A stretch of 64,000 nucleotides of DNA from Guillardia theta CCMP2712 (taxonomy: Eukaryota; Protista; Cryptophyta). The notes under the pieces are model-generated. The model was not told the origin of the DNA and did no database searches. It saw nothing but the letters and a program-made list of their open reading frames with translations. This document shows, piece by piece, positions 1 through 64,000 of this stretch. The position numbers and the translations under genes were made by a program. Numbering within the stretch: position 1 is the stretch's first letter; each line of letters opens with the position of its first letter. Location: positions 419,925-483,924 of the forward strand of contig NW_005434645.1 of assembly GCF_000315625.1 (NCBI RefSeq), read 5' to 3'.

Positions 1-1679
1 TTTTTTGATCCAGCATGCCATCCTTTGCTTCCATTTTTCCCTACCCATCTGTTGGAATGGAGATAGTATGAATCGTATTTTACCTTCCAAGAGGAGATTT
101 CTTGCTTCAGAAGCAAGTTTTCCTCCCTAACATTGGACAGCTCCCTACGCAGATCCTCGAAATGTGACTTGATTGATTCGGAACCTCTCTTTCCCATTTC
201 CATTTTTGTTTCAAGGCTATTCAATTTGTCCTTCGCAAAGAAAAACATTAATTGGCCAAGAAAAATATTATTCATGTGCCATGGAAAAACTACTTGGATG
301 GTGATACATACCTTGGACGAGTCATGCTCCTGTCTAATCGCTTCAAGCCAGTTCCTCATCTGATGCTTCTCGTCTTGTATTACTCGAATCATCTCGATCA
401 AACTCGCAACTGTCGCATCGACATTGACTTGGAGAGAAGAAAACTCTTGAAGAGTTTGTGCTGTCACACGAGGATCAGGCCGAACTAAGTTGGAATGGCA
501 CTAGTTTTCTGCAAACCTCGATCTTCCAGCGAAGAAAGCTCCAGATTTTGGACATTATGTAAGATTATCTCCAGACAGGGCAATAGGTGCTGGTAATCAT
601 CTTGGCGTAAGACATCTTTGATTTCTTTGACCATATTGAAGATCTCTTCAATCTTGTCCACGCGATTCTGAGATGTCCTCACCAGCGTTGCTTTTCTACA
701 TGATACAATCATTCGAGCGAGAATGTGAATAACAAAAAACTACTTGACAATGCCGTTTCGCTTCAGAGAGATGATGCTTTTGGATCCGATGGCACCATTC
801 CCCATCATGTTTTGAAGAATGTTATTCTCGTCTACCTGCAAATATTTTCAAACTAGAGGTAGAAAGAGTTCCAATCTATACTGGACGATTATCAACTGCT
901 GTGATTTCATCTCCAAATAGGATCTCTCCTTTCTCAAAGGCCCATGATCCTGGCAGCACACACTTGACCTGTGTTGGCTTACAGTCTTGGGTCTCTAGTC
1001 CAATGCGAACTCCAAAGGTCGAAGCATCATCCTTCTGGGGAGATTTGTATAACGTGCTGATCCCCTCGAAGACCACCTGATTCAGTCTTTCTAGCTCTTC
1101 AATCATCACTGTTTCTTTCTGAACCATACAGAAAGTGTCCATCTTTGCTTGAATCGAGCCCGCGTCGAAGGACTGAAGCATCGGAGATTTCGGCGAGCTC
1201 CATGACATCGATTCATAAGGTGACCGAGGGGTACCGCTCATGCTGAGTACTGTTACACCCGAATCTAGCAAGCAAACGAGTCAGTGTCCTGTAATCATTG
1301 GGGAATTGACATCTACGCGGGAATATCCTGAATCATCACTCAACCAGACAATTAAATCGTCCATTGTACTTTTTCTCTCTTCCGATGGCATGACGGTGCA
1401 TTCCCATTCTTACATGCCTCTTGATCACACCAGCAGTTTACACTGCATTCTTAAATCTCAACCGTCCATGGTCACACCGATCACCCTCATTATGTCGCAC
1501 CACATCCAGGTTCCCTTGCATCTCTTCCCTCTGCCTCTCCTCTTTGGTCTCATGCGAATACCCAGCTGCTCGTTCCTCTTGTCTATCAACTGTATTCTGA
1601 TCCCTCTTCTGCCACGTTTATTCCTCTCCTCCTGAGAGTCCTCAGCGGCTGCTGATCTAATCATAGAGCTCGCTGGCAT
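1..1679 (-). CDS. PDZ-domain/coiled-coil protein, multi-exon, runs off the left edge
   Basis: ORF 876-1271 encodes a PDZ-like segment (FGVRIGLE...VKCVLPGSWAFEKGEILFGDEITAVDNRP), followed by helical exons at 485-712. The ATG at 1679 is tentative. Confidence 0.55.
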
Positions 1680-2368
1680 GTTCCATTTCGTCGGCACTAC
1701 TATCGGAGGTACCGTGGATTATCCCTGTACCCTCCTCAATATTATGAAATGTAGGGGTACTCTCCGGTCCATTGGGGGTCTTTTCCGACTACTAGCTACA
1801 GAGAAGCTACAAAGGGGTCGAGGTAGGTCCATGGTCCCCCCGGGGCCGGCCGCCGCCGGGGCCCCCGGCGGCCGGGCCCGGCTGGCGGAGTCAGTCCGAC
1901 CACGTGACTACTAACAGACAGATCGGGGGGCACTGCAGCGGCCGCGCCCGGGACTGCCAGGGGACTCAGGCCGCTCGAGTCGGCCGCCTACTAGCGGTTT
2001 GATTGAACAGTGGTCACTGTCATGCCGGACGCCGCCGGCCGGGCGTCCGACTCCGGCGATCCGACATCGCCGACCCGGACCCGGGCCACTGGCAAACATC
2101 TCATGATCCAATGCCTTAGCGCCGCCACTGGCACGGTCCAATCATTATCGGAGTCTTTCTAGTGATGTCAAGGAAGAACTGGAGGTTCAAATATCAGGCC
2201 GCTGCGGTGGCCCGGGGGCACTTGAAGTCACTGTGGCATATTCAGTTCAACTGACTTGGCAAGTTGAATGAACTGAGTCACAAAGTTTGCATATGAGACG
2301 GGCGGCGCCCCGCCGGACTCCCTGCCGGGCCCGGACTAGGAGGGGTTTAGGTTTAGGAATCCACTTAA

Positions 2369-2519
2369 TAGATAAACGCCACGAATCTATCTACCACGGG
2401 TACTCTCCTCATGATGTGACGGAATATGTGAATACCCTTCTGAACGACGAACTAAGTTTTCGCACAGAACTGCCGTCGTATGATTGAGAGCCGCGACTCT
2501 CCGTCATACAACGGCAGTT
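2369..2519 (-). ncRNA. Candidate Fanzor omegaRNA scaffold (four abutting hairpins)
   Basis: Stems at 2468-2483/2504-2519 (inner 2486-2501), 2438-2442/2465-2469, 2398-2404/2431-2437 and 2369-2376/2386-2393. Four plus-strand C-A mismatches become G-U pairs on the minus strand. Lies ~215 nt downstream of the Fanzor stop. Exact ends are unknown. Confidence 0.7.
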
Positions 2520-2733
2520 GTTTTTTTTTGCCAAATTGTCTTCGGATGTTGTTGGAGCCTTACATGAATCCTACCAAATGATGCCAGTCAGTCACTTCAA
2601 TGATCACATGTCGTAAACATCGGATCATAATGGAGGCAGGCACCGGGCAGGCAGGCAGGCAGGGAATTAGGCATCGAGTCCCGAGGGACGCAGTCTGGGT
2701 AGGGAGGGGGCGACAACAATCATTGAATTCACC

Positions 2734-4795
2734 TCAGGGGCGACGTAGGTGATTCGGTCTTTCAGGAAACACATTGAAACAAGTGAGTATATTCAGTGCA
2801 GCATTCAAGTCCCTGGATTTGATCGGCTTTCCTTTACAGCTGTCACGATAACAGTTAGATGAAAAGGTGAATTACAGGAGTATACAAAACTTGACATTAC
2901 CTCGATGATCTGCAAAATTTCAATCCTCGTACTTCACTTTTCCTTGTTTTCAACCTACAGGTCTCGTCTGGTTCTTTCCCTGTATTTTCAATCCGTCGAA
3001 GCACATCGAGCTCAGAACCACAATCGTTACAGCACTTGGTAGTACGGTATTCGTCAACATCTACGACTCTGTAGTGATTCTCGAATCTTCTTCTTATCCA
3101 CCTGACCGGTACAGGCCTTTCTCCTCGACGTCCTATAGACGGGAACCTTGCATTTCCGTATGCGATAACAGGTTCTATTTCTCCCTTTCCTTTCATTGTA
3201 CGGATAAACCTGTCGACTGACTTTCGTTTCGAAATGTAGATGTCGAATTTCATCCTGGCGTATTTTCGCTTTGAATAATGCGAAGTTAACTCCTCCCAAT
3301 GACTTGTAACTGCAAGAAGATAGTCTTCGAATCTTGATAGACTGCCGCCAGACTTACTCGAGAACCCCTTGAGATAGTGCAATGTCGATTGAATATCTTG
3401 ATCCCACGTCTTTCTTTTCTTTTTATTGCGATTCAGATGTGACTCGTGATAATATTGTTTTCTCGAAAACTGAAATCTTTTTCTGATTATTTGTTGATCA
3501 TCTCTGAATTGTTCGACGGCCGATATAATGACGCTCCTCCCAGGGTCGATCGCAATTACCCTTGGGCAATTTTTACATTCTTCGATCTCTCTTTGGTATT
3601 CTGAATTTTCATGTAATACTTTGTATGATATTGATATCTTCTTCGCCGATTTCCGTTCAGCCCTTTTTCTATCGGCAAGCCATTTGGTAGTGCGCAATGA
3701 AGGTTCCTGTTCGAGTCCATCGATTGTTTTGACAATCAGCGTGAATCGAAAACAAACCGATACACCGTCTGTCGTGATACTTGTAATCTCCTCTCTCTGA
3801 TCTCTGAACAGATTCGAACAGTCGAAAATCCTTCTGAAATTCCTAGAGTTCTCCAAAGTTTGATCTATTCTCATGAACGATTTTTTATCTTCTCCCGGTT
3901 TCAAACTGTTCGCTTCTTTCAAAATGTAATACATCACATCATTATCGATTGTTAGATGTTTTCTGCCGAATTTCGACATTGGTGCTGCCTTGAATGTTTT
4001 TTTCGAGAGACCACGATCTTCGAAGAACTTCAACATGAACATGTGTGTCTCGATTATCTCAAACAGATTTTTCTGCAACCTATGATCAAATTTGTCATAT
4101 TTGAAACTAAAAAGATCTTCGTCCCCCGATAATCCAATTAGTTGTTTCATATGGTCGATGAAGGTTCCTATCTGCTGTGAATTATTCCTGTTAAACACTT
4201 CTGTCTTCAACTCGTAATCTTTCCTTTGAAACAATACATTCTTCACGTCTTCGATTTCTTGCTGATGGTTAATATGTAACTCTCCTTTGCAGAATTCGGC
4301 AATGAACTTTTCCAATCGGTTTGTAAAATTTGCTTTCAGGTCTTGGTAGAAATTCGTTCCATATTGATTTGCAGCGAATACAATAGCTTGCGAGTCTCCT
4401 CGAATTCTACATAAATCAACGAAAAGATGTCTTTTCTCTGACCAGAAACGTTGTAGAGTTGGATACTTGTTATCTGTACGGCTATGTTGTTCCATTCCAA
4501 GTGTAAAAACATTCCAGAAAAATGTCGATTTGGCTCTCTTGATTTCATCTACTACATATCGTAAATTCCCTGTATCCCTGCCCCATATCAGAAAACAGTT
4601 GAATATCATACTGCCTCTTGATGTGACGTGACTGATATGTAATACCCATCTGTCGATCACGTCTAAAATCGATCTGTTCTCTACCTTGAGTCTCGAGTAT
4701 AACCCACATTTGACGACTCTCGTGAATGGTTTTGAATAACTTATTTCTTGACCGTTGTCTGAATCATCTGTAATTCGTTTTCTCTTCCTCGGCAT
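2734..4795 (-). CDS. Fanzor1-like (TnpB-family) RNA-guided DNA endonuclease, 2 exons (4795-2901, 2839-2734), 666 aa
   Basis: ITTDGVSVC motif, RuvC-I VIAIDPG, IAYGNARF, RuvC-II VDEYRTTKCCNDC. After removing the GT-AG intron 2900-2840: CRSSSC and RuvC-III SRDLNAALNI...RPNHLRRP*. N-terminal NLS-like PRKRKR. Confidence 0.92.
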
Positions 4796-5597
4796 GTTAT
4801 AGTATGTTAGTCTGGCGAAACCATGTTAGATAGCAGGTAGTCGCTACATTTTTTTCATTACCATCGTTTCAGTGTATTGTCGGACCGCAAACTCTGTAAT
4901 GGCGGGAAGACGAAACGAGAGCCACAAACTTTCCGTCGGAGGCGGGAAGAATTTTTTTTTTCTTTTTTAAGACCCTCATACAGCCCCATTGGATGGGTGA
5001 TTGAAACCTATCAACGACCCCTGTCATGCTGGTCCAGGACTCCTTCGGGAGTCCTTTTGTCGATTAAAGGATAAGTTTCTCCGGCCCGGGACAAGTTCCC
5101 GCCACTTTTCCAGGGTACGGGTGGGACTTTTTCATAGGGAAGGGGGGGTGAGGCTATTCAATTGTGAGGGTGGGCAATCTCCAATGACGAAGGGGTGGGG
5201 TACTTTGCAGTCAGATTGTAGGGTGCTCTTCCGGGCCTTCCAAAAGGCGGGAAAAAGTTTGCCGCGCTCCAATGTCCTGCCGCTTACCTATGCCGTTCCT
5301 TGACCAAACTTCCTTCCCATGGAAGAGTATCTTCAACTTATCTCTGATTATATCTGCGACTTTGTTCTGCTCCTTCGATCTCTTGTGGTTGTTTCTCCCT
5401 CGTAATGTCCTTAAGCTTCCTCTTGGTGCAAATTCTTGCAAATTTCCGAACTTTCTTCGTTGTGTTTCATCAACCTGATTCTGTATTGACAGATAGATTA
5501 ATTGCGCCGGAATCAAACTTGAATTATTCGTCAACCAATTTCAGTTTCTCGTGCTTGAAAAGTCCAACAAAGTTGGTCACATTGTGAAATATTTGCA

Positions 5598-8500
5598 ATG
5601 AGCAAATCTGCATCAAGATCTGTTCATTCCAAAGAAGCAGCGCTTCAACCTGATTTTCTGGATCGCCAGCTGGGAAACAGTGAACTAATAAAGAGATTAA
5701 AGGTTCTTGTGATTCACAAAGTGTTAGAAATAGAGTGTTTAATGTTTCTTCAAGGTTGCCACTGAAGTATTGGAAGCGTACGGAGATGAAGATGAAATCG
5801 TTGAGCAGGCTAAAAGAGGTTGTATCTCGTTTGTCTCCTTGTTGCCATCTGATGAAATCTGCAGAAATTGGGCAGCTCTCATCTTCCCTTGGCGAGGATT
5901 GGCTTGTAGAACATAAGAATAAGGACGTGCGGCTGTTGGTTGCTTGTGCATTGGCTGATGTGCTTCGAATCTACGCACCTGACCCTCCATATGAGGAGCA
6001 AATTTGTGCCGACATCATGAAGCTTTTTATCAAAATTTTGAGAGATTTTGAGAACCCAGACATGAATACACAGCATCCCTCGTACAGGTAATCAATGTTT
6101 TGATCGAAGAACTCCCCTTGGTTGACTCAATTGCATTCTAGTATCCATTTCTACCTTTTGGAACGACTGAGCACGATCTCAATATTCAGTATAATTCCCG
6201 AGCTCATTGGATTCCGTGATGAGTTGATGTTAGAGCTCACAAAAGCAGCATACACTTTAGTTGGAAACATGCCCAACCATAGTTCAGCATCCAAAGTGAC
6301 AGAGCACCTTACAAGTATCCTATGCAGTGTCATTGAAGAAACCGAGTATCATGAAATTCAGCTGCTGGATCTTGTTGTGGGAGCGCTCTGTCAACATGAG
6401 AAAAAAGAAAATCCCAATGGTTATAGTATGATGAAGACGGTCATCGCCTCCTGTGAAAACCACTTTCAATACTTTTTGGAGCGACAGCTTCACCAGGTAA
6501 TTGTATACATATTCTGACTATGGAGAGATGATTGTTTCCCCTCTAGATCAAAGCAGGATTTCAAACTGAAAGTGAACTGGCTAATGGTGAACGGCTGGCA
6601 GAGGCTGTTTACGAATTGAGCACTGTTGCTCCTCGCGTTCTGACTCAGGTACAGCATTTCAGTGTTATATTCTCTGACTCAAACTCGAAGGTTCTGCCTG
6701 CATACACTGAAGACCTGACCATGGAAGATCCAAGTCTTAGAATCAAGGCGGTAAAATTGCTTGGAGCTATTTTTTCAGTCGGGACCTTCCAATTGGATTT
6801 TTCACAAGTGTTCACCGAATTCAAGAGGAGAACCTTTGACAAAGACCCCGACGTGCGCAAGTCGATGGCTTCAGTCATTCACCACCTCGTTTCTAAGAGA
6901 CCAGAACTTTCCAAGGCATTCATGGAGGAAAGTTGGGTTGCCAATGGCGACGAAAGAGATGCACCCATGCGCCTCCTAGTCATCGATTCCGACGAAGGAG
7001 TTCGCTGTGAGTCTGTGAGTGCCGTCTTCGACCTTTCTCTGAGTAATCCAGAAACTATCCCTACGGAGTTTCTGAAGTATGTTTCTGAACGAGTGATGGA
7101 TAAGAAAGCAAGTGTGAGGAAGAAAGCATTGGAGGGCCTAGCCAATTTGTGGCAAAAATATTGTGCTCCATACAAATATTTTGATTTAACGAATGCTTCA
7201 GAGCAGCGCTATGCTTGGATTCCTTCTAAGATTCTTTCGATTTCAACTTTAGACCAGGAGTCACGAGTTCATGCTTTGCACTGTCTTGAAAATATTTGCT
7301 TGAATGAGGAAAACATTGGACGGCCTTCTCATGACCTGGCATTGGACTTCTTCTGCTTGTTGGACCATAAGGGAAAGGATCAAATGTTCAATCTTTTGCG
7401 ATCGAAGCATCTTTTCTTGGAGAATTTTTTGAAGTTCAGTCAATTGCAAACAAAATCCTCGATGGAGATTGACGAAGATGAAAACGACAAGACCGAGGAA
7501 AGCTTGATTTCCAAGATTTCCTCCAGTTTTGCCGATCCTTCTGCAGCCAGTGAAGCCATCATGAAATTACGAGACATCAAAACTGGTAAAATTTGGGAGA
7601 ACTTGGAGGTAATGGCCAAACAATCAAAAACTGCTGAGGAGTTCAAAAAGTTGCATGACGATGTGATGAAAAAACTGGGACCCAGAAATCCAGTTTCAGG
7701 TTTTATGAAGACTTTGTTGTCAAAGTTAATTGACAATCACTTTGGAATTACCTTTATCCAGAATGTCCTCAAGTGTTTGCAGCATGATGACTCCGACATG
7801 GTATTAAGAGCGAAGAAGGGCCTTCCCGTACTTGCAGTACAGGCCAAAATTTTTGCCACCATGTTTAGCAACGAAGAGGCTATTCTGGAATCTCTTTTGA
7901 TGAAATCACCAACTGAGGATCCAGAAATCCTGGAATACCTACTGAAGATCACAAGTGAGACTGGCAAAGATCTACATCGTCTTCGAAAAAACAAGTCCTT
8001 TCTTTCCAAGCTTGAAAATTACTGTTCACATGATTCATGGATGGTGGCCAAATATGCGATTCGGAGTCTCCTGTCATTGAAAGAAAGCTTTTCTGCAGAT
8101 GGGAAGAAGTTCGTTGACAACTGTGTCAAGGCTTTGAATTTTGGACCTGGGCTTCCGTCCACTCTCAGAGTCCTTGTCGAAGTCCTGAAGGTGCATCCAG
8201 AGCTTTCTCCTAGCATCGAGACGACTATTGAGAAGTTCGTTGTCAAGAAGCTTCTCCATGCACCTTCAAATCATTCTTCAAGCAAAAAGGATCGTAATAT
8301 CCACATGCAGGCCAGGGTCCAGGGGATCAAGCTGATTTCTATTTACCTTTCCCATGGCGACTTGGAGACAGAAGTGGCTGAGACACTACTTGATCATATA
8401 CAAAATATCATTCAAGAACAAGGAGAAGTGTCTACAGATCGAAGCACTGCAAAGCCAGACAGGGCCACCTTGAGGCTTGTTGCTGGATCTTGCTTAATCA

Positions 8501-10860
8501 AGATAGCTAAATCTATGCTGGATTTGTTTCCTCCACAAGCCTTTCTAACGTTGTCCCGGCTTTTGAATGATGAAGACTCAAAAGTGAAATCGACCATCTT
8601 GAAAAAATTGTACAAAGGTACTGCCAAACAGCAGGGGAAATTACCATTTTATTACGCGAGTATGTTTGCTATGGTGGCAAATGATACAGATTCAAATGTG
8701 GTTGATCAAGGCAAATCCTATTTACGCAACGTTGTCTTATTGATGAATCGTCTTAAGACTCATACTGGTAAGGCAAATCTGTCTATACTTCCAGAGCGAA
8801 TTTTGCCATGGCTGATTTTCATGCTTGTTCTCCACGAAGAATACACAAACCCTGAAGTTGAGAGCACCACTGCCAGCATGTGCTTCAAAAAATGCCTTGA
8901 ATTTTATCTTTCGGCTATTTCTCAACTGCCTGCAGACGATCAGAATACTTCAGCCATACTCCAAATTTTTGAGTATGTCCGAAAATGTTCTATTCCAATG
9001 GACTTGGCAGGAGATGTCCCTGGATCAATCCTCACTCGCAATGTCGGTTTGATCACCGAGGTTGGCCAGAGACTACTCATCAAGATAGGACTTAATCGAA
9101 AGCATGGCACCAAGGGATTCGCTGGATCTTTGCAAAGATTAGTAGATAGCAAAATCTTTCGCGAGGGTGATCAAGCTGTGCCGAATGATTCCTATGGAGT
9201 TGATTATACTCTGCAATCGCGCAAAGCAAATCCAAAGAAAAGGATATCTTCTTCAAAGGATGACACGGTCAAGGAATCGGATGATGAAACATCTGAACCA
9301 TTCGATATGTCTTCACCGCAAACAAAGAGAAACAGGAAGAGCGCTGGATCTACCAAGAATCTTTCTGTAGATGATGAAGCTCCAGATCCAGAGGACGACG
9401 TGCCTGAACAGGTAGCTCGTGCTTTAAGCTATGTTGTATGACATGCCATCAGGTGAAATATGCATCTTCTAGTCGCCAAATTGCCGTCGGCGCCGTGGTG
9501 GAAGCTGAGATGAAAAATCCCCATACTGGAAAGCTTGAATGGCTGAAAGGAAAGATCATCAAAGTGAACGCCAAGAAGAAGACTTTCGACTTGCACTTTG
9601 AGGTCACAAGCTCAGATGAGCAGGGGGATTGGACGGAGACATACAAGGTGGGTTGCTGATTATGCTCTGCTCTTTGCTCTACTCCCACGATCGATCAAGG
9701 GATCTGACTTGCGCGGCAGTTTGGCGAAGAGGGCAAGGAGTGGAGGTGGCCATTGGAAACACCATCTCAACCGCGAGGAGGCCTGCAGACAAGGGATCGA
9801 TTAACTCCGGCCCAGTCTCCAGACAAGAGAGTCAAAGCTTCGGAAGATAACATTGAAGAAACAGCGAAGAAGATTGCTGTTGGTGCTATGGTGGAAGCTG
9901 AGATGGAAAATCCCCATACTGGAAAGCTTGAATGGCTGAAAGGAAAGATCATCAAAGTGAACGCCAAGAAGAAGACTTTCGACTTGCACTTTGAGGTCAC
10001 AAGCTCAGATGAGCAGGGGGATTGGACGGAGACATACAAGGTGGGTTGCTGATTATGCTCTGCTCTTTGCTCTACTCCCACGATCGATCAAGGGATCTGA
10101 CTTGCGCGGCAGTTTGGAGAAGAGGGCAAGGAGTGGCGATGGCCTGCCAAACATTTGCATGCGCCGCCTTCGCCAGAGAAAAGCTCGCCCTCTGTACCCA
10201 TGAAGAAAGCCCCTTCAAGATTGTCAGGAGCTACACCGCCAGTCAAGTCACCAGCGTCGAGTGTCAAATCTCCAGCTTCAAGTGTCAAGTCACCAGCGTC
10301 GAGTGTCAAATCTCCTGCTTCTAGCTTTAAGTCACCTGCTTCGGGTGTCAAGGCTGAACTCAAGACAACCAAGTCGTCCTCTTTGGTGAGTTCTTCTCGA
10401 TCCCTCTCGCTTGTTTCTCTTGTCGGCAAGCTTGGTCACATTTTATCTGTAGTCTTCAGCTCATAGCTCGAAACAGAGCGACAAAAAAGCACGATCGGAC
10501 TCCAAACCGTCAACTCCAAGAATATCTGTAATACCTGTGTTGCAATGTGGAAGTATCTCCCCTTGACCAGTGTCTTTCCAGGCGCCGTTTGATATTGACG
10601 ACGACGAGGATGATGGAGATGCACTCCCCTTCTCGAAGAAGGAGACTCCTGTCAAATTGTCGCCCAATCCTGCGTCGAGTCGGTCCAAGGCCATGACTCC
10701 CGTGAAAGGAAGAGCTAGTGCTTCACATGATCTGTCCGGTACGGCTTGGGACAAGGCCATCAATCGTCTCAAGAATACGAAGGCGATGGATGACAGAGAT
10801 TCTGGATCCAAACGTCTGAATGCTGATGGTGCTGTTAAGGCCAAAAGGCGGAGAATTTAA
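5598..10860 (+). CDS. PDS5: Sister chromatid cohesion protein PDS5, multi-exon, with two C-terminal Tudor/Agenet-like domains
   Basis: ELIKRLK in exon 1, HKNKDVRLLVACALADVLRIYAPDPPY, ERVMDKKASVRKKAL, WIPSKIL, LPERILPWLIFML. HEAT-repeat-like ORF 6616-9441. Basic C-terminus ending KRRRI*. Confidence 0.9.
9497..10136 (+). repeat. ~247-bp direct duplication (9497-9743 / 9890-10136) of a Tudor-like exon plus its 72-nt intron
   Basis: Near-identical copies offset by 393 nt. Introns 9648-9719 and 10041-10112 look identical by eye. Confidence 0.93.
10242..10352 (+). repeat. 21-bp coding tandem repeat encoding (VKSPASS)x5
   Basis: Translation VKSPASSVKSPASSVKSPASSVKSPASSFKSPASGVK in ORF 10155-10466. 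Confidence 0.85.
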
Positions 10861-13849
10861 CCAATGAGTGTTGGAGCTGTAGAAGTTGATCTAGTAAACA
10901 GGCTTGAGGCCACCTTTCATCCCTGCCTGACTTCACGCGAACCGCAACCTTCTATTGGCATTGCGATCTAACTGCCGGACGTACGAGGCCCATCAGTTTG
11001 TTCGCTACCCAGCGACTGGAGTAGACTACGGCCAGGTTGCGCACTTGGTTTACCACGCCATTTTGAATTCCTTGCGGTCGGTGCAAAATGAGCAAAGTGA
11101 TGAGGTCGAGAACGTGGTGGAAGTAGGCGGTAGGGGTGGTCAATATATGTCAACAGCAACCAGCATTTTTATCGACAAAGGAGGGGTAGCTGGAGCAACC
11201 GGTGATTTTTGGAGGGGTAGGGGTACTATTTGAATCCAAAGATGGGCAATGAGGTGAAGAAAATCAGGAAGTGGAGGGGGAGGAAGCGAGCAGGGGTGGA
11301 GCACGTAAAGATGGTAGCAGATGAGATGAAGGAGGAAACGCTTGTACATGGATCTTGATACTCTACGTTGCGACGAATCAATGGCAACAAGCTTCGCTCA
11401 CGTTCCCATTTCTTTAGGTCGTCGCGATGAAACCAGCATCCTCCTCGTCTCCTTCGTCGCTTCAGTCGGCTAGTGAGTGTTGTTTTCCCTCTTGGGATTG
11501 CAACCGTCTGACGCCTTTCTGTCTCGCCATCCTGTAGACTCGATGGCGGAGAAAGCACATGTCAGGCTGAAAGGTTCACAAGAAAGGAGCGAGCAAAAGG
11601 AAAACTCTCATCCCAACCAAGTTCAGAAAGTATCAAAGTGCGGGTTTGGATCTGGTTCTGCATTGTGGGATCATGTTGAAAGAAGTATGTCAGGAAAGTC
11701 AAGAGCTCTTCTATCCTTGCTCTTTGTGATGCTGCTCGAGACGTCGAGACCAACCTCAGGTATCGCCATCTCCATTCTTCGCCCGCATTTCATATGCTGA
11801 CCACGTTCGATCTCCCGTTGCAGTGCGAGTCTGGAAGGCAATGCAAAAGACGGTGAAAATGCTAGCCAGGACTTTTTCCTCCCTGACTTGTTGTCGCGTC
11901 TTGAAGAAGAGGCTCCACGATCGCAGCTGCTGGAGATGGGTAGCGATTCTTGTTGGTGCCAGTTCTTCCTCCTGACTAACTTCAATAGCTGAGATCTTCC
12001 TGAAAGACCAGGAGCAGCAGGGAGAGGCTCCTGCGCCGTGCCAGGCGAACAAGAAGCGGGTGAGATGTGTTGATCTATCCGTGTTTGCGTTGAGAGCAAC
12101 GAAGGTCCATCAGAGGAAAGAGAATCATGCTGGGGTCTCTCAAACTTCAGGTGACCTTCATGCCACCCCTTGCCATCCTCTTATGCTGGGAAGCAGAGCG
12201 AAGGTCGTCCCAGGAGAAGGAGCAGGACCTCAGTTGTCCGGCTCAGGAAGGAGGTAACGAACGAGCTTGAGCAAGGCATGTCCCGAGCCCTGGTGACGGG
12301 GCTGTGCTGAGCAGGTGCTGGAGATCAGCTGAACTCTTCGAAGAACACGTCGATTTCGACGATCCCTGACACGTCTCTGCCTGTTGACCTCTCGCACATG
12401 CGCTCACTGAGATCGTGCGGTAGAAACGCCAGCGCAGAATCCTCGATGGAAGCCAACGAGTCTTCAAGAAACTCAGCGGAGAAATCAGAGGAGGCAGCCG
12501 GAAAGCGCAAGAAGAATCCTCCTGGCCTGCAGAAGAACGCCTCGCTGCAGGTGGAGCCTTCTCTCAGCGACAGGCCTCCCTCATCTCCTCGCAGATGCTC
12601 CTCATTCGCATCGTTGCTACGGTGCTTCCGTTCGGCTATGGGCGCGTGCGGTGGGGCTGGGAGGGTGAGACAGTCAGTTGCGTTCGCCTCTTCCCTGACA
12701 TGGGCCGACGTTGGCAGAAGTGGCTCAGCGCTTCAACCATGAGAAGTCAACTCACGCCAAGGTGAAGGAGGAGCGAGTGGGCAAGTCCCTGACTCCTCCC
12801 CCAGTTCTCGCAAGCCAAGAACGTGTCGGGGCAGCTCTGCCGGGAGGTCTGGCTGCGCATCCTCAGCTCTTGGCAGGTAGCTCAGCTGGAGGTGTGTTGG
12901 ATGCCTTGCTCATGACTGAGAGTCTGTCAGGCTGGAGAAGCTCTTGAGCTGGAGGAATACCCGGACGTCGACCCGAAAGAATGGTGGGCAATCTGAAGAT
13001 GGCGGGGTAGGGGGGAGAGCCTGACGGGGACGCAGGGACCGTTGTATCAGTGAGATCGAACAGGTGCTCAAGCCCCAGAAGTGCAAGAAATCCTCCAACA
13101 GGTTGAGCTGAGCTCAGAGCTCTCGGGCAGCTGAAGATGCTCGCAGCGACAAGGGGGTAAAGGAGCATGAAAGGGAAGAGGAGGACAAGGACATGGAGGA
13201 TGCTGCAGAATCCCATAAGCTGAAGAAGCTCCGCAGTGATGAGCATGGCGATCATCAGGTTTCCTTTTCCTGGCACTTGACCGTCCTCTCAGTGTCGTCC
13301 AGGTTGAACCAGGAGCGAAGAAAGTCAAGACAAGCCACCCCCCGTCTCCTCCTGGCCTCGGCTCTCCCCAACGCTCCCATGGCGGCGATTCCAAGGTCTG
13401 TCCTCCTACTCGCTCTGATCTTCAGTGATGGGAGGGCAGGACCAAGTGGAAGAATCGTTTGCCACGGAAGGAGACACAACAATCACAACTCACGTGACTG
13501 CTTGCTCTTCTCCACCTTATCGCCACTTCCGTTCTCCTCCCCTTGCCTCTCTCCTTGCTGTTCCCCTCTTTCCCTCCCTCCATACCTTCCATCCCCTCCC
13601 CCTTTCCTCTCCCCTCCATGCCTTAACACCTCTCGTTCGTCCAGGGCGCCACGAGTCCTCGCAGCCCTGCCATCGACGTCTCTCCCATCTCGCTTGCATA
13701 CGAGCGAGGGAACTTGACCAGTCAGAACCCCTACAGCCTCCTCGCCCAGCGGAATCACGCGAGGGCCGGGGAGACGCCGGAGAGCATCCCTGCTTCCTCC
13801 TCTCGGTGACTCCTTGGTTCCCTCCTCCTCTACTCGCTCATGGTTGTGC

Positions 13850-14320
13850 TAGGCATGCGTCTACGTCGGACAGGAGAGAGCGAAGGGAGGGAGGAGTGAC
13901 GGCAGAGCTGCTTGCACTGGAGCAGGAGAAGTTTGCCTTCTACAAGAAGGTTGTTGCCCTCTGCCGGTCCTCTGCACTGAGCATGTCCAGGTGGAGGAGG
14001 AGAAGCTGGAGATCATGAGGAAGGAGGCTGAGAGCCGCATGGCGTTAGAGCGCGAAATGCAGCACAAGGTGACAGCAAGCCCTCTCTCTGCCCGTTTTCT
14101 CTCCTCCTCTTCGCTCTCCTCTCTTCGTCCTCCTTCCTCGTCCTCGTCCTCGACCTCCATCCTTGTCCTTGTCCTTGTCCTCCTTATCCTCCTTGCGCCT
14201 CCCTCATCGTCGTCCTCATACTCCGCAGGTGCTCGAGCGCTTCGGGGAGATGTTGAAGACTTTGCAGCAGAGTCTCACTCCTCGCAGTCTCTGAGCCTTC
14301 TGGCCGTTAAACTAGTTTGA
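13850..14320 (+). CDS. 3' exons of a hypothetical coiled-coil protein (5' part unresolved)
   Basis: Spliceable helical exons AELLALEQEKFAFYKK / VEEEKLEIMRKEAESRMALEREMQHK separated by GT-AG introns. Confidence 0.4.
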
Positions 14321-15455
14321 CTTTGTTGTGTAACCTAAATAAACACCATGAAACATGTACACCTAACTCTACAAGTGGAACTGAAGGCCCTTCTTCCTCT
14401 CCGCTTCTTCCATCACCTTTCTCACCAGCGCGAACTTGGTGCATCCCTTGGGCACCTGGACGACTCCCTTCACTATCTGCAGCTGATTGCACCGCATTGG
14501 CAACGGGCGCGAGCGATCGCCTAGCAGTCTCATCAGGTCTGATGGTTTGACAAGAGAGGGGGGGAACCTGTCCTTGCATCGGAGACCCGCTGTTGCTGCT
14601 CGTGAAGCTTTGCCTTAATGTGTGCTAGCGCTTGTAGCTGTAAGGCCAGGATCAGTGTCGATGAGCGCGGTCTGATGAAGGACCTTTGCCGGATGTTCAA
14701 GTAGCACATTTCTCCTGTTTACACGCTCATCGTTCCCAGAATCTACAGCACAGTAAGTAGTCGGACGACCATTGCTCCCCTTGTCCTCCACATAGCTCTG
14801 CATTATGCGGCGTCTCCCCACTTCTCTGCGTCACCTTCCCTTCCCCACCATCCCTTTGCTGCGAAAGCACCTTTCCTAAATCACATCTATGGTCCAAATG
14901 GCCTCTCACCTTCTTACATACCTTCTCCTCGCCTTCTATTCCTCACCCTCCTGTTCTCCTCCTCGTCTCCTCGTCTCCTGGTCTCCTGGTCTCCTCGTCT
15001 CCTCGTCTCCTCGTCTCCTCGTCTCCTCGTCTCCTCTTTCCCTCCTCTCTTCGTCTCCTCTCCTCACCTTCTCCTCTCAGTCTGCTGGCCAGGACGATGA
15101 TCACAGCCGCCATAACCAGTGCCCAACTTGCCCTTACCGCCCGCACCATTTTGGGCTTGACGGTTATCCAGTGGTATCATGAACGTTACATGCGATTGAG
15201 TGAGGGATGAGGGGCAAAGTTGAGAGGGGATGTGGTCAGATACAAGCAAAGCAAAGGAGCGAGATCAGGGAGGTCGAGGACGAGGACGAGGACGAGGACA
15301 AGGACGAGGACAAGGACAAGGACGAGGAAGTGGTTGGCAAACCTGATTCTGTCGATATCACTTGCTGCGTGTGAGCATTCCGCTCCTTCTTTTCCTACTC
15401 GCCACTCACTCACCCTCGATTCCTCGCAGTCCTTCCGCACTATTTTGCAGCAGCC

Positions 15456-17360
15456 ATGGAGAACATGTGTCTCAACTACGAGAACAGGTTCCTCCTCATC
15501 TCCTTCTTGCCCCATCCCGAACTCTGCATGACCATCTCCTGAAGGTGCCTGGGAATCACAGGCGGGCACCGTGAAAAGCTGCCGATGTTGCTTGTTACTG
15601 GGTTCTTGGTTTGACGCTTTCATGCTTTTGTTCGCCTCAGCTCACGGAGGAACCTGGCAGGGCTCAGGAAAGACGACCCTCCTCCGGCATCTTCTCACGT
15701 ACAGTCATGCGGCCGCATGCTCTGACTGCTGTTGAAACGTGACTCCTGTGGCAGGAACAAATCGAACCTCAGGATAGCCGTGCTGGTCAACGAGATCGGA
15801 TCCATCGACATCGACGGAGAGCTGCTCAGGTGCGAGAGGCGAACTTGAGCTGCTGCGTCGACCTCTCACTTGGCACCATCAAGGTCATGCGACAACAACG
15901 CCGGCCTCGGCATCTGCACGCAGGAGCTGACCAATGGCTGCGTTTGCTGCAACGTGCGGGACGACCTCAGGAGGGAGGTGTTGAAGGTGCTCGAGCGGAG
16001 GGAGACAGTGGACTACCTGGTCATCGAAACTTCCGGCGCTGCTGATCCTCGTCCTGTTGCTGCGAGCTTGAACAAGCTGTGCAGGCTCGACTTGGTGGTC
16101 ACAGTTGTTGACGCAACCGCCATCTCCTCCCAGCTCGAGACGAAGCTGGCACGGCAGCAAATCTCGGCGGCAGATTTCATCCTGCTGAACAAGGTCGACC
16201 TCCTCGGCTCTGAGCAGGCTGTGTCCGAAGTGGAACGGGAGATATCGAAGTTATCGTCCGCCAAGATCGTCAAGACGGAGTATGGGAGAGTCCCCATTGA
16301 GCTGCTGATGGACCTCCATGTCGAGACGATGGGCAGGGGAGGTGACACGGACACAGGGTTCATGTCGCATGACGGCACTGGTAGTCAAGTGCTCTACTCG
16401 GTGGGAGGACATGCGCACTTTCACAACAAGAAGCTGCATGCTGGTTTCGAGGATCACACGGCTCACCACGAGGGCCAGCACCATGGCGGGCACGATGAAC
16501 AAGAGAGGAGCTCTATCCGGACTCTTGCCTTGTCCCTGACGGGTCCGGTGTCCCTGCGCAAGTTCCAGCGGTTTCTGTACGGAGATCTGCTGCCGGAGGA
16601 GCTGGGAAGCAACCTGGTCATGAGGGCCAAAGGGTTGATCTGCTTCGCTGAATGCCGACGGCACAAGTTGGAGCTTCACGTCAGTGGGCTGCAGCGAGTC
16701 GACGTCACGCACGAGGGGGCGTGGGAGAGCACTCCCAAGACGAAGATGGTCATCATAGGGAGCGGGTTCGACCATGCCAGGATGCAGGCGGCCTTCGAGG
16801 CCTGTGAAGCCAGGGACGAGGAGCAGACGTTGGAGGAGGAGGAGGCGTTGGTGTACCTGAAGGTCTTGATGTCTGCGGGTGCAGATGACGTCGTCTGATG
16901 TTTGCATGCAGGATCTGATTGATGCTGATCCCATGTTCGAGGTGATCCGCGACGAGGACGGAGCGGCACGTGCCACAGGGGGAGCGATTGTCGTATCGTT
17001 CATCGAGACAACAGACATGAAGCTTCACGGCGTTTACAGTGACGACCTGAACAAAGAGTTGATCTCCCTCTTCAACTCGCTGCGGACCAACTTTCTCGTA
17101 TCTATCCCTCATGTCCATGGCTGACTTGTGCACCTTAACTTGCCCTCAGGCGGTCCCCTCGACAAGGACGAAGTGCAAGGGCACAGACATCCTGCTCGCC
17201 TCTCCTGCAACCAAGCAGGAGGCAAAGCATCTGGCTGAAGAGCTGCATAAAAGTGGCCGACGCATCATAGGTCTTCTCTCTGTCCTCGCCATACTCCGAG
17301 GCTGACTTTTGACTGACAACAGACGCCAAGGCCATCTCGGGTTGTAAATGTGGCTTCTAG
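15456..17360 (+). CDS. CobW/COG0523 (ZNG1-like) G3E P-loop GTPase metallochaperone, multi-exon
   Basis: Spliced VTGFL/GSGKTT, AVLVNEIG, GCVCC (CxCC), IETSG, LNKVD, His-rich linker and CobW_C-like MRAKG...VIIG. Start uncertain. Confidence 0.88.
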
Positions 17361-17376
17361 AGAGTGAGCAGAAGCA

Positions 17377-17435
17377 GGGAGGGAGGGAGGGAGGGAGGGA
17401 GGGAGGGAGGGAGGGAGGGAGGGAGGGAGGGAGGG
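17377..17435. repeat. (GGGA)n microsatellite
   Basis: Perfect tetranucleotide run. Similar runs occur at ~21299-21332 and ~45019-45086. Confidence 0.95.
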
Positions 17436-17523
17436 ATCAGGTTCAAGGTTTATCTGTATTGCTGCTTGGATGTGAGATGGTGGATTCACATCATCCGCAT
17501 CAGTGCAATGCGGTTCATGTGTT

Positions 17524-18452
17524 TCATGGCCATGGATGGTGATATCCTATCAATACTCTCTCCTTTGGAAAGACCCTTTGTACCTATACGAGCCAATCAT
17601 CATCGACGATCACTGCCCTCCTCCTCCACCACCACCACAATCTCCTGCTGCTGCTGCTGCTGCTCCTCCTCCTCCTCCTCCTCCTCCTACGCTCACTCAC
17701 CTTGCCAACGCGGTTCAGAGGCCAAAAGACATGCGTTACTCGCCCATGGATGAGAGCGAGGGGAACAGGACCGAGCTGTTTGCTGCCATGCCGATAAGAA
17801 AGATGCCAGGACAGAGCACAAGGGACTGTCAGGGGACAGGGAGGAAGAAGAGAAAAGAAAGGGGAGGGAAAGGGGGGGGGGGGGAGGACGGCTGACCTAT
17901 CGATGCTGTTATCTTCGTTGTCGCCCTCGATCCAGCAGAAGCCTTGAGGGACCGGAACGATCCCCTGCGAGTCTGTCTTGACCTTGTCGCCCTCCAGCGC
18001 AATCTGCATCGGCACTCAGCACGCGCCATCACTGGCGACAGCGAGCAGCACCAGGCGCTTGACGATCCACGAGTTTGGCTTGTCCGGGCTCTTGAGGAGG
18101 CAGACATCTCCTCGTTTGTACCTTGCCATGCGGATGGTAAATTTGTCGAGGAGAACCCTGCGATCAAGGTCACAGCAGATACAGCAGGAGCACGCGCGAT
18201 TTCACCTGTCCCTTGTAGTCGATCCCTTGGGATTCAAGACCGGTTGCATGGACCCGCCTTCGATGCAAGCAGTGCTGACTTGACGTCAGAGATCGTCATG
18301 GAAGGAGTGCTCTGGACCTGACAACGCTGTCGTTTACGGTAATGGCTACTGGGATAGCGAAGAGGACGTGTTTGGCTGTTTGCATCTAGATGGTAAAATC
18401 AATACACGTATAGATAGTTCATGAGATTCACCAGATTGCGAAAGTTTGTCAT
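17524..18452 (-). CDS. IMP2: Mitochondrial inner membrane protease subunit (peptidase S26, IMP2-like), multi-exon
   Basis: Spliced IEGGSMQPVLNP (catalytic Ser), RGDVCLLKSP, IVKRL/IALEGD (catalytic Lys), VPQGFCWIEGDNEDNSIDS, GPVPLALIHGRVTHVFWP. Confidence 0.85.
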
Positions 18453-19385
18453 GGCGAGTACCCTCCAGTCGACCCGATTTGAATGATTCTCAAGCTTCAG
18501 CAAGATCGTCTCTGCTCCACTCAAGGGCTTGGAGGGACTTCAATGGGTTCCCTCGAAAGTGACGCGCCTATCACACATGCTCTACTCTCAAGTCTGCATC
18601 CTCCTCGCTCTTTCTCTCTTTACCTCTCAAAAACTTCTTTATCCAGTCCTCTCCTCTCCCTTCCTCTCCCCTCCTCTCCCTTCCTCTCCTCTCCCTCCCT
18701 CTCTTCTTCCTCTATCGTTCCTTCTGCTTCGCTTGTTCACCTGTCGCTCCAGTACTAAGCCACTGCCATGCTTTGCTAAACCCACCCCCTACCCCCAGTT
18801 GAAGAATTCCTACTAAATTCTCAGAAGTTTTGCTGAAATATGCTGAGCCATATTTAATTTGAAAAACTTATTTTCAAAGTCTGCCAATGAAAGTTAAAAA
18901 AATAGCTCAAACTGACCACCTAATATTTAGCCTAAATATTATTAGCTAAAGTCTTTATTTGAAATTGATCAAGCTGACTTGGAAACAACCTGAGGGTAGT
19001 TTCAGATGAGAATTTGGGGGGTGGGGTGGGGGGTACCCAAAATAGATGGGCAGGAGCGGCATGGAGGTACGAGATGCAACGATGCGGATGATTGCGGCAA
19101 TGGTGACGATGGAGAGAAGGAAGATAGGATGAAACCACATAGCTTTGAATGTTATCATACTGATGGGATGATATGATCATGAATCTGATGATTCGACGTT
19201 GAAAATCAAAAAGAGGAATGCAAGTAGAATGGTTTCCCGAGACAAGCGGAGGAGTGACTAGACGATAAATAATAACACAAGGATGATCAGTACAATATAA
19301 ACATTGGGCAATTTTCAATTGTTATGATATGTGGAAGAATATGTACCGGATGAGGAGATGGCATTTCGAGACGAGGAAGGGAAAA

Positions 19386-22348
19386 ATGCCTTTCAGTTCC
19401 AACAGTTACGAAAGGGTAGGACGAGCTAGAATAATAGGATCAGGGTCAGCATGAGGAGAGCTCGACCTCTCATTCAAAAACATTTCCCATGCTGACAAGC
19501 TGGACAGGTGGAAGCTCCCATGCTGCTCAGCTACCAGCGAGGGGAAGTGTTTGTTAGGGCTTCAGAGTCTTCCTCGGCTGGATCATCCCGTGCGAAGACT
19601 CTTGGCTATGTCCTGCTCTCTTGCACAGCTCTGTTCGCCCTGGCGCTCCTCATCGGGAGCACTGGCCCGAGACGATCCGAGCTGGGGATGATCGGAGGTG
19701 AAGGAGGCAGGAGGCTAGTTCTGCGACCACTGATGCCCCTGAAGACATTAGCACCATCGGCGAGATCCATGCCGCGTACATCCATGGCAGCATCCCGACG
19801 GCAGCGCAGGAGGCGGACGACATCATGGACCTTCCCTTCCCTGATGCTGTGAGCTGCGATGAGGAGATGTGGAGACCCTCGCGCTGAGCTTTTGGCAGAG
19901 GAACGGATCCGACGCCAAGGAGTGGATGCCCAGCGCGTACATCAGAGGTAGTTCGGATGAGGGAGCAGGTGGAAGGGCTGAGGCAAGATGCAGGGTCGAT
20001 CGACACGTCAGCTCAAGAGGCTCAGGATATCACTGGGGTGGCGAAGGACCCGAGGAAGGAGTTCTTGTATCAGACCAAGGCGAAGACGAGCAAGCTGGGG
20101 ATGATTGGAGGTGATTCTTGTCGAGCAGCTTGCAGCTTGCTGACAAGAGCTCCTAAGATATCCACACCATCAACTCAATCCATGCCGCCTACATTCATGG
20201 CAGCGTCCCCACGGCCGCTCAAGAGTCTGATGAGATCACTACTTTCGCCTTCCCGGATGAGGTGACGGAGGTGTGAGGAGTTGCAAGCCATCTGAAACTG
20301 CAGCGGCAGAGGAATGGATCGGACTCAAAGACCCTCATGCCCAGCGCTTACGTCAGAGGTTCGTCGAGCCGTCGCCTTGTTGACGACCTGAGATCAAGCT
20401 CTCCAGGTTCCATCGATACTTCCTCTCAGGAAGCCTCGGACATCACTGGCGTTGCCAAGGACCCAGTGAAGCGAAGGGTATGTACACAAGCCGATGATGG
20501 TTGCCTGCTGACGTCTAGCCGCAGCTCCAGGCGAAGCAGAGCCGACTTGAGAGCCATTACAACCCCCAGCTGAAGGCAAGGAAGTCCCAGCTAGGAATGA
20601 TTGGAGGTAGGGCGTTTCCGGTTCCCGTTGTCAAGTAGTCTGAGACGGACGTGCGTTGCAGACATCAGCACCATCAACGACATTCACGCCGCATACATCC
20701 ATGGCAGCGTCCCGACGGCAGTGCAGGAGTCGGACGACATCATGAACATGCCGTACCCCGATGAGGTTCTTGCATGGCCGCGACTGTTGGCGGCGACTGA
20801 CGAGGGGTGGTAGAGGAACGGCTCTGACTCCAAGGACCTTATGCCCAGCGCCTACTTACGAGGTGAAACGACTAGGAGGGGGGAAACGAGGCTGACCGGG
20901 CTGTTTTAGGATCGATCGACACCTCCTCTCAAGAAGCGTCGGACATCACTGGAGTAGCCAAGGATCCAGTGAGGGAGAGACTGCAGCAACCAAGCAAGGC
21001 TGGTGCGCAGCTCAAGACATCGTCAGGTTGTTGTTGAGATGAGAGGAGGCTTCTTGGTGTAGCGAGATCTGGAGCTGAAGGAGAATGGAAGGCTTGTTGA
21101 GAGAAGGAGGGCGAGGAGTTGCCAGCAGGGGAGGAAGCCAGGAGAGAGAGAGTTGGACAGAGAGGAGGGGAAGAGGAAGAACTCTAATTCCTTGCTTCAG
21201 CTGACTCCTACAAGGATCGTGCACGAGCACGGCTACAGCAGCGAGCTCGCTTGACCAAGCTCGGGATGACTGGAGGTGAGAGATAGTGAGGGTCAGGGAC
21301 GGAGGGAGGGAGGGAGGGAGGGAGGGAGGGAGGAGGAGTTGGTGACGGGGTTGAATCGGCAGATATCAGTACGTTGAAAGACATTCATGCTGCCTACATC
21401 CATGGCAGCATCCCGACGGCCGCGCAGGAGTCTGACGAGATCACCAACTTCGCCTTCCCCGACGAGGTGAGAATGCGAGTCATCCGCTGATGCTGATCCT
21501 GACGTTGCTGCTGCTGCTGCTGCTGATGTAAATGTTGCTGATGCTGTGCGCAGCGAGATGGGTCGGACTCGAAGGATCTGATGCCGAGCGCCTACATCCG
21601 AGGTGAGTGAAGAAGCTCTTTCTCCTTCCCTCCCCCTTGCTCTCGCTCTCGCTCTCGTTCTTGCTGTTCCTTACATTCCCCCTCCTCTCTCAACACATGC
21701 ACGCACACTTTCTCTTATTCCTGTCCATCCTCTTTGTCCCTCCTCTCTCCCCTTACGACCAGCGGCAGGATCGATCGATACCTCTGCTCAGGAGGCCACA
21801 GACATCACGGGGGTGGCGAAGGATCCGGTGAAGCGGATGGTGAGAAGACCATGAGGGGAGGGTGGGGAAGAGGAAGAGGAGGAGAAGACGAAGAAAGGAG
21901 GTTGTAGAGAGGGGTAGTGGCAGGGATGAGATGGAGAGTGAGAAAGGAAGGAGATGGCGAATAAAAAGCAAGGAGGAGGAGAGGAGGTGGGGGAGGATGG
22001 GTAGCAGTTGACGATGGAGCAGCTTCAGGGCCGCAAGGAGCTGTTGATGCAGAAGCCAAGACAGCAGAGGGCGACCCTGGTAAACCATCATCCCCCGCCT
22101 CCTCTCCTCCAACTCTCTCCCTCCCCCCTTCCCTCTCTCATCGTACCGTCCCATCCTCCTTGTCTCGTCTTCCGCCTCCTCCTAGTCCCTCATAACTAAC
22201 TTGGCTGGGGCAGACAAAGAGGATCGAAGATCTGGAGGGTGTTAACGAGAGACTCAAGCAGAAAGTTCTCGCGCTGCAGAAGGTCTGCCAACTAGACGAT
22301 ATGATGAGGAGCTGACACTTGCAGCAGCAGAACGTCAAGAAGCCCTAA
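19386..22348 (+). CDS. Signal-anchored protein with four tandem ~90-aa repeat units and a C-terminal coiled coil, function unknown
   Basis: TM segment YVLLSCTALFALALLIG. Four copies of LGMIGG-DISTI..IHAAYIHGS.PTA.QE.D.I...PDE-RNGSDSK.LMPSAY.RG-SIDTS.QEA.DITGVAKDP with conserved intron positions. Start tentative. Confidence 0.75.
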
Positions 22349-22938
22349 ACGGCTCCCTCGTTCTCCTTCCCTCTACCTTTCCCCTTCCCTCTCCTTCCAC
22401 TAGACCGTGATGGTCGACGTGCTTAAGTTACAGTTACCGTTTTCACGTTGTGTTTTGCTAACAACTCTGCATCATATTCATTGAAGAAGCTTCTGTTTGT
22501 ATCTTGTCGCTGTCCTCCTCCTCTCCAGCGCCTCTTCCGTCTCTCATCATATCAGGTCCGTCTTTCCCAAGTTCCAACATCCGACTGCCTCCCACCTGCT
22601 CCCCGTCAGCTCACGAGCAAGGCGAGTTGTGCTACTGACGATTCTCCTCCCGACGGCCTCATCCACTCCTCGTTGACCTGCGGGAGAACATCGTCGAAGC
22701 TGACAAGCATGAGGAAACAGAAAGGAGCAGACGAAGCAACGAAGGCGGAGCAGGGATCGAGAGGAAAGGAGGGGAGGGGAGGGGATGAGATGGGATGTGG
22801 GAGAGAAATGAGGAGCAGGGAAATGGGAAAGGAGAACCAGAGGTGGGGAAGATGTGCAGCACCTTGTGTGCGTTGCAAGCGTCAAGGTCGAGGAAGCTTT
22901 CACAAGACGAACTTCTGCCTCCTCCTTCCTCTTGGCCA

Positions 22939-23481
22939 TCAAGACGAGAACTTTCCCTGGTACCGTCCATGATCAAATATCCTCCTCCTCCTTCTCCTCC
23001 TCCTTCTCCTCCTCCTGCCTTGGCCCTCTTGCACTCCAATCCCCTTCCCTGCCTCACCTGAGTTTGGTTTCGGTCGTTTCCTCAAAGTCGCTGGTGTTGA
23101 ATCGAGTCTCACGTCACCCCCTCCTTTCCCCCGCAGCCTCCCATGCGCCTCCGAGCTCTCAAGTTTGCAAAGCTCCATCCAGCCCTCCTCCCTTTCATCC
23201 CTCTGCTTTTTCTCCTCCTCCTCCTCCTCCTCCTCCGACCTGGCACCTCGTGAAGTTCGCTTCCGCTCCTCCTCCGACTCCAAGTTGCAGTCGAGCGCAT
23301 GCAGGAGGTCGTAGGTGCTCTTCTCTCCTCGTGGCGCTTCCTCGCTTCCCCTGGAGCACACCGGCTGCCAGCAGCTCTCTGCTGCTCCCCCACTCTTCCT
23401 CTGCATGCTCGTCTTGTAGATGTTCGTCCACTTGATAGGAGCTCCTCGCCTGTGCCACATCGCCTCCCTACCTTCACACCT

Positions 23482-23515
<34 letters not shown>

Positions 23516-23792
23516 CCCCCAGCCCCTGCTCCTGCTCCTGCTCCTGCTCCCACTGGGGCCACCTCTCGTACCATTGATGCTTCTTCTTTCTGCTTCTTGT
23601 TAACTCTGAAGGAGTCCAGACCGGAAGGTTTCCTCGACCTCGCACTTGTTGCTGATGCTGATGCTGATGCTGATGCTGATGCTGATGCTGATGCTGATGC
23701 TGATGCTGATGCTGATGCTGATGCTGATGATGTTGCTGAGGTTACATGTCCTCTATGCGGGGCACACGTAGTGGTGGGGATTGGCTCTTCAC

Positions 23793-23833
<41 letters not shown>

Positions 23834-23931
23834 GCCGCCCCTCTTTGTTTCTCCTGCTCTTCCTGCGCCTCCTCCTCATCGTCGGAGGAGGAGATCAAGT
23901 CGAAGGAAGGAAGTGCAGCTCGTTTGATCAT
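22939..23931 (-). CDS. Low-complexity hypothetical ORF (polyQ, SA and GA repeats), gene structure unresolved
   Basis: 330-aa open frame dominated by (GCTGAT)n, (TGC)n and (CTCCTG)n microsatellites, with no recognisable domain. Confidence 0.3.
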
Positions 23932-24005
23932 TCAATCTTGAGGCCTTGCTGCAGTCATACAGAAATCCCTGTGCATAGCATGTGAGATCGTTACGATGGA
24001 AAGAG

Positions 24006-24046
<41 letters not shown>

Positions 24047-24761
24047 GGAGGAGGAGGAGCACCCCCTACAAGGAAGGATCTTTGCAACGGGTCTCCAACA
24101 GGGAGGAAAGTGTGAGAGGATAGCGCATCAGAGGAGCAGAGGTCGGGAGGCCCCCCTCCCCCCCCCCCGCCAATTTCAACCCTTTCCGAATCCTTGAAAT
24201 GCCCCGCCTCCTCCCCCACCATTTCACTCCCCGCCTACCCCGCCCACCTCCATTCCTCCCCGCCGCCGTCCCCCCTCCCTCCTCCTCCTTTCATGGCTGA
24301 GAAGGGAGACAGAGGAAATGCGTGCAGCAGGTCGTCGTTGCCTCTCGCAGCTTCACGCATCCTACTCAGTCCCTCATTCCATGTGCGACCAAACTCAGAT
24401 GGCAAGGGATAACAAGTTTATTTGGCAAGCGTGCATAAGAATCAGAACGTTGACGGCGTTTTCCTTTATGTGAAATGCTGCTTTCATCCCTTCATGTGAT
24501 GTTCTTGCATGATTTCATCTTCATACCTGCTGGTATAATCTCTCCACATGATATACGGATGTTTCCTCATAAAAAGATTTGCTGATATATTCCAATCAAC
24601 CGGTTCCGAGTGAGTTGTGTTAGTAAACAGAATAAGAAGTTGCATGCTAGCGATTGAGATCCAAGTCGAATCCTCCTAGCATGGCCGACAAAGGGTACAA
24701 GGGTCCATCACAATAGCCAATGAACCAGATTGAGCTGAAAGCTCTCACAATAGGCGTTGTT

Positions 24762-26132
24762 TTAGTTCTGTGATGTAGTTTGACATGGTCCGGGCCAGCG
24801 TTTGATCTCTCCTCTGGTCTTGACGATTTTCTGCTCGATCAGCTTGTCCAGAGAGTCTTCTCTTCGCTGCCGTGCTGACTGACTACAAGGCTTCTTGCCA
24901 CGCTTGTAATTGGAGTAGCAGGTGTTGCACAGCCGGTACTCCAGACAGCTGCTGACTCCTCCATCGCCATCGGCAGCCAGTTGCAGCTTGACATTCTGCC
25001 AGGCCTTGTTCTTGGGCCCGTTCTTTTCCCAGCGGCAGAACCCGCTCCCGCACGAGCTGACCCCCAGCAAGTCACCACGAACCTTCAACCCCACGGCCTC
25101 GTGACTCACCTGCAGGCGGGCAACATGACTTGCTCCATCCTGTCACAATGAGGGCAGTGCAGCGAGACAGACCAGCTGATTTTGTTGGCATCGTAGGAGT
25201 CGGTAACTACGCAGAGCTCGACGGCGCATCCAAGGGCGCGAGCGAGGCAGGTAAAGAGGAGCTCGTCCGACCTCACTCCGAGCCAACGCATCCTTTCCAA
25301 CTTGCGATGAGCGGGGGGATGATAGATGAGCATGCCGAGCATCTGCAAGGACGAACACGTCATGGCTCTCTCGGCGTGATGAGGAAGAGGAGCGTTAGCG
25401 CAAGAGGCATGCAGGAGGGGGACGAGGGGACGAGGGGCAGGGGACGGGTTGAGATCTCACCGCAGGCCCTAAATTCCTGATGCCATCCTCCTGCTCCAGT
25501 GCAGGCATCTCCTCTTTCAGCCAGGACAAGATACTCAGCTTAACACCCTCTTTGGTCAGTGTAGCAAGGACATGCTCCATTCTGGCCTCGTAACAAACCT
25601 TCCCGCACTTAATAGAATGTCTGATGATCCAACGAACAATCGCTGGGTCTGGACAGGACTGGAACTTTGCGATTGCCTGAGGCATTGGGAGCTGGCAAGG
25701 AGAGCTCCCAACAGGAGGCTGGATGTTGGGAAGGACAGGATCTTGCTCTTGCTCAACCGTCTGACTTGTTTGTTGTCCTTCGAACTCTCGTTCTAGATGC
25801 CTGCAAGGGTTCTTACCCGACCGAGCCGCCTTGTCTTGTTTGAAGTGCTCGCAGGTCCGCTTGCGGTGAGCCTGCATGTTGCCCGGGTGTATGTTCTCCT
25901 TGGGGCACGTCGGCGGGGTCTCTGAGAGGAAACGGGTCGAGCTTTGTGGAGACATCAGACCTTGGTCATCCTGATCTATGCAAGCATCTTTGTCGTCGTC
26001 GGGTCGTGAAGCAGTCTTATGTAAGAAACATTGATCAAATTCACATCTGCACTCTCCGAAAACAAGAAAGCAGAGTTCGGGTATCACACAATCCTCCTGC
26101 ATCCTGAAGAAAACGATTCGGTCAGACCGCAC
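24762..26132 (-). CDS. Hypothetical Cys-containing protein, multi-exon
   Basis: ORFs 25395-26132, 25106-25363 and 24762-25109 with plausible GT-AG junctions, and CPHC and CGSGFC...RLCNTC motifs. Confidence 0.35.
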
Positions 26133-29100
26133 AACACCACCCTACGTTTTATAACCAGCTTTTGCAATCGTGATAATATCCTCTGTGTACCCCAAACTCA
26201 AAGATGCTGATTAACGTCTACCCGCCATGGATGAAACCTGACTTGCCCTCCTCTGACCTGTTTCCTGTCCTCTTGTCGTTCTCTTCCTCTATCCCTCTCT
26301 CCATCTGCCATCGCTCCTTCCCTCTTCCTCCCCCGCTCCCTCCGCTGCTCGCGTCCACCTTCCGAAGCTTGAGGCGCCTCTTTGCCCCACCACTACCACC
26401 CCTACCTCCTCCACATGGGCATCTCTACCCTATCCTGCAAACCACCCTACCCCTGATTATGCCTGTAAATCACCCCATTGGTTGAGTCCACCCTGGTATT
26501 CCTGCATGACCCTCAAGGGGGTCCAGTCGAATGGAAATTTGAAAGACAGGGTGGTCATGTACATTTTGTTGGAAGTAGGCAGCATTGGGGGTAGGGGTGC
26601 AAATTGTGCGCGTTTTTCCACCCCTCCGCTACACTACATAGCCAATACCAGGGGTAGGGTAGTGGGCGGCTTCCGAAGCTCCATGGGTGGGTCCAAGGAA
26701 TGTGCGGCCATTCGTGATCAACTTCGGCAACTTCTTCGGTTGAGGCGAGCTCGCCCGGGCTCCGTGGCAGGCGCTCCGACCGTACTACGGCCGGCCCGGC
26801 GGTCCGTCACGGTCACCGTGTCACGGTGACGGATCGGACCGCCGCGCCGCCACGGCACTGAGCCTCGGAGACTAACGGCAGAGCTTCGGAGTCACTCCCG
26901 GCCCGCCGGCCGGTCCTCACTGCCGAGTTCCGAACTTGAACTGAGTCACCGAGTCTCTTCATCCAGTGACCGCCGGGGACCGTACGAGTCTCGGAGTGGC
27001 TTTCGAGTCCTCCTCAGGGCCTCCTCTGGGCCCGGCCGCTAAGAAGTTCCCCGTCGACCTTCCGAGTTCTTACTAAGTTCGCAAAAGAAGCCGCTGGGAT
27101 GATCCAACAGGCCCGGAAAGGAGCAACTTGTGCCGCAGTGTGCCACCGGCGGGTCAGCAACTTCACAAGGGCTCAGCACCTCAAAGTTTCATCAGAATAA
27201 ACCCGGCTTGCAACAACTTGGCATCGATGATCAATCCGACATCAAGTGATGGCGACGGCCGGCTTTCAAGTTTGCCAGCGGCTCCCCAATCCCAATATGG
27301 AGCGTCGCATGCGTGTCAACTTGCCGTTCAAGTTGCCACTCCGCTGCGACCCCCTCGGACACGCGGGGTCAAGTTGACCCATGGCAAATTTTCAGAACGG
27401 AGGGTCTGTGAAGGGCCGCTACCCCAGAACTTCGCAAATATTTGAAGTTGTTTCCAGTCCATCGGAGGACTTCAACTCTCCGAACTTCACGAACACAACC
27501 CCCACCCTGTTCAAGTTGGGACGACGGCTGAGAGCCCTGGAAAGAAGGGCTCAGCGGCTGACATCTGCAGCGGCTGAGCGCTGGTACGAATGATTGGCTG
27601 TGACAACTCTACCGATTGGTTTGTTCTCTCCTTATTACATTTGCATGTCACGACTGTAGATACGACGTTGATTGTGTTGCATCTCGAAACGATATCACTA
27701 CACTGTTAATTGTGTTCCATCTGGCTCAAAGTGGCGTAGACGTTTTGCAACCCGTTAGCCTTCGGGGTGTGAGATACTGCAGATTAAATGAAGCATGTTT
27801 ACTACGAACTAGAATCATTCTGATTTACTCACTCGTTTGAACTTGAAGGGCTTACAAAACTCGGGCTTCAAGAGAGGATGAGATTTCCGTCGGGGAGAGT
27901 CGTTGCACAAACAGTCATCGATGTATTTGGGAGAGGTACATTCCTCCTTCTCAGGGCAAGTTTCAAAATCATCATTCGTGATCAAGAAATTGACGACTTC
28001 ATAAATAGCACTCCAGACAAGCTGCAACAGCACGACTATGAAAGGAGATTTCGTGAAGGCATGTTTGGGATAGTTCGTTGGTCGTAGACTGTCAGCAGGC
28101 TGATGTTTGCTAGCGTTTTCAGGGTGTCTGCTCTCTGACCACTTGCAATGCTGGTGCGTGATATATCTCGGAAGGTCTTGATGGGAAGCCTCGTGGGACG
28201 TCCGCGCTGAAGTGTATGGCCCATGTTGTACATCCAATTGACTGGCTCGGGTGCCTGCTGGCATCGAATTCCACCGGCGCGTGAAGCAGGTAAGAAATGA
28301 GTGCTGGCAATGGCAAATATGACAAGATCTGTATAGAAGAGAAGAGGTGAGGCCCAGGGTTTGAATCCGAAGCAGAGGCTTGCTGGAGAACGAGAGCTCG
28401 AGAACACTGGGAATGATTAGAATGAAATGCCGAGCAAGCCACGAGCTGGCGCACTGAGTAGGGGAGGTAATCTTGAAAGAACAAACAACTAGCAAAGAAA
28501 ACGAAGATGCAGCAGATAGGAGGGATAGAGCTGGATGGCGGCAACGACCGTAAGGGGAGAGAGGGAGGCCTTCGGGTTGTCGTGTACAGCTCCAACTCCT
28601 TGCAACTTGGCGCTGCAGTAAAGATGTTTGCCTGTCAGCACATGTTTGTTTTTATGATTTGAATGATTCCAAAATGATGAAAGTTGACAGAGTGAGTCCC
28701 GATCACCCCTCCTTTGCACCCTCTCAATCAGAAACGGTACCCCAGGGGTAGGTGGTCAGACTGAAGCCCCAGAGAGTCAAGTGGCTCGTGACCGTGACTC
28801 TTCGAGGCTATAACTGACGCGCATGCGGACGCATCGTAGCAGCGCCACGTGATCGGTCCGGAATGAGCCGATGATCCGCCGCCTCGGATGAAAAACGGTC
28901 CGAGCGGCGGCTCAACTCAGTGACTTTCACTTTCACTGCGGATCTTCAATCTTACTGAATCAGTGCCACATGTCGGATATATCTTGAAAGTTTTTACTCA
29001 ACTTGCTTGCAAACACTGTGCCATGCCATCATCGGCCGCCCCGGCGGCGCCCCGGCGGCCCGCCGGTTCACGGTTGGCCCAGTCAGGCCCAAGGCCGTCA

Positions 29101-29861
29101 CCTCAGGCGGCCGGCCGCCGCGGCCCGCCGCGCCGCCGCTGTGACGCGCGGCCCCGTCCGACGGATCGGACGGTGCTCGTCATCCGGGCTCGGACTCCGC
29201 GCTGCGCCGGGCGGGCGGCGGTCACCGCCGCGCCCGGCGGGCGGAAACCACACGGACTGCCGTAAGTAGACAGTGATAGCACCGACTGCAAGTTTCTGTA
29301 GCAGTGGTAATAGATATCACGAATGGCCGCGCAGGAAAGATATCAGGATGCAGAGAACAAACGGAGGTGACTCGATAAGAGATTGGTATGGATGGTCAAG
29401 CTTGTTTACTTCAAGCGGCTGAGCAATCCAGTCTCACAGAGACTATACACCTCGTTCTCCTTTCCCTGTCCTGCCAATCATTGCGTGCGGCCCTTCTTCC
29501 GGGAGTCTTCCTCGGTCCCTAAAATAGGGACTGCTTGGTCCTAGGAACTACGACTACCGGTACTCTACGCTTCTTCAAGATCTGCGATATGATTCTTCGA
29601 CCGGTCCGAGGCCTGGTTCCGTACCTTGAGGGTCCCCTGACTCAGTGAGAAAGAGTCATAGGCTTGACATGACGAGGTCTTCGATTCTCATCCAATGCTC
29701 TCTGTGAAGTTGATGTAGCTGCTCCCTTGACCTTGACAGGTCCTGTGTCTCCGTAGGAGCATGCTTGGAGGTGGTCTCGTGCATTCCTTGTATGTCCTCC
29801 GCTAAGATGATCATGATAGTACTGTCTTCTTTGATCAGACCCCTTGTTCTCCCATGTCCAT

Positions 29862-30250
29862 TGATGTTGCACCCGCATGACGTTACGTCAGTAACGGACA
29901 TGGCAGCATCATGCGAGTAGTCGCAAGAGGCTACGTACGCTGGCGAGGTGTATAATGCTAGAATCGAAGATGTGTACTGGACGTAGACGTACGTACAACA
30001 CATTGGTATGATGAAAGCATGAGGCTGGTATAAACCGATACACATGTTTACTCATTGCTGTATTACGGGTTAAGCCTGACCTCGACATATAAGCAACCCA
30101 TCTTAGACGTTGGCCACGTCATCGGAATGGGATTGCACGAACATTGACGTGTGTTCTCTTACTGCTGTACATAAACAAATCTAGCTTCATTGTTCATCTG
30201 TTCTACTCCTAAGTGCACTATCGCTCAGTTGCTGGACTATACCCGCATCA
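29862..30250 (+). repeat. 5' LTR (389 bp)
   Basis: TGATG...CATCA termini. Matches 37329-37716 except for block 30035-30059. Confidence 0.96.
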
Positions 30251-30280
30251 GGTTATAAAAGCCTCGCGTTAAAGGAACAG

Positions 30281-33200
30281 ATGTCACCATACCGTCTACA
30301 ATGGCCGCCAATCAATCAGCCTCAGGACTCGATGATTACAGCAGTAACACCCGAGAATATGCAAAGACTTGCCCCAGATATCGAGAACTTTATACAGTTC
30401 GAGTTGATAGGGCAATACTATGCATACCTCAACTCTGAAGGGAATCCAGAAAACATGAGAGCCTACTTCGACTGTCATTTTCCCATCAGAGATACTCAAT
30501 CAGAAGAATTACAGGAAAACATGAGACAGAAAAGGAGAGAATTTGTACGAGAAGCAGATGCTGCTTTGACGCAAATCCTCCACACTGTTTACATGCAATG
30601 CCCTGGCAGGATTCAGATTCTGAAAGCCCACATGGAAGAAGAACACAAATCCCCCGAGACGCCTACAAAGCTTTGCTTAGCTGGGATCAAGGCATGGACA
30701 GACTTTAAAAGACTAGACAAGCCAACCGAAGCAACAAAAGCTGAACAGACCCTTGCCAATCTCAAAGAACTAGAGCAAGCAGTAATCTACAACGGAGACT
30801 ACCAGAGTTACATCCCCAATGTGGTTAGGACCTTGAAGAAATTTGCTTCACAAGGCAAAGACTGCACTTTTATCTACACCCGTGCTTTCAAAGACGTTAT
30901 CGACAACCTCAGAGCAATCGACGAAACGGGCGTTCAAGCAGAACTAGGTAGTTGGATAACATCTCAAATCCATCGCAACGCAACGGAAGAAAATTTCTTC
31001 TACGAAGGAGAGCCACAGATTGAAGATTTTTTGAAATTCCATCAACATATGATGAACTTCACTACCAGAGGCACGAAACACCCAATACCTATCCTTCAAG
31101 CAGGACAAGAAAGCTCTGGCAAGAAATCAACAGAAGCACATCATTCAGGTCAGAAACGAAAGGCGAACGCCGTGTTTTCAGCCTCCATCAAGCAAAACAA
31201 TACACCACAGAAAATCAGGAGACAACAACAAGAAAACTTTACTGGATGCAAAATCTGCAAAGAAAAACGACTTCCAGCAAGGATTTCTCTCAGTCACGCT
31301 ACCAGCGAGCATGACGCATCTAGGATCGGAGAAAGAGCCACTGGCAATAAAACAGCGCCAACCATGAAGAGGATCACAGGAAGCATTTCAACCGGTTTTC
31401 AGACAAGGGCAGGAAGATCCGCAAAATTTACCGCCAAGAGTCATCGCTCGTCGAACCCAAACCGTTCAAACGAGGAGAGCGGACAATACCCGAAGTCAAA
31501 ATACAAGCAAACAGTCAGCATCGACAAGAAGGTCCTCGTGAACCTCACAAAAGCGCTGCAAGAAGCCACCTCTACCGACCAAACCGAAACCCAAGAATCC
31601 GTTCAAGAATCACCTAGCAGTGATGAAGACGAATCCGATGAACCGTCCTCATCTCGAACACCTCCGAAACGACTGAAAGAAGTCGTAAAAGAGACGTTCC
31701 GAGGCACACTAGGACGCAGTTCTAGAAAGAATAAATCTCCCAAGGAGTATCCCTGTTCTAAAAATTATGTTGTATATCAAAGTGATACCAGGTCGAAAAC
31801 TGACGAGATCCAACTGCACAAGCTTGATGCAGCTCTGTTCTCAAAAGTTTCAAAACCATGGTACCTTGAATACATCTTTCATATACCCAGACTACTGATC
31901 AGGAACACTGATCGGTATCAAGTTTTCCTACACGCGTTAAAAGCGAAAGAACAACAAGAGTCCCTGTACGCTATTGTCGACTCAGGTGCAACGGTAAGCG
32001 TACTCTGCAATCCAAGTTGGTTACAGAGATCGTTTACACACAAAACTGAGATCACCGGCGTGGGGGGCAGCAAGATCAATACATCGCTCGGAGGAATTCT
32101 AGCAGGAACGATAGCATCAATCGAAGGAAAACGTTTTGCATTTGCAACTATAGCAACAGTAATCAGCGACGAAAATGCTAAAATCAACCTGTTATCCATC
32201 TGGCGAATTACAAATAGTGGACACACAATAATCCACAAAGGTAAACCAGAAGGAGGACTACACGGAATCATTACACTCAACAATGAATTTATACCTTTCT
32301 ACTTCTGCCCAAGCACCTACCTATGGTACGTCGAAATTCAAAGACCAAACAGGAAGACCAATAAGATAATCTCCAAGCTATCAGCAAAAACCATCTGGGA
32401 TAAAGACACAATTCTCAGAGAAATTCAAGAAGGCGAAATACCACTCACGGCAACAATCAAGGAGTCAACACAAACGACAAATACACAAAGTACATCAAAA
32501 CGCAGAATCCACCTGATCATCCACGGCGCAAGACTGGAGAGCGTACCTCGTTGGGGGGGAAGCATCCACATCTACCAAGCTGCGATGCAGGGGGAGAGCA
32601 CAACTTCGGCAACAGCTTTCAAGCCCACGCACATGAAGACCTTTCCTATCAGCATGCGAGATGTACGACCTGAATTAGACACGTCAGAAGAGTCAGACAG
32701 TGAAAATGGAGAGACCTTGGACAGTTGCAGCAGCTCCGATGACGAGCTGATGACTACTGACAACACTCCATTAGAATCTGCAAGACAATTCACGACGGAA
32801 GAGATTCAACAGCAAACCAAGGAGTATCTCAACGATCCAAGATCATTTACAGATTTTGACGACTTTACAAACACAACGATCGAAGAACTTGACGAAAACG
32901 ACAAGGAATACGAAGAACAATTGAAGAATGACAAATCAGATCTCAAGAATATTTACCTATATTCAACGGGAGAACGCATCAAAGGAACAAGAGCATCAGC
33001 GATTCTGCTCAAGTGGCACGTAAGAACCAACCACATCGGCAAGAAATACCTTTTCCAACTGGCAGAAAACATCGAAGGCATGGAGGAATTGAAGAGAATC
33101 AATCCAAAAACACCCCTGCCGACATGTCACACATGCCGCAGAGCGAAAACCAAGGCAGCTCCATTACCAAAATTCAGACACAAAAGATCCGATGTCAGAT

Positions 33201-36200
33201 TTCACAGGCTGCATGGGGATATGAGCTCCTATCGAGTCCGCTCGATCGAAGGAGCAAAGTACCTCCAACTCTGGAAAGACGACTTCTCAGGATTCAAGAT
33301 GCCTGTAGGTTTAGCGAGCAAGAAAGGTTACAGGAAATCGTTACGACTTGTTGTCACGAGATTCAACAATGGGGTCTACCCCAAAGTGATTCGAGTTGAC
33401 AATGGGAGCGAAATGGTTTCAAAGAAATCACTGAAGATGTACGAGAAGCACAACATCCACCTAGAAAGAAGCGCACCATATGAGCATTGGCAAAATGGAA
33501 GAGCTGAATCTGGAATCTACTCGTTAGATACAAGGACTAGATTGGCAATCGTACACTCAAACGTTCCGAAAAATCTCTGGCTCAGCGCTATATATTACAA
33601 CGCAGAGATCGAGAATGCATTCCTTCCTACCAGCAGAAACTCAAACATCAGTTGCTACCAAGCGTTTACAGGTACATCACCAAACGCAGAACACTTCCAT
33701 CCATTCGGTTGCCTCTGCTACGTTCATATCCTAAAGGACAGAAGATTAGATCAAAAGAAAGACAAAAAACTCGAGCCAACAGCAGAAGTTTGCGTGTTTC
33801 TTGGCTTCGCCCACCACCTAGGAATGAAAGGTTATTTGGCAGCAGCACTGAATGGGAAACAACTGTACGTCACACAGAACAATATAAGTTTCAACGAAGA
33901 AGTATTCCCCTACAGATTTTCTCACCCGGAGGACAGATCTTGGAAAATACCATACGGCGGAACTGATGATTTTGGCGACGACAACGTCATTGTGCTCAAA
34001 AGAGCCGGTGAACGATTGATCGAAATGTCAGATACATCAGACGCATCAGATTCAGAATCTGAAGATGCCGGTGGAAACTCCAGCGCCCAACCTGAAGAAA
34101 GAAATCGACGACCGTTTGCAGATCAACAACATGGCATAGCACACAATGATCCCATGGTGATCCAAGTGAGGCAACAAGCTATTGAAGTTGACAACCATCT
34201 CACGAGAACCTGTTCTGAGACATCAGTTGTAAGAGAGAGTGATATCACACAAGACGAACAAGTAGCGGTGGATCCAGGACTATCAGAAAGAGGGCACATG
34301 AACCGTGAACTAGCCAGTCTTCAAGTCGAAACCTACAACAGTGGTGAAAAGGATTTTGAGTGGGATAAACTCACCCAAATACCTGAACATCAACTGAGGT
34401 CAGGACGAATTGTACAGAAGACGAATGTGGACACACCGACAAGTGATTCAGACCACGAAGACAATGATCTTCCAGCAGGAATTGAAGAGTTCGACAATCA
34501 AGACTTCATCAATGCGACACTACTTCCATCAGGAAGCACACTAGAGTTCCTTACGAACCTGGGCATCCCTTATCAAGATCGCACCTTAACGAAGCGACAA
34601 TACTGTGGAGTACTTGTCGACACATACAATAACCTGGAAGAGAAAATCATGACATGGTCACACGGGCCACCACAACGAAACATGTACAACGAAAATCATT
34701 ACAACGAAGAAATCGACAGCTTGATGTCTTTTCTTCAAGGATGCAAGAAAGATGAAAGAAGAGAATCAAGGATACAAAAAGCTCAACTATTCTACACAGG
34801 CATGTTGTCGGCAACCAGCCATATCGCGTTTGACAATGACGAACCAAGCATCAAAGAAGCTCTCAACAACAACAACCCAGAGAGACACCATTGGATAACA
34901 GCAATTCAGTCAGAGGCACGATCATGGAACGGACTAAAAGTATTCGAAGAAGTCGACAACATCCCAGACGGAAGAAAGGCAATCGGATGCAGAATCATCC
35001 TTAAAAGGAAAAGAGGACCGAATGGAGAAGTATTGAAATACAAGGCAAGAGCGATCATACAAGGTTACAACGCGGTACAAGGGATCGATTACCTCGACTC
35101 CTTCTCAGCGACAGCGAACCCAGTTACGATCAGACTCCTTCTGACAATCGCCAGAGCAAACAAATGGCACGTCAGATGTCAAGATATCTCAACTGCATAC
35201 CTGATGGCACCACTTCCTACAGTTGTATATATCAGGACCCCAAAGGAATTTCAAGAGTTCTGCAACATTAGAGCAGCATACTTGAAGATCCTGAGTTCAG
35301 TCTATGGACTTCCTTCATCAGGTCGAAACTTCTGGAAGAAGCTCTGCCAAGACCTACGCGATTTCGGTTTCAAAGCCTGCACGTCAGATGATTGTTTGTT
35401 TCTATATCATGACGAGCAAGGGGGAGAGATCATCATCGCATTAGTAGTCGACGACATCATCCAAGCTAGCAACAGCCAAGCACTATTTGCAAAGTTCGAC
35501 GACTTCATGATGAACACAAAAGGATACAGCGTAACAACTGACAACGATCTTAGCTTCTATCTGGGAGTCGCGTACAAGAGGGACGAAGCTGGAGACTTCA
35601 TCAGCAACCAGCAAGCGTACATCGAAAAATGTTTGAAAAGATTTAACCTTGAGGGGATCGACCCTACAGGGAAATTCACCACGCCAATGGATCCCAAGTT
35701 CGTGATCGAACCAGAAGACGTTGATCCGCACGCGCCTGAAGACTTAGTCAAAATTTACAGAAGCCAAGTAGCAAGTCTGATATACATAGCAACATGGTCA
35801 AGACCAGAAATCAGCTATGCAGTATCATTGCTATCAAGATATCTCACAAGTCCTACGAAGAAACTGTTAATGGCAGTGCACAGAGTATACGCTTATCTCA
35901 AGAACACCAAGACACTAGGAATCAGATACACCGACAACGATGACAACGGACACAAGAAAATGGAACTAGTCGCATTCTGCGATAGCTCAGACGCCGATTG
36001 CAAGCTCACAAGCAGATCAACCGGTGGATACGTCATTTTCCTCAATGGGACACCAATCTCATGGAAATCAGCAAGACACAACACAGTCTCACTGTCTACC
36101 ATGGAAAGCGAATACATCCAAAGCACGCTTACAGCTATCGAGATTTTGTACTTGCGAGAGACGCTCGAGTTCATGGGATACAAGCAACCTACGACGATAT

Positions 36201-36460
36201 GCTATCAAGACAACGCCGCCTGCATCAAGCTCAGCGAGAATCCCGTCAGCAAGAGCAGATCGAAACACATCAAGAGAAGACACCACTTCATACGACAATG
36301 CGTTGCCAACAAGGAGATCACCTTGGAAGCAATTCATACAAGCGAGCAAGTTGCTGATATATTCACAAAACCGCTGCCCGCTGATCAGTTTCTCTACCTA
36401 AGAGACCAACTGTTGAACCTCCCTGAAGCAATACGCTATCAAAGGAAAACAAAAAAGTAA
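30281..36460 (+). CDS. Copia gag-pol polyprotein (2059 aa)
   Basis: Protease IVDSGAT; integrase WHVRTNH..CHTC with HGD / RVDNGSE / NGRAE; RT YKARAIIQG, QDISTAYL, YGLPSSGRNFW, LVVDD; RNase H FCDSSDA, SKHI, EQVADIFTK. Confidence 0.97.
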   Translation: MSPYRLQWPPINQPQDSMITAVTPENMQRLAPDIENFIQFELIGQYYAYLNSEGNPENMRAYFDCHFPIRDTQSEELQENMRQKRREFVREADAALTQILHTVYMQCPGRIQILKAHMEEEHKSPETPTKLCLAGIKAWTDFKRLDKPTEATKAEQTLANLKELEQAVIYNGDYQSYIPNVVRTLKKFASQGKDCTFIYTRAFKDVIDNLRAIDETGVQAELGSWITSQIHRNATEENFFYEGEPQIEDFLKFHQHMMNFTTRGTKHPIPILQAGQESSGKKSTEAHHSGQKRKANAVFSASIKQNNTPQKIRRQQQENFTGCKICKEKRLPARISLSHATSEHDASRIGERATGNKTAPTMKRITGSISTGFQTRAGRSAKFTAKSHRSSNPNRSNEESGQYPKSKYKQTVSIDKKVLVNLTKALQEATSTDQTETQESVQESPSSDEDESDEPSSSRTPPKRLKEVVKETFRGTLGRSSRKNKSPKEYPCSKNYVVYQSDTRSKTDEIQLHKLDAALFSKVSKPWYLEYIFHIPRLLIRNTDRYQVFLHALKAKEQQESLYAIVDSGATVSVLCNPSWLQRSFTHKTEITGVGGSKINTSLGGILAGTIASIEGKRFAFATIATVISDENAKINLLSIWRITNSGHTIIHKGKPEGGLHGIITLNNEFIPFYFCPSTYLWYVEIQRPNRKTNKIISKLSAKTIWDKDTILREIQEGEIPLTATIKESTQTTNTQSTSKRRIHLIIHGARLESVPRWGGSIHIYQAAMQGESTTSATAFKPTHMKTFPISMRDVRPELDTSEESDSENGETLDSCSSSDDELMTTDNTPLESARQFTTEEIQQQTKEYLNDPRSFTDFDDFTNTTIEELDENDKEYEEQLKNDKSDLKNIYLYSTGERIKGTRASAILLKWHVRTNHIGKKYLFQLAENIEGMEELKRINPKTPLPTCHTCRRAKTKAAPLPKFRHKRSDVRFHRLHGDMSSYRVRSIEGAKYLQLWKDDFSGFKMPVGLASKKGYRKSLRLVVTRFNNGVYPKVIRVDNGSEMVSKKSLKMYEKHNIHLERSAPYEHWQNGRAESGIYSLDTRTRLAIVHSNVPKNLWLSAIYYNAEIENAFLPTSRNSNISCYQAFTGTSPNAEHFHPFGCLCYVHILKDRRLDQKKDKKLEPTAEVCVFLGFAHHLGMKGYLAAALNGKQLYVTQNNISFNEEVFPYRFSHPEDRSWKIPYGGTDDFGDDNVIVLKRAGERLIEMSDTSDASDSESEDAGGNSSAQPEERNRRPFADQQHGIAHNDPMVIQVRQQAIEVDNHLTRTCSETSVVRESDITQDEQVAVDPGLSERGHMNRELASLQVETYNSGEKDFEWDKLTQIPEHQLRSGRIVQKTNVDTPTSDSDHEDNDLPAGIEEFDNQDFINATLLPSGSTLEFLTNLGIPYQDRTLTKRQYCGVLVDTYNNLEEKIMTWSHGPPQRNMYNENHYNEEIDSLMSFLQGCKKDERRESRIQKAQLFYTGMLSATSHIAFDNDEPSIKEALNNNNPERHHWITAIQSEARSWNGLKVFEEVDNIPDGRKAIGCRIILKRKRGPNGEVLKYKARAIIQGYNAVQGIDYLDSFSATANPVTIRLLLTIARANKWHVRCQDISTAYLMAPLPTVVYIRTPKEFQEFCNIRAAYLKILSSVYGLPSSGRNFWKKLCQDLRDFGFKACTSDDCLFLYHDEQGGEIIIALVVDDIIQASNSQALFAKFDDFMMNTKGYSVTTDNDLSFYLGVAYKRDEAGDFISNQQAYIEKCLKRFNLEGIDPTGKFTTPMDPKFVIEPEDVDPHAPEDLVKIYRSQVASLIYIATWSRPEISYAVSLLSRYLTSPTKKLLMAVHRVYAYLKNTKTLGIRYTDNDDNGHKKMELVAFCDSSDADCKLTSRSTGGYVIFLNGTPISWKSARHNTVSLSTMESEYIQSTLTAIEILYLRETLEFMGYKQPTTICYQDNAACIKLSENPVSKSRSKHIKRRHHFIRQCVANKEITLEAIHTSEQVADIFTKPLPADQFLYLRDQLLNLPEAIRYQRKTKK

Positions 36461-37328
36461 TTCATACGATGATTACCTTTGGTAATTTTCAAAATGAATA
36501 AACTTTTCTCAAACTTGTCTAAGATCCTTCGAAGGACAAAGACACATACGCGAAGTGCTGAGCGCCTCTGGACTGTTCTAGTACCAGGGAGTAGCATAGT
36601 ACAAGCGAAACCATAAGCATGTGGCACAACTTGAGCATCCCTGGGGCATTGCGACTTCAGTGGGTAGTGATAGTTGCTTGCAAACGCAAATGGACATGGG
36701 AGAAAGGAGTAAGAGTTTCATAGCACAGCTTCCCCATAGTGCATGGGCTGATATGGTGACATGGAAACATGATTGCTAATCAGGGCGATGGCGCGTAACA
36801 TGATTTCTTTTGAAACATGGAAACGTACTCTTCGTTAACTCACTACGTGGGTAACCGGCGTGTAGCAAAATGCTGCATAGCTGCTCTAAACTTCCATTGA
36901 AGCTAGTTGATGATGCGAAAAGCTACATCAGGGTTTGGAATTGCTTACCCCACACAATCAGCAGTGTGTGAAAGGCAATCCAACGTCTCGTTACCTCAAA
37001 AATGCTACACGCAATTCCTCACGTGCATCCACAAAATGCTACGAAGGAAACGTAAAAGCATGTGGAAACGACGTGTTATGCTCACTGAAAGGCATATGAA
37101 TGCATGTATGACTTTGGAACCTATGTCATTTGCTGAAACGTACTGGGAACTCACCGTCCTGGGCCACATTTGCATTTTGGCTTTCTGCCATTTTCGCATT
37201 TTGTTGGTTAGTTCGCGAAGAGACAAAGGGAGACCCTCATACAGCACCAGAATCGTTGGGTCGGTCCCGGTGTTGCATAAATCAATGCTCTCACGCAGTG
37301 ACGACACTGAGTTTCGAGCAAGGGGGAG

Positions 37329-37716
37329 TGATGTTGCACCCGCATGACGTTACGTCAGTAACGGACATGGCAGCATCATGCGAGTAGTCGCAAGAGGCTA
37401 CGTACGCTGGCGAGGTGTATAATGCTAGAATCGAAGATGTGTACTGGACGTAGACGTACGTACAACACATTGGTATGATGAAAGCATGAGGCTGGTATAA
37501 ATGTTGAAGCACCTGATAGGAGGAAGTATTACGGGTTAAGCCTGACCTCGACATATAAGCAACCCATCTTAGACGTTGGCCACGTCATCGGAATGGGATT
37601 GCACGAACATTGACGTGTGTTCTCTTACTGCTGTACATAAACAAATCTAGCTTCATTGTTCATCTGTTCTACTCCTAAGTGCACTATCGCTCAGTTGCTG
37701 GACTATACCCGCATCA
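37329..37716 (+). repeat. 3' LTR (388 bp)
   Basis: Follows the PPT directly. Matches the 5' LTR except for block 37502-37525. Confidence 0.96.
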
Positions 37717-38875
37717 TCCATGACTTCAGGGGTGATACTTCCAATCTCCCCTTGAGCGTACTGAGCCGTATTCTGCCACCGTGACGGTGTCATCTGCTGT
37801 CCTGTCGTGGACCGTACTGATATACTGATAAGCTGACTCGCTTATCTCCTGCTGCCATCTTCAGGTGCTTCAACAGTCCGGACGGTCCAGGGCCTGAGGG
37901 AATGATCTTTCGTCAGCTCACTTAGTAGGGGGCTTATGGGCGCCACAGACCTTAAAAAAAAAAAGACCTTAGGATTAGCTGTCCTTGTCGTTACACGGCG
38001 GTTTTAACCTTAGTCTGGTTTTGAGACGTTGTGATATAGGAAGAAAGCGATCAAGTTTCCTTCTAAAATCAGTCAATAATTTGTACCATGACCTTAACTT
38101 TTAGAGTTTTATTCTCTTTTTATTTCATTTTTGGAAGTGTTGGATTAGCAGTGAAACTGAAATGCTTGCGCAGAACGAGCGCTTGCAAGGTGTGTGAGAT
38201 GTTAGCTTATGCTGTTGTAGTTGATGTTGCAAGCAAGTACAAGCAGGATGAAGAACAGCTCTATGCACACGAGGTGTTGCATGGTCCAATTACATTACTC
38301 ATGTTCTAATTACAATGAACACAGGAACAAAGTTAAGATGCACATTAAACCATCACATGTACTGGATATCTGTTGCTAAACCGTTCAGAGCAACGATGTC
38401 CACATACCTCAGCTCAACTCGTTTTTACTCAGATCCGTCATGAGGGTGTCAGACACGGTTCTTTCACGAATCCAGGATGAATAGGAAGCTTGCCTTGCTG
38501 AACTCCATGAGAAGGCGGTATCCATTTGTGTTGCTAAATCTTGTCAATCATGCGTCGAGGCGAAGCCAATGATTGATTGATTGATTGCCATTATACAAGT
38601 TTACCTCATGAAAACCGTTCATCATAGGAGTCCTCACCATGAACACTGACATTCGCATCGCATGTTCGAATTCAAAACGCTTCCACTGCCCTCACGGTCC
38701 ATGAGGTCTCCAACCCTATCCCTCAAGATTGAAGGTCTTGTCATTCCCTAGCTGCTGAGGCATCAATCCTCTTGTCTCACAATGGGAAGCACGCGACATA
38801 CAGGAGCCACGGGTTGATGCGCACTCGGAGCATCAGGTCGAAGGTGGTTTGACTCGAACGTCCCTCGCGCGGGGG

Positions 38876-39051
38876 GAAGTGCCGCTAAGTCACAGTGCTG
38901 TACGATAATCATGCCAACTGCTGTCCCAGGACATGTCGCGACAGGACATGTCGCGACATGTCCTGCGCGCAGTTAAGTGAAGGTATCTGTTAAGTTTGGG
39001 GGACAGCAGTTGGCATGATTATCGTACAGTACTGTGACTTAGCGGCACTTC
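38876..39051. mobile_element. MITE-like/foldback element with 52-bp terminal inverted repeats
   Basis: 38876-38927 and 39000-39051 are reverse complements with one mismatch. Non-coding 72-bp core. Possible GGG TSD. Confidence 0.7.
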
Positions 39052-39965
39052 GGGCCCTATTCTGATGAGTTGCCATTGGCGAGAAGATTTGGCCCAAATA
39101 GATGAGATATTAATCTTGAGTTTAAATTTAAAGTCTTTGTCCGAATATGTTTTACAAAAATTCGAAATTTATTTCAAAATTTACGCCAGCTCTGGTTGAC
39201 AATCCTCATCGGTTTTAGCAGAGATTATTAAAAAACACTTTTTGATATAAATACTGATTCATTTAGTTTTTGTGTTATAAACTTGTACCAGTCTATCATA
39301 ATTGGTACAAACTGTTTCCTCACAAATATTCTTTTCGAATATCTTGGTCAATACAACTGTCCGCCCCCCTTTTAAATAATTTTTGTATGAACCGTTTTGA
39401 AATAACAACGTTTTGTTGTCTACCTTACAAGGGAGGAGATTGTAGGGGCAATGCCATTACCACTAAGGGTGTCTTTTACTATGACAATATCGATATCTTA
39501 AGTATAACCTGGCTTATTTTCTGAAATTGCGTAGCAAATTTGAAATTGTACTTGTTCCATGTTAGTTGACATAATCAAATATCTGCTCTATGGGACAGTC
39601 GCCGTTAATAAAATACACGCCGCATGTGGAGCGATGGCGATTTTTAGGACCCATAGGATGAAAGGGGAGGAGAAAGCGAGGAAACTTTATGGAGGAAGGA
39701 GATAGGAGAGATATTTGAAGGAGGATAAGAATGCAACATGAAAGCATGAGGGTTGGTTAGTCAGGTAGATGAAGTGAGAGTGGCAAGCGAGGGATATAGC
39801 AGGGTGGATGGACAAAGAGGATGAGAGAGGATGTGGGAGAAGAAGAGTCAGAATGATGTTTATGCAACCAGAGAATATCCCCTAGTTTCAGTCGAGGCTC
39901 GTTTTGGGATTCTAGCTCAGTTCGCATCAGCAAGAGCATCATTGTCCTCCTTTTTGTATGGATGA

Positions 39966-41822
39966 ATGCTAGTCATCCAGTGGGAGAACAAGGTGTTGAC
40001 CTCGAGATTCATGACAATGTCAAAGGTATCCAAGTCAAGAAGAGGCATGTCTATGCAAACAGCTGAGTATCACAGCGAGGAGGAGGATGAACCTATCCAG
40101 CACATGCCCTCCCCTGACAGCAAGCCTTGCATCGCTGACTGCGGGCTTCCCCCGTCCCTTGGGATGAAAACCTCACTGGGAAGCTTGTTCGGGAAGCCTG
40201 CGAGGGTTGGGATGAGCAAGAAGGTCTTCTCTATGGCGGATCTCTCCTCTGCTGTCGACTTTGCGGACAGTGAGGACGCCGGCAAACTGCCTAGCAGGAA
40301 GGCACACACGGAGCACAAGAAAGTGAACCTGAACCCTCCTACGATCGAGGACGACGATGACGACATCGGCGTTGATAGCGACGCGTACTCGGATAGCGAT
40401 GACGAGGAGCTGTTGGTCAAACCAACCTTGCACCACACTGCGGGTAAGGAAGTTGAGAGCGATGGAGGCGAGCAGATTGAACGCTTCTCGGTTCAATAGG
40501 ATCAGACTCTGTGCTGTCGAAAGCAAGCGGGATGAAGAAGAGTATGTCGAGCTTGGACTTCTTGAAGACAAACTTCAGCGGCTCTGGCGATCTCTCTCCG
40601 AAGCTTCCTCCCAAGGTTGAGGAGGAGGGCGCGGAGAGATTGTTCACCTGATGTGTTTGTGCGCAGCATGGCAAGAACTTGCTCGTTGTCTTCGACATGG
40701 ACCACACCATGGTGGGTGACCTTGTCGCCCTTTCCGACCGTGACAACATCGAGACGAACGTGCCATGGATCTACTGGCCCGAAGTGAGGACGGGGACGGG
40801 GACGGGGACGGGGACGGGGACGGGGACGGGGACGGGGAGGAGTAGGAGGAGGAGAGAAACCGCGTACTTACGACTGGCGCAGGGAAAGAACAAGGGACTG
40901 TCCCCTGAGTTCGTGATCCCTTACTTGCAGCGGGGCATGTTGAGGCCGGTAAGAGGACGGAAATGATCTTGGGGAGGAAGAGGCAGGAGGCAGGAGGCGG
41001 GTGCTTACGTGGCGACCAACAGGGTCTGCTGGAGTTGATAACTTCCCTGCGCGGCCTCGGCGCGACCATTGTGGTGAGGATGACGGAGGGGGTTGCGGCT
41101 CTCGTGAATATGCGGCAGGTGTACACGCACTCCGAGGAGAAGTGGGCAACCAAGGTAAGCAAGAGGGAGGAGGGAGAGGAGAAGCAGGAGGAGGGAGAGG
41201 AGGCCCGGGGAGCAAATGGGAGGCTGAAAGGCTGGCAGGTCTGTGAAGCGATGGAAAGAGTTGCGGGGATGCCGTTCATCAAGAGGATCTTCTCCAGGTG
41301 ATGACAACTGAGGAGACGGAGAGGGTAGACGAGCTGGAGGGGGTAGTGGGGGTGTGCGAGCTGGAGAGGGTAGTGGGGGTGTGCGAGCTGGAGGGGTTGG
41401 AGGGGGTAGAGGTGACTTGATGGGATAGGATGGACTGCAAGGATGGACACCCAGAGTTCACGGTGAGCTTCATAGAGCCATTTCGATGCCGGCCACTGAT
41501 GGTTTCCTCCCCTTCCTTCTCCCCCTGTTTGTGCTGCTTCTGCTGCTTCTCCTACTCCTCCTCTTCCTCTTCCTTCTCCTTCTCTTTCTCCTTGACAGGC
41601 CAGGAAATCCCTCGAGTTCGTCGTGAAAGAGATGAAGGAGAAGGACGGTGAGGAGACAGTGAGCTTCTCCTCTTGTTCTCATGGACAAAATCCCAGGTCT
41701 CCATTGGGCTGAAGTCGACAAGACCATCTTTTTCGATGACGACGGCAACGCAGTCAACAAGTCTGAGCAGTCACGTCTCGTCAAGGTTAATAATCCTTCT
41801 TTCCTCCCGACTGTCTGGCTCT

Positions 41823-41872
<50 letters not shown>

Positions 41873-42909
41873 CTCCAGCCTCTTCTCCTCCTCTTTGAGC
41901 CTCTGCTCCCCTCCTCCCTCTCTTCCTTCTCGTCTCGCTAAGTCTTTCTGCTCGTTTTCCTCCTCGTCTCCTTCCTCCTCGCTGCGTCCCCATCTTACAA
42001 CCTGTTCAGGTTGCCTCCTATGACTACTGGGAGCCCTGCCAGTGGGATGAAGTTGTCAACGAGCCGATGATGCGAAGAAATCCCCCAGACCTCGCCGACA
42101 TGGTGCGAAGAAGGTGCGACACAACAACGGCAGCTCTGCTACTTTTCATCCTTCTTCAATGTTCCTTCTTCCTGCTTCTCCTTTTCTTTGCCTTCTCGCT
42201 CTTCCTTTCACAAAGTGTTGTTTTCCTTCTCTTTACTGACGGCTTCACAGTGTTGTCGAGTGGGGCATTGCTCCCCCCTCCTACATCAAGGGCAAAGTCA
42301 CGGCAGAAGACGCGAAGAAGGACGCGAGGTGGGCGGCGCAGCTGCAGAAGAAAGAGTCTATCCTGCTCTCCTTCAACAAGGTCGCCAAGCTCGACCGCGT
42401 CATGTTTGACATCCGCGAGGTGAGAAAGAGGAGAAGCATTGCAGAAGGAGAGGGTGGAGTGGGAACTGGGATAGCCACAGAAAGTGAGAGGCTGAAAAGG
42501 AGGAGGGGAGGAGGAGGAGAGGAGGAGGAGGAGAGGAGGAGCTGACTGAGGGGTCTTGTAGTGCATCATGAAGCACGTCACCGACCTGGAGGTAAACATG
42601 TTGTCTCTCCCCTCCTTTTGCAGTCAGCAGTTGCTCCTGCTTTTCCCCTGCTGCCTCCCCCCCTTCCCCCCTCCCCCTCCCTCCCATCTTTCCTTTGACC
42701 TTCTCCTTCTTCTCCATCTGGACCCAACTCTCGTTTCCTTACTTTATTTTCGTTCTCCTACTGCTCTGTCTGACTTTCTTTTAGATGCTGCCTGAGAAAG
42801 TTAGATCTCATCTTGGCAACACGATCCAGCCACAGTAAGTCCTCGTCCTCCTCTGCCGCTCCGTCGCTCACACCCCCCCCCCTCCTGCAGGTCTCGTCGA
42901 CGCAACTAA
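39966..42909 (+). CDS. HAD-superfamily FCP1/NIF-like phosphatase, multi-exon
   Basis: LLVVFDMDHTM (DxDxT), LRP/GLLEL, VYTHSEEKWA (motif II), RIFSR/MDC, KSL, TIFFDDD (motif IV). Acidic disordered N-terminus. The end could alternatively be 42838. Confidence 0.75.
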
Positions 42910-43003
42910 GATCTGTCAAGGCGGCTCTCCGTTCCTTGTATCTTGCTCTCCCTCCCTTCCCCCCTTCTTCTTGCCCTGCCACAAGAGCGCTTAAGTCGCG
43001 CCA

Positions 43004-44181
43004 TCAACGTCTGGACTGGTTGAGGCTGCGGAGGATGTCATGGAGCCAGTCTCCGGTGCTCCTCCTGCTCTGCTGGAGGAAGCAGTACCCCTCCGCTACC
43101 CTCACCCCGAACATGACGGACTGTACTACCAGCAGGGTCGTAAGTGAATAGATCAACACTTGTTCCACCTCCAGCCCCAGCAGCTTTCCACCTGTCACGT
43201 ACTCTCCGACAGATGCCAGATTCCCTCCCGCATCGCCCAGCTGTCCAGCCCGATGACGTATGATGACGTCATCCCGACGGCTCCCAGCCATTCAAGAGGC
43301 CGTTGAGAGAAAAGCCTCAGGCCGAACCACCACTGGAGCGCGAGGACGGGAGGAAAGAAGAACATGCAGACGCCGAGGAAGAGAAGGTGCTCGTTCTCGC
43401 TGGCGAGAAAGTTGAGCCCTCCCAGCGACATGAGCAGGCATCCCAGCACCATGCCATAGTCCACTGCACTTCGCTTCGCTGGCTCAGCGTCTACCCAGGC
43501 CACGAGCTCGTCCTGCGAGCGCGGCCTCAGCATGCTAAGAGTCACGATGCTGGCGAGGGTCGTGTGGTCGACGAACCAGATCCACTCCTCTACCGGCATC
43601 GCCCCGATGGTGCCGAGCATGGAGCCCTTGTCGAAGGTGAAGACGCCCTTGGAAAAGATGAAGTTGTCCCAGGCCGAGGAGAAGGTGATGGCGGCGAGGG
43701 CGAGTGGAAAGATGCTCATGTACCCAACCTTCCGCACGCTGTCAGCTGCCCAACTGAGCGGACGAGGCCGGGAAAATCTCATCCAGAGCTCGGGGAGGAC
43801 GAGGAAGAGATGCAGCTGAAGGTAAGTCATGTGCCCTGCATGCGTCAAAGCGTACCCAGCAAGGAACAAGACAGTTGCCATGCCACTTAGCAGCCTCGTG
43901 CCTTCTGATTCCACTGACACTTCTTCCTTTTGATGTATACGGCTGCTTGTTGTTTCTGCCAGTGTGACTTGCTCTTCGATCGGCCGGACTTTCTGTAGCG
44001 GTAGCTGCATTCGCAAGGACAGAGGTTTACGAAACGTTGAACCCAGTTGACAACTTTGCGCATTTCCTTGGAGCGATTGACAAGGATAGATTGGTGAGAC
44101 TAAATTGAATTGATGAAAACTTTCAACCCCTGACAAGAGCAGAGCAGCAGACAAGCCAAGAAGCAACTTAACAGACAACAT
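43004..44181 (-). CDS. Membrane lycopene cyclase of CrtYcd/CarR-domain type, probably plastid-targeted, with an apparent 1-nt frameshift near 43205
   Basis: MTYLQLHLFLVLP, SAWDNFIFSKGVFTF, MPVEEWIWF. Second repeat DSWAMREGIWHLSE continues in another frame as YVTGGKLLGLEVEQVLIY. Signal peptide ending VES-F. Confidence 0.75.
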
Positions 44182-45115
44182 TTCTAATCCTCCACGACTC
44201 TTTCCTGGAAACTTTCCTCCCGCCTTTCACCTCGCTTAGTCGCTTTCTCTATCGATTTTCCACTGCTCGTCTCTCTCGTCTCTTTTTGCTCTCCTCTCCT
44301 CGGGCTTGCATACAATTCTGCTCTCTCGTCTTCGTCCTCTTCCTCCGTCAAGCCGATCCCGTTGTACCGCCCATACAGGCAGTGACACTAACCACCCTAC
44401 CCTCAGCTTCGCCACCCAATTACGTTTCACCCCTCCTTTTCCCCTCGAACAAACTTAAGTGATCTTTTGAATATTTATTAAGTAAACTCAAGTACCATCG
44501 CAACTGTGATGAAGTACCCCCACCCCCTTAAATACAACCCACCCCTCGCTGCCCACCGAAAGCAGGACCCCTCAATTCAATCCTCACAAGGGGACTTTAG
44601 TGCGAACCAAATTATTCACTCACTTTCATACTCGTATTATATTAGTATCATATAATTTTTAGCTATTTATTTAATATAATATTTCATTGTCTAAGGGGTG
44701 GGCCATTTTTTTATTACCCCCCTAAAGTGCCCCCACCTGAGAGGTCGCAATTCTACTCAGTTTTCGATAAAATTAACCAATAAGTATGTTAAATAGCCCA
44801 AAGGGTTCTTAAATCTCAACGGTTCTCAGACTTCCGTCCTTAAATTTCAAAAGTCGTCATAGGGAGGAAAGTGGCATGGAACCGGGCGGGTCAGGTAGGG
44901 GACGAGGGACACTAGTACTACATCAGGATCGGCGGGCCGCCGGGCCGGGGCCCGGCATTGAGTCACACTGATCACTCAACAGTTTTTGAAGTTTCGAAAT
45001 GGAGGGCGAAGTGGACAGGAGGGAGGGAGGGAGGGAGGGAGGGAGGGAGGGAGGGAGGGAGGGAGGGAGGGAGGGAGGGAGGGAGGTTCGAGTGGTGATG
45101 CAGGTCGGGAGTCAA

Positions 45116-45215
45116 NNNNNNNNNNNNNNNNNNNNNNNNNNNNNNNNNNNNNNNNNNNNNNNNNNNNNNNNNNNNNNNNNNNNNNNNNNNNNNNNNNNNN
45201 NNNNNNNNNNNNNNN
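45116..45215. other. Assembly gap (100 N)
   Basis: Run of N between a (GGGA)n tract and a poly-C tract. Confidence 0.99.
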
Positions 45216-45808
45216 ATCCCCGTTATTACGGCTGCCCGCCTCCCCCCCCCCCCCCGCCTCCCCCAGCTCCCCGCCCGGTGTGGTGTTCTTGTGGTTTTAC
45301 TCCTGCACATCAGGCAGTGGAGCAGCATGGCAATGACATCGTCTGCATCAACGAGCTCTGGTCGAGGTACAAGGGCAAAGCATCTCTCAGGTACGTTCCC
45401 TCCCTCTCTTGCCCTTCTGCCTTCCCTCTGCTCCTCATCCCCCCCCTTGCTGAATACCTCTTCCGTCATTCCCATCCTCTTGTTCACTTCAGATTTTTAC
45501 CTCTGGTGTCCTGTTCCTTTCTTTTCCTCCCTCCTTACCTTCTCATACACAGCATGGCCTCCTCTACTTAACTAACGAAAGCGGAGCTGCTGCAAGGCAT
45601 GTGGCAACGTGGGACCACCCTAGGCACCATCGCGATAGTTCGACAACTCAACTTCTCCTCTTTGACTTAGAGCAATCAGCACTTTCAACCATTTCATTCA
45701 CGAAAAAGAAACTTTCTTCGCCCAGATCGATTAGAGTCTACATTTCCCTACTCCCTTCACATCTCTTTTTTACATCTAAAAGCTCGAGCTGGCTGCAGGG
45801 CCTTAACG

Positions 45809-48505
45809 TCATGAGGGAGGCAGCCCGTACTTTGCTTGCAGCCCCTCCTTCACCTCCTGGGGGACCCGCCCGTACACCCCCTGCCACTGGTTCACGCTCT
45901 CCAGGTTCGCCTTGAACCACTGGAGCAGCTCAGAGATTTCCTTGCGGAGCTCCGGGGATAGTTTCTCCTGCTGCCACGAGTCCAGCGCCTTGAACAGAAT
46001 GTCCATAGAGTCCAAGCAGCCCTGAGGGTTCATAGTCGCCATCTTGATCAGCCCGCGGAAGGCATGCTCCTTCTCAATGTCGTCTCGGATCCCCGTCAGT
46101 TCCTTGCACCATGGCTGGATGAACTGCTGCAGGCTGGGAGCTACGACCTCAGGGCAGACGAAGCCGAATCTCCCGATGGTGATGGCTGTGTTCTGAAGGA
46201 GATTTCTGTTCAGCTGAGGACGGCACATCAGGTTGATCAGCGGGATGAGCAGGTTGTTCACTACACCCGCCACCTCGCTGCCCAGTCTGATCACGATCTC
46301 CCCGACTGACCAGCAGGCGTTGTTACACACCGAGAGAATCTCCGGGTCCAAGTTCATCTGCACCGAAGGGAAGATGCCCTCGAGGTAGGGTCGCAGGTGA
46401 GTCAGGCACGTCTTGGCCAGGTCACCCAGCAGGGCGAAGGCACTCTGCCGCACGTCTGGCGAGATATGATGGAAGCACTTCATCATCATGGGCAGGAGCT
46501 GGCTGTTGCTGACGAGGCTCTCAATGGAGCCCTCGAGCCCCTCTGCCATGCCGGAGATGAGGTCGAGGGAGCACACGATGTACTCATCCTCAAGGCAGTT
46601 GTAGGGGTCCTTCTCTTGAGACTCGAGAGCTTGGCCTATCAGCTGGATCGAGCGATTGAACACAGGCTGTGCATACTGAACAAAGCTCAGGCCGACAGCT
46701 TGTACGACCGATGAGAGGCACTCGAGCATGGGGAACAGACTTCTGTCTTCGTCTTTCAGCGACTCCCACTTGGCGAGGAGGGGAGGAAGCAAGAGGTTGA
46801 CCAGGTCCGGCCTCATCAGCTCCTTCCCGATGGAGTCCGCAAGAGTGCCGCAGGCATCATACAAGATGATAAGATTCTTCGCCTGATACTTGCTGAAAGC
46901 TTGAGCGTACACCTGGAGAATCGTGGGCACGTGAGGCATGAGTACCATCCGCGCCTCCTCCTCCAGCACTGCCATAGCGGATACAGCAGCTTCCTGGACC
47001 CTCTTACTGTTGTCCAGCATACACTTCAAGAGCCCCATCACGAGCGGCTCGAGCATCGGCCCTCCGATCCCCTCATCCGGCTTCCCGCCGCTGTAGGAGA
47101 TGAATCGAGAGTAGCGGCTGAGTGTCCAACAGGTGATGCTGCGCAGGAGAGGTTTGTCGCTGTTCAGCACAGCGTTGATGAGGTGGACGATGAAATTCGG
47201 CAAGTACTGCCTCTCGAGCAGGCCAGCTTCACAACCCTCAGCGAGAGCTCCCATGGCTAGCACGGCGCTCTCCTGTACCTTCCAGTCGGGATCCTGTAGC
47301 TTGCTGTGGATGTGAGGAAGGAGCGCGTCGAGGATGTTCGCCTGGTAGTGGTTGGCGATCGTATCCAAACCAGATGCTGAACATTTGCGCAGAGTCCAAT
47401 CTATTCCTCCATCCTCATCCTCATCCTCCTCATCCTCCTCATCCTCCTGCTCCGCCACCGCATGCTTCGAGTGGTGGTGGAGGGAGGCCGGATTGATCTC
47501 CTCGGTCTTGTCGGGGACACTGTCCAAATCATCCGAGAGGACACTCAGCTCCTCCTCGCTGTAAACCATCCCATTGAGCAGGACGAGGGTCAGTCGAGTC
47601 AGGTACGGCTTCAGCACACCAGCAGGAACTTCATCGTTCTCGCAGATGGTGGACCAGAATTCGCATGCCTCCTTCTTCACGTCGTAGTCTGAGTCATGCT
47701 CCGTCGTCCACAAGAGGAACTCAATCACAAAGGTGCAGATGTTTGGATCTGCAAGGAAATCGGCCTTCATCTCCGCAAGCAAGCACAAGCTGGTGCAAAT
47801 CTCCTTCCTCACTTCGGCTGAGGAGTCCTTGTGAAGGTCCAGCAAGCCCTTGAGAAACGAGTCCATGTTCATGAGGAACGCGTTCGGGAGGGGGAGGATG
47901 AATTGCCGGATGCAGTTTATGGCTGCGGCACGGAGGTCTCCTCTGGGCAGATGAAAGAGCGAGATGAACTTGGCTATCATCTGGTTCAGTCGCTCCCCAA
48001 ACTCCTGCTCGCACAGCTGCCGGGTATGATCTTCACAGATCAGTCTCAGAGCTCCCAGAGAGCCTTCAACGTGGTTCTCCGACCCGCTGTTCAACAGCTC
48101 CATCAACTTGGGCAAGAGCTCTGGCCAAGTCTTCAGGCTGCTGTCCTCCCTTGCAACGATGGTGGTCACAATCTGTGCCGCAGTTCTGCGGAAGATCCGC
48201 TCAGGATCTCCAAGCATGCTCAGCACTTCACTCCGCACAAACCCCAGCACATCAGTCTTCATGTGCTTGTCTTTGATTGTGTTCTTCAGGTGGATGCCAG
48301 CCAGCTGTCGCAGCTCCAGCGCAGCCGATGGCATCTTGCAGAAAACAACCAGCAAGTAGCACCCGAAATCCGGGTAATCTCGTTTAGCCTGGTCAAGCAT
48401 CTGCAGCGCCTGCACATGGACCTGATGGTTGGTCGGGTCCGCCGCTCCACTCAGCAGCTGACCGACCTGGTCTAACTTAACCTGGTCCGGCTGCCAGCCA
48501 GCCAT
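45809..48505 (-). CDS. TNPO1: Transportin-1 (importin beta-2), single-exon CDS, 898 aa
   Basis: RQLAGIHLKN, EACEFW, acidic loop followed by WTLRKCSASGLD, RSITCWTLSRY, YQAKNLIILYDA, VRQSAFALLGDL, NTAITIGR. Confidence 0.95.
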   Translation of the reverse strand: MAGWQPDQVKLDQVGQLLSGAADPTNHQVHVQALQMLDQAKRDYPDFGCYLLVVFCKMPSAALELRQLAGIHLKNTIKDKHMKTDVLGFVRSEVLSMLGDPERIFRRTAAQIVTTIVAREDSSLKTWPELLPKLMELLNSGSENHVEGSLGALRLICEDHTRQLCEQEFGERLNQMIAKFISLFHLPRGDLRAAAINCIRQFILPLPNAFLMNMDSFLKGLLDLHKDSSAEVRKEICTSLCLLAEMKADFLADPNICTFVIEFLLWTTEHDSDYDVKKEACEFWSTICENDEVPAGVLKPYLTRLTLVLLNGMVYSEEELSVLSDDLDSVPDKTEEINPASLHHHSKHAVAEQEDEEDEEDEDEDGGIDWTLRKCSASGLDTIANHYQANILDALLPHIHSKLQDPDWKVQESAVLAMGALAEGCEAGLLERQYLPNFIVHLINAVLNSDKPLLRSITCWTLSRYSRFISYSGGKPDEGIGGPMLEPLVMGLLKCMLDNSKRVQEAAVSAMAVLEEEARMVLMPHVPTILQVYAQAFSKYQAKNLIILYDACGTLADSIGKELMRPDLVNLLLPPLLAKWESLKDEDRSLFPMLECLSSVVQAVGLSFVQYAQPVFNRSIQLIGQALESQEKDPYNCLEDEYIVCSLDLISGMAEGLEGSIESLVSNSQLLPMMMKCFHHISPDVRQSAFALLGDLAKTCLTHLRPYLEGIFPSVQMNLDPEILSVCNNACWSVGEIVIRLGSEVAGVVNNLLIPLINLMCRPQLNRNLLQNTAITIGRFGFVCPEVVAPSLQQFIQPWCKELTGIRDDIEKEHAFRGLIKMATMNPQGCLDSMDILFKALDSWQQEKLSPELRKEISELLQWFKANLESVNQWQGVYGRVPQEVKEGLQAKYGLPPS

Positions 48506-50027
48506 CCTGTGCTCCCCTGCGAGACAGCTTCAGTACTTGCACGCCGTCAGTCAGGATATGTAGGACAGGTGGACAAGAACAAGTCCTCGCAAGCCATGGC
48601 GGCATAAGACGAGCGAGCATGCCAACGTGAAACTTCAACTGGTTCGTCATGAGACATTCGCGAGATCACAGAGGGGAGAAAACGCTATGGGCCATCAAGT
48701 TCCTGTTCTGCTGCATGGTTACAAGTTGGGATGATAATATGAGAATGAGCAGAACACCATGAGTACGACGCCATAGCTAGGCCGAGCAACGCAATGAACA
48801 AAGAAGATGGAGTTTATGTTGGTGAAGTACGGACTAGGAGAAAGGAGAAAAAGGATGAAGTGAAATAACAGGAGCTACAGCGAGATGAAGCAGCAAGGGA
48901 TGAAAACGAAAGATGGCGGAAGAAAGCGTTGGAGTAGTTTTGAGCATGGGTCGGAGCTGGCCATGACTCATCACGCCCTGGCATGGCAAGCCCTGCTGGT
49001 GACCCGCCAAACAAGCGGGGCAGTGCATGGAGAGGAAGTCCCAGAACATTGGGTGGTGGGGGTACTACGGGAAGTAGGGGTAGGGTGGAAGAAGGGTAGC
49101 AGAACCATTAGAAGGGGGGTAGTGTGTTCACCGAGCAACCAAAGGTGTCCGAACAGAGGGGTTAAATGATTGTATCAGGTAGGTCATGTAAGGGGTCCTC
49201 CGGTGGAGAATCCGAAGGATGGGGTAGGGTGGTAGACAGGCGGATGGGCGTGTAGGTTAGGCTGATGGGGTCCCTTTATTATAGACAAAAAGTGAATTCT
49301 GGTATAAATTGGTGGAGGGGGTAGGGGTACCAAAAATTGCAAATTCGTGGAGAGGTGGCATCAACAGCAGGGGTGTTGGAGTAGTTTATGAGGGGTGGGT
49401 ACTTCATCTGAGGAGGTAGTGTTCCGAAGCAGGGTGGGTTATAGTAATAAAGGATCATTAGGGGGTAGGGGGTACATTGGGGATGCTATGGGTGGGTCTG
49501 GGTTAGGGTGGGTGGGTCTGAAATGGTCGCGTGCAAGCCTCTTGAGACCCGGGCCACTAGCCGAAGTTCGCGACTCGGAGGACGGGCCGGTAAGGCCGGG
49601 CCCGGCAAATCAAGGCAGCAACAAAGGTATAGGAAGGTCACGTAGTAAAATATTCACTGTCCTGGGAGCGACAAAATGGCAGCCGGAGGGAACAAAACAA
49701 AGAGCAGGGCAGGCTGAGGAAAGTGACAGCATAGAACATCAGCTTGCACGAACATCAAGAAGAACAGGATCAGAAACAGGACTTCAAAGAGGAAGAGGGC
49801 CAGCAGGGAGAGGAAAGGAGCTCTGCTGCTTCATCAGCGTTAGCTTGCTACACTGTGTGATCCATTCAACAAACACTTGCCAGTTGCAACTTGAACGGAG
49901 TCAAGTAGACTGAGGGCAAGCAGCAGGACAAAGAGGATAAGACAAATATCAACAACCACTGGTTCTAGCTCGAGCAGGTTCAACCGCACTCTTGTCCTTC
50001 TCCACAGCGCTGGTTCGCGGTACATCA

Positions 50028-53000
50028 ATGCTGCAACAACTCAAGGCGACCTTCAAGGAGGCGCTCAAGGTGGAGCATCGACGAGTCTCTGCTCGTCGTT
50101 GACATGCTGCTGCCGCAGGAGGGGGTGAAGGAGGCTGGACGACAAGTCCGAGCCACCGTTGAGAGGCAGCGTGACCTCCAGCCGTCACGGAGCGAAGACA
50201 TCCCGACATGCGACGAGTCCAACGGGAAACTGAGAGAGTAGGAGGCCCTTCTCTTCCTCCATCTCCTCGCTGATGCACCTCCGACTCCAGGAAGTTCGCC
50301 GAGCTCGAGCTCACCATCATCGAGGGTAGGGACCTTCCAGCAAGCACATGGGAGAACGCAGGTGAAGGTGGCGAGAGATGTGCCGAGTGCTGAGGACGTG
50401 CGGCAGGCACTCTTGGCCTGCTCGACTCGTACTGCGTCGTCAAAGTGGAAGGAGCGAGGAGATCGACCGCCGGTTGCTTCATCACAGTCACTCTTTGCTC
50501 TTGTTGACGAGGACGTGTCAGTGTCCAAAAGACAAGTCAACCCTGAGTGGAACGTGCGGATGAAGTTTAGCATAACAGATCTGTCAACAGATATTGTCAT
50601 CCAGGTCATTTGTTTTCCTTCTCCCTCCTCATTCCTCCCCCGCTCCCCCCCTCCTCTCCTTTCAACTTTCCTCCTCCTACTCCACATCCTCCAGCCTGTT
50701 GAACGCAGGCAGGTCTACAGCATCAGCTCCTCTGGGGCATTCGAGAACACGAAACTGATTGGGCAGTGCATCTTGCCATTGGCGCACATCCTGCCAAGTC
50801 TCATGCCAGAGCACGTGCAAGTTGCTTCCGTGCACGGAGTCCCAACGGTCAGGAGGGCGGAACAAGCAGACTGTACAGACCAGGAGGCCTGGATGGAGCT
50901 GTTCCCTCTTTCAAAGACGTCGAGCAAGTTCGAGGTGATCCCAAAGGAGCTCTCGAATGACGTGGACGGGATGCTGCGGCCCCGGTACCCTCTGGGGAAG
51001 ATCAAGGTATTGAGGGGAAAGAAGGAGACGCTTGCTATGGCTGACAGCCTTTCCTTGAGGTGCGGACGAAGCTGCAGCTGCTGCGATCTATGAGAGACAT
51101 CTACCTGAATGCTGCTATCCCGATCAACCCGATTTCGATAGGGAGGAAGCAGAAGGTAAGGGGGAATGGTGATGATGGTGCCGAGTATAGGAGGAGGTTT
51201 TGGCAGTGGGGGCAGGAGGGAGAGGGGAGTGGGAGATGGACGGGGGTGAAGGAAGGAGGGAGTCTGACAGACGGCAAAGGCTTCGGATGATGATGGACTC
51301 CCAAACCTGAAGCAGCTCAAGTGGAATTGTCTCAGGATCAAAGTGATGTGACCGCATGCCCCCTTGCACCCCGTCTGACCGTCGGTCATGGCAGACGGCT
51401 GTCGCTCGACCTCCGTCCTGGTGGAAGCTGATCGTGCTGATGCGGAGCTGGGAGGTGAAGCCAACGGACGAGTGAGGCAGGATGTCTCTGACGGACCTCG
51501 TGCAGCGTCCCCTTCTCTCCATCTTGTGGATCTTGCTGCTCGTCGGGGTGGCGTTGAAGGCGGAGGTTTGGCCCCCTCCTCCTCTCATTCCCACCGCTGA
51601 CACCCAACAGCTCTGGCAAGTTCCGCTCATCTCCTCGAGCCTCGTCTGCTGCCTGAGGTGCCCACCGCTCGTGGTGGACAGGCTCTCATGTGCCGCAGCA
51701 TCTTTTCCCGCACTGCAAGGAGGTTGGAGAGAGAAAAGTCGGTGCCAACTTGGCATGAGCCCGGGCACGCGCGGGTTTGATTGCCATGACGCGTTGACTT
51801 GTATCACGGATGCTGCACGGCAGAGAAATGTGGTGGAGAAGGCGCGAGAAGCTAAGGCAACTCTGTTGCGCCTGCAGCGCGAGACTGGTTTGCAAAATTT
51901 TCTCAACTTCTCCTCTTATCGTCCCTCCTCTCCTTCCCTCTCTTCCTCCCTCTCCTGCCCTCTCCTCTCTCTCTCTCTCTCTCTCGTCTTGTACCTCTCA
52001 GTCTCAATGTCCCTTCCTCGCTGGATCTGTTGCGCGGTCACCCCTGAACACACATGAGCAGGGCGTGCAGCTTCCAACATTGAGAAGTTGAGGAACGCGT
52101 TCAACTGGTCGGACGAGAACGCCTCGTGGTTCATCTGCTGTACCGTCTCCATTTGTGGCGCCAGCATGTCACTATTGGTGATCGACCTCCTACATCGCTT
52201 CATGTGTCTGACCCGCTCCTCTAGCTCTACAGCCTCTCCCTCTTCTTCCAAGTCGTCCCCCCCCGGCTCATCCTTGCCTTTGGTGCCTGTCCTTGCCAGT
52301 GTTGTTCGAGGCGCCGGACTGACTGGATCTCCAAGGGATGATTTTGATGAACCTTCCCCCTCCTCTCCGGGAGATGTTTGCACTCCGGACCCTGCAACGG
52401 TCCGTCCTTTCTGCTCCCTTCCTGTCCTTTTGACCTCCCCGAAGCAATCAGATGCTCCGCTCGTTTATCATGGACGTCCGAGCCGCATGCGGGTTCTGCT
52501 GGTCCGAGCGAAGCGACTGCCCTCCTCCTTGAGTGACTTTCGCTCTTCCAGCCCCTCCAAGGATCTCCTCCAAGAGGAGAACGAGGACGATGCGCTCAGC
52601 TACGTTGACATCTTCGCTGAACGACAAGCCGAGGTAAACAACCTCCTGCTCGCCATTCCCCTCATCTCTCCTCCTCGCGCTTCTGCAGGAGGCGACAGCC
52701 TTCGGTCCGCTTGGAGAAGCGTTCCACTCCCTCCGCAAGGTGACAGGCAGGCATGACGATGAGGCTTGCTCGTGAGCTGCTCTGGTAGTTGTGGAAGCAT
52801 GTACCCAACGAGATGGACATGGTCCATCGGACCATCTGCAAGCGGCAGGTGCCAGAGGACAGAGCGAGGAGACACAAGTGAGAGCATACGATGCCCCGCA
52901 GGTCGGCGAGACTTCGCGGCGACCATGTCGGCCCCTCCTGGCTGACTGTGAGACTCCCGAGGCTGAAGGACCCAGCGCAGCGAAAGGGTGAGACGTGTGC

Positions 53001-53833
53001 TGTCACTTGTCGGGTGATCGAGATGATCGCGACAGGCCGCTCAAGCTCAGGAGCGCAGAAGCTCCTTCCTCTGCCGACGAGGAGAGGTGCCATGGCCCGC
53101 TGCACCTCACAAGCATTGTCTCATCCTCCTCTATCCGCAGGCTTCAGTCAGAAGTGCAACGAGAGCTTGATGAGATGGGATACCCTGCAGCCGAGGTGAG
53201 GTGGAAGCAGGAAGGAGGTTCGCGCGCAGCGGCATGTGACCTCCAGGAAGCAGGAAGAGGAGGATGAAGCCGCTCGTCTGATGAAGCTCCGGCCTCAAGA
53301 GCTCATCGATGAGATCAGAAAGGTGCTCCCTCCTCCTTCCTCTCTCTCCCTGACGCGCTGGTGGCGACTAGCTGGGGAAGGAGCCCAAGGGTCTTGTCGA
53401 GAAGCAGGAGCTAGTCGCCGAGCTGATCGGGTGACTTGAGATGGAAGGTCCCGCCGGGTGGGCAGTAGGTTATGAGCCTCTTGAGCAGGCTCCGAAGTTC
53501 CTTGCGGGGCGATACCAGGAATGAGGAGCAGAAATCAGCTGACGTGGACTGGTGAGACTCCTGGCATGCTAAGCCGATGAGCTGAACAACAAAGTGAGCA
53601 GGAGCGAGAAGCTGAATCTCCTGGTGGAGATGGGATTCACTGATTTGAGTGAGACAACTTGACTATCTGCTGCTGATGCCTCGTGTTGACTTGCTCGCCG
53701 TGCTCCCTCAGTCGAGAACGAGGAACTCCTCCATCGTCATGGAGGAGACGTCAAGGTGAGACGCTACCATGGCGAGCTACTAGGCTATGACGTTGCTGAG
53801 CAGAAGGTGATTGAAGCCATCCTGAAGCGATGA
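50028..53833 (+). CDS. C2-domain/transmembrane (MCTP-like) protein with a C-terminal UBA-like domain, multi-exon, possibly two genes
   Basis: LELTIIEGRDLP, VNPEWN, KLIGQCILPL (C2); LRNAFNWSDENASWFIC plus hydrophobic segments; KLNLLVEMGFTD..NEELLHRHGGDV..VIEAIL (UBA). Confidence 0.55.
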
Positions 53834-54363
53834 AGCCTGTGAAGCGGGCGCAAGTCAACGTTGAGCTGGACACTGGATGAATCAAGTTGTAACAGTTGAA
53901 CTGCCTAGCGCTCCCCCCCCCTCCCCCTTCCCAGTCACTGGTGGGGCCACACATAGCGCTCTATGAGCCTGTGCGAGCCCAGTGAGAGAGTCTCGGTGAG
54001 CGGGCCCCGGCCCGGCCTCCGAGTCCGGCCGGGCGGCTACTCAGCCTAGGCTACTATCCTCTATCCCCGCTTCCCCACTCAGTCCACAATTATAAAAAAA
54101 AGTGGTTTCAAACTTGACGACGGCCTCAGCCTCTACTAAGGGTGGGTACGTCTATTGCGAGGAGGGGTCCTTCAAAAAGAAAAGGCTCTAACTCCTCGGG
54201 GGTGGGGTGAGGAACGATGTATGGTAGGGTAGTGACAGCGGGAGTTTGATGGGTTCAAGGAAGCACGATGAAGATTACCGGGGGGATGGTCGAGCCGACG
54301 GCAGGAAACAGGAGGATGTAGACGAGAAGATCATGAGGATCATGACAGACAAGCCTCCTGCTC

Positions 54364-57200
54364 ATGTTCAGTCCCGTGTCGAGCCCTTGTGAGATTGACC
54401 ATGATGCAACAGAGCGGCTTTATGGGGGAAAGAAATTAAACCTGCTGTCGGGGCAGGGAATGGACAGGACGAGGGAAAATGGACCGCCAACAGGATCAAG
54501 CTCGCCTGCCAGAACTCCATCGTCTAGTGAAGGCGAGACGCCGACCATGACGCCTGATCTTAGCCCTTCGGCATCGTACCTATCGATCTCGTCGGGCAGC
54601 AATGCCAGTCTCAACACCTTCGAGGCTTCTAGAGGCGCGAGCAGCGTCTCGCCGCCCTTGTCTCACTCTAGCTCTCTTGCCTTCGCCTCCATCCGAGACG
54701 TGAGCTGCTTGCGATGATCGTTTCCTCCCATCCCATGCTGGATGGCTCTGACTCGCTTCACAGGAGGTCTGGTATGGTACCCAGCATCCCCTGGCGAGAG
54801 TGGAGGACACGCATGCAAATCGTGTGGAAGCGCTAGCCGTCATGCTCGATGACCACCTGACGAGCCTGGGGATGAGAGCCTTGGAGGTGAAGAGCGCATG
54901 GAAGCATGCGAGGCTTGACGAGACTACGCAGGTGACAGGAAGGCATGAGAGAAGGATGGAAACTTTGAAGACGAAGATTGCTGTGCTCCGAAGGCACCTC
55001 ACAGAGAGACGTCTGCATCATGATAATCGAGCCGAGGAGAACGAAGGCCTCGAGGTTTTGACCGGGACATTCTTCCGCTCTTGTTGACATGGTGCAAAGG
55101 AACGAGCAAGTTCCAACCATGACATGATTACAAGCATCGTAAGAGTTAGAGAGAACTCAGAGAAAGAGGCAAGAAGTTGCCGCTGATCATCTTCTATGTC
55201 TGATGCTCCTGCCTTTCTCAGGAGGACAGCGAGTTTCGAGACGCTCTGGTGTCTCAGGTTGGAATGCTTTGTTCGAGGAGCATGCAGGGAGTGACGTTGA
55301 TATTTTGAAGGCGGTCTTCGTTACTCAGAGTGTGATTGACAGACTCAAGGAGGAGTTTGAGATCCTGATGAAGCAGAAAGACGAGGAGATCGACGAGCTG
55401 AACTCCGTGCTGATCTCAAGAGATGAAACGAACAAGGAGTTGCAGGAAGAGCTCGCATGTTGTCAAGCAGAGTTGAACGAGGCGCAAGAGGAGCTGCATT
55501 GGTTGGGTAGTTGGAGGTAATGATGGGAGATTGACGCAACAGCTTGCCAGGAGAGACTCTGTGAGAGAATGTTGTGAAAGCTTTGCTGCGAAGTTGGCTG
55601 AAGAAGCAAGAGAAGCAATGGATGAGATTACGGAGGTTGAAATCATCCACTGGCGAGGTGTTGTTATGCTGACTGCTACTGTAAAGATCGTCGGAAGCGA
55701 ACATGATGCAGCAGCCGGTATACCTCGTTCAACCTTCCGAGATGCCTTCGCTGTCCCCTGACTGATTTTCAGATGCATCACTGGGCGAAATCATCAGCAC
55801 GAGTTCAGACATTCTGTTGCAGGACATGGAGTGGTGGACCACCAGCCTGCCTCGACAAGCTCCTCGGGGCTTCCGGTTGTACAATAGGAGGAGACAGAGG
55901 TAAAGACGTTTGCTGATGTATCCCTCGCTGATACGAAGGGATAGGATGAGGAAGAGCAGGAGGGCTGTAAAGGAAAGACGTGAAGTACCGGAGGACGAGG
56001 AATTCAACAGCTCCTTTCAAACAAATCACCGCGATCACGAAGCCAAGCTTGAGAAGTTTACAAGCTGGAGAGGAGCAAGCAACCAATGCTTCGCCAAGAG
56101 CCATCGCAAGGAGAGGAAGGATCGGGGCCAGTGTTTTCATTCGTGCGCGGAGGTGCGAAGGCTGAGGCGAGAGAGGAGAAAGACGCAACTGGACCTGCAT
56201 CACTACGAGACCGAGATTGAGTTCCTCAGGGCCAAACTCTCTCAGTCGAGGCTGTCACAAGTCAGCGGGCTCAGCAGCGGCTTCTTCGAGGGGAGGGGGG
56301 ACGGGGGTCCGTTCCCGCTGGTGTCCAACTCCTCCTCCGAGACCAACGAGACGCAGATCAACGAGCTCGAGCAGGTGAGGTGCGAGAACGACCACCTGCA
56401 TGGCCAGCTCTCCTTGCTCAAGACTCGCCTGCTCCTCATCGCCTCCATGTGCTTCGACATCAACGGCATGCTCAGCCTCTTTGTGCGAGACCTCCATGGC
56501 CTCGAGAGCCTCCAAGGCGAATCAGGCCAGCTGGGGCCGGAGCTGGGCTCGTTCCTGAACATCATGGATGCGCAACTGATCCTGTTGGAGCAGCAGGCGA
56601 CGTCCAGCTCGCAGATGCTGCAGACGGCGCAGACCAACGTTGTGGTCAGCATGCAGAGGCTGATGCTGCGCATGCAGCAGGAGTCGAGGCGGACGAGGGA
56701 GAAGATGAGGGTCAAGTTTGCGCAGCAGAGGGTTGAGATGATCGCCAAGGCCCTTACCTTCCTCCACCTGAGGATCCAGCGGGCGCTGACCCGCGCAGCT
56801 TGCCAGGCCTGGGACGAGCTTGTCCTCGTCCTCAAGCACAGCCGTCGACTCTTGACGATCAGGGTGTTGAGGAGGTGGAGGCAGCTGATGGAGGAGGAAG
56901 CTGCTGCGAGGAAGGAGAAGAACCATGAGGAGGCGATCCTGCTCGCGCAGGAAGCGCTCATGCAGTGCGAGAACTACATGCATGCGCTCAACGTGGCCGA
57001 GGAGAGGCTGGGGGAGCTACGAGCGGCAGCGGGGGAGCCGAGGGTTCAGCGGCAGCAGGAGGGAGGGGAGCTGATCTTGAGGCTCAAGGAGGACATAGGA
57101 CGGCAGATCGATCTTGTAACCGCTAGGGACGAGGGGGGAGGGAGGAGGAGCAGGAGGATGTATCAGCCGACTTGAGGCCATGTACAACAGAGTGAAGTGA
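54364..57200 (+). CDS. Hypothetical long coiled-coil protein, multi-exon
   Basis: Successive heptad-rich ORFs (54800-55087, 55203-55520, 55910-57175) with GT-AG junctions, and a Ser/Pro-rich N-terminus. Confidence 0.5.
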
Positions 57201-57264
57201 AGTGAAGGTGTTCTTGAAGGGATCGACCATGACCTCACACCCCCTTCCTCCTCCTCTTGTACCC

Positions 57265-57435
57265 TCTCCCACCTCCTCCTCTTCTCCTCCTGCCCCGTCT
57301 CCCACCTCCTCCTCTTCTCCTCCTGCCCGGTCTCCCACCTCCTCCTCTTCTCCTCCTGCCCGGTCTCCCACCTCCTCCTCTTCTCCTCCTGCCCGGTCTC
57401 CCACCTCCTCCTCTTCTCCTCCTGCCCCGTCTCCC
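57265..57435. repeat. 33-bp pyrimidine-rich minisatellite x5
   Basis: Unit TCTCCCACCTCCTCCTCTTCTCCTCCTGCCCGG repeated head to tail without spacers. Confidence 0.93.
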
Positions 57436-57611
57436 CTCCCCCGACTCGGGCATTTCCCACGAGTCTCAATTTTCACTCACCGGCGGTTGAATTCTTCGTC
57501 GCCCCTACCCGCTGCTCTCCATCCTCCCCTTCTCTACCTGCTTCCGTTTCTTGCTCGTCCTCCTTCCCAGTCGCTCCTCCCTCTTCTTCCTCCTGCTTCT
57601 GAACCACCGCC

Positions 57612-58163
57612 ATGTCCACCCGACCAGCAGGTACCATGTTTGTTCTATTTCACCCCGCCATGCTTGACATTACATATAGGACGCGCGAAGAAATCGGCTG
57701 AGTCGCAGGACGTGCACGTAGCTGCTCGCAAGGGGAACGTGGCGGCAGTTCGGAGGCTGGTGGAGCGATCGGGACTGTGAGTTTCTCCTGCTCCTCCCCT
57801 GCTTGACGCGCTGCAGGGTCGATCAGGCGTCTGTTGAAAGCGGGAAGACAGCTCTGCATGTCGCCTGCCAGGTACCAGAGGATGCTGCGTCATGCTGGAC
57901 CTGCTGCCTCACACTCTCCGCGTCAGTTCGGTCAGGCCAACGTAGCGAGAGTTCTCCTCGAACTCGGAGCCGACATCGAAGCTCGGACGGGACATGGCAG
58001 GACGCCGCTGCACCTGGCGGCAGCGCAGGGGCAGGAGGAGGTTGTGCGGCTGCTGCTGTCGAAGAATGCGGACAAGAACGCGAGGACACCGAGCGGAGAG
58101 GCAGCGGCAGAGCTTGCGAAGAAGTACAAGTATAACAAGGTAGAGCAGCTGCTCAAGGAATGA
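57612..58163 (+). CDS. Small ankyrin-repeat protein, multi-exon
   Basis: VHVAARKGN, GKTALHVACQ/FGQANVARVLLELGADIEAR, GRTPLHLAAAQGQEEVVRLLL. Confidence 0.88.
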
Positions 58164-58213
58164 AGACAGCAGCTGCAGGAAAAACTTGATGGAAACAGGA
58201 GGGGGTGAGTGGA

Positions 58214-61200
58214 CTAGGATGATTTCTGCTTGGAGGGCTTTGAGGTGGAGGAGGTGTCACTACCCTTGTCCTCCTCTCTCGCAGACGGCGTCCTCCTGCG
58301 GATCTGAGACTGCCTCCTCTCATTGAAAGCCGTCTTGCTCACCATGTTTTCCGGCCTCTCCGTCAAGCTCCACTGCTGCTCGACCCTCCGGAAGTGCCGC
58401 AGCCTCTTGGCGCACGTGATGGCTAGAGCGCGGTAGAACCTCGCGGCAAAGATGGGCCGGATGGAGCAGAGCGTCTGCACTTGCTCGTAGGGAGTGATGA
58501 GGCACGTGGCCTGCCGTCAACATGTCAGTGTGAGTGAGCAGGAGGTGGGATGAAGCGACGGCTGAAGCAGGAGAAGGGCAAGAGGAGGGGGAAGTGTAAC
58601 GGGAAGGGGAAGGGGAGGAGGGAGGGGCACAGGAGGCAAGAAGGGAGGGGAGGGGAGGTACATCTTCTCGTGCGATGATGCTAGCAGTCGACCCTGAGCT
58701 GTTCACTTGGAAGAACCTGCTCTCCCCGAGGATGTCTCCGGGTCCTGCATCGATCATTGTCTTGCCGTGCCGAGAGAAGAGGATGGCGTTGCCCGAGATG
58801 ACGTGGACTAGCATCCTGTCGTCAGCATCGATACCCATGATGACCTGCCAGCCCAGTCAGTCACGTCTTCTCAGCTTCTCTGCTCAGTCTCTTGCTCTAC
58901 CTCCCCCTTGCTGAATTTCTTCACCTCCGAGACGCTGAACAGCTGCTGGAGAAATTCCTTGGCTTCGTCCAACCCGCCCTCTCCGGGCAGCACGTAGCCA
59001 AACTTGGTTCTGTCGTAGGAGAAGAGCATCTCGTTGCTGCGCGCCGTCTCGATCTCGCTCTCCAGGTCCTGAATCCTGCTGTTGATGGTCGAGCAAAGGT
59101 TGGAAGCCGCCTGGGAGCTGGGAAGGAAGAACTTGGTGTCCTGCCGGCTCCCAGCGCTGCCGAAGAGAGACTTGGCGAAGCTCTCCGTCATGTAGCTCTC
59201 GTCCGCCCCTGCCGCCATCACCAGCTGCCGGGGAAGAAACTTGCGGGCAAGTCGGTTCGTGAGGATCCAGCTGGCGCCGTTGAGCCAGCCGTTCCCAGCT
59301 GACGGGGACTGCTTTGCGTCTCCGTGAAAACCTTCCTTGAGGACGATGGTCAAGTGATCGCCTGCAGCCTGCGCAGAGCTGACGTTGCGCATCGGGAAGA
59401 GAACGTCAGCATTCCGTCTGAACACGTTGCGTTTGGCAAGGAAGATGACCCAGTTGTTGAAGACCGACAGTCGCCCAGCAAGTACCGTCCCGTCCTCCGT
59501 TCTGAACTTGGCAGCTTCGCTGAACAGAAGACGCTCCGTCATGGGGATGCCGAAGCGTCTCGACACTTGTTTCATCAGCTTCGAGTGCTTCGCATGCAGC
59601 CCGGTCATCTTGATGTCTCGTTTTGCTCCTGTCTTGCCTGCTAGTCGAGAGATGAGCTGCCTCACTGTCCTCGTCTTCTTCAGCATGTCGATCGCCATGT
59701 ACTCGTACATCACCGCGCTCTCGTTTGCACTGAGCTCTCCGAGCACTAGCGGAGGGAACCCGTTGCTCTGAGCCTCGAAGGTCAGCCGACGGATGGTAAC
59801 TCGAGAGCTGTAGGCCTTGACGACTGGGACGGAGCTCGAGTCAGCGCCGAAGAGGAAGCTGTCTTCGCCGACGAGGGAACCGGAGCCAAAGCACAGGTTG
59901 TCCATGGACGAGTCCAAGTCCTGCGAGGACCTGCTGGGCATGAAGGACATCATCCTGCCCTCCACCACCAGCACGATCGAGCGCTCGTTGCGACCAGCAC
60001 CTTGAAGCTCCACCACCCTACCGGTCTCAAGGACCTCGAGGAGAGCCTGGGGGCGCTGGAAGAGACTGAGCGCGAGGCCTTGAATGTCGACGCGACGGTT
60101 GGCCGGGCCTGACTTCTTGGACTGCAAGCTAGAAGGAGCCCAGAAGTCACTCTCGTTGGTGTTGACCCGCGACCTCCCGCCCTCTGAGCTCGACGAGACT
60201 TTCTCGTCGAAGGTGAGGGAGAGGTAGAAATCGTCTCGGTACCTCCGCTCAGTGCTGGAGTAGACCTCGTCGATCTGATGGACTCGGCGCGTCAAGGAGA
60301 AGGGAGGTAAGGGGAGGGGAAGGGAAGGGAAGGGAAGGAGAGAAGGGAAGAGGAGGAGAGGGGAGGGGTACCTCATGCTTGTGAAAGGTGAGGTGTTCCT
60401 GATGGAAGGCTGTGTTGAAGGATACGAAGAACATGCTCCTTCCTGTGAGATGGCCATACCGAATGAAACTCGCGCCATGGCCGAGGGTTCCCCGGCAACT
60501 GAGAGGGTCTTGTCACTTGAGGCCTACAAGGAGCGACGGGCGTACCGGACGGAGTCTTTGTTCCTCGATGTGTAGGAAGACATAGGAATGCTGTCGTCCT
60601 CTTTGAAGGCGAAGAAGCGGATGCGGACGTCTCCTCGTAGCGCGACTCTCCCGATCTTGAGCACCAGTTGTTTTTCTCTGTTCCACTTGTCAGTCAAGGT
60701 TATCAAAGGGCCCGAGCGCTCACTTGCTCATGAAGTGCTTCATGGGAACAAGCCCGCACTGCTTCCCGTGATCATACTGAATCTCACCGTCGCACTCTAC
60801 CACGAAGGACAAGGCAAATCGCTTCATGAAGTGAACCTAAAGGAGCAAATCGGTCAGAAGCGAGACGTCAGTTCCTGCGCTGATGACCTGCAGGTTTCCG
60901 AGAGTGATTTTCTCGAGGACCAACCAATGGTCGGAGAAGACGTCGATGTTGAAGTAGAGATAGGCTTCGAGGTAGTGGATGTATCTGATCTGTGATGGCG
61001 CTGCTACCCCCTGGGTTGCCTCATTCGACGTCCTTGACATGGTCCTTCTCCGCGCAAACTCATCCATGCAGTTGCCTGCAGTGAGGCGGGTCAGTCGGAG
61101 CTCCGAGCGATCAGCATGCACTTACTACAAGTCTTGAAGACTTTAGTCCACAGCATCAACGAGGAGACAAACAGTCCTGTCCTCCCCTTGCCGCCTCTGC

Positions 61201-63291
61201 AATGCACAATGACCATATTCTGAGGGGAGGCTTCGAGCCAGTGAGACGCCGTCTCACAAAATCGTATCTGCGGGGAGGAGTCATGAGGAGAAAACAACAT
61301 GACGAGCCTCACTAGCTGTGTCAACAGAGGTGCATTGTGGTCGTAGAATGGTATCTTGCGAACTTGACCGTACAAAAGGTCGGTGTCATAATTTCCATTT
61401 CCGTTCTCCTCATGATCTTCGCAAAGGTTGAACACTAGAAACACCCCATAATGCTTCGTCGCAAGCAGTTTGGCTACATCATGGATGTCGTTTCTGTGCA
61501 CTGCATCATCGACGCAAGGAAGGGCCATGGCGATCAAGCGGTCGCAGATGTACGTGAGGTCGAGGTCCACTTTGATCTCTTGATTCATGTACCTCCTCTT
61601 GCTGGTTGAAACCGCTTTCTGAAGCTGCTGTCGAAGGTACGCTTTCATACCAAAACATTGAATCAAAGTCAGAATTGCTCTTGTCATGTGCAGGTGGCTA
61701 TGAACTTTTACGATGAGAAGGTGACTTCTTTCGAGTTCATCAGGGTTGAAGATGAAATCACACTCCCGGCAATGAATCACCAAGACAACAACTGAGAACA
61801 CCAGGATGCAAGCATGTAAATTGTGTTGGAGCAGCTCCTCGACGCTGTAAAGAGATCTTGAAACGAAGTAACGTAGCCCAACAATCCTTGCTCCAAAAGA
61901 GGACGGCTGCAGAATGTTGGAACACAAGATTGCAAAATGCCAAATGATCAAGAACGCGAGCAAGCCGACGATGTTCGTCCTTGGTTGCATGGCACCAGCT
62001 AAGAAAGGATCAGGCTCATCGTTTTCACCCAACACTTGATACCTTGATTCGGGATTGCAGAGGTTACATTGGGAGGTACAACATAATCACAGATAAAATC
62101 GAGGGTCGGCTCAGCGATATGGATAGCGATTGCAGAAGCTGATGTTCACATTCAGCGCCTGGCAATCTCAACAAGAAAGATTTACAGAGATCAAGTATGG
62201 CCAACGTGATAAAGCCGAACGTTTTGAAGTAAGGCATATTCTTGGACAGCTCTGGAGATCAGTCAGGGTTGGCACAAACTCTTAGCCTAATCACTTGTAA
62301 ACACGTTGCTGTCATCTTCAACATCATCTTCTCCGAAGGGTCTCTTGTACTTAGACGCCCTGCCAGCTCATCAGCTTTGCGAATGATTCTTGAACAGCAG
62401 TTACCTATTCACAGAGTCTTTCCATGTAGCTTGTCTGACATAACACGTCTATTCACATCATGCTGCTTTGGTCAAGAGAATTCTTACCGATTCGCTGGCT
62501 TCGCTTCGATTTGTGGAATAGGATGCTCTAAGTAAATGTCAGTCTGATTGTTCGACACATTCCAGTTGCCCACTGCTTTCGATGACGGACTCTTGGTCAT
62601 ACAACAAGCGAAGAGGGTGCGAAAGAGTTCTGCCATGAACAGGAGGCGGCAAACCGTTTTCGTAATCCTTCTCTTCGTCAAAACATCTAGCGGCACATTA
62701 GAAGCTGCGAATTGACTACCTCTTTGTACCTCTCAGCGTCTCGGCATGATGTGTTTCTGTGCATCATTGACATAGAGACATCCGACAAGTTTGTTAGCCA
62801 CTTGCCCATAGCAGCCACGCTCCCTCGACGTCCCTATGCAAATTCACACCAGGTCAAGGGCGAGCAAGGATGGTACCTGGCGATGAGGACGCGCTGGTTT
62901 GGCTTTCCCATCATCTTGCATCGTCTCTTGCAGCTGATGTGAGTTCTTCACCCCTGCTCTCCAAAGTCACATCTATCATCATTACAGTAAGAACTAAATC
63001 ACCGTTGCTGAACTCAGATGTCTTGGACTCTTTCAGTGAGATTTCTACATCCTTGCTGAGTATCGAGGACCCTTCTTCTTCAAGGACATCAAGTTCGCGG
63101 CATATTTCAGAGATTTGCTGCAAGTACTCTTCATTCTCAGTCATGAGCTCGTGATACGAAATCCCTTCATTATGTAGAACCATTTCCAAGGTTCCCTGGT
63201 GAGGAACCCCCAGGTTCGAAGGCCTTTCCCGCTCGTTGTCGGTGTCGGTCATGGTGGAAGCAACGGAATGCGAGAGGTTTGAAGGCTCCAT
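58214..63291 (-). CDS. TPTE/VSP-like transmembrane PTEN-family phosphoinositide phosphatase with C2, cNMP-binding-like and GRAM-like domains, multi-exon
   Basis: TM helices, VSTSKRRY, DLDLTYICDRLIAMALP, RNDIHDV, FYDHNAP, VHCRGGKGRTG, PSQIRYIHY, C2 LRGDVRIRF, then cNMP-like GSLVGEDSFL and GDILGESRFF, and GRAM-like AGRLSVFNNWVIF. The start may lie further upstream. Confidence 0.8.
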
Positions 63292-64000
63292 GCGAGCTAG
63301 GAGGCTTTCATCTCATCTTGCTTGTTGATGAGGGGAGGTGGAGACATCGAGTCCCGCGGCATCAGCGAATTCTGCTACTTGTACGTTCGTCTACTCAGAG
63401 CGGTGATTCCGTGAGGGAGCCCTGTGTGGTCTAGCAGGTAACTGTTTCTGCTTCTCATCCTGCTATGATCGAGCTTCGATCGCTCTCCCTCTTCATCGCG
63501 TCGTCTTCTCCGCATCATGATGCTGCCTGGCCCCCTGCGTTGCCATTATGCGGGCCTCCGTCTTGCTCCTCCAACTCTGCATAGCATTTCAAGCTCACCT
63601 CAGTACCTTACATAGTTTGAATTATATGGCAGCGATTCAATCACCAACATCGATTAAGTCTTATCTCTCTGTCAGCTCCTGGTAGGTCCTTCTGACTGTC
63701 AGCACCAAAAAAAGGACCGAAGTTGCCTGTCACGTTTTTATCACTTCAGTCCGAGTCAGCAGCCTGCATGTCATCATGACTTGAAGTCACAGTGCACAGT
63801 TTTACTAGCGGTCGTTTTGCATGACAGTGTGAAACGCCGGACAGTAGATCTGAAGAAGTCTAGCGACATGGTGCAATCATAAGAACAAGACCTGATGGCG
63901 AAATTCCTTGCTGAAAGATCCGACGGAAAGACCAGAAGTGGCCCTGGAAATGAGAGCGGAGAAGAACAAGCTTTTCAAAGGTAATGCAGAAGCTGGTACC

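Follow-up and report, generated by a model that had tools for sequence, protein, structure and literature searches.

A Fanzor1-only transposon family of Guillardia theta CCMP2712, distinct from GtFz1, with a candidate right-end omegaRNA

A 64,000-nucleotide stretch of the genome of Guillardia theta CCMP2712 (contig NW_005434645.1, positions 419,925 to 483,924; the window) carries on its minus strand a gene that a sequence-only reading had described as a complete RNA-guided nuclease locus, i.e. a Fanzor1-like protein followed by a cis-encoded omegaRNA candidate. The Fanzor1 family is well established and has very many members, and biochemical and structural work has already been done on a Fanzor of the G. 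theta genome, GtFz1. The locus raises the questions whether its gene is GtFz1 or a paralogue, to what kind of element it belongs, and whether the non-coding block behind it may provide the guide RNA. Feature coordinates are collected in Table 1.

Gene, protein and relation to GtFz1

The open reading frame 2897-4795 (minus strand) encodes 632 aa and terminates at a GT donor; splicing from 2901 to 2839 carries the frame on to the TGA at 2736-2734, for a product of exactly 666 aa, and the joint is found in two independent RNA runs (Table 1). The RuvC triad is a canonical D-E-D, with D417 in IDPG (RuvC-I; codon 3547-3545), E582 in DEYRTT (RuvC-II; codon 3052-3050) and D642 in SRDLNAA (RuvC-III, in exon 2; codon 2811-2809). 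D417 and E582 do not vary among 60 aligned homologues, at least 90% of which keep the R-D-x-N-A columns of exon 2; the D417 and E582 motifs align with the IDP and DEY motifs of SpuFz1. Exon 2 contains no variable site among 11 genomic copies. Zinc-ribbon/TNB ligands are located between RuvC-II and RuvC-III (C589-x2-C592 ... C628-x4-C633); the match to PF07282 (Cas12f1-like TNB) is weak (E 0.033, under the Pfam cut-off), and the fold match spans the region. The basic N-terminus, MPRKRKR, resembles a nuclear localisation signal, and this and the spliced 61-nt intron are apparent eukaryotic features of the gene. The spliced 666-aa protein, the intact triad, the four-Cys zinc finger and the NLS-like N-terminus had all been named in the sequence-only reading and are upheld. 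From the presence of all catalytic residues and zinc ligands, we infer that the nuclease may be catalytically competent and programmable.

A word-indexed protein search gave three matches only, and an exhaustive profile search was needed to find relatives: the family profile matched 5744 cluster representatives, 685 of them with E<=1e-30. SpuFz1 of Spizellomyces punctatus (PDB 8GKH, 9CEU-9CEZ) was the top match both by sequence (phmmer against 8gkh, E 1.6e-6, residues 375-604) and by fold. The AlphaFold (AF2) model, which comprises the 632-aa exon-1 product without the RuvC-III helix, has a pLDDT of 84.1 and a pTM of 0.84, and its best seven PDB fold matches in Foldseek are all Fz1 structures (TM 0.50-0.62), including SpuFz1 (E 2.9e-19, TM 0.62, 632 columns), PpFz1 (E 5e-17, TM 0.60) and GtFz1 (E 2e-15, TM 0.50). 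The Fz1 matches extend over approximately 630 columns, the full length of the exon-1 model; Cas12f and TnpB rank far lower (TM <=0.2). The predicted structure is consistent with the bilobed Fz1 architecture (enlarged WED/REC lobe, 600-700 aa). Assignment of the window protein to the Fanzor1-type RuvC nucleases is supported by sequence, profile and modelled fold, in agreement with the earlier call.

Whether the protein is GtFz1 or a paralogue had been left undecided in the sequence-only reading. GtFz1 was located via its published omegaRNA start, which is present only on scaffold 7 (C7) and on C345; the C7 ORF (690 aa) matches PDB 9cer/9ces/9cet with 1611.6 bits (E-value 0, residues 2-690). BLASTP of the window protein against GtFz1 aligned 51 aa at 35% identity and nothing further, and 9CER was not among the matches of the window protein in a PDB sequence search. 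Identity with GtFz1 is ruled out by this short alignment, the separate locus, the length of 690 aa and the D-E-N triad of GtFz1. The window-family profile still aligns GtFz1 residues 22-669 (70.8 bits), and the two proteins are therefore distant homologues; the window family is, by sequence, a deeply divergent paralogue family relative to GtFz1. The G. theta loci file of Saito 2023 contains the GtFz1 family only.

Table 1. Features of the Fanzor1 element in the window (positions are those of the 64,000-nucleotide stretch)
Feature	Positions	Strand	Remarks
Element core, 2702 bp	2369..5070	-	Gene sense CCTTTAATCG...GGCGTTTATCTA; homology stops at these bases in at least 10 other copies
Left 4-bp flank	5071..5074	-	TTAT in gene sense; target-site duplication position
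Right 4-bp flank	2365..2368	-	TTAA in gene sense; target-site duplication position; predicted last scaffold bases
5' non-coding part	4796..5070	-	Presumed promoter and 5' UTR; most variable element part; in at least 11 copies
Left subterminal hairpin	5037..5054	-	GGACTCC-CGAA-GGAGTCC; read from sequence
Fanzor1 exon 1	2901..4795	-	Codons 1-631 and 2 nt; carries PRKRKR, D417, E582, Cys589/592/628
Intron, GT..AG, 61 nt	2840..2900	-	Joint 2839/2901 in RNA contigs, runs X2 and X4
Fanzor1 exon 2	2734..2839	-	Carries Cys633, SRDLNAA (D642), stop TGA 2736-2734
Possible optional intron in 3' UTR, GT..AG, 162 nt	2571..2732	-	Single contig, run X2 only, depth 3.5; weak
Candidate omegaRNA scaffold, four hairpins	2366..2535	-	Fold, low variability, RNA contigs; 5' limit approximate
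Predicted scaffold hairpins	~2518-2469, 2468-2439, 2437-2398, 2396-2366	-	Fold of last 170 nt before right end
Predicted native guide	2340..2364	-	GTGGATTCCTAAACC...; flank directly beyond right duplication, by OMEGA/Fanzor anatomy

Element ends, copies and target sites

Homology breaks sharply at both ends of the element in at least 10 genomic copies, and 14 right ends were counted in the genome. The element, with the end motif T(G/A)GNTAANNGACACA, has no long terminal inverted repeats, and the inverted repeat of the window family (family 1) is degenerate (7/15). Left and right flanking tetranucleotides co-vary in nine copies (TTAA/TTAA, n=6; TTAT/TTAT, n=3), with the fourth flank base co-varying in 9/10 complete copies, and the flanks therefore represent target-site duplications; the window copy itself has mismatched flanks, TTAT on the left and TTAA on the right. 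The locus as first delimited (2340-4795) contained the gene and the non-coding block, and this part stands; it omitted the 5' 279 nt of the element (4796-5074), and its first 25-26 nt (2340-2364) lie outside the element and are therefore candidate guide, not scaffold.

The copies are 97-99% identical, and amplification is therefore recent. Four copies (window, C23, C111, C87) retain the complete 666-codon frame and every catalytic residue, and small insertions or deletions disrupt 7 of the 11 aligned copies; private, non-templated insertions of 2-6 nt occur in broken copies. The window copy has the private changes Q56H and I57V, and a 1-nt deletion in hairpin 3 that is common to the C23 copy. 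Among the 11 copies, variation is lowest in the 3' region (2 variable sites in 368 nt, 0.54 per 100 nt), compared with exon 1 (49 in 1895 nt, 2.6 per 100 nt; Fisher p 0.01-0.05, borderline) and the 5' region (20 in 279 nt, 7.2 per 100 nt; p 3e-6), and the 3' region carries indels in some copies. The ratio of synonymous to nonsynonymous changes among copies is 9:26 (approximately 9:16 without a misaligned stretch); this is no evidence for purifying selection, and the copies are too young for a verdict.

A related family (family 2), whose protein is 33% identical, is organised in the same way; its flanks are ATAN, its inverted repeat matches at 11/15 positions, and 14 of its 17 final right-end bases are identical to those of family 1; copies of family 3 have only 31 nt after the stop in common. 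Loci that consist of a guide RNA alone, the 'ghost' loci of S. punctatus, were not found in the genome: all right ends adjoin Fanzor gene remnants, except for one 30-nt solo end (C36). A unique right flank of 67 nt is 100% identical between the window copy (C29) and the C30 copy; a dispersed repeat is ruled out, as there are only two occurrences, and so is transposition with an alternative end, as there is no matching duplication.

The element encodes the Fanzor1 gene only and no transposase, and no autonomous partner with the same ends was found in the G. theta genome with a 279-nt left or a 375-nt right probe. Non-autonomous piggyBac-type elements have a TTAA duplication and 13-bp terminal inverted repeats, and are mobilised by a piggyBac transposase with matching ends. 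The genome contains at least 10 PF13843 loci, and six sampled piggyBac-like (PF13843) genes have no termini in common with the element; flanks are TTAA/TTAT in family 1 and ATAN in family 2, and the inverted repeats are only those given above. IS200/IS605-like elements have subterminal hairpins and no inverted repeats, and their insertion, on the 3' side of a fixed tetranucleotide, duplicates no target sequence; an element of this type (TnpA Y1) would agree with the subterminal hairpins at both ends, but was rejected because the flank co-variation indicates duplication.

The candidate omegaRNA and predicted guide

The sequence-only reading had proposed a structured non-coding block of approximately 150 nt on the strand of the gene. 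Folding of the 170 nt adjoining the right end (2535-2366 on the minus strand) indeed gives -64.8 kcal/mol (z = -6.8; 0/200 shuffles as stable), compared with -50.5 kcal/mol (z = -4.3) for the opposite strand. The predicted terminal hairpin includes the right inverted-repeat remnant, with the TTA of the duplication paired. In family 2, the 160 nt from stop to right end are likewise strongly structured (z -5.5). The alignment of family 1 with family 2 is limited to the last ~21 nt, which gives no covariation for the structure; a diverged copy (C1) has lost one hairpin arm. A miRNA-precursor-like Rfam match on the long hairpin (22.9 bits, gathering score 100) was rejected as chance. The 20-mer of the predicted guide occurs only at the window copy and beside the C30 copy.

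RNA contigs cover 2365-2772, and one continues for 194 nt beyond the right end, into sequence that flanks the C40 copy. The DNA on either side of the window copy has zero depth, and the RNA runs are therefore not genomic DNA. These are long-RNA contigs, from which RNA ends and strand are not readable, and spliced antisense RNA crosses the 3' region (plus-strand GT..AG joints in three runs), so that the coverage could be partly or wholly antisense; in a stranded run sense depth was low (96 reads from ~6% of the run). In all characterised Fanzor1 and TnpB systems the guide RNA sits at the right end and takes in both the terminal repeat and the duplication (PMC10711439, PMC10432273), and in Fanzor1 it extends ~15 nt beyond the duplication (PMC10711439, Yoon 2023). 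By this analogy, the 3' block of the window copy, which is structured, strand-biased, conserved, transcribed and at the right end, is a candidate omegaRNA, in line with the downstream position proposed before.

Interpretation and known systems compared

The region 2365-5074 (minus strand) is probably an intact copy of a DNA transposon that carries Fanzor1 only and was recently active; it encodes a 666-aa D-E-D nuclease with a zinc-ribbon (TNB) insert and has a candidate omegaRNA at its right end. If the element works as those of SpuFz1, GtFz1 and the insect-virus Fanzor1s do, a transcript through the 3' region and across the right end would be processed to an omegaRNA; its scaffold would comprise approximately the last 170 nt, with four hairpins of which the final one consists of the right terminal repeat and the TTA(W) duplication, and its guide would be 15-25 nt of flanking DNA past the duplication. 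In complex with this RNA, the protein would cleave double-stranded DNA in which the flank sequence lies beside a TAM, predicted to be TTAW. The target would be the empty insertion site, and cutting there would help the element to be kept or copied anew; transfer to new TTAW sites would depend on a transposase acting in trans. With plain TTAA as the TAM, the filled right junction (TTAA and flank) would be a target too, which would count against this explanation.

The 3' block might instead be a 3' UTR with a transposase-recognised terminal repeat behind a genuine Fanzor1 protein, its hairpins serving transposition or mRNA 3'-end formation or stability, and the omegaRNA lying elsewhere (e.g. overlapping the CDS end) or being absent. 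The contigs, with RNA ends and strand undefined, are compatible with this, as are the coincidence of the terminal hairpin with the inverted-repeat remnant, the subterminal hairpin at the left end too, and the absence of covariation support in families 1 and 2 and the viral relatives. A DNA-level signal would not prefer one strand, and the 14 kcal/mol by which the sense strand folds better, via G-U pairs, therefore speaks against this reading; so do the common position of the characterised guide RNAs and the structured stop-to-end stretch of family 2, and we regard it as unlikely.

Less probable still is a decaying or silenced transposon, with an inactive nuclease, copies that are relics, and antisense spliced RNA as part of host silencing. 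The broken copies, a substitution pattern consistent with neutrality, the antisense splicing and the low sense depth would fit, and are opposed by the four complete frames with their catalytic residues, the recent amplification and the existence of correctly spliced sense RNA. There is a similarly slim chance that an active Fanzor1 has its own TTAW duplication as TAM, its RNP cutting beside the element's own right end as well as at empty sites; the 67-nt flank of C29 and C30, the mismatched flanks of exactly these two copies and the 2-6-nt insertions would then be footprints of RNA-guided cleavage followed by copy-templated or end-joining repair, and the genome of a free-living eukaryote would bear the marks of homing or gene conversion driven by Fanzor.

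The preferred reading, of an intact Fanzor1-only transposon, may be set beside four known systems. SpuFz1 has a D-E-D triad, a zinc-ribbon insert, 600-700 aa and an element present in several copies, with the guide RNA expected at its right end (PMC10432273), as here; it differs in a structural-alignment identity of only 15-16%, an omegaRNA of ~90 nt with two stem-loops and the TAM CATA (here a block of ~170 nt, four hairpins and TTAW), and a chytrid rather than a cryptophyte host. GtFz1 (XP_005840014; PDB 9CER/9CES/9CET) has in common with the window family the genome and the Fanzor1 fold; its omegaRNA (~150 nt) has four stem-loops (PMC11423790), the number of hairpins predicted for the candidate scaffold, its measured TAM, TTAAN, resembles the TTAW flanks (PMC10432273, PMC11423790), and its last flank base is carried into the scaffold. 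GtFz1 has no intron, a non-canonical D-E-N (N658, compared with D642), an omegaRNA unrelated in sequence to the candidate scaffold, and 2-3 diverged copies (84% identity) in contrast to the ~14 copies at 97-99%.

The Fanzor1-only elements of insect viruses (SFav-1, HVav-1, PUgv-1, HAgv-1; Bao and Jurka 2013) are likened by their published features, i.e. ~2 kb with Fanzor1 only, 4-bp TTAN/TTAT/TTAA duplications, short terminal repeats and no known transposase (PMC3627910), and the SfAV reRNA holds the terminal repeat and duplication and runs ~15 nt further (Yoon 2023, PMC10711439); they have clear 13-bp terminal repeats, in contrast to the degenerate ones here, and lepidopteran-virus hosts instead of an alga. 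The closest named relatives outside cryptophytes are giant-virus Fanzor1/DUF8286 proteins (e.g. Marseillevirus LCMAC101, QBK85705), which are 30-35% identical along the full length and have the same domain order; these are single, intronless genes in virus genomes, and a search around them did not find the G. theta end motif.

Knowledge of the Fanzor1 class is unchanged by the window family, which adds a well-annotated member with a TAM and scaffold prediction; it is a second Fanzor1 transposon family in Guillardia besides GtFz1. The clear 4-bp duplications predict the TAM of its Fanzor1 (TTAW), its D-E-D active site stands beside the already solved D-E-N of GtFz1 in the same cell, and the compact protein (666 aa) is a candidate editor with a definable guide scaffold. 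With ~14 near-identical copies, base-exact ends, four intact genes and a confirmed intron, the family is clean material in a culturable alga, and it bears on what moves Fanzor1-only elements and on whether the nuclease aids their persistence.

The Fanzor1 gene and its product

The window corresponds to 419925-483924 of scaffold 29 of Guillardia theta CCMP2712. The minus-strand open reading frame ends at a GT donor, and after intron removal the frame runs on to a TGA (see table); the product is exactly 666 aa, the length claimed in an earlier sequence-only reading of the locus. The splice joint 2839/2901 was found in RNA contigs of two sequencing runs (X2 and X4) that come from separate studies and for which depth was zero on the window copy's own flanks (2200-2300, 5129-5200); these runs are thus transcriptomes and not genomic DNA. 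Reads of the stranded RNA-seq run X16 lie across 3008-4320 with the first mate exclusively on the plus strand, and represent minus-strand, sense RNA if the library is of the usual dUTP design. Plus-strand joints in RNA contigs point to an antisense spliced RNA across the gene, which makes unstranded contigs weaker evidence for sense RNA. The joint 2783-2839 has a strong consensus (AAG/GTGAGT...TTTCCTTTACAG/C) and is located on contigs retaining the sense intron; the antisense RNA has no long ORF (longest, 87 aa).

Coordinates of the features in the window
Feature	Position	Strand	Details
Element core	2369-5070	minus	2702 bp, CCTTTAATCG...GGCGTTTATCTA
Fanzor1 ORF	2897-4795	minus	632 aa
Fanzor1 intron	splice 2901 to 2839	minus	61 nt, GT..AG
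Stop codon	2736-2734	minus	TGA
Optional 3'-UTR intron	2571-2732		one RNA contig
Structured block	2535-2366	minus	last 170 nt; -64.8 kcal/mol, z -6.8
Antisense joints	2783-2839, 3170-3237, 3306-3543	plus	GT..AG; the first in three runs
Neighbouring gene	5598-6091	plus	product ...LVACALADVLRIYAPDPPYEEQ...

The claimed D-E-D triad, four cysteines and NLS-like N-terminus were all located in the spliced product: D417 (RuvC-I, VIAIDPGR), E582 (RuvC-II, VDEYRTT), D642 (RuvC-III, SRDLNAA, encoded in exon 2), Cys589/592 with Cys628/633, and an N-terminal MPRKRKR. Pfam gave a sub-threshold TNB-domain match alone, and phmmer against PDB sequences a sole match, SpuFz1 (E 1.6e-6, residues 375-604). A five-sequence profile searched against 1.84 billion proteins matched 5744 cluster representatives, 685 of them at E<=1e-30; named relatives are a transcript of the cryptophyte Hanusia phi and QBK85705 of Marseillevirus LCMAC101. 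The nearest relatives outside cryptophytes (33-35% identity) have YqaJ, histone-like, PARP and dsrm genes as neighbours on their contigs, which we take to suggest giant viruses. In the ESM Atlas the protein is grouped with DUF8286 clusters from Nucleocytoviricota and Mucoromycota.

An AlphaFold2 model of the exon-1 product (60-sequence alignment; pLDDT 84.1, pTM 0.84) returned the three solved Fanzor1 proteins as top Foldseek matches in the PDB, i.e. SpuFz1 (2.9e-19, TM 0.62), PpFz1 (5.1e-17, TM 0.60) and GtFz1 (2.1e-15, TM 0.50), with about 630 or more aligned columns each; Cas12f and TnpB come next (TM about 0.2). Profile search and structure prediction, proposed earlier as checks, thus both bear out the assignment as Fanzor1-like, and motifs, sequence and profile matches and predicted fold agree with Fanzor1 membership on each computationally testable feature of the protein.

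Element family, flanks and neighbouring gene

Homology within family 1, the element family of the window copy, ends at identical bases in all of its many genomic copies (blastn and flank alignment); the right end is kept in 14 copies and the left in at least 11. Six copies carry TTAA/TTAA as outer tetranucleotides (left/right) and three carry TTAT/TTAT, a co-variation that shows a 4-bp TTAW target duplication; those of the window copy are mismatched (TTAT left, TTAA right). The CDS is intact in the window copy and in those on scaffolds C23, C111 and C87; the remaining copies are disrupted by deletions or private 2-6-nt insertions. No further genes and no long inverted repeat were found within the element, and when its two ends are compared as inverted repeats, only 7/15 of the outermost bases agree. 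A lone 30-nt right end, 100% identical and without an adjoining gene remnant, lies at C36:78962-78991 (locus L047).

Bao and Jurka (PMC3627910) reported for Fanzor1 elements of insect viruses an architecture like that seen here: about 2-2.7 kb in size, Fanzor1 as sole gene, a duplication of 4 bp (TTAN type) and short terminal repeats, without a known transposase. The genome contains at least ten piggyBac-like transposase loci (PF13843; C1:917360, C21:234111, C181:12107, C135, C17, C13 and others), some with open frames of 670-800 aa; the six sampled share no ends with Fanzor elements and are mutually dissimilar in DNA.

A right flank of 67 nt is 100% identical between window 2299-2365 and G000:C30:320082-320148 (L007) and was not found elsewhere in the genome; it is in just these two copies that the left and right tetranucleotides differ (TTAT/TTAA and AGTT/TTAA). 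A duplication fitting transposition that took the flank along was looked for and not found. Private insertions occur in disrupted copies on C40, C30, C57, C244 and C87 (L005, L007, L012, L010, L004), at window equivalents 2947, 3108, 4708, 3718, 2608, 4024, 4252, 2587 and 2418. The inserted bases (CTGC, GCCG, CACG, CCAT, GCCA, TG, CG, ACCGTG) are G+C-rich, non-templated and not copies of adjacent bases; such insertions exceed small deletions in number and resemble end-joining filler. Shared flank, mismatched flanks and insertions could all be repair scars; that they are footprints of homing is very improbable.

A plus-strand gene starts right past the left end of the element, and its product probably has similarity to the N-terminal part of PDS5, a cohesin-associated protein. 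First-mate-minus reads stop at 5115, perhaps the transcription start of this gene.

Candidate omegaRNA and predicted targeting

The stop codon lies 365 nt from the right duplication, and the claimed structured non-coding block on the same strand was recovered there as four successive hairpins, more stable than the complementary strand (-50.5 kcal/mol, z -4.3). In the terminal 12-bp hairpin the right terminal repeat and the duplication's TTA pair with GGUAGAUAGAU, with several G-U pairs; TTAT copies gain a 13th pair. Among 11 aligned family-1 copies, variable sites number 2/368 nt in the 3' region, 49/1895 nt in exon 1 (Fisher p = 0.012; 0.052 without a misaligned stretch) and 20/279 nt in the 5' region (p = 3e-6). 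RNA contigs span 2365-2772, and one X2 contig reads through the right end and on for 194 nt in the DNA that flanks the C40 copy. Removal of the optional 3'-UTR intron would place the stop codon beside the structured block. The 150-nt omegaRNA of GtFz1 forms four stem-loops (PMC11423790), and small-RNA sequencing by Yoon et al. (PMC10711439) found that Fanzor1 guide RNAs take in terminal inverted repeat and target-site duplication as part of their scaffold and reach about 15 nt past the latter.

For the window copy, the scaffold is predicted to end with the duplication at 2365, and the native guide would be the flank from 2364 downward (GTGGATTCCTAAACCTAAAC), a 20-mer present in the genome solely in the window and next to the C30 copy. 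The predicted target-adjacent motif (TAM) is TTAW, the sequence before the flank in the empty site. A complication for this prediction is that the occupied right junction likewise reads TTAA plus flank, which implies a TAM with additional positions, or self-cleavage. GtFz1 offers a precedent: its left genomic junctions (TTAG/TTAA) resemble its measured TAM, TTAAN (that of SpuFz1 is CATA; Saito et al. 2023, PMC10432273). The assignment is the opposite in Xu et al. 2024 (PMC11423790, Results, first paragraph), where 'respectively' pairs GtFz1 with CATA and SpuFz1 with TTAA.

GtFz1 and other Fanzor1 families of the genome

The GtFz1 family comprises two copies, G000:C7:893313-896588 (L060 2814-6089) and G000:C345 (L061 3906-7098), 84% identical across 3.3 kb, which start TTAG/TTAA+AGTTG and finish ...CTCTAA (...CACTCTAA) followed by G/A, this last base co-varying with the left flank. 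The start of the omegaRNA published for GtFz1 matches without mismatch at G000:C7:896451, the coordinate given for NW_005434667, and the gene on C7 (L041 1132-3204; 690 aa, MSNIRIVKRK...) matches PDB 9CER/9CES/9CET (residues 2-690, 1611.6 bits, E-value 0). Of the two possibilities previously left standing, identity with GtFz1 was rejected, BLASTP aligning just 51 residues near RuvC-II at 35% identity, and an uncharacterised distant paralogue was retained. With the profile of the window family, GtFz1 nonetheless aligns over residues 22-669 (70.8 bits); the two proteins are homologous throughout, yet of distant Fz1 clades. They differ at the third catalytic position, N658 in GtFz1 (PMC11423790) and D642 in the window protein.

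Family 2 encodes an intronless 642-aa protein with the D-E-D triad, 33% identical to the window protein, in at least nine near-identical copies (C14, C26 (two), C78, C6, C62, C64, C1, C30; L023-L038) with fragments on C82, C3, C7 and C1 (L043-L046). Its element is flanked by ATAN, the terminal inverted repeat matches at 11/15, and tandem repeats of about 87 nt lie upstream of the gene; the right end lies only 160 nt from the stop and equals family 1 at 14/17 of the last 17 bases, and the 3' region (168 nt) is likewise strongly structured (z -5.5). In its plan the element is the same as family 1. Family 3, whose 639-aa protein is about 30% identical and has an SRDVNA motif, has two copies, C72:356486-358405 (L022/L040) and C201 (L039), 80% identical; their similarity stops 31 nt past the stop codon, hence neither a right end nor a guide-RNA region can be recognised.

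In the literature consulted on G. theta Fanzors the GtFz1 family alone is described. The evidence confirms the earlier observation and supports its assignment to Fanzor1, the window locus being an uncharacterised, distant GtFz1 paralogue inside a young Fanzor1-only transposon family; Fanzor1 as a kind of protein is already known, and the window family is new as a further member.

Follow-up and report, generated by a model that had tools for sequence, protein, structure and literature searches.

Fanzor nucleases are compact eukaryotic genome editors, and for each of them the guide-RNA scaffold that a functional Fanzor requires has to be defined before the enzyme can be used or understood. The omegaRNAs of the Fanzors described so far derive from the 3' non-coding region that abuts the right end of the element and reach 14-21 nt beyond it (PMC10432273; PMC10530073). 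Fz1 scaffolds consist of two to four stem-loops with the guide directly after the last one (PMC11423790), and the fRNA of CrFNuc is located in the 3' UTR of a Fanzor mRNA that contains introns (PMC10530073). The locus described here, located in a 64-kb stretch of DNA that was analysed as a whole (the window), resembles SpuFz1, GtFz1 and PpFz1 (PMC10432273; PMC11423790) in that consecutive stem-loops (four, as in GtFz1) follow the stop codon of a Fanzor1 gene, are encoded on its strand and lie close to the right end of an element that is non-autonomous, with the guide expected right after the last stem-loop. The SpuFz1 scaffold is 75 nt long, has two stems, is no more than 80 nt away from the stop codon and spans a 30-nt inverted repeat, whereas the module at this locus measures 154 nt (minus strand, 2519 to 2366) and lies 215 nt from the stop codon (53 nt when spliced), with no inverted repeats found; moreover, the protein similarity to SpuFz1 is remote (E 1.6e-6). 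KnFNuc (Klebsormidium nitens Fanzor1) and CrFNuc (Chlamydomonas Fanzor1c) also have a highly structured RNA, encoded in 3' non-coding sequence that adjoins the right end (Jiang et al. 2023, PMC10530073). The TAM of KnFNuc is TTA, and all three left flanks found here end in CTTA; KnFNuc is reported to be intron-less, whereas the present gene needs the removal of a 61-nt intron, and CrFNuc resides in Helitron2 elements with short target site duplications (TSDs) and asymmetric terminal inverted repeats (TIRs), neither of which is demonstrable here. The TnpB omegaRNA (reRNA) of IS200/IS605 and IS607 elements likewise stems from the 3'-terminal part of the nuclease transcript and from the right end of the element, with the flank serving as guide and the TAM beside the left end; in TnpB RNAs, and in a giant-virus relative of the present element (see below), the RNA overlaps the 3' end of the ORF, whereas the module described here is separated from it by an intron-bearing UTR.

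We lean towards reading this four-hairpin module as all or most of the omegaRNA scaffold of the Fanzor1 element, because it is strongly structured, follows an intact Fanzor1-type gene in the same orientation and is located inside a multi-copy element, near its end and in a spliced terminal exon. The general arrangement is known from SpuFz1, GtFz1, KnFNuc and CrFNuc, and the candidate 154-nt scaffold of this uncharacterised element would be a further example of it. The locus offers a scaffold candidate, two possible guide starts and a Fanzor1 that is apparently intact and belongs to a little-studied branch with its nearest relatives in giant viruses.

The Fanzor1 gene, its element and its relatives

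The 632-codon ORF ends short of the RuvC-III motif. Removal of the 61-nt intron (Table 1) brings ...SCKGKPIKSRDLNAALNIL...ERPNHLRRP* into frame and gives a protein of 666 aa, in which exon 2 adds SRDLNAALNIL and the second cysteine pair of the zinc finger. Fanzor1 proteins were recognised by the RuvC-I aspartate, the relocated glutamate of DE[YF], the aspartate of RDxNAAxNI (RuvC-III) and the CxxC...CxxxxC zinc finger (TNB), all of which were present after splicing. Residues D417, E582, C589 and C592 were invariant and the R-D-x-N-A-x-x-N-I columns near-invariant in the family alignment (A2), and the spliced C-terminus resembled those of the homologues P0004, P0006 and P0008 (...SRDVNAAMNIL...ERPEFLRRPL). 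In a PDB search, SpuFz1 (8gkh) was the sole significant match (E 1.6e-6, residues 375-604); the Pfam TNB domain stayed under its cut-off in this protein (14.8 bits vs 26.3). Compared with two metagenome copies of the element, the coding sequence showed 4 synonymous and 4 non-synonymous changes (contig L001) and 5 synonymous and 4 non-synonymous changes (contig L002), and non-synonymous changes between copies are fewer than random change would give. The preliminary description of this DNA had placed the hairpins downstream of a Fanzor gene, which agrees with the present analysis: the Fanzor1 gene on the same strand is apparently intact and, judged from its sequence, looks functional as a nuclease.

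Table 1. Features of the Fanzor1 element in the window (position 1 is the first letter of the window)
Feature	Position	Strand	Description	Basis
5' non-coding part of element	4796..5077	-	left boundary 5072-5077; GGACTCC-CGAA-GGAGTCC hairpin; two GGCGGGAA motifs	
Fanzor1-type nuclease, coding exon 1	2901..4795	-	632 codons; ORF 4795-2897; basic NLS-like N-terminal run; RuvC-I D417; DEY glutamate E582; first zinc-finger CxxC	
Spliceosomal coding intron, 61 nt	2840..2900	-	GTAATG...ACAG; splits the zinc-finger halves	joint 2839/2901 in run X8 RNA contig
Coding exon 2	2734..2839	-	ends ...SCKGKPIKSRDLNAALNILTCFNVFPERPNHLRRP; stop 2736-2734; brings RuvC-III aspartate	spliced translation
3'-UTR intron, 162 nt	2571..2732	-	GTGAAT...GGTAG; begins one base past stop codon	joint 2569/2732 (cut +1), X8 and X13 contigs
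A9 run	2521..2529	-	abuts 5' side of hairpin 1; on plus strand G then T9 after the hairpin	sequence
Hairpin 1 (H1)	2468..2519	-	stems of 16 and 6 bp separated by a 2x2 internal loop; 4-nt loop; two G-U pairs	fold
Hairpin 2 (H2)	2438..2467	-	short, weak, with bulges	fold
Hairpin 3 (H3)	2398..2436	-	basal stem 7-8 bp; apical part variable	fold and copies
Hairpin 4 (H4)	2366..2396	-	12-bp stem, four G-U pairs, 7-nt loop; final element of module	fold
GC-rich tail (70% GC)	2299..2365	-	first flank (guide and target) or last part of element	window copy and L001/L002; absent from X8 contig

Among the 1321 homologues found in the representative protein library, the closest shared 35% identity with the protein, and the nearest relatives were mostly located in giant-virus-like contigs and GVMAG bins. 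The exact protein of the window and its best homologue (P0004) yielded no record on look-up, the protein of this locus was absent from the supplements of Bao and Jurka 2013, and a protein-fragment search with the C-terminal 201 aa gave no match. When viral contigs were scanned with the protein, the family alignment and a two-arm hairpin pattern, no close copy was detected and relatives were found at 22-28% identity only. The closest relatives with known context (L126 and L127, 35% identity) are embedded in AT-rich, densely packed gene arrays of giant-virus-like character that include PARP, dsRBD, YqaJ and DUF5764 genes; together, the AT-rich element and the giant-virus-like context of its relatives hint at an exchange between virus and host lineages. 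Three stretches with one giant-virus bin name (GVMAG-M-3300020163-17; L131 2292-4407, L134 1-1306 and L137 2292-3720) are 92-95% identical copies of a related Fanzor element, whose left end lies about 209 nt before the protein match and whose right end lies 35 nt past the stop codon, a layout different from the one described here. This set of copies is a clean system to define the guide RNA of that relative.

The Fanzor1 gene and the hairpin module are contained in a multi-copy, mobile element of roughly 2.7 kb. In the metagenome contigs L001 and L002, similarity to the window was confined to the stretch between 5076-5081 and 2299, and the sequences upstream of the junction ...CTTA/TCCTTTAATCGAC were unrelated in the window copy (W), L001 and L002; these three different left flanks identify the element as mobile and multi-copy. 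TTA precedes the left end in 3/3 copies (the flanks end in CTTA), and CTTA may be either the start of the element or a shared target motif. The GC content of the element was 0.41, compared with 0.52 in the window, and a transposase gene was absent from it. Neither terminal inverted repeats nor direct repeats or TSDs between the two ends were found above the level of shuffles; a 12-of-21 inverted match between the ends that had been spotted by eye was dropped, as it failed against shuffles. The search for further copies that the preliminary description had proposed was thus successful in metagenomes (L001 and L002), but a second copy, ORF-less or other, was not found within the 64-kb window, either by self-comparison of 1701-5400 or with a covariance model built from the module (R1). 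A metagenome scan with a 16-nt degenerate pattern of hairpin 1 returned 120 single-arm matches, none of which aligned to the element, the pattern being too short.

Four of the five matches to the E2F-site-like motif GGCGGGAA in the window (4901-4908, 4941-4948, 5096-5103 and 5246-5253) are clustered between the Fanzor start and a divergent PDS5-like gene (6616-9441), two inside the element and two outside; five matches per 64-kb window occurred in just 3/100 shuffles. Islands rich in GC, with palindromic runs of the CCGGCC/GGGCCC type, flank the element (1806-2095 and 2299-2345; 2989-3100 in L001), and six more GC-rich islands are present in the window (e.g. 29013-29268).

Predicted fold and conservation of the hairpin module

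Folding of both strands against shuffles, as had been suggested from the sequence, gave clear results. The minimum free energy of the minus strand between 2360 and 2530 was -65.4 kcal/mol, compared with -40.5 +/- 3.7 kcal/mol for dinucleotide shuffles (z -6.8; 0/200 as good), and that of the plus strand -50.5 kcal/mol (z -4.75). The module itself (minus strand, 2366-2519; -65 kcal/mol, z about -6.7) forms four adjoining stem-loops separated by gaps of 0-1 nt, and folded within the spliced UTR it showed pair probabilities of 0.84-0.96; its boundary was placed at 2366 instead of 2369 as described previously. Most of the fold signal of the module comes from hairpin 1 (-35.2 kcal/mol, z -8.6, 0/500 shuffles), a near-perfect duplex of 22 bp (16+6). 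Its outer stem, in which 2468-2483 faces 2504-2519, comprises 15 Watson-Crick pairs and one C-A on the plus strand that is a G-U pair on the minus strand, and in the inner stem of this palindrome GAGAG (2486-2490) stands opposite CTCTC (2497-2501), confirming the capped 16-bp stem reported earlier. The A9 run noted before the first stem was also found, as T9 on the plus strand. The further claim of three more gapless stems held with respect to number and spacing, but hairpin 2 was no better than chance (-5.9 kcal/mol, z -1.3, 50/500 shuffles equal or better). Hairpin 3 (-10.0 kcal/mol, z -2.2, 15/500 shuffles) and hairpin 4 (-8.0 kcal/mol, z -3.1, 4/500 shuffles) were modestly above chance; the stem of hairpin 4, with its four G-U pairs, is restricted to the minus strand (plus strand, -2.2 kcal/mol). 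A first stem-loop of seven bp, a rule that carries little weight since it rests on three solved Fz1 complexes (PMC11423790), was not found: hairpin 1 has 16+6 bp, and the hairpin with a basal stem of 7-8 bp, hairpin 3, is not the first. In a search of positions 1-8000, no Rfam family reached its gathering score, the top matches being two miRNA models with 22-23 bits compared with 100.

Four C-A mismatches that become G-U pairs on the Fanzor strand had been put forward as a mark of selection on RNA. These cases are real and more exist: with fixed helix registers, eight positions pair on the minus strand only (G-U), but two counter-examples pair on the plus strand only, and the one-sided binomial probability for eight versus two is about 0.055. 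The energy gap between the minus and the plus strand was -14.3 kcal/mol, compared with -7.7 +/- 3.9 kcal/mol for dinucleotide shuffles, 23/500 of which reached this gap; the shuffles already favour the minus strand because it is G+U-rich. The strand energy difference is therefore only weakly above the expectation from composition, and the strand-specific wobbles are suggestive only as an argument for selection on RNA. What stands of the earlier claim of selection on an RNA structure is that the module folds far better than shuffles, with the lower energy on the Fanzor strand. Hairpin 2 is at chance, and neither the excess of G-U pairs nor the energy gap between the strands is more than borderline (p about 0.05 each).

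Within the module, hairpins 1, 2 and 4 were invariant in W, L001, L002 and the RNA contig of run X8. All differences were confined to the apical part of hairpin 3, where L001, L002 and X8 have one G more than W and L001 additionally has 6 inserted nt, and the basal stem of hairpin 3 and the four-hairpin fold are kept despite these indels. Because the copies are 99-100% identical, they give no covariation signal. Conservation of the structure beside homologous Fanzors, a check that the preliminary description had called for, was not observed: covariance model R1, run against the window and 14 homologous Fanzor loci, found only the locus itself, and no common architecture emerged when the 3' flanks of distant homologues were folded. 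Given that these relatives are at most 35% identical, the lack of a similar structure beside them is not strong counter-evidence at such a distance.

The module might also have no function, hairpin 1 being a young inverted duplication with three transitions and the other stems a product of chance in a G+U-rich stretch. The chance-level score of hairpin 2, the modest scores of hairpins 3 and 4, the advantage of 7.7 kcal/mol that shuffles of the same composition give to the minus strand and the missing covariation among near-identical copies would all fit such an origin. We nevertheless consider it unlikely in view of the overall z of -6.8, the spacerless hairpins that stop exactly where homology to the X8 contig stops (see below) and a location that agrees with known Fanzor guide RNAs (PMC10432273; PMC10530073).

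The right end of the element and the putative guide

Between 2572 and 2365 the X8 contig showed 0 substitutions relative to W and one extra base (after 2406), whereas the 194 nt beyond 2365 (minus strand ACACCTAAAGTCTC...) were unrelated to W. This divergence (2365/2364) falls one base past the last pair of hairpin 4, and the GC content rises at 2366/2365 from 0.41-0.47 to 0.70. In contrast, the GC-rich tail from 2365 to 2299 is common to W and L001/L002, with one substitution and a 3-nt deletion, and homology stops 66 bases further on, at 2299, past which L001 and L002 share a very GC-rich flank with each other but not with W. The predicted pairing of the tail is lost in L001/L002. A telomere-like CCTAAACCTAAACC in the tail was discarded as a single occurrence, since 15/100 shuffles also give one. 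A right end at 2365 is at odds with the homology of W and L001/L002 down to 2299, unless the flanking DNA belongs to a repeat. Either the X8 copy would have been rearranged exactly at the foot of hairpin 4, if 2299 is the right end, or W and L001/L002 would each sit in a copy of a GC-rich repeat. The break in X8, the step in GC content and the solved Fz1 complexes, in which the guide comes straight after the last stem-loop, make a right end at 2366/2365, directly after hairpin 4, somewhat more probable than one at 2299; the distance of the module to the right end would be 0 nt in the former case and 66 nt in the latter. The earlier proposal that the hairpins delimit the scaffold is consequently backed by the X8 copy, which loses homology one base after hairpin 4, but not by L001/L002, which are homologous down to 2299.

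Hairpins are found at the ends of other mobile elements, such as the subterminal hairpins of IS200/IS605 and the 3' hairpins of Fanzor1-bearing Helitron/Helitron2 elements in green algae. The module, which is subterminal at 0-70 nt from the right boundary, could likewise be a cis-acting end structure that is folded as single-stranded DNA for a transposase and not a guide scaffold. As in hairpin-ended elements, terminal inverted repeats were not found; a perfect 7-bp hairpin is present near the left end, and its 8-mer GGACTCCC is found again in inverted orientation, about 20 nt from 2299 and immediately ahead of a GC hairpin, a Helitron2-like arrangement (PMC3627910). Furthermore, folded DNA also tolerates G-T wobbles, so that strand bias alone is no proof of RNA. 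In Helitron2, however, the 5' terminal hairpin with the asymmetric TIR lies 0-2 bp from the end, the 3' asymmetric TIR lies 20-30 bp from the 3' end before the terminal hairpin, and short TSDs are present (PMC3627910), whereas the 5' hairpin of this element lies about 24 nt inside the end, no TSDs were seen, and the inverted 8-mer, which fits a right end at 2299 only, was not significant (118/1000 shuffles scored equally). Since Helitron-type termini (TC...CTRR) and a transposase gene are absent from the element, and four consecutive hairpins of 154 nt exceed the needs of known end signals, a role as end structure instead of scaffold appears improbable. The two roles are also compatible, in that the right-end hairpin region of IS200/605 elements belongs to the omegaRNA.

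Regarding the omegaRNA reading that we prefer, the module lies on the same strand as the Fanzor1 gene, downstream of it and inside the element, and it abuts the right end if this is 2365. The putative scaffold is invariant except for the apical part of hairpin 3, and the sequence after 2365 is common to W and L001/L002 but different in X8. If the locus works like SpuFz1, GtFz1, KnFNuc and CrFNuc, the guide RNA would be excised from the untranslated 3' part of the Fanzor transcript, would remain bound to the nuclease via its stem-loops and would extend some 15-20 nt beyond the right end of the element, this extension being the guide. The complex would cut DNA with a matching sequence beside a short TAM, which may be the TTA before the left end, and with a right end at 2366/2365 the guide in the W copy would read AGUGGAUUCCUAAACC... 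Position, strand, fold, the spliced exon and the break in X8 thus speak for the omegaRNA scaffold proposed in the preliminary description, while the choice between 2365 and 2299, a possible antisense contribution to the RNA coverage (see below) and the lack of a similar structure beside distant homologues weigh against it. In a bolder and unlikely version, the right end would be at 2365 and the GC-rich tail shared by W and L001/L002, copies that are otherwise placed differently, would be the target, the element homing into a dispersed family of GC-rich repeats as a 'safe harbour' with the same guide at several loci; the guide RNA would mature within the terminal exon of a Pol II transcript that is spliced and subject to antisense control. 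If true, safe-harbour homing and a Pol II-derived guide would amount to a way of life for an OMEGA system that is specific to eukaryotes.

Introns and transcription of the locus

Three small runs were treated as transcriptomes on account of the spliced forms present in them; their contigs are of the poly(A) RNA-seq type and strandless. The joint at 2839/2901 reads CT..AC on the plus strand and GT..AG on the minus strand. The joint of the 162-nt 3'-UTR intron had just 27 nt on its shorter side in the X8 and X13 contigs, and this intron is spliced in part of the transcripts and retained in one X15 contig. Minus-strand GT..AG splicing links the exon with the stop codon to the terminal exon with the hairpin module, reducing the distance between stop codon and module from 215 to 53 nt. 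Starting from the acceptor (exon start 2570), contigs pass through hairpin 1 and extend to 2452 (X13) and 2365 (X8), and the X15 contig, which reaches 2407, is also past hairpin 1. Spliced minus-strand transcripts therefore enter the exon that bears the module, and the omegaRNA as a discrete RNA is a candidate. Sampled words of 2299-2530 were present in seven probable RNA runs from several studies at shares of 0.17-0.52 (six of them at 0.43-0.52); a share of about 0.52 is predicted both by a module without the tail and by a module with an L001-type tail.

Hairpins can serve as signals for transcript 3' ends, as in the mimivirus-type 'hairpin rule', and hairpin 1 could be a 3'-end signal of this kind, derived from a giant virus, or could act together with T9 as a plus-strand terminator, with hairpins 2-4 being incidental. 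The giant-virus-like contigs and GVMAG bins in which the nearest relatives (up to 35% identity) occur, long perfect hairpins after the Fanzor ORF in several of these giant-virus-like relatives, the low GC content of the element within the window (0.41 within 0.52), the G plus T9 that follows hairpin 1 on the plus strand and the concentration of most of the fold signal in hairpin 1 alone are in line with such a signal. However, the transcript contigs cross hairpin 1 instead of ending there (X8 to 2365, X15 to 2407), a scan for the bacterial consensus terminator made no call at hairpin 1, hairpins 3 and 4 are each above chance, with hairpin 4 forming on the minus strand only, and the spliceosomal introns imply that the gene has long been resident in a eukaryote. 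A transcript-end signal is thus quite improbable.

The locus is also transcribed from the opposite strand. Four plus-strand GT..AG introns (2783-2839, 3172-3239, 3306-3543 and about 3595-3659) revealed that spliced RNA without a long ORF, antisense to the Fanzor coding exon, crosses the locus. As the contigs are strandless and a spliced plus-strand transcript crosses the locus, the RNA coverage of the hairpins may be partly antisense. Run X22, which consists of stranded raw reads and was sampled to about 6%, gave reads on the gene in one direction only, antisense to Fanzor by splice orientation, and this sample contained zero reads on 2300-2996. Transcription and splicing on both strands, the antisense direction of all stranded raw reads over the gene and the near-perfect 22-bp duplex of hairpin 1 could be taken to indicate that the long hairpin and the sense/antisense transcription give rise to double-stranded RNA, from which host siRNAs would silence the element, or that hairpin 1 is a miRNA-like precursor. 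We judge this to be very unlikely, as matches to Rfam miRNA precursors were far under threshold (22.9 bits vs a gathering score of 100, E 0.43), and hairpins 2-4 and the position of the module at the end of the element would be left unexplained.

The eukaryotic layers found at this locus, namely a coding intron, a 3'-UTR intron and a spliced antisense RNA, raise the question of how the guide RNA is freed from the Pol II transcript. The 162-nt intron, for its part, carries a pyrimidine-rich (CCTG)n stretch that is lost on splicing.
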